Under the pieces are notes generated by a model, which saw nothing but the letters and a program-made list of their open reading frames with translations, did no database searches and was not told the origin of the DNA. A stretch of DNA of 8,883 nt from a virus. Its lineage: Duplodnaviria; Heunggongvirae; Uroviricota; Caudoviricetes. This document shows, one piece after another, positions 1 to 8,883 of this stretch. The first letter of the stretch is position 1, and each line of letters starts with the position of its first letter. The translations under genes were made by a program, and so were the position numbers. Location of the stretch: IMG/VR virus record IMGVR_UViG_2667527918_000004. The stretch is one strand, 5' to 3'.

Positions 1-12
1 ATTACCACCTCC

Positions 13-414
13 TTAATTCGTGTACGTGATCTGGTACGTGATTTCCGCCATCGCCCAGGTGGCCATCTCATTATCACGTTGATAGTTAAAACCGAGTGGG
101 ATCATGGTGTCGATGAGTCCGGAAAGCACCGGAATATCCTTCATGGCCGGAAATATGGTGTTCTCCATCCACGTATCCAGCTCAGAATCCGGCGCCTGTG
201 CACGGACGAAAACGGCAATATGCAGAACAGCCTGCCAGTCGTCCTCATCCGTCATTTTTCCGGTGTACTGCGCATCACTCAGCCACACCGCCACGGCGGG
301 CAGTTCCTGCGCATCAATAAATGCCGGAAGCCCGTCAAAAAACGTGGCGCTGTCTCCACACTGTTCCCGAAGGCGTGCCAGCACGCTCTGACGGATTTGT
401 GTGTGTCGGTTCAT
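13..414 (-). CDS. U: minor tail protein U (tail terminator), lambda gpU-like
   Basis: 133-aa ORF with motifs shared with lambda gpU as recalled (ATFFDG, PAVAV, PDSELD.WME, ITY near the C-terminus). ATG at 412..414 overlaps the Z stop (ATGA). Position after Z matches lambda order. Confidence 0.85.
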   Translation of the reverse strand: MNRHTQIRQSVLARLREQCGDSATFFDGLPAFIDAQELPAVAVWLSDAQYTGKMTDEDDWQAVLHIAVFVRAQAPDSELDTWMENTIFPAMKDIPVLSGLIDTMIPLGFNYQRDNEMATWAMAEITYQITYTN

Positions 415-998
415 TTACTCAGATGTAACCTCAGTTGTTGTTTCAGGGCATACCCCAGCTGTTTCGGCATTTCCGCAGCAATGATGCGGTCGCGGGCATC
501 TTCAAATGCCTGTGTCAGCGGTCCGGACATCGGGATTTTCACCACATCAATGGGGTAACGATTTTTGCCGTCAATACGCCGCATCACATGCCAGCGACCA
601 TTCGCCAGTTGCTGAATAAACGCATCCCGGAAAAGGTATTTCCCCACTTTCAGTACGCTGCCACGATGACGTGAGTTGCTGCCATGCCGGGAGCGGGCCA
701 GTCTGACCTGTGCGGTACCCAGCTTAATGGCGGGCAGGTTACCCCGGTTAACACGCATGCGGGCATACATTTTTCCTGAGGGGCTGGCTTTAAGCAGCCT
801 GACACGCTCCCTGACCGTTTTCAGGGGAATACCTTTCACCTGGTTATCCCCGGCAACGGTATTCTGCGCAACCTGCCGTGTGGCGACAGAAACAATCTTT
901 GCCGCCACACGGTTTACCGCCCATGCGCTGGTCTGTGGCACCATGCGGGTATCGAGGCTGTTCAGATTGCGGATGGCATTCTCAAGTCCCTTCATCAT
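411..998 (-). CDS. Z: tail completion / minor tail protein Z, lambda gpZ-like
   Basis: 195-aa ORF. N-terminus M(M)KGLE.A..NL and C-terminal block NGRWHVM.R..GKNRYPIDVVKIPM...LGYAL..QLR match recalled lambda gpZ. GAGG lies 5-8 nt upstream of the tandem ATGs at 998/995. Confidence 0.88.
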   Translation of the reverse strand: MMKGLENAIRNLNSLDTRMVPQTSAWAVNRVAAKIVSVATRQVAQNTVAGDNQVKGIPLKTVRERVRLLKASPSGKMYARMRVNRGNLPAIKLGTAQVRLARSRHGSNSRHRGSVLKVGKYLFRDAFIQQLANGRWHVMRRIDGKNRYPIDVVKIPMSGPLTQAFEDARDRIIAAEMPKQLGYALKQQLRLHLSK

Positions 999-1359
999 AT
1001 CGCCTCATTCTGGCATTATTCTGTGGGGCAGGACTGCCCCGCCTTAACCGGATATAACAGCATCCCCCGTCATCCGGAGTAATACGATCCACAAAGAAAG
1101 AATCATCCCCGATAGTTAACGTATCCTGACGGCGTAACTGCGATATATCTGCCGTTTTCACAAACAGGCACGGTGAGGAATCCTCAAGCCGGATCCCCCC
1201 GGCAACAAAAGAAATACTTTCGGGATCATCAAAAACCCCTGTCAGGTGTGTCCCCTCAAGTTCTCCGGACGTAATGACGGCGCTGATCCCCATATCACGG
1301 AGAATGACTTCATTGACACCGGCAAGCGCAGCATCAAACAGATTATCGAAACCGTCCAC
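982..1359 (-). CDS. FII: head-tail joining / head completion protein FII, lambda gpFII-like
   Basis: 125-aa ORF. N-terminus M.GFDNLFDAA and motifs GVFDDPE.IS, QLRR.DTLTIG, PDDGG match recalled lambda gpFII. GTG start at 1357..1359 with AGGAG 7 nt upstream. About 8 aa longer than lambda FII at the C-terminus, overlapping the Z start by 17 nt. Confidence 0.85.
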   Translation of the reverse strand: MDGFDNLFDAALAGVNEVILRDMGISAVITSGELEGTHLTGVFDDPESISFVAGGIRLEDSSPCLFVKTADISQLRRQDTLTIGDDSFFVDRITPDDGGCCYIRLRRGSPAPQNNARMRRYDEGT

Positions 1360-1370
1360 GACATCTCCTG

Positions 1371-1757
1371 TTACTGCCTTTTTGCCAGACCACCTGCCGC
1401 CATGCTGGCAGCCACCTCAGCAGAAACACGAAACGACGTTCCCGGTGAAACAAATATCACTGAACCATTACATTTTGTATGCAGTGTCGCCAGTGCCACC
1501 ACCGTAACCTGCCCCGTTTCGTCTCCGGTAACAATGCCTGGCTGTTCAGGAACTGACTCGCCTTTATGCGCGGTCGGATCATCTTTCGATGGTGAGTACG
1601 TATCCGGCTCTGCGACCTCCCCCGCATCTCCAAGCTCTTCCTCCAGTTCCGCCACTCGCTGCGCAATATCTGCCGCACTACCGGAGACATCCGGTTCACG
1701 CCCCAGCCTCTCAGCCAGCTCACAAAGACGTTTCAGGTTTTCTTCTTTCGTAGCCAT
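1371..1757 (-). CDS. FI: DNA-packaging protein FI, lambda gpFI-like
   Basis: Conserved C-terminal block VTVVAL..LHT......V.PGT.FRVSA.VAA.M...GLA matches recalled lambda gpFI, with an acidic linker region. I place the start at ATG 1755..1757 (MATKEE..., AGGAG 8 nt upstream) rather than the ORF-track start at 1790. Confidence 0.8.
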   Translation of the reverse strand: MATKEENLKRLCELAERLGREPDVSGSAADIAQRVAELEEELGDAGEVAEPDTYSPSKDDPTAHKGESVPEQPGIVTGDETGQVTVVALATLHTKCNGSVIFVSPGTSFRVSAEVAASMAAGGLAKRQ

Positions 1758-1771
1758 ACCCGCTCCTGATT

Positions 1772-1800
1772 GAATGAAAAACGGGAGCATTTAGCTCCCG
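1772..1800 (-). terminator. intrinsic-terminator-like hairpin between E and FI (7-bp GC-rich stem, 5-nt loop, U5 tract)
   Basis: On the minus strand: CGGGAGC-UAAAU-GCUCCCG (1800..1782) followed by UUUUUCAUU (1781..1773). It starts 9 nt after the E stop codon and ends before the FI RBS. Confidence 0.45.
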
Positions 1801-1808
1801 CTCACGGA

Positions 1809-2837
1809 TTATTTCACCTGCACCACCACAAACTCATCCGGATCCGGCAGCACCATCAGCGGCGCGGACTGCGTCATGGTGAATTCACGCGCCGGATCAC
1901 CCACGGTCAGCCAGTGTTTCGGATAACGGGAAGACGCCACCACGCCTTCAGACAATGCCTGCGCATCCTGAATGGCACCGTAGCAACGAATACCCTCTGC
2001 GGCCGTATTTCCCAGTACCAGTGTGCCGTCCGGCAGATAACGTTTTTCGGTACCGTCCTCTGCCACATAGGACGTTTTTGCCACCACGATTGCCAGATCA
2101 CCATAATACCCTTTGAAGGACACCACCGCCCCCAGGTCTTTCACTGCCGTTTCCAGCTGTGAATTTGAGCCACGACGGGTATCCAGTTTTTCGCGGAACA
2201 GCTTAAAGCCATTCAGCAGACGCCAGACCTTACCATCCATAATGGCAATATTGATGGTGCCGGAAGCAAAATCACAGTACGCATCCAGATCATGCGTCGG
2301 ATCAAAGGTATCGCGGTCCTGAGCGCTCCACTCCGTCCCTCCTGCCTGCGTAATGTTATTTCCCACCGACCGGCCAAAATCGACCTCAACAGTTTCAAAC
2401 TGCTCTCCTTCCATGGTGTATTTGCCATACAGCACGGCATTCACCGCCTGCATCTCTTCCACCTGGACAATGGCGTGCTCTTCCTGTTTGAGGTTATCGG
2501 TGATGATACGCAGGCGACGGTAAGCCGGGCCGTTCAGCTGGGCCGGATCTTCACCGGGAAGACGCTCCACCGCCTGCTGGTAATTAAATTCGTGTTTCGG
2601 CTTAACGTAGCCCGGGCGCAGTACACGAGTTTCACCGCCACGGTGACGCAACACCTTTCCTTCAACAACCGGGGAGACATAGGCCGCCACCGGCGTTTTT
2701 CCGGTAATTTTGTCCAGCATTACCTCTTCGGTATGGAAATTCACCGTACGGCGGAAAAACAGCTCCAGAAACAGCGCACGAAATTTAACTTTTTGTTCGG
2801 TATAACCGAGTAACTGGCGGGTCGTAAACAATCCCAT
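1809..2837 (-). CDS. E: major capsid protein, lambda gpE-like
   Basis: 342-aa ORF, near lambda gpE length (341 aa as recalled). Long collinear matches: PGYVKPKHE, AYRR.RII, QVEEMQAV.AVL.GKYTM.GE, NNITQ.GGTEWS, KLDTRRGSNS.LETAVKDLG, LGNT, RYPK.W.T.GDPAREFTM.QSAPLM. ATG at 2837 with AAGGAA about 8 nt upstream. Confidence 0.95.
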   Translation of the reverse strand: MGLFTTRQLLGYTEQKVKFRALFLELFFRRTVNFHTEEVMLDKITGKTPVAAYVSPVVEGKVLRHRGGETRVLRPGYVKPKHEFNYQQAVERLPGEDPAQLNGPAYRRLRIITDNLKQEEHAIVQVEEMQAVNAVLYGKYTMEGEQFETVEVDFGRSVGNNITQAGGTEWSAQDRDTFDPTHDLDAYCDFASGTINIAIMDGKVWRLLNGFKLFREKLDTRRGSNSQLETAVKDLGAVVSFKGYYGDLAIVVAKTSYVAEDGTEKRYLPDGTLVLGNTAAEGIRCYGAIQDAQALSEGVVASSRYPKHWLTVGDPAREFTMTQSAPLMVLPDPDEFVVVQVK

Positions 2838-2894
2838 AAATCAGTTCCTTTCATTCAGAAATCAGTCAGGCTACCGCAGTGACCTGATAAAATG

Positions 2895-3242
2895 TTACGG
2901 CAGCGCTGCGTGACTCAGGGCACTGCCGGCAAAGGCATTCGCCTTTTTGTGTGTATCCACTCTCTCAGGCCAGTGGATGGCCTCCGTCGCAAAGGTCCCC
3001 GACTTGTAATACGTCAGCACCGTCTCTGTACCTTCAAGCGGCAGTACCAGTATGCCAACCACATGGCCTGCCTTCTGTCCGTCCCAGACCACCAGTTTCC
3101 CGGTATCCTCATCCAGCATCAGGGGCGTCAGAGCCGGTGTTGCCGAGGAAATCCCGCTGCAGCCTGTGGCGGTATGGGCCGGATCATTACCGGCAAAAAT
3201 ACGTACTTCCGCACGCTGTTCAGTGATGGTTTTCGTTACCAT
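2895..3242 (-). CDS. D: head decoration protein, lambda gpD-like
   Basis: 115-aa ORF. Motifs DPAHTAT, TPLMLD, KLV.WDG, VGIL, YKSGTF, AFAG match recalled lambda gpD. ATG at 3242 with GAGG about 10 nt upstream. Sits between C and E as in lambda. Confidence 0.9.
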   Translation of the reverse strand: MVTKTITEQRAEVRIFAGNDPAHTATGCSGISSATPALTPLMLDEDTGKLVVWDGQKAGHVVGILVLPLEGTETVLTYYKSGTFATEAIHWPERVDTHKKANAFAGSALSHAALP

Positions 3243-3278
3243 ATTGTAAAAACCTCATATTGATGGTCAGCACTGACT

Positions 3279-4163
3279 TCATGGCATGGCCATGAGCATT
3301 TTCACGTCCGCATCACCGTCTGCTGACGTCTGTGGCACGCCACCCTGTACCGCTGCCGGTGAATGGTTCGCCATGAAATGTTCAAACATGGCGGGTGTGG
3401 GTGGNNNNNNNNNNNNNNNNNNNNNNNNNNNNNNNNNNNNNNNNNNNNNNNNNNNNNNNNNNNNNNNNNNNNNNNNNNNNNNNNNNNNNNNNNNNNNNNN
3501 NNNNNNNNNNNNNNNNNNNNNNNNNNNNNNNNNNNNNNNNNNNNNNNNNNNNAGTTTTTCAGCCTGCGCCTCTGCCCCTTTTGCCTCATCCAGGGCCATA
3601 ATCTGATCACGAAGTGAGGGTCCGGCATTCGCCTGCGGTGAAGCAGCCAGAATCGGACGGGCTTTTTCCACCGTCATCTCCGGCATCGCCGCCAGCGTTG
3701 CCGCCAGTTGTTCACGTCCTTTCGCCTCTTCACATGCCATAATGCGATCGGCTTCACTCTGCGCAGATACACCAGATTGTTGCGGTGCCGCCACGGCCAG
3801 AATCGCCCGGGCCTGCTCAACGCTCATACCCTGTTGCCCTGCCAGCATCGTGGCCAGTTGTTCACGTCCTTTCGCTTCCTGACACGTCAGGATCCCCATC
3901 ACTCGCTGGTTCTCCTGCGCGGCAGCCTCCGTTGCAGTTAATTGCGGCATAGTGCCTCCTGTATCGTGTGTGTTCAGCGTCGCAGCCATCACGCTGATGG
4001 CGTCCGACGCATTGATTAATTCATCCGCCAGTTCGGCCTCAATACCGGACTGACCTTCAAAAACGGCGGCCTCTGTTCCCATAACCGCATCCACAGATAA
4101 ACCGGTATACATCGCCACTTTTTCAGCAAACATCCGGCGCGCCGCATCAATGCGCTGCTGCAT
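3279..4163 (-). CDS. possible nested in-frame scaffolding protein (lambda Nu3-like), translated from an internal start of the C frame
   Basis: Inference from lambda, where Nu3 is the C-terminal third of the C reading frame started internally. Candidate in-frame ATGs at 4161..4163 (M231) and 4131..4133 (M241) lie near the region aligned to the lambda Nu3 start. Neither has a convincing Shine-Dalgarno sequence. Confidence 0.3.
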   Translation of the reverse strand: MQQRIDAARRMFAEKVAMYTGLSVDAVMGTEAAVFEGQSGIEAELADELINASDAISVMAATLNTHDTGGTMPQLTATEAAAQENQRVMGILTCQEAKGREQLATMLAGQQGMSVEQARAILAVAAPQQSGVSAQSEADRIMACEEAKGREQLAATLAAMPEMTVEKARPILAASPQANAGPSLRDQIMALDEAKGAEAQAEKXXXXXXXXXXXXXXXXXXXXXXXXXXXXXXXXXXXXXXXXXXXXXXXXXXPPTPAMFEHFMANHSPAAVQGGVPQTSADGDADVKMLMAMP

Positions 4164-4853
4164 GTCCTGGCGAACCTTTGCTGGCAGGGATTCAAACTGA
4201 TTGCCATCCACCTTGTGCGATCCGGCGTAAATCAGCGTGATATCCACACCGGCCTGTGCCAGATGACCGGCATAGCTGACATGGCCCATCATCACCCCAA
4301 TGGAGCCGATACGGGATGTCTGGGTAACCAGCCGTCGGGAGCAGGCCGATGCCAGTAACATGGCGGCTGAACAGGCCGTGTCATTGCACAGTGCCCAGAC
4401 AGGCTTCAGCTGCCGGAGACGGTAAATCATGTCAGCGCAGTCAAACGCGCCGGTGGCCTGCCCGCCAGAACTGTCAATGTCCAGCAGTACGCCCCGTACC
4501 TGAGTGTCCGCCATTGCCTGCTGAAGACAGGCGACAATGCCGTCATAGCCAGTCATTCCGGAAAATGGCCGCATGCCACCCAGCCGGTGTACCAGCGTGC
4601 CGGTCACCGGCAGTACAGCAATACCGTTCACCACCCGGTAAACACGGGCAGGTCGTTTGCCTCCGGCCATGTACTCGTCCGTTTCAGCCAGCATCCCGGG
4701 AGCGTCAAGCTGTACCTGCTGTTGCGGTACCGAAAGGCTTGCTGCGCCCATCTCACGCCCGAGCGCGCAAAAGAAAACCCGCGCATAGGCGGGCTCCAGA
4801 AGCAGCGGCTCATTGAATGCCGCAGCGATAATATGTGAAAGATTACGTCTCAC
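3279..4853 (-). CDS. C: head maturation protease / minor capsid protein C (S49 peptidase family), lambda gpC-like, with C-terminal Nu3-type scaffold region; interrupted by a 148-N gap
   Basis: N-terminal 300 aa collinear with recalled lambda gpC (AFNEPL.LEPAYARVFFCAL, NGIAVLPV.GTLV, SGMTGY.GI, GAFDCAD.I, KPVWAL.ND..CSA..LLASA.SRRLVTQT.R.GSIGVMM.H, ITLIY.GSHKVDGN, GLADEL.N..DAI.VM). GTG start at 4851..4853 with GGAGA about 10 nt upstream, overlapping the end of B by 11 nt. The reading frame is continuous across the N-run only if the stated gap length is taken literally. Confidence 0.85.
   Translation of the reverse strand: MRRNLSHIIAAAFNEPLLLEPAYARVFFCALGREMGAASLSVPQQQVQLDAPGMLAETDEYMAGGKRPARVYRVVNGIAVLPVTGTLVHRLGGMRPFSGMTGYDGIVACLQQAMADTQVRGVLLDIDSSGGQATGAFDCADMIYRLRQLKPVWALCNDTACSAAMLLASACSRRLVTQTSRIGSIGVMMGHVSYAGHLAQAGVDITLIYAGSHKVDGNQFESLPAKVRQDMQQRIDAARRMFAEKVAMYTGLSVDAVMGTEAAVFEGQSGIEAELADELINASDAISVMAATLNTHDTGGTMPQLTATEAAAQENQRVMGILTCQEAKGREQLATMLAGQQGMSVEQARAILAVAAPQQSGVSAQSEADRIMACEEAKGREQLAATLAAMPEMTVEKARPILAASPQANAGPSLRDQIMALDEAKGAEAQAEKXXXXXXXXXXXXXXXXXXXXXXXXXXXXXXXXXXXXXXXXXXXXXXXXXXPPTPAMFEHFMANHSPAAVQGGVPQTSADGDADVKMLMAMP
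3405..3552. other. assembly gap (148 N)
   Basis: Uninterrupted run of N inside the C gene, directly adjacent to the tandem-repeat region. Confidence 0.99.
3553..3900 (-). repeat. diverged tandem repeat, period about 141-150 nt, at least 3 copies (third copy runs into the N gap); encodes a repeated 47-50 aa unit in the C/Nu3 scaffold region
   Basis: Exact 23-mer gccagttgttcacgtcctttcgc at 3703..3725 and 3853..3875 (150 nt apart). Shared blocks gccataat.{2}gatc and ccagaatcg..cgggc between the copies at 3553..3700 and 3701..3850. Protein repeats ..C.EAKGREQLA..LA......VE.AR.ILA...PQ at residues about 318-367, 368-417 and 418 onward. Confidence 0.85.
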
Positions 4854-6436
4854 GTGATGTTGTCTCCTCTTCCGGCCTGCGACTCTCCGCTATCTGCTGC
4901 TGATACGCCTGGGCTATCCACACCGGACGTGAGAGTCCGGCTTTTTCGCGCTCTGCGGATTCCCTGACCTGCTGGCGGAAAATGTCCTGATAATCTTCGC
5001 CCATCAGTGCCAGTTCTTTCTCATACGTGCTCAGTCCGGCCTCAATGCGCATCACCGATTCCTGGACCTCCTTGAGCCCGTCAATGGCCATTCTTCCGGA
5101 GCTAATCCACTCTGCCCGTGACCAGGCTGAACGCGCCTGGTAAAAATCAAAACGCGCCCGTGGCGGACGAATAATCCCCCGAAGAAGCGCCTCTTCCAGC
5201 CAGCAGGAAAACATCTGCGTGGCCAGCCGGGCCGCAATAAATTTTCGCCGCCCCATAAAATAGCGCCACGACTCATTGGCGGAGGCGCGGGCACTTGAGT
5301 AACTGACCTTCGAGTAATCACGGGACAACTGTTCGTAGGAAACGCCAAGACCGGCTGCAATATACCGCAGCAGCGCCTGTTCAAGCGCCGAAAATCCATT
5401 GTCTGAATCCTGCGCTGTCTGCAGGTTCAGCGCATCGCCAGGAAAAAAGGTGCGGAATTTTAACACCGCCCAGCGTCACGTTATTCGTGTCATACCAGCG
5501 GGTGAACTTCTCCAGAATATTAATAAGCGGATTATCCTGCTGACCTTGCGGTGCCCCCGCGATATATTCAAATGCCTTTTCGGTATCAAGTTCACTTTCG
5601 ATTGTGGCTGCATACATCGCCTTCACAATGGCCGACTGAAGCTGCGTGGCCTGCAGGGAGTCCAGCATCTTCATCCGCTCCATTACGCTGTAAAACTGAT
5701 TAGCCCCACGGGTCTGCCCGTCCTCCACCGGCTCAAAAATATGCAGCATGGCCGGACGCCCGGTGGGAAGCTCACGCGGGATCCGCTCCCAGCGTCCGGC
5801 ACCAGAGAACGGAAAATCATCCTCACAGATATGGTACGCAATCGCCCGCCCATACCGATCGACCTCAACCCCGGCCCGCAGAAAGTGGTTCCCCATACCG
5901 TGTCCTGGCGTGTCCACCCGTTTCGGACTCACGGCTTTAAAACGCGTACGGAATAACTGCGTGGTTTCCGTATCCCAGACCGGCTGCACAAAGATTTCGC
6001 CGTTAAAGGCATGCACGCCCACCCCTTCACGGATAAATTCCGTAAACGTGCGTTTCCCTTCCACGTCGATCTCGCCAAACATTCCTTCTGCGTATTCCGA
6101 CCAGGCTGCTTCCACCTCCCCGACAAAACTTTTTGCCGTGGTCTCCCGCATCCCCAGCCAACGCCAGTTCAGACGGTAGCTGATAAGAAACATGTGCCCG
6201 ACGATATGATCCTTATGCAGGGCCACCGCATTAGCCGCGATACCGTTATTGCGCACCAGATCATCTGCCCGGGCATTCCCCAGACGCAATGCAGGCAACA
6301 GGGCCGCATCGGCACTCTGCGCCGGTGGTAACCACTCTGCCATTTGCCCGCCAAATCCTGCGCCGCCTCCGTTGTAGCTGAGACTCTCACGAAGCGGAAC
6401 GCCGTTCACATCAATCAGGACAGGCGTTCGTTTCAT
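4843..6436 (-). CDS. B: portal protein, lambda gpB-like, interrupted by an apparent +1 frameshift in a T6 run (complement of 5443..5448)
   Basis: Two adjacent minus-strand ORFs (5381..6436 and 4843..5466) are together collinear with recalled lambda gpB: DAALLP, GNARADDLVRNNG.AANA, RTFT..IREGV..HAFNGE.FVQ, VSPKR, FEPVEDGQTRGAN.FYSVME.MKMLD.LQ.TQLQSAIVKAMYAATIESELDT in the first; PGD.LNLQTAQD.DNG, LRYIAAGLGVSYEQLSR, ARASANESW.YFMGRRKF, GRMAIDGLKEVQE.VM.IEAGLSTYEKE in the second. ATG at 6434..6436 overlaps the W stop (ATGA), with GGGAGTGAGG upstream. Confidence 0.85.
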
Positions 6437-6636
6437 AACCTCACTCCCAGCGGTCGGCGGCGTCGGGTCGTACCCAGAACCGACTCCGCATCGTTGATCG
6501 CACGGTTAAGCTCATTCAGGGACGCTGCCGTATATTCGATCCTGCGACCGTCTTTCTGTACCGACACAACCCGTTTACCGGTTAATAAATCAAGGCGCGC
6601 CTGACGCAGCGCCTGCAGTTCAGCGACTGTAACCAT
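6433..6636 (-). CDS. W: head-tail joining protein W, lambda gpW-like
   Basis: 67-aa ORF. Core LL/MTGKRV..VQKDGRR.E.TA.S and RRRR near the C-terminus match recalled lambda gpW (68 aa). The A stop TGA is directly followed by the W ATG (TGAATG), with GGAGGAG upstream. Confidence 0.9.
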   Translation of the reverse strand: MVTVAELQALRQARLDLLTGKRVVSVQKDGRRIEYTAASLNELNRAINDAESVLGTTRRRRPLGVRL

Positions 6637-8547
6637 TCACTCCTCCGGACAGCTTCGCTGCCAGTTCTTCAAGGGTCGGTTGTGCAGTTGCATCCTTGCG
6701 GGATGCAACTGCACAGCCAGATCAAGTTGCCAGCGTTGCACGGACACACGTAATGCCGCATAGGCATACACCAGGCAGTCCAGCGCTTCGTTACGCCGCT
6801 TTTTGTTATCCCACAACAGACGCATCTTTCCTTTTTCCCACTTTTCCACCAGTTCCTCCGCCACCAGTTGTTGTGCCTCTGTCTGCGAAAAAATCTCCGG
6901 ATTATCAGGAAAGCGGATGGCATACGATGTGGCCTCATTCACAGGGGTGGGATCGGCCTTCATTCGGGCATAGAGAATTTCTTTTGCGGTATCCGTCCCC
7001 ACCTCACACAGATACACACCCCGCTGATTGCGGGTTTTCGGCATGGTGATCACCGGCTTGCCATAGACAGAGGCACCTTTTACCGGCAGTACCCGGAAAA
7101 TACCGTGTTTTTTTGACCTCTGATACACGATTTCGCCATCGATCCCCCCGATATCCCAGCAGACACGGGAAATGGTCATTTCGGTACCGTCTGCATGGCG
7201 GTATTTTTTATTGATCGCCGCATCCACACGTAACAGCGTCTCTTCCTCATCAGGACGTCCCATGATGATGATTTTATCCACCAGAAAGGCTTCCTCTCCC
7301 GGAGCCCACCCCCAGACATACATCTCAAAACGGTTTCGCTGCGAGTCAATGCCCGCCGTCAGATAAACCACCCGGACAGGCACCGTTGCCGTGTAAGGCA
7401 CAACCTTATCCATCAGTACCTGGTGATCGAGTTTTTCGCCCACGGCCTCTTCCCAGGTCTCGCCCAGCGTGGTGTTCACAAAAGTTTTCACGCCGTTGGG
7501 ATCTTTCAGTGCATCCAGCCAGTCACAGACTATCTGTACCCTGGTGGTGAACGGACTGTACGCCGTCCATATATGGAAAGTGATGGAGCGCGGCGGCGGA
7601 ATTTCATTACCCGAAGCACTGAAAAACGTCAGACCGTCACACGTCCACATCCCGGTATTGTCACAAATCCAGCGCCCCCCGGTCTGATCAAGTTCAGACT
7701 GACGGATCACGCAGCCATTATGTTCACACAGGTAATACACCGTTTCCGGTTTACCCTTCTCCCATTTCAGGCCAAACGACGTCGCATCATCGCCAAACTT
7801 CAGATACTGCTCCTCCCCGCAATGAGGGCAAGGGACATAAAACCGCATGAAATGCGCAGATTCATTCGCAGCTTTTTCAATCTGACAGGAGCCTTTAATT
7901 TTTGGCGTTGAACCGCGTATGGATTTTGGCCATACCGAACCTTCAATACGTTTATCGCCAAGCAGTGTTGGCGAACCTTCTTTTTCCACATCCGGTTCAA
8001 ACGAGGAGAGTTCGTCATAGCAGACCACATCGACAGATTTTTCACGGTAGTTTTTGGCAGCAGCACCACCCAAACACCAGAACCCCACACCAGAGGAAAA
8101 ACGCTTCAGTGTGAGCGTATTATCCCGGTGTTTCCGGCCCAGCCAGGGAGAAAGTTTTTTCAGGCAAGGAACATCACGAATTGTTGCTTCCACGTGAGAC
8201 TTCATAAAATCTTCAGCAGCTGAGTCCGTCGGCTGAAAAAGAAGAGTGTTGCGGGATTTGTGCTCAATAAAATACCCGATCACACCAAGCACCATTTTTG
8301 TATAACCAACACGGGCAGATTTAATCAGGTTAACTGTACGAATCTCGTCATTGCCCATGCAGTTCATGATGGCGACCTGAAACTGCAGCGTTTTCCATTC
8401 CCCCTCACCGTATGACGATTCTTTAGGCAGGTAATAATTTTGATCGGCCCATTCTACAGCCGTCACCGGCAATACCCTGACCAGTGGCTGCAGTGCGATA
8501 GTGACTGCCACCATCATATTACTCAGTTGTTGTTCTGATATATTCAT
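6637..8547 (-). CDS. A: terminase large subunit, lambda gpA-like
   Basis: Extensive collinear matches to recalled lambda gpA: MNIS start, TAVEWAD.NYYLPKES, KSARVGY.KM.LGV..YFIEHK.RNTL, GKKHRDNTLT.KRF, FWCLGG.AAKNYREKSVDV, GSPT.LGDKRIEGSVWPKSIRGSTPK, HFMRF.V.CPHCGEEQYLKFGD, FHIWTAYSPFT, KTFVNTTLGETWE, YLTAGIDSQ, GASVYGKPV, LWD.KKRRNEALDC. I place the start at ATG 8545..8547 (MNIS...) rather than the ORF-track TTG at 8604. It overlaps the end of Nu1 by 29 nt, as in lambda. Confidence 0.95.
   Translation of the reverse strand: MNISEQQLSNMMVAVTIALQPLVRVLPVTAVEWADQNYYLPKESSYGEGEWKTLQFQVAIMNCMGNDEIRTVNLIKSARVGYTKMVLGVIGYFIEHKSRNTLLFQPTDSAAEDFMKSHVEATIRDVPCLKKLSPWLGRKHRDNTLTLKRFSSGVGFWCLGGAAAKNYREKSVDVVCYDELSSFEPDVEKEGSPTLLGDKRIEGSVWPKSIRGSTPKIKGSCQIEKAANESAHFMRFYVPCPHCGEEQYLKFGDDATSFGLKWEKGKPETVYYLCEHNGCVIRQSELDQTGGRWICDNTGMWTCDGLTFFSASGNEIPPPRSITFHIWTAYSPFTTRVQIVCDWLDALKDPNGVKTFVNTTLGETWEEAVGEKLDHQVLMDKVVPYTATVPVRVVYLTAGIDSQRNRFEMYVWGWAPGEEAFLVDKIIIMGRPDEEETLLRVDAAINKKYRHADGTEMTISRVCWDIGGIDGEIVYQRSKKHGIFRVLPVKGASVYGKPVITMPKTRNQRGVYLCEVGTDTAKEILYARMKADPTPVNEATSYAIRFPDNPEIFSQTEAQQLVAEELVEKWEKGKMRLLWDNKKRRNEALDCLVYAYAALRVSVQRWQLDLAVQLHPARMQLHNRPLKNWQRSCPEE
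6681..6715. repeat. perfect 15-bp inverted repeat (hairpin with 5-nt loop) inside the 3' end of A
   Basis: tgtgcagttgcatcc (6681..6695), loop ttgcg (6696..6700), ggatgcaactgcaca (6701..6715). Every position of the arms is Watson-Crick complementary. It lies 42 nt upstream of the A stop, on the minus strand. Confidence 0.8.
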
Positions 8548-8842
8548 CGAGTAAATCCGGTAATTTATCCCCCGCACGCGCGCACTGATTCGCTCCCTTA
8601 GCAATAAGGATTTTCAGATGATCAATATGACGCGGCGTTAAATCCGGGAACTGTCGTTGCATGGACAAAGGAATGGAGTCAAGCGTACTGGATAAAGCCA
8701 TCGCCAGCTTACTAAGGGCAAAAATACAAAATCCGGTATCGATAAGATTTCCTTTTGACACCTGATTTTTTAACTGCTGTGCGACAGCCTGTTCTGCGGT
8801 CAGTTCCCATCTGGCAATGAGTAGTTTGAGGTGTACTGGCAA
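8519..8842 (-). CDS. nu1: terminase small subunit, lambda Nu1-like, C-terminal (gpA-interacting) half only; N-terminal DNA-binding half not encoded in frame
   Basis: 107-aa ORF aligning to the C-terminal ~100 aa of recalled lambda Nu1 (LT..QA.AQ.LKN, FC.F.LS..A...S.LD..PLS.QR.FP.L..RH.D.LK, LP.LL.EYI). The first in-frame start is TTG at 8840..8842, and an in-frame stop (TAG, complement of 8852..8854) lies 3 codons upstream. Confidence 0.75.
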   Translation of the reverse strand: MPVHLKLLIARWELTAEQAVAQQLKNQVSKGNLIDTGFCIFALSKLAMALSSTLDSIPLSMQRQFPDLTPRHIDHLKILIAKGANQCARAGDKLPDLLDEYIRTTTE

Positions 8843-8883
8843 TAGCGGACACTACCATTTGTTCTTTTTTTAAGCAGCCATCT

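What the first reader, a model, noticed from the sequence alone, without database searches (positions are those of the whole stretch)
3553..3900. Tandem repeat expansion in the scaffold-encoding (Nu3-like) 3' part of gene C
At least three diverged copies of a 141-150 nt unit encode repeated 47-50 aa segments (..C.EAKGREQLA..LA....VE.AR.ILA..PQ...). As I recall lambda gpC/Nu3, this motif occurs once there, which would make this C about 85 aa longer than lambda gpC (524 versus 439 aa, gap included). The copies are diverged rather than identical, which argues for a real duplication history, not only an assembly artefact. A multimerised scaffold domain could change scaffold-capsid stoichiometry or procapsid assembly.
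Basis: partly seen in the sequence, partly recalled or inferred. Interest (0 to 1): 0.6.

Follow-up and report, generated by a model that had tools for sequence, protein, structure and literature searches.

The report
Known triplicated scaffold motif, phage 21-type
The repeat is real, but it is the long-known "Tri box" triplication in the head protease/scaffold gene of phage 21-type prophages, found in about a third of complete E. coli genomes, so it is ordinary.

Summary
Observation confirmed. On the minus strand, gene C (3279-4853) carries three diverged in-frame copies of a 47-52 aa unit. They start at 3914, 3758 and 3617, and the third runs into the N gap.

It is not new. The gene is about 93% identical in DNA to phage 21 gene 5/6, the homologue of lambda C/Nu3. 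The phage 21 GenBank record M81255.1 already annotates these segments as "Tri1 box", "Tri box" and "Tri3 box".

A Shigella flexneri chromosome that is 99.96% identical to window 3553-8883 fills the 148-N gap with 80 nt. That gives a 501-aa protein with exactly three units, not 524 aa.

The three-unit form occurs in 1,865 of 5,426 complete E. coli genomes and in about 20 sequenced phages, including Gifsy-1. Lambda has one unit, which is the norm across the wider family.

Units match each other by position between the E. coli and Salmonella lineages, and substitutions fall mostly at third codon positions. The triplication is therefore old and selected at the protein level.

Each unit is predicted to form three short helices. 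No Pfam family or solved structure matches it, and its role is only inferred: a scaffold module for binding coat protein or for self-association.

The surrounding prophage is degraded, with frameshifts in the portal and terminase genes.

The parts
3279..4853 (-). Gene C, the homologue of phage 21 gene 5. It encodes an S49 prohead protease with a C-terminal scaffold part. It reads as 524 codons because of the N run; the true length is 501 aa.
   Evidence: ORF. About 93% DNA identity to phage 21 gene 5 and other phages. The gap-free 501-aa version is in L007.
3978..4415 (-). Peptidase S49 (SppA-like) domain, aa 147-292.
   Evidence: Pfam PF01343, E = 2.4e-33. Lambda gpC matches the solved SppA structures 3rst and 4kwb.
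3279..3950 (-). Nested in-frame scaffold gene, the homologue of phage 21 gene 6 and lambda Nu3. ATG at 3950-3948, AGGAGG at 3960-3955. 200 aa once the gap is filled.
   Evidence: The SD and ATG are identical to phage 21 and the O121 prophage. Gene 6 is annotated in M81255.1 and as 'scaffolding protein' in OL657228. It matches PHROG head scaffolding and capsid assembly families with 3 matched stretches.
3759..3914 (-). Unit 1 (Tri1), aa 314-365: ENQRVMGILTCQEAKGREQLATMLAGQQGMSVEQARAILAVAAPQQSGVSAQ. It is orthologous to lambda's single unit.
   Evidence: The Tri1 box of M81255.1 maps to its core.
3618..3758 (-). Unit 2 (Tri2), aa 366-412: SEADRIMACEEAKGREQLAATLAAMPEMTVEKARPILAASPQANAGP.
   Evidence: It corresponds to the 'Tri box' of M81255.1.
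3553..3617 (-). Visible start of unit 3 (Tri3), SLRDQIMALDEAKGAEAQAEK..., which continues into the gap.
   Evidence: The complete unit in L007 is SLRDQIMALDEAKGAEAQAEKLAACPGMTVENARAVLAAASGRAEPVSAS.
3405..3552 (.). Assembly gap of 148 N. It hides about 80 nt, the rest of unit 3. The N run is 69 nt too long.
   Evidence: Alignments to phage 21 and the O121 prophage and to the 99.96%-identical S. flexneri locus.
3279..3404 (-). Conserved C-terminal tail after the last unit, (TT)AMFEHFMANHSPAAVQGG...DADVKMLMAMP, plus the stop codon. It is homologous to lambda's TALDRLMQGAPAPLAAG...DLLNTPV. Bases 3395 and 3401 next to the gap differ from the relatives.

Best explanation
The window is the head-gene block of a degraded phage 21-type lambdoid prophage, almost certainly from Shigella flexneri or a very close E. 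coli.

Gene C (phage 21 gene 5) encodes an S49 serine prohead protease. Its C-terminal 200 aa are also made separately, from an internal SD and ATG, as the scaffolding protein (phage 21 gp6, lambda Nu3 homologue).

In this lineage one module of about 44 aa plus a short Pro/Gln/Ala linker has been triplicated in frame. Lambda has that module once. The three copies are the Tri1, Tri and Tri3 boxes of phage 21. The triplication is old and is maintained by selection on the protein.

Inferred, not shown: each module folds into three short helices around the conserved EAKGRE...PGMTVEQA core. It probably serves as a contact module of the scaffold, binding coat protein or other scaffold chains. Three modules per chain would then give multivalent contacts. 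The same modules on the full-length protein would carry the protease into the procapsid.
For: Identity of the gene:
- About 93% DNA identity to phage 21 gene 5/6 and about 19 other phages.
- M81255.1 annotates the Tri1, Tri and Tri3 repeat_regions in gene 6.
- Gene order terminase-W-portal-C/Nu3-D(shp)-E matches.
- An S49 domain is present.

Gap and copy number:
- S. flexneri L007 is 99.96% identical to window 3553-8883 and gives 80 nt in the gap, 501 aa and exactly three units.

The three-unit form is common and stable:
- 1,865 of 5,426 complete E. coli genomes carry it.
- 58 of 60 evenly sampled records have the same 613-nt span.
- About 20 phages including Gifsy-1 have it.

Lambda has one unit.

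In the wider family, the unit profile finds 1,582 cluster representatives. Of the best 140 new ones, 129 have one unit, 8 have two and 3 have three.

The triplication is old:
- Units pair by position between the E. coli and Salmonella lineages, u1-u1 at 0.82-0.84, u2-u2 at 0.64-0.71 and u3-u3 at 0.62-0.65. Identity within one protein is only 0.42-0.58.

Selection acts on the protein:
- Against phage 21, 35 of 46 substitutions in the units are at third codon positions, with 28 synonymous and 12 non-synonymous codon changes.

Fold:
- A single unit is predicted as three helices with pLDDT 86.3.
- PHROG scaffold families match with three stretches.

Mechanistic analogy:
- Small helical or HTH motifs of P22, phi29, SPP1 and 80alpha scaffolds bind coat protein (PMC11565965, PMC11922011).
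- Lambda Nu3 interacts with itself, with C and with E in two-hybrid tests (PMC3224144).
Against: - The function of the unit has never been shown. The GenBank note says 'function unknown; putative'.
- The whole scaffold model has low confidence, pLDDT 54.6.
- No solved structure matches by sequence or by fold.
- No Pfam family covers the unit.
- Natural variants lack 19 aa of unit 2 (P0010, P0014, and H124 in E. coli) or all of unit 2 (P0032), so three full units may not be strictly needed.
- In this window the prophage has frameshifted portal and terminase genes, so the gene probably does no work here.
Confidence: 0.85

Rival explanations
1. The repeat is an assembly artefact, a collapsed or duplicated segment next to a gap, and is not present in the real genome.
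For: The repeat borders a 148-N gap, and the two bases nearest the gap look erroneous.
Against: The same three diverged units are in the Sanger-era phage 21 record, in a complete S. flexneri chromosome that is 99.96% identical to window 3553-8883, and in 1,865 complete E. coli genomes. The copies are only 58-70% identical in DNA, too diverged to be mis-assembled.
Confidence: 0.01
2. The gap hides one or more extra units, four or more in all, making this copy longer than phage 21's.
For: The N run is 69 nt longer than the phage 21 equivalent. Copy number does vary across the family.
Against: 69 nt is about half a unit, not a whole one. The 99.96%-identical S. flexneri locus has 80 nt there. In the spread sample, 58 of 60 E. 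coli records have the standard span and none is longer.
Confidence: 0.03
3. The repetition serves a DNA- or RNA-level purpose, such as repeated protein-binding sites (CII-type TTGYN6TTGY), or an antisense gene, rather than a protein repeat.
For: OL657228 annotates two CII-pattern matches on the antisense strand of this region. The window has TTGCCGCCAGTTGT at 3698-3711. Antisense ORFs of 55-77 aa exist.
Against: Substitutions against phage 21 are concentrated at third positions of the gene C frame. The repeat is conserved as protein in lineages whose proteins are only about 50-60% identical. The CII sites are simple pattern matches. Only one of the three units carries the pattern.
Confidence: 0.02
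4. The units are passive helical spacers that set the length or reach of the scaffold and have no specific binding surface of their own. The conserved C-terminal tail would make the coat contact.
For: Variants lacking part or all of unit 2 occur naturally. Lambda carries a 36-aa acidic linker where phage 21 has none, so the lengths partly compensate. The tail after the last unit is conserved from lambda to phage 21.
Against: Every unit keeps the same invariant residues, E-A-x-G-x-E...A..L...A...L. The motif is kept in 1,582 clusters across distant lineages. A pure spacer would not need that.
Confidence: 0.2

Closest known systems
Phage 21 genes 5 and 6 with Tri1/Tri/Tri3 boxes (GenBank M81255.1; complete genome OL657228.1). 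From memory, the paper is Smith & Feiss 1993, Gene 126:1-7; it was not available in the library.
   Same: Same gene, same nested scaffold start, same three units at the same positions, same tail and same neighbouring genes. About 93% DNA identity over gene C, and equal length (501 aa) once the gap is filled.
   Different: About 7% DNA divergence. The window copy sits in a degraded Shigella/E. coli prophage with frameshifted portal and terminase genes and carries an assembly gap.
Lambda C / Nu3 (NC_001416 4418-5737)
   Same: S49 protease with an in-frame nested scaffold gene. 57% protein identity over the whole gene. One copy of the same unit, most like unit 1, followed by a homologous tail. 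Conserved AGGAGG and ATG at the homologous internal start.
   Different: One unit instead of three. An extra acidic linker of about 36 aa lies upstream of the unit. 439 aa against 501 aa.
Gifsy-1 and other Salmonella prophage gpC homologues
   Same: Three units, each orthologous by position to the E. coli units.
   Different: 53-72% protein identity, and the C-terminal tail is longer and different.
C-terminal helix-turn-helix coat-binding domain of the P22 scaffolding protein (and the helical motifs of phi29, SPP1 and 80alpha scaffolds)
   Same: A possible functional analogue: a small helical module in a largely disordered scaffold (PMC11565965, PMC11922011). The unit here is predicted as three short helices.
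   Different: No sequence or fold similarity was detected. The P22 module is single, not repeated. Binding by the Tri unit has not been shown.

Membership tests
Phage 21 gene 5/6 type (lambda C/Nu3-type S49 prohead protease with nested scaffold) | N-terminal S49 (SppA-like) peptidase domain | tested here: met
   PF01343, E = 2.4e-33, 115.7 bits against a cutoff of 24.9. PHROG 53 head maturation protease, E = 2.3e-183.
Phage 21 gene 5/6 type (lambda C/Nu3-type S49 prohead protease with nested scaffold) | In-frame internal SD and ATG giving a separate scaffold protein from the 3' part | tested here: met
   AGGAGGCACTATG at 3960-3948 is identical to phage 21, where gene 6 is annotated. The homologous AGGAGG-ATG is present in lambda. 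Actual translation was not testable here.
Phage 21 gene 5/6 type (lambda C/Nu3-type S49 prohead protease with nested scaffold) | Position in the head operon: terminase, W/gp3, portal, C/Nu3, D/shp, major capsid protein | tested here: met
   ORF order matches M81255.1. The window is collinear with phage 21 over 1635-8451 at 88-91% identity.
Phage 21 gene 5/6 type (lambda C/Nu3-type S49 prohead protease with nested scaffold) | Three Tri boxes followed by the conserved tail | tested here: met
   Units 1 and 2 are complete and unit 3 is begun in the window. Unit 3 is completed in the 99.96%-identical locus L007.
Phage 21 gene 5/6 type (lambda C/Nu3-type S49 prohead protease with nested scaffold) | Catalytic serine and general base of the S49 protease intact | not tested
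   The CSA motif (S162) is invariant between the window, phage 21 and lambda. The catalytic residues were not mapped against SppA.
P22-type scaffold coat-binding helix-turn-helix | Detectable sequence or fold similarity to the solved coat-binding HTH | tested here: not met
   The profile search of PDB sequences gave nothing significant; the best hit was E = 0.012, to a designed repeat protein. Foldseek against the PDB gave no match at E <= 0.001. A 46-aa query has little power, so this does not exclude a similar function.
P22-type scaffold coat-binding helix-turn-helix | Direct binding to the major capsid protein | not testable with these tools
   This needs binding assays, procapsid cryo-EM or complex prediction.

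The most novel reading that the evidence does not exclude
The Tri unit is a widespread module of about 44 aa and three helices that no domain database describes. It has no Pfam family and no solved structure, yet its profile finds at least 1,582 clusters (at 50% identity) across phages and prophages.

On this reading it is the actual coat-binding or self-association element of S49-protease/Nu3-type scaffolds. Its copy number, one to three and gained independently in several lineages, would tune scaffold valency.

Its function has been marked 'unknown' since the phage 21 record was deposited. Natural one-, two- and three-unit variants offer a ready test system.
Probability: 0.35. Interest if true: 0.35.

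Novelty: already known. Interest (0 to 1): 0.1.

Why it matters
It matters little as a discovery. The triplication was annotated in phage 21 decades ago and is carried by a third of complete E. coli genomes.

Two practical points follow.
- The 148-N gap overstates the gene length, and the true protein is 501 aa.
- The prophage is a degraded remnant, so this copy probably does nothing.

The one open question is what the conserved unit does in lambda-type scaffolds. It has no domain-family entry and no structure. Natural copy-number variants (one in lambda, three in phage 21, and deletion forms) would make that testable.

Tried and rejected
- Tandem Repeats Finder found nothing; the copies are too diverged.
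- A PDB sequence search with the unit profile and with lambda gpC found only SppA for the protease part and nothing for the unit.
- AlphaFold of the whole 199-aa scaffold gave pLDDT 54.6, too low for a fold search.
- The single-unit model was good (pLDDT 86.3), but Foldseek against the PDB gave only E > 5.
- Pfam and NCBIfam have no family for the unit.
- Literature searches did not retrieve the phage 21 head-gene paper. The lambda gpNu3 paper (PMC3247018) is not held. The prior description therefore rests on the GenBank annotation of M81255.1.
- The first homologous-protein search returned mostly fragments at contig ends. It was useful for variants but not for counting copies, which was done with the representative-library profile search instead.
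- The MAFFT alignment placed lambda's C-terminal tail against unit 2. Inspection with more homologues shows the tail is homologous to the phage 21 tail, so a 'degenerate second unit in lambda' was rejected.
- An apparent parity in scaffold length (lambda Nu3 201 aa, phage 21 gp6 200 aa) was not pursued. It depends on the RefSeq start at 5132, which lacks an SD, whereas the homologous start has AGGAGG.

Full report
**What is in the window.**
All long ORFs lie on the minus strand and form a lambda-type head operon:
- terminase large subunit, 6637-8604
- a W/gp3-like head-completion gene, 6433-6636
- a portal gene split into 5381-6436 and 4843-5466
- gene C, 3279-4853
- a D/shp-like decoration gene, 2895-3242
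- the major capsid gene, 1809-2837

Gene C contains a run of 148 N at 3405-3552.

**The observation.**
The translated gene shows three consecutive related segments, starting at aa 314, 366 and 413. On the minus strand these are nt 3914, 3758 and 3617. The periods are 156 and 141 nt, and the third segment is cut by the gap.

I measured the similarity on a gap-free relative. Local alignment scores between units are 90-106, against shuffle means of 24-26. That gives z = 13.5-18, and none of 2000 shuffles reached the observed score. DNA identity between units is 58-70%.

The repeat finder recovers a 94-nt pair at 73% identity and a 32-nt pair at 75%. Tandem Repeats Finder reports nothing at this divergence.

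**What it is.**
A megablast of gene C against phage genomes gives 90-93% identity over the whole gene to phage 21 and about 19 relatives, including ev017, 4A7, Lambda_4C10, 1W, 3W, D2 and the PhiR series.

The phage 21 head-operon record M81255.1 annotates gene 5 and an in-frame nested gene 6 with its own ribosome-binding site. They map onto the cores of the three units.

The complete phage 21 genome calls the two products "capsid protease/scaffolding protein" and "scaffolding protein", the homologues of lambda C and Nu3. Phage 21 gp5 is 501 aa with three units. Lambda gpC is 439 aa with one unit, plus an extra acidic linker of about 36 aa upstream.

The N-terminal part of the window protein is an S49 peptidase domain. 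The internal AGGAGG and ATG at 3960-3948 are identical to those of phage 21.

**The gap.**
Up to the gap, the window is identical over about 400 nt to an E. coli O121 prophage. In that prophage and in phage 21 the missing stretch is 79-80 nt, not 148.

I searched reference genomes for a distinctive 33-nt palindrome from the window's terminase gene. This found Shigella flexneri SFBU1023 and E. coli ECMA0423. The S. flexneri locus is 99.96% identical to window 3553-8883 and 99.5% identical to 2814-3403. It fills the gap with 80 nt and encodes a 501-aa protein. That protein has exactly three units (52, 47 and 50 aa) followed by the tail TTAMFEHF...LMAMP.

The two mismatches beside the gap, at 3395 and 3401, look like contig-end errors. 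The 524-aa figure is therefore an artefact of the N run.

**How common it is.**
The scaffold region matches 1,870 of 5,426 complete E. coli genomes, 1,865 of them over at least 80% of the query, with up to five copies per genome. In an even sample of 60 records, 58 have exactly the 613-nt three-unit span. One has a 57-nt deletion and one is truncated.

A protein search of phage genomes finds the full three-unit scaffold in about 20 records, including Salmonella phage Gifsy-1.

A profile of the unit was searched against 1.84 billion cluster representatives. It finds 1,582 proteins at E <= 0.001. Of the best 140 new representatives, 129 have one unit, 8 have two and 3 have three. Among proteins of at least 380 aa the split is 46, 1 and 1.

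One unit is therefore the rule across the family. Three units are the fixed state of one very abundant enterobacterial lineage.

**History of the repeat.**
Units of the E. coli type are most similar to the unit at the same position in Salmonella-type proteins. Identities are u1-u1 0.82-0.84, u2-u2 0.64-0.71 and u3-u3 0.62-0.65. Identity between units within one protein is only 0.42-0.58. Lambda's single unit is closest to unit 1.

The triplication therefore predates the split of these lineages. Distant lineages such as P0114 and P0094/P0179 have their own two-unit forms. In P0114 and P0094 the two units resemble each other (0.62-0.63) more than they resemble units of proteins outside their own lineage, which points to independent duplications.

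In one E. coli variant (P0035) units 2 and 3 are 85% identical, suggesting recent duplication or gene conversion. In-frame deletion variants also exist. P0010 and P0014 lack 19 aa of unit 2, and P0032 lacks all of unit 2.

Against phage 21, 35 of 46 substitutions within the units are at third codon positions, with 28 synonymous and 12 non-synonymous codon changes. Selection acts on the protein in the gene C frame. This argues against a DNA-level or antisense role.

**Structure and likely mechanism.**
The whole 199-aa scaffold is predicted as a string of helices at low confidence (pLDDT 54.6), which fits a flexible scaffold. A single unit is predicted with confidence (pLDDT 86.3) as three short helices. 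A Pro/Gln/Ala-rich linker follows.

The invariant positions are E-A-x-G-x-E, then A, L, A and L on the later helices. No solved structure matches by sequence or fold, and no Pfam or NCBIfam family covers the unit. PHROG scaffold and capsid-assembly families match it three times per protein.

From the literature:
- Lambda Nu3 interacts with itself, with C and with E in two-hybrid tests (PMC3224144).
- Small helical or HTH motifs mediate coat binding in the P22, phi29, SPP1 and 80alpha scaffolds (PMC11565965, PMC11922011).

My best reading, which is inferred, is that the unit is a contact module of the scaffold. Three units would give multivalent contacts, and the same units on the full-length protein would take the protease into the procapsid.

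The main rival is that the units are mere spacers and the conserved tail makes the coat contact. The tolerated deletions fit that view, but the strict motif conservation does not.

The major capsid protein here is 63% identical to lambda gpE and of equal length. From my own knowledge, phage 21 builds lambda-like heads. Nothing suggests a different lattice.

**Context.**
The prophage is degraded. The portal gene carries a +1 frameshift at a T6 run. The terminase large subunit has its last ~25 codons shifted, by a small change that creates a perfect 14-bp-stem palindrome. Both changes are shared with the S. flexneri chromosome, so they are real and not errors in the window.

**Verdict.**
However, the feature is the known Tri-box triplication of phage 21-type C/Nu3 genes and is common in E. 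coli and Shigella prophages. Its length was overestimated because of the gap. The only open point is the unknown function of the conserved unit.

Noticed in passing
window 5381-6436 and 4843-5466 (minus strand); shift at about 5452-5457: The portal gene is split by a +1 frameshift. The window reads CACC-TTTTTT-CC where phage 21 has CACC-TTTT-CCC. The 99.96%-identical S. flexneri chromosome has the same sequence, so this is a real pseudogene and not a sequencing error in the window.
   Followed up: partly
window 6679-6719, 3' end of the terminase large-subunit gene: There is a perfect palindrome with a 14-bp stem, GTGCAGTTGCATCC-(6 nt)-GGATGCAACTGCAC. The closest E. coli relative has GTGCTGGCGGCATCC in the left arm. 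A 4-base change with a 1-nt loss has made the left arm the exact reverse complement of the right arm, which is the signature of a quasi-palindrome template-switch mutation. It shifts the last ~25 codons of terminase, the part that in lambda contacts the portal (from my own knowledge). The exact palindrome also occurs in S. flexneri SFBU1023 and E. coli ECMA0423.
   Followed up: partly
window 3393-3552: The 148-N gap is 69 nt longer than the real sequence, which is 80 nt in L007. Bases 3395 and 3401 next to it differ from all relatives and turn ...SASTTAMF into ...PPTPAMF, so they are probably contig-end errors.
   Followed up: yes
window 7822 and 7950 (terminase large subunit): The window and S. 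flexneri L007 differ by two compensating 1-nt indels 128 nt apart. The window's reading frame stays open through this stretch, and by eye against lambda gpA recalled from memory its translation looks lambda-like. The errors or mutations are therefore probably on the L007 side.
   Followed up: no
L003 (lambda) 2333 versus 2535-2545: RefSeq starts lambda nu3 at 5132 (201 aa), where no Shine-Dalgarno sequence is visible. The position homologous to the phage 21 gene 6 start has AGGAGG 4 nt before ATG (MTKETQ..., which would give 131 aa). The annotated lambda Nu3 start may be too far upstream.
   Followed up: partly
proteins P0010, P0014, P0032, P0035; E. coli hit H124: Natural copy-number and length variants of the scaffold exist. 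P0014 has a 19-aa in-frame deletion in unit 2 (53 member sequences), and strain 98198 has a 57-nt deletion. P0032 has lost all of unit 2. In P0035 units 2 and 3 are 85% identical, which suggests recent duplication or gene conversion.
   Followed up: partly
window 3698-3711 (+ strand); OL657228.1 5314-5327 and 5548-5561: The phage 21 genome record annotates two CII-binding pattern matches (TTGYN6TTGY) antisense to the scaffold gene. The window has TTGCCGCCAGTTGT inside unit 2. This is probably a chance match to a loose pattern.
   Followed up: no
protein P0085 (270 aa, representative library): This predicted protein joins a DNA-methyltransferase-like N-terminus (DPPY motif) to a three-unit Nu3-like C-terminus. 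It is likely a rearranged prophage or a gene-calling artefact.
   Followed up: no

What the first reader, a model, noticed from the sequence alone, without database searches (positions are those of the whole stretch)
5440..5450. Portal gene B is split by a +1 frameshift in a T6 homopolymer
The coding strand reads CAC CTT TTT TCC TGG (HLFSW...), which runs into a stop after 20 further codons. With one fewer T it would read CAC CTT TTT CCT GGC GAT GCG CTG AAC CTG CAG (HLFPGDALNLQ), matching the lambda gpB motif HLMPGDSLNLQTAQD. The downstream ORF (4843..5466) continues the gpB homology to the C-terminus in that shifted frame. This is either a homopolymer sequencing error or a real inactivating mutation of an essential gene, which would mark the prophage as defective.
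Basis: seen in the sequence. Interest (0 to 1): 0.5.

Follow-up and report, generated by a model that had tools for sequence, protein, structure and literature searches.

The report
Real frameshift in dead prophage portal
The portal gene of a lambda-like prophage is truly broken by one extra T, a mutation fixed across Shigella flexneri in a prophage that is also disabled in other ways, so this is ordinary gene decay and not a sequencing error.

Summary
On the minus strand the window reads CAC CTT TTT TCC TGG, with a T6 run at 5443..5448. The portal reading frame stops 20 codons later. The rest of the gene continues in the +1 frame (ORF 4843..5466).

The nearest E. coli relatives are 99.8-99.9% identical. 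They have T5 and an intact 530-aa portal.

The T6 allele is not a sequencing error. The exact 351-aa truncated product is on record on at least 1000 contigs (2587 collection blocks). These include the independently sequenced S. flexneri strains 301, 2457T, 8401 and 2002017.

The few S. flexneri assemblies with T5 also drop bases in most other homopolymers of the region. Those T5 calls are therefore the likely artefacts.

The prophage has other lesions:
- IS600 cuts off the first 67 codons of the small terminase gene.
- In the window's sub-lineage, a quasipalindrome template-switch mutation frameshifts the large terminase C-terminus.
- That sub-lineage also carries G445S at a portal residue conserved with lambda.

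Verdict: a lineage-fixed pseudogene in a decaying cryptic prophage, already visible as split genes in public annotation. Interest is low.

The parts
5443..5448 (-). T6 homopolymer (A6 on the + strand). It carries one T more than the T5 of intact orthologues and is the site of the +1 frameshift.
   Evidence: T6 is in the window and in 10 of 10 S. flexneri loci looked up by the truncated product. T5 is in all E. coli/EIEC loci.
5381..6436 (-). Portal 5' fragment ORF. It has 331 native residues (equivalent to lambda gpB 1-334: first wing half, first stem helix, most of the clip), then 20 out-of-frame codons (5384..5443) and a stop (5381..5383).
   Evidence: Lambda domain limits are from PMC10721106.
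4843..5466 (-). Portal 3' fragment in the +1 frame. True portal coding runs from 5442 down to 4843 (residues 332-530: end of the clip, second stem helix, tunnel loop, second wing half, crown). The GTG at 5466 is only the mechanical start of the ORF.
5103..5103 (-). G-to-A substitution giving G445S at a glycine shared with lambda gpB (WIGSGRMAIDGLKE). It occurs only in the window's sub-lineage (type A). It lies downstream of the frameshift.
6433..6636 (-). gpW-like head-tail joining gene, intact and 100% identical to the E. coli orthologue.
6637..8547 (-). Large terminase (gpA family), 636 codons instead of 642. The last ~28 residues are replaced because of a -1 frameshift.
6678..6718 (.). Near-perfect inverted repeat (18-nt arms at 94% complementarity, with a perfect 14-nt core, and a 5-nt loop). 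It was created by a clustered change (one deletion plus three substitutions) relative to the ancestral imperfect palindrome. It is the source of the large terminase frameshift.
   Evidence: No inverted repeat is found at the same place in the E. coli orthologue.
8522..8827 (-). Remnant of the small terminase (Nu1 family) gene, residues 68-169 only.
   Evidence: The intact gene is 169 aa in the E. coli loci.
8828..8883 (.). End of an IS600 (IS3 family) copy that cuts off the 5' third of the small terminase gene. The junction is the same in both S. flexneri prophage types.
3279..4853 (-). gpC-like S49 protease/scaffold gene directly downstream of the portal. It contains a run of 148 N (3405..3552).

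Best explanation
This is a genuine one-base insertion (T5 to T6). It most likely arose by slipped-strand mispairing during replication, in the portal gene of a lambdoid prophage whose head genes resemble those of phage 21. The host lineage is Shigella flexneri. Translation ends 20 codons after Phe331. The 351-aa product lacks the end of the clip, the second stem helix, the tunnel loop, half of the wing and the crown, so it cannot form the dodecameric DNA channel. The mutation arose once in an ancestor of S. flexneri. It is inherited by two diverged versions of the prophage, both of which also share an IS600 insertion in the small terminase gene. One version, which includes the window, later gained a large terminase frameshift and the G445S change. 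The gene is therefore a fixed pseudogene in a decaying cryptic prophage. Shown here: the insertion, its distribution, and the other lesions. Inferred: the slippage mechanism, loss of function, single origin, and non-inducibility.
For: T6 against T5 is the only indel over 1.7 kb compared with 99.8-99.9% identical E. coli genomes that have an intact 530-aa portal. No complete E. coli genome carries T6. The exact truncated protein is on at least 1000 contigs in 2587 blocks, named from S. flexneri 301, 2457T, 8401 and 2002017. T6 is in all 10 S. flexneri loci, which fall into two prophage types differing by 0.2-0.8%. The site maps to lambda gpB residues 334/335, within the clip domain 280-342. The T5 form on a S. 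flexneri background was found on only 20 contigs. The ten of them that were fetched carry additional one-base deletions, which between them hit 9 of the 11 homopolymers of 6 or more bases in the region. Other lesions in the same module are nu1 cut by IS600 and the large terminase frameshift. Intact portal alleles are found together with an intact Nu1 (169 aa) in all ten loci shown and with an intact 642-aa TerL in nine of the ten (TerL is split in L033).
Against: No raw reads were inspected for the window's own genome. Its assembly has an N run and three odd bases next to it, so its local quality is imperfect. The site C CUU UUU UCC would allow tRNA-Phe to re-pair perfectly after a +1 slip, so some full-length portal could be made. 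Three T5 contigs (L015, L021, L023) show few or no other homopolymer errors, so rare true revertants cannot be excluded. Loss of function and non-inducibility are inferred, not measured.
Confidence: 0.93

Rival explanations
1. Homopolymer sequencing or assembly error: the true sequence is T5 and the gene is intact.
For: The window comes from an assembly with a 148-N gap and low-quality bases beside it. Twenty S. flexneri contigs do show T5.
Against: The identical truncated product is on at least 1000 contigs in 2587 blocks and in complete genomes from unrelated projects. The fetched T5 contigs drop bases in 9 of the 11 other long homopolymers, so they are the error-prone ones.
Confidence: 0.01
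2. Leaky or compensatory decoding. A fraction of ribosomes slip +1 on C CUU UUU UCC (tRNA-Phe moving from UUU to UUU), or RNA polymerase slips on the U run. Either would produce the exact wild-type portal sequence at a low but useful level.
For: Read from the sequence, a +1 slip of tRNA-Phe gives perfect re-pairing and restores HLFPGD. UUU followed by a pyrimidine is recalled as prone to rightward frameshifting in E. coli (Fu and Parker 1994; Schwartz and Curran 1997). Both references are listed, but their content is from memory. Compensatory frameshifting after 'savior' indels is a recognised class (PMC5009743).
Against: There is no Shine-Dalgarno-like stimulator 3-10 nt upstream (AAAUUCCGCAC). 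The next 0-frame codon, UCC, is not rare. All relatives outside S. flexneri are in frame with T5, so the arrangement has not been conserved. The terminase genes needed alongside the portal are also broken. G445S accumulated downstream of the site.
Confidence: 0.03
3. Phase-variable switch: the T run toggles between T5 and T6 to turn particle production on and off.
For: Both lengths are seen in S. flexneri-background contigs.
Against: Six bases is short for a contingency tract. T6 is near-universal (2587 blocks against 20 contigs). The T5 cases coincide with general homopolymer under-calling. Switching on would be pointless with nu1 cut by IS600.
Confidence: 0.01
4. The 351-aa N-terminal portal fragment has been retained because it has a new role, for example poisoning head assembly of incoming related phages.
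For: The fragment is identical at the protein level in both prophage types, while the downstream part has a nonsynonymous change.
Against: That identity is partly a product of the exact-sequence look-up. There are only 1-3 substitutions in the whole gene, so there is no statistical power. Late genes of a repressed or crippled prophage are unlikely to be expressed. No such function was tested.
Confidence: 0.02

Closest known systems
Lambda gpB / phage 21 portal ('head-tail preconnector gp5'), Pfam PF05136
   Same: The repaired protein is 96-97% identical to the portals of phage 21 and related coliphages. It aligns over residues 5-527 with lambda gpB of PDB 8k38. The gene order Nu1-A-W-B-C-D-E-FI-FII-Z-U is the same.
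   Different: The reading frame is interrupted at the residue equivalent to lambda 334/335, so no full-length portal is encoded.
Cryptic lambdoid prophages with frameshifted or IS-disrupted morphogenesis genes (for example DLP12, Rac and Qin of E. coli K-12; pseudogene and IS-rich Shigella genomes)
   Same: Point frameshifts and IS insertions have accumulated in packaging and head genes of a chromosomally fixed prophage.
   Different: Most head and tail genes are still full length here. Decay is at an early to middle stage and can be ordered: the shared IS600 insertion and T6 came first, and the large terminase frameshift and G445S came later.
prfB-type programmed +1 ribosomal frameshift (CUU UGA C)
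   Same: A pyrimidine-U-U P-site codon followed by U would allow +1 re-pairing.
   Different: There is no stop or slow codon in the A site, no upstream Shine-Dalgarno-like element, and no conservation of the out-of-frame arrangement in homologues.

Membership tests
Lambda-family portal protein (PF05136) | Match to the family profile above the curated cut-off | tested here: met
   Fragment 1 scores 228.7 bits, fragment 2 scores 80.4 bits and the repaired protein scores 326.5 bits, against a cut-off of 32.9.
Lambda-family portal protein (PF05136) | Full-length alignment with a structurally characterised member (lambda gpB) | tested here: met
Lambda-family portal protein (PF05136) | One uninterrupted reading frame encoding wing, stem, clip and crown | tested here: not met
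   The frame breaks after residue 331. The second stem helix, tunnel loop and crown lie in another frame (domains).
Lambda-family portal protein (PF05136) | Position between the gpW-like gene and the gpC-like protease gene, downstream of the large terminase | tested here: met
Lineage-fixed pseudogene in a defective prophage | Disruption relative to intact, near-identical orthologues | tested here: met
Lineage-fixed pseudogene in a defective prophage | The same lesion in many independent genomes of one lineage | tested here: met
Lineage-fixed pseudogene in a defective prophage | Other inactivating lesions in the same element | tested here: met
   nu1 cut by IS600. Large terminase frameshift.
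Lineage-fixed pseudogene in a defective prophage | Relaxed selection on the disrupted gene | tested here: inconclusive
   There are only 1-3 substitutions. One is G445S at a residue conserved with lambda. This gives no statistical power.
Lineage-fixed pseudogene in a defective prophage | No infective particles produced | not testable with these tools
   Requires an induction experiment.
Programmed +1 ribosomal frameshift site | P-site tRNA can re-pair in the +1 frame | tested here: met
   In C CUU UUU UCC, tRNA-Phe on UUU re-pairs with UUU after a +1 slip.
Programmed +1 ribosomal frameshift site | Slow A-site codon or stop, and/or an upstream Shine-Dalgarno-like stimulator | tested here: not met
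   The next codon is UCC and the upstream sequence is AAAUUCCGCAC.
Programmed +1 ribosomal frameshift site | The out-of-frame arrangement is conserved among homologues | tested here: not met
   All homologues outside S. flexneri are in frame.
Phase-variable homopolymer (contingency locus) | Both tract lengths reliably present within the lineage | tested here: not met
   T5 is seen on 20 contigs; the ten fetched show general homopolymer under-calling.

The most novel reading that the evidence does not exclude
The T6 allele is leaky. Perfect +1 re-pairing of tRNA-Phe on the U run, or transcriptional slippage, yields a small amount of portal with the exact wild-type sequence. The 'dead' gene would then still supply portal, for example to a co-resident or superinfecting lambdoid phage or satellite. 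Alternatively, the stable N-terminal fragment interferes with assembly of incoming phages.
Probability: 0.04. Interest if true: 0.35.

Novelty: already known. Interest (0 to 1): 0.1.

Why it matters
There is little of scientific novelty here. This is routine prophage decay in a pathogen known for pseudogenes and IS expansion. The split gene has been visible in public S. flexneri annotations as two adjacent 'head-tail preconnector gp5' entries.

It is useful as a calibration case. A homopolymer frameshift that looks like a sequencing error is real, while the 'intact' versions in some assemblies are the errors. The shared and lineage-specific lesions also give an ordered series of markers for S. 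flexneri sub-lineages: the IS600 insertion in nu1 and T6 came first, and the large terminase quasipalindrome change and G445S came later.

Tried and rejected
1. Sequencing error. Rejected by the exact-sequence look-ups and by the error profile of the T5 contigs.
2. A T6 carrier among complete E. coli genomes. None was found. The carriers are S. flexneri, plus one record titled E. coli (CP178302.1).
3. Identifying the window's own record. The closest are L004 and L006 at 100% over 5.3 kb, but neither they nor L034 and L035 match across the N run. The source strain was not identified.
4. A tandem repeat to explain the extra 69 bases in gpC. TRF found nothing, and the extra length turned out to be a run of N.
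5. A selection test (dN/dS) on the two portal fragments. There are too few substitutions.
6. Literature on this prophage and on UUU-pyrimidine frameshifting. No paper on this locus was found. Schwartz and Curran 1997 is not held, so its content is cited from memory only.
7. A programmed frameshift. No stimulatory elements were found and the arrangement is not conserved.

Full report
**Observation**

On the minus strand the window reads ...AAA ATT CCG CAC CTT TTT TCC TGG CGA TGC.... The T6 run occupies window 5443..5448.

ORF 5381..6436(-) gives 331 residues of portal sequence ending ...GGVKIPHLF. It is followed by 20 unrelated codons (SWRCAEPADSAGFRQWIFGA) and a stop. ORF 4843..5466(-) reads ...FPGDALNLQTAQDSDNGF... 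through to the C-terminus in the +1 frame.

Pfam PF05136 (lambda-family portal) is split exactly at the site. Fragment 1 matches profile positions 2-288 and ends at residue 331. Fragment 2 matches positions 288-354. tblastn with an intact orthologue changes frame at residues 325-331.

With one T removed, the gene gives a 530-aa protein. It aligns over residues 5-527 with lambda gpB (PDB 8k38, E = 4e-213). PHLFPGDALNLQTAQD lies opposite lambda PHLMPGDSLNLQTAQD.

**Is it real?**

Five complete E. coli genomes are 99.8-99.9% identical over 1.7 kb: CFSAN029787, RMDEC364, VL46, VL40 and FDAARGOS_943. They have an annotated intact 530-aa portal. In the three of them fetched and aligned (CFSAN029787, FDAARGOS_943, RMDEC364), the only differences from the window are the extra T and one or two substitutions. 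No complete E. coli genome has T6.

The exact 351-aa truncated product is nevertheless widespread. It is on at least 1000 contigs (the counting cap) and in 2587 blocks of the protein collection. Its names come from S. flexneri 2a 301 (AAN42336.1), 2457T (AAP16213.1), ABF04804.1 and ADA73063.1. The downstream 207-aa fragment is deposited beside it (AAN42337.2, AAP16214.1).

All ten S. flexneri loci fetched carry T6, including AE014073 (2457T). A scan of species-representative genomes found T6 in two further complete chromosomes. So many unrelated projects cannot share one random homopolymer error. The allele is real and fixed in this lineage.

**The apparent exceptions**

The repaired protein with the window's own S445 exists in the collection, but on only 20 contigs. 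One is an NCBI genome (CP037996.1). Of the nine Logan contigs fetched, eight come from the run series SRR315557xx-558xx and one from SRR16936277.

Against the 2457T sequence, the nine Logan contigs differ almost only by one-base deletions in homopolymers of 6-7 bases. In all ten contigs together, 9 of the 11 such runs in the region are hit at least once. CP037996.1 also carries several insertions outside homopolymers. This is the signature of systematic homopolymer under-calling, so T5 in these assemblies is most likely the artefact.

Three contigs (L015, L021, L023) have few or no other such errors, so rare true revertants are not excluded. The T run is directly followed by CCTGG, a Dcm methylation motif. 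That might favour miscalls on some platforms. This is an inference, because the platforms are unknown to me.

**Consequence for the protein**

The break maps to lambda gpB residues 334/335. The published lambda structure assigns these domains (PMC10721106):
- wing: residues 24-249 and 368-452
- stem: residues 250-279 and 343-367
- clip: residues 280-342
- crown: residues 453-511
- a tunnel loop, and Gln379 contacting DNA

The 351-aa product therefore lacks the end of the clip, the second stem helix, the tunnel loop, half of the wing and the crown. Inability to form the dodecameric channel is inferred from this. It was not measured.

**Context: a decaying prophage**

The window is a lambda-type packaging, head and tail module: Nu1, A, W, B, C, D, E, FI, FII, Z, U. 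Its portal is 96-97% identical to the portals of phage 21 and related coliphages. There are three further lesions.

1. Small terminase. The last 56 bases of the window (8828..8883) are the end of an IS600 copy, and the small terminase match begins only at residue 68 of 169. The junction is identical in both S. flexneri prophage types.

2. Large terminase. The match changes frame at residues 612/615, giving 636 instead of 642 residues with a foreign C-terminus. The cause is a clustered change from GTGCTGGCGGCATCC to GTGCAGTTGCATCC. This turns an imperfect palindrome into a perfect 14-nt inverted repeat with the downstream GGATGCAACTGCAC. That is the pattern expected of a quasipalindrome template-switch mutation. 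The mechanism is established knowledge and is inferred here. The change is present only in type A loci (the window, L004, L006, L008, L009, L011) and not in type B (L005, L007, L010, L012, L013). From memory, the C-terminus of lambda gpA binds the prohead portal, so this lesion should also be inactivating.

3. Portal G445S (window 5103). It occurs in type A only, at a glycine shared with lambda.

Some strains show still more decay. One has a split large terminase (L009, which is the same record as L035). One has a shortened tape-measure gene (L007). One has a truncated gpM-like minor tail gene (Pfam Phage_min_tail, L012).

By contrast, the intact portal allele sits in E. coli/EIEC loci with a full 169-aa Nu1 in all ten shown, and a 642-aa TerL in nine of them. 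In the tenth, L033, TerL, the protease/scaffold gene and the major capsid gene are each split.

**Order of events (inferred by parsimony)**

The ancestral state was an intact prophage like those in EIEC. The IS600 insertion in nu1 and T5-to-T6 are shared by both types, which differ at 0.2-0.8% of sites. The large terminase template-switch frameshift and G445S came later, in type A.

**Mechanism**

The best explanation is slipped-strand mispairing at a T5 run, which added one T. The change was neutral or nearly so in a prophage already or soon crippled. It was then fixed by drift in S. flexneri.

**Alternatives considered**

A +1 slip of tRNA-Phe on C CUU UUU UCC would re-pair perfectly and restore the wild-type sequence. 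UUU followed by a pyrimidine is recalled as prone to frameshifting (references are listed; their content is from memory). Several points argue against a programmed or useful event:
- There is no upstream Shine-Dalgarno-like element.
- There is no slow A-site codon.
- Homologues elsewhere are in frame.
- The partner terminase genes are broken.

Phase variation fails because T5 appears only where homopolymers are generally under-called. A new function for the N-terminal fragment is untested, and the few substitutions give no power to detect it.

**Comparison with what is known, and novelty**

The gene belongs to the lambda portal family by sequence and synteny, but it fails the intact-ORF criterion, so it is a portal pseudogene. 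The kind of event is ordinary: a frameshift and IS decay of a cryptic lambdoid prophage in a Shigella genome. The split gene has been in public annotation as two adjacent 'head-tail preconnector gp5' entries. No paper on this locus was found.

Interest is low (0.1). The most novel reading not excluded is leaky decoding or an interfering fragment, with a probability of about 0.04.

Noticed in passing
window 6678..6718 (large terminase gene, - strand): A clustered change (one deletion plus three substitutions) converts an imperfect palindrome into a perfect 14-nt inverted repeat and frameshifts the last ~28 residues of the large terminase. It looks like a natural quasipalindrome template-switch mutation. 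It is present in type A S. flexneri loci only.
   Followed up: yes
window 8828..8883 and 8522..8827: The end of an IS600 copy abuts the small terminase (Nu1) gene at codon 68, so the first third of the gene is missing or displaced. The junction is the same in both S. flexneri prophage types. Type B loci have several further IS copies upstream.
   Followed up: yes
window 3405..3552: There is a run of 148 N inside the gpC-like protease/scaffold gene, where relatives have about 80 bases. The 15 bases next to it differ at 3 positions from all relatives. This is an assembly gap or mask with a poor edge. It makes the ORF look like 524 aa instead of 501.
   Followed up: partly
window 3279..3900 (- strand), C-terminal part of the gpC-like protein: The scaffold-like C-terminal region contains three similar ~40-residue repeats (...EAKGREQLA..M.VE.AR.ILAA...). 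One E. coli relative (L029) has a 548-aa version, which suggests repeat-number variation.
   Followed up: no
window 5103: G445S in the portal 3' fragment lies at a glycine shared with lambda gpB. It is found only in the type A sub-lineage.
   Followed up: yes
window ~990..1790 (FI and FII genes, - strand): There is a mosaic boundary. FI and FII are only 54% and 65% identical to those of the EIEC prophage L001, while the flanking head genes are 97-100% identical. FDAARGOS_943 (L002) shares the window's FI/FII type.
   Followed up: no
L014 (CP037996.1), about 3770..3800 and 4980..4990: This single S. flexneri assembly has T5 in the portal and also an extra T in the large terminase palindrome (GTGCTAGTTGCATCC) that restores that frame. 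It also has a 3-base insertion in gpW and another insertion early in the large terminase. It is not explained: it could be an error-prone or edited assembly, or a real variant.
   Followed up: partly
L009/L035 (CP178302.1) and L034 (CP182556.1), large terminase gene: In L009 (the same record as L035) a +1 insertion and a -1 deletion 128 bases apart split the large terminase into 201-aa and 397-aa products, which is additional decay. L034 also differs from the window by two gaps in this stretch, but their positions were not checked. CP178302.1 is titled E. coli but carries the S. flexneri allele.
   Followed up: no
L004 2321..3742: One S. flexneri strain has a group II intron-type reverse transcriptase gene (RVT_1 + GIIM) inserted between the Q antiterminator and the holin gene of this prophage.
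   Followed up: no

Follow-up and report, generated by a model that had tools for sequence, protein, structure and literature searches.

A nu1 fragment in a defective lambda-like prophage of Shigella flexneri, probably left by IS600 insertion and a later IS600-associated deletion

The Qin and DLP12 prophages of Escherichia coli K-12 carry nohA and nohD, respectively, which encode full-length Nu1 homologues beside a truncated A gene. The locus described here is likewise a Nu1-type gene stranded in a defective lambdoid prophage unable to package, but it differs in that nu1 itself is truncated, cut by an insertion sequence (IS). Such genes encode the small terminase subunit (TerS), which in lambda-like phages binds the R sequences of cosB through an N-terminal winged helix-turn-helix and binds the large subunit (TerL) through its C-terminal region (PMC4669245). 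The element in question, IS600, is one of five IS that have expanded in all Shigella species, whose reference chromosomes contain 229-348 IS copies that break up genes and bring about deletions (Hawkey et al. 2020, PMC7373316), and IS-mediated rearrangements, one of them attributed to IS600, are described in strain 8401 (PMC1550401). The present case matches the IS600 disruptions and deletions reported for Shigella in element, in host group, in the 3-bp target duplication of the sister allele and in outcome, first a pseudogene and then loss of neighbouring DNA (PMC7373316), and differs from them in that a prophage gene rather than a metabolic gene was hit, and in nothing else of substance. A literature search returned general accounts of IS600 and of IS-mediated Shigella decay and no description of this locus by name. 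Disruption of a prophage nu1 by IS600 is nonetheless an ordinary event that is already annotated in public genomes, with its product already deposited, and it carries little biological weight of its own, being a further instance of gene disruption by an IS in a Shigella genome with hundreds of IS copies.

The window (the whole stretch of DNA that was analysed, 8,883 nucleotides) carries on its minus strand a lambda-like head/packaging module, with homologues of U, Z, FII, FI, E, D, C, B, W and A, and at its right edge a Nu1-like open reading frame (ORF). This ORF (8842..8519, minus strand) encodes 107 aa from its first start, a TTG at 8842-8840, upstream of which the strand reads TAG (8854-8852) and then TGT CCG CTA, so that the Nu1 frame is closed three codons before its first start, just as the original prediction had read it. 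The same prediction held that the ORF corresponds only to the C-terminal ~100 residues of Nu1, which is borne out by Pfam, where ORF residues 10-88 match Phage_Nu1 (PF07471) over profile positions 85-163 of 164 only (E = 5.6e-19), and by an alignment in which lambda Nu1 pairs with the ORF in its C-terminal part only, with 43% identity over the aligned part. Two features expected of a Nu1-type small subunit are found: the end of the remnant at 8519 overlaps the start of the A homologue at 8547, and the central/C-terminal region responsible for self-assembly and gpA binding is present. A third, the N-terminal domain that recognizes cosB, is absent, as codons 1-67 are nowhere in the window, which makes the 107-aa ORF a fragment of a PF07471 member and not a functional one. 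It is best read, from its sequence, as a pseudogene fragment.

What lies upstream of this fragment is the right end of IS600, an IS3-family element. Window positions 8883..8827 are identical at 57/57 positions to the right end of the copy in NZ_CP014583.1 (locus L004), for which RefSeq gives the annotation 'IS3-like element IS600 family transposase' and the note 'programmed frameshift'. The check for IS ends in the last bases of the window that had been proposed with the original prediction thus settles the cause of the truncation. The element in L004 is 1264 bp long and ends in ...CAGTACACCTCA; the window stops within it and holds its last 57 nt (8827..8883, minus strand), comprising the terminal inverted repeat (...GGTAGTGTCCGCTATTGCCAGTACACCTCA) and the 3' end of the transposase gene. 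Because the annotated coding sequence in L004 ends at locus position 2014, equivalent to window position 8870, the codons ATG GCT GCT TAA at 8870..8881 (minus strand) are the last three codons and the stop of the IS600 OrfAB transposase, an assignment with which the reading frame agrees. These codons had been placed in a frame other than that of the Nu1 ORF, wrongly, since 8881 and 8842 are 39 nt apart; the Nu1 frame is therefore closed twice, by this TAA and by the TAG at 8852..8854 (minus strand) in the inverted repeat, and it is both of the other minus-strand frames that are open across 8883..8843. The TAA, the TAG and the TTG 'start' all lie within the IS600 right end.

The assignment to IS600 is further supported by the distribution of the sequence. 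A search of complete E. coli genomes with 8883..8820 found 5457 places in 2772 genomes, at most 43 in any one genome and 873 on plasmids, all annotated as 'IS3-like element IS600 family transposase'. Among the Shigella loci discussed below, L007-L009, L011, L013 and L015 contain full 1264-bp IS600 copies (98.7-99.5% identity) that encode a transposase of 385 aa with HTH_Tnp_1 and rve domains, as befits a member of this group. The inverted repeats of the element read TGAGGT...ACCTCA, the right one being in the window and the left one outside it, where it is seen in L007-L016.

The chimeric nature of the window's end is indicated by a megablast search of complete E. coli genomes with 8883..8300, in which the query was split in two and no record spanned the junction (best coverage, 90%). 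One part, 8827..8300, matched lambdoid prophages with 99.2-99.8% identity, the match extending into an annotated 'terminase small subunit', and the first ~57 bases had separate matches in many places per genome. The closest intact relative is a prophage of E. coli FDAARGOS_943 (L001), which is 99.7% identical to 8827..5300 over 3.5 kb and whose small terminase gene consists of 169 contiguous codons (locus 2800-3309). Homology to the window starts at L001 position 3001, i.e. at codon 68. The nu1 remnant (8519..8827, minus strand) thus consists of codons 68-169 and the stop, or 102 of 169 aa, with the final nucleotide of IS600 serving as the first A of codon 68 (AAA) and the junction between this codon and the IS600 right inverted repeat lying at 8826/8827. 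The ORF as called mechanically (8519..8842, minus strand) adds to these 102 Nu1 codons the TTG and the next four codons (LPVHL), that is five residues derived from the inverted repeat. The claim that the N-terminal half of Nu1 is not contiguously encoded is therefore upheld, with homology starting at codon 68 and IS600 upstream. The family of the intact parent terS is a common one, 855 E. coli records covering at least 80% of the query.

An exact-pattern scan of genome contigs with a 50-mer spanning the junction located it in S. flexneri SFBU1023 and in the Shigella-like 'E. coli' ECMA0423, and a look-up of the exact 107-aa product yielded ten chromosomal loci that were analysed with 10 kb of flank (L007-L016). 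The exact product occurs on at least 343 contigs, all of them named Shigella flexneri, under names such as 'terminase small subunit [Shigella flexneri]' and with many 'partial' versions at contig ends. Since they are annotated from a start within an IS inverted repeat, these 107-aa database entries would be pseudogene fragments too. That a frameshift, or a sequencing or assembly error near 8850, conceals an in-frame N-terminal domain was one of the explanations offered originally, and the window does have an assembly defect elsewhere (148 N at 3405-3552). Yet no indel exists: IS600, with no nu1 in any frame, occupies the sequence upstream of 8827, nu1 homology breaks off abruptly at the IS end, and over 10 independent assemblies, complete genomes among them, share an identical junction. 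An error of this sort can be given hardly any credence.

How the junction may have arisen is best seen in two loci, termed type B, from S. flexneri 5 str. 8401 (CP000266.1, L014) and from UGYS01000001.1 (L016), in which a full-length Rz-like lysis gene is followed by an IS600 in inverted orientation and then, in order, by three small ORFs, cos, nu1 codons 1-67 and IS600. The cos region is 99% identical to that of L001, and codons 1-67, which lie directly to the left of IS600, are identical to it at 201/201 nt. IS600 itself is split in these loci by a nested element of ~1.3 kb. In both, the junctions read ...gaagagaAAC-IS600-AACtactc..., compared with gaagagAAACtactc in the intact sequence, and this presence of AAC on both sides of the element marks a simple insertion of IS600. 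A 3-bp target-site duplication is the length expected of IS600 and IS3-family elements, and comparison with L014 and L016 identifies the right-hand copy of AAC in the window at 8824..8826 (minus strand). The type B allele has the same right junction, 107-aa remnant, prophage and portal frameshift as the window, and differs in having kept cos, nu1 codons 1-67 and an intact large terminase gene A of 642 codons, whereas the lineage of the window would have undergone a later deletion and a frameshift in A.

Such a deletion is seen in the remaining loci (type A: L007-L013 and L015, plus L002/L003), whose right junction is identical to that of type B. On the left, IS600 adjoins codon 134 of Rz, with the IS's own TGA serving as stop. 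The flanks of the element lack a duplication (GGG versus AAC), as expected after a deletion, and neither cos nor nu1 5' sequence was found in the 10 kb upstream of IS600 in type A loci. Compared with L014, 3218 bp are missing (4222-7439, the inverted IS600 included) and, compared with E. coli RMDEC364 (L005), 2542 bp. That the right junction is common to both types argues for one ancestral insertion, followed by a deletion in type A. A single base at the left junction of type A also differs, GACGG[G]/TGAGG (L008 8748-8753) being found where intact Rz has GACGGAATC (L014 4217-4225); this G versus A beside the IS600 left end may be a single-nucleotide polymorphism or a footprint of the deletion event.

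These observations outline a model, to which we assign a probability of roughly 0.93 on the strength of the sequence comparisons, in which IS600 inserted between codons 67 and 68 of the small terminase gene of a lambda-like prophage of S. flexneri, now defective, duplicating AAC. A later IS600-associated deletion would then have removed everything from Rz codon 134 to the left end of IS600, i.e. the small ORFs, cosN/cosB and nu1 codons 1-67, leaving a pseudogene fragment. The deletion could have come about if the left IS end transposed intramolecularly into Rz or, alternatively, if a second, directly oriented IS600 inserted in Rz and homologous recombination followed; both routes lead to the same product and are indistinguishable from the present sequence. 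A deletion by recombination between the two IS600 copies present in 8401 was considered and dropped, because the second copy is inverted and lies ~450 bp downstream of the type A breakpoint in Rz, so that neither its orientation nor its position suits a deletion partner.

Whether the window's own genome has undergone this deletion turns on its allele, since the right junction is identical in types A and B and the window ends before the point that distinguishes them. It might thus be of type B, with cos and nu1 codons 1-67 still in place across IS600 and nothing deleted. This is improbable, however, as the window has the type A allele at 13/13 sites that set L008 (type A) apart from L014 (type B), including the 1-nt deletion that gives A 636 instead of 642 codons, and as it is identical at 5331/5331 positions to L007, L008, L010, L013 and L015, all of type A, compared with 12 mismatches and one indel relative to L014. 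On the basis of this 13/13 and 5331/5331 agreement, we infer from near-identical genomes that the genome beyond 8883, of which the window holds 57 IS bases, has the deleted, type A form. The original prediction had listed a deletion or recombination junction among its possible explanations, and this is the one that holds: 8826/8827 joins nu1 codon 68 to IS600, and a deletion would have followed in the window's lineage.

The lost DNA can be described from the intact relatives, which have a lambda-type cos in the 400 bp upstream of terS (L001 2575-2721), with GGGCGG... at the position of the lambda cohesive end and the conserved block TTTCaCTATTTATGAAAATTTT. Their cosB contains three R-like repeats, AACCGGACAT, the one proximal to cosN being inverted relative to the other two. 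The lambda-like upstream cos of these relatives and the overlap of nu1 with the start of the A homologue are points of likeness to lambda. No cos lies 5' of the Nu1-type gene in the window, whereas it is present in type B loci. With cos and nu1 codons 1-67 gone from this locus, the type A prophage would have neither a recognition site nor a recognition domain, and would consequently be unable to package its own DNA.

As for the lost 67 residues themselves, the corresponding sequences (L001 2800-3000; also in L005 and L014) have no match to the Nu1 profile and no Pfam family above threshold, the only hit being a sub-threshold one to Sigma70_r3 (E = 0.046), and a PDB sequence search with the lost N-terminus returned chance matches only (E > 0.5). 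Their position and the alignment to lambda Nu1 nevertheless suggest that they formed a helix-turn-helix domain. This would be the counterpart of the N-terminal DNA-binding domain of lambda gpNu1, which the remnant in the window lacks. Since this N-terminus finds no profile or PDB match and since the R-like repeats differ from the R sequences of lambda, the packaging specificity of the parent phage was probably different from that of lambda and 21. In this phage family, the interval between Rz and cos serves as a slot for variable cargo (morons): in RMDEC364 it contains a KilA-N gene and the toxin-antitoxin pair ParD/ParE (L005 2194-3424), and in FDAARGOS_943 it contains hypothetical genes and a DUF4406 gene instead.

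The 107-aa ORF is open, it overlaps the start of A as lambda nu1 does, and gene callers annotate it as a coding sequence in many genomes, all of which could be taken to mean that it is a naturally short or split small terminase subunit, with a functional C-terminal gpA-binding part and a DNA-binding part encoded separately, as had also been suggested originally. There is next to no chance that this is so. The IS600 inverted repeat supplies its start codon and first five residues, relatives that are ~99.7% identical encode a contiguous protein of 169 aa and, in 8401, the 5' part (the missing 201 nt) stands across the IS with a target duplication. In addition, cos is absent from type A loci and both the portal gene and A are frameshifted. 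Finally, a scan of both strands of 8400-8883 found no promoter-like or terminator-like site, and inspection of the sequence 5' of the TTG at 8842 revealed no Shine-Dalgarno-like motif. An outward IS promoter was also considered, on account of a -35-like TTGCCA in the IS600 inverted repeat, and dropped for want of an acceptable -10 at 16-18 nt.

Pseudogene fragment though the ORF seems to be, it keeps the regions for oligomerization and gpA binding and has none for cos binding, and one might imagine that, if expressed, it would act as a dominant-negative protein that poisons the terminase of superinfecting lambdoid phages. For this, a phage late transcript or an IS600 transposase transcript would have to read through, with translation from the TTG or an internal start, and the outcome would be a packaging block in superinfecting lambdoid phages with a compatible large subunit. 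The Rpp proteins of phage-inducible chromosomal islands (PICI), which redirect the TerS of helper phages (PMC6739421), offer a loose analogue. We regard this scenario as very doubtful, given that no promoter or ribosome-binding site was found and that A and the portal gene are frameshifted. A selection test on the remnant is unusable because its DNA is ~99.7% identical to that of intact relatives.

The truncation of nu1 is accompanied by decay elsewhere in the module. The A homologue (6637..8547, minus strand), which encodes the large terminase subunit, has 636 codons instead of the 642 found in intact relatives and type B, owing to a 1-nt deletion that, together with three clustered substitutions, is located at 6707-6711 relative to L001 and type B and is specific to type A. 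It alters the C-terminus of the protein, about the last 25-30 residues; in lambda, the C-terminal region of A contacts the prohead. The portal gene is split by an extra T at 5448 relative to L001 into ORFs of 351 aa (5381..6436) and 207 aa (4843..5466), both on the minus strand. This frameshift is common to all Shigella loci examined, of types A and B, which argues that it is old and real and not a sequencing error. The homologue of gene C (S49 protease/scaffold), by contrast with its relatives, contains a run of 148 N (3405-3552) where all related loci have 80 nt, and the ORF at 3279..4853 is inflated as a result (524 aa versus 501 aa in relatives). A repeat expansion in gene C (3403-3552, 150 versus 80 nt) was rejected, Tandem Repeats Finder having found nothing in what is a stretch of 148 N. 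Two or three mismatches beside the N run (3401, 3395) look like low-quality sequence. In SFBU1023 and ECMA0423 (L002/L003), A has a +1/-1 pair of indels 127 nt apart (window 7949, 7822) relative to the window and all other loci, and the ECMA0423 gene is called in two pieces of 201 and 397 aa; these indels may be long-read homopolymer errors or real further decay.

On the practical side, the locus may serve as a marker. A shared insertion that duplicated AAC and a lineage-specific deletion after it would constitute two ordered markers by which S. flexneri lineages can be told apart, with 8401-like strains on one side and those identical to the window on the other. Further IS elements have inserted into the IS600 in nu1, and their positions vary with the strain: at IS600 nt ~372-377 in ECMA0423/SFBU1023 (L003 1936-3224 / L012 7835-9123) and at nt ~181-184 in 8401 (L014 7624-8932), the nested elements being assigned as 'IS3 family'. 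An extra IS600 lies within L016, at 6344-7607. These insertions show that IS activity at the nu1 locus is ongoing.
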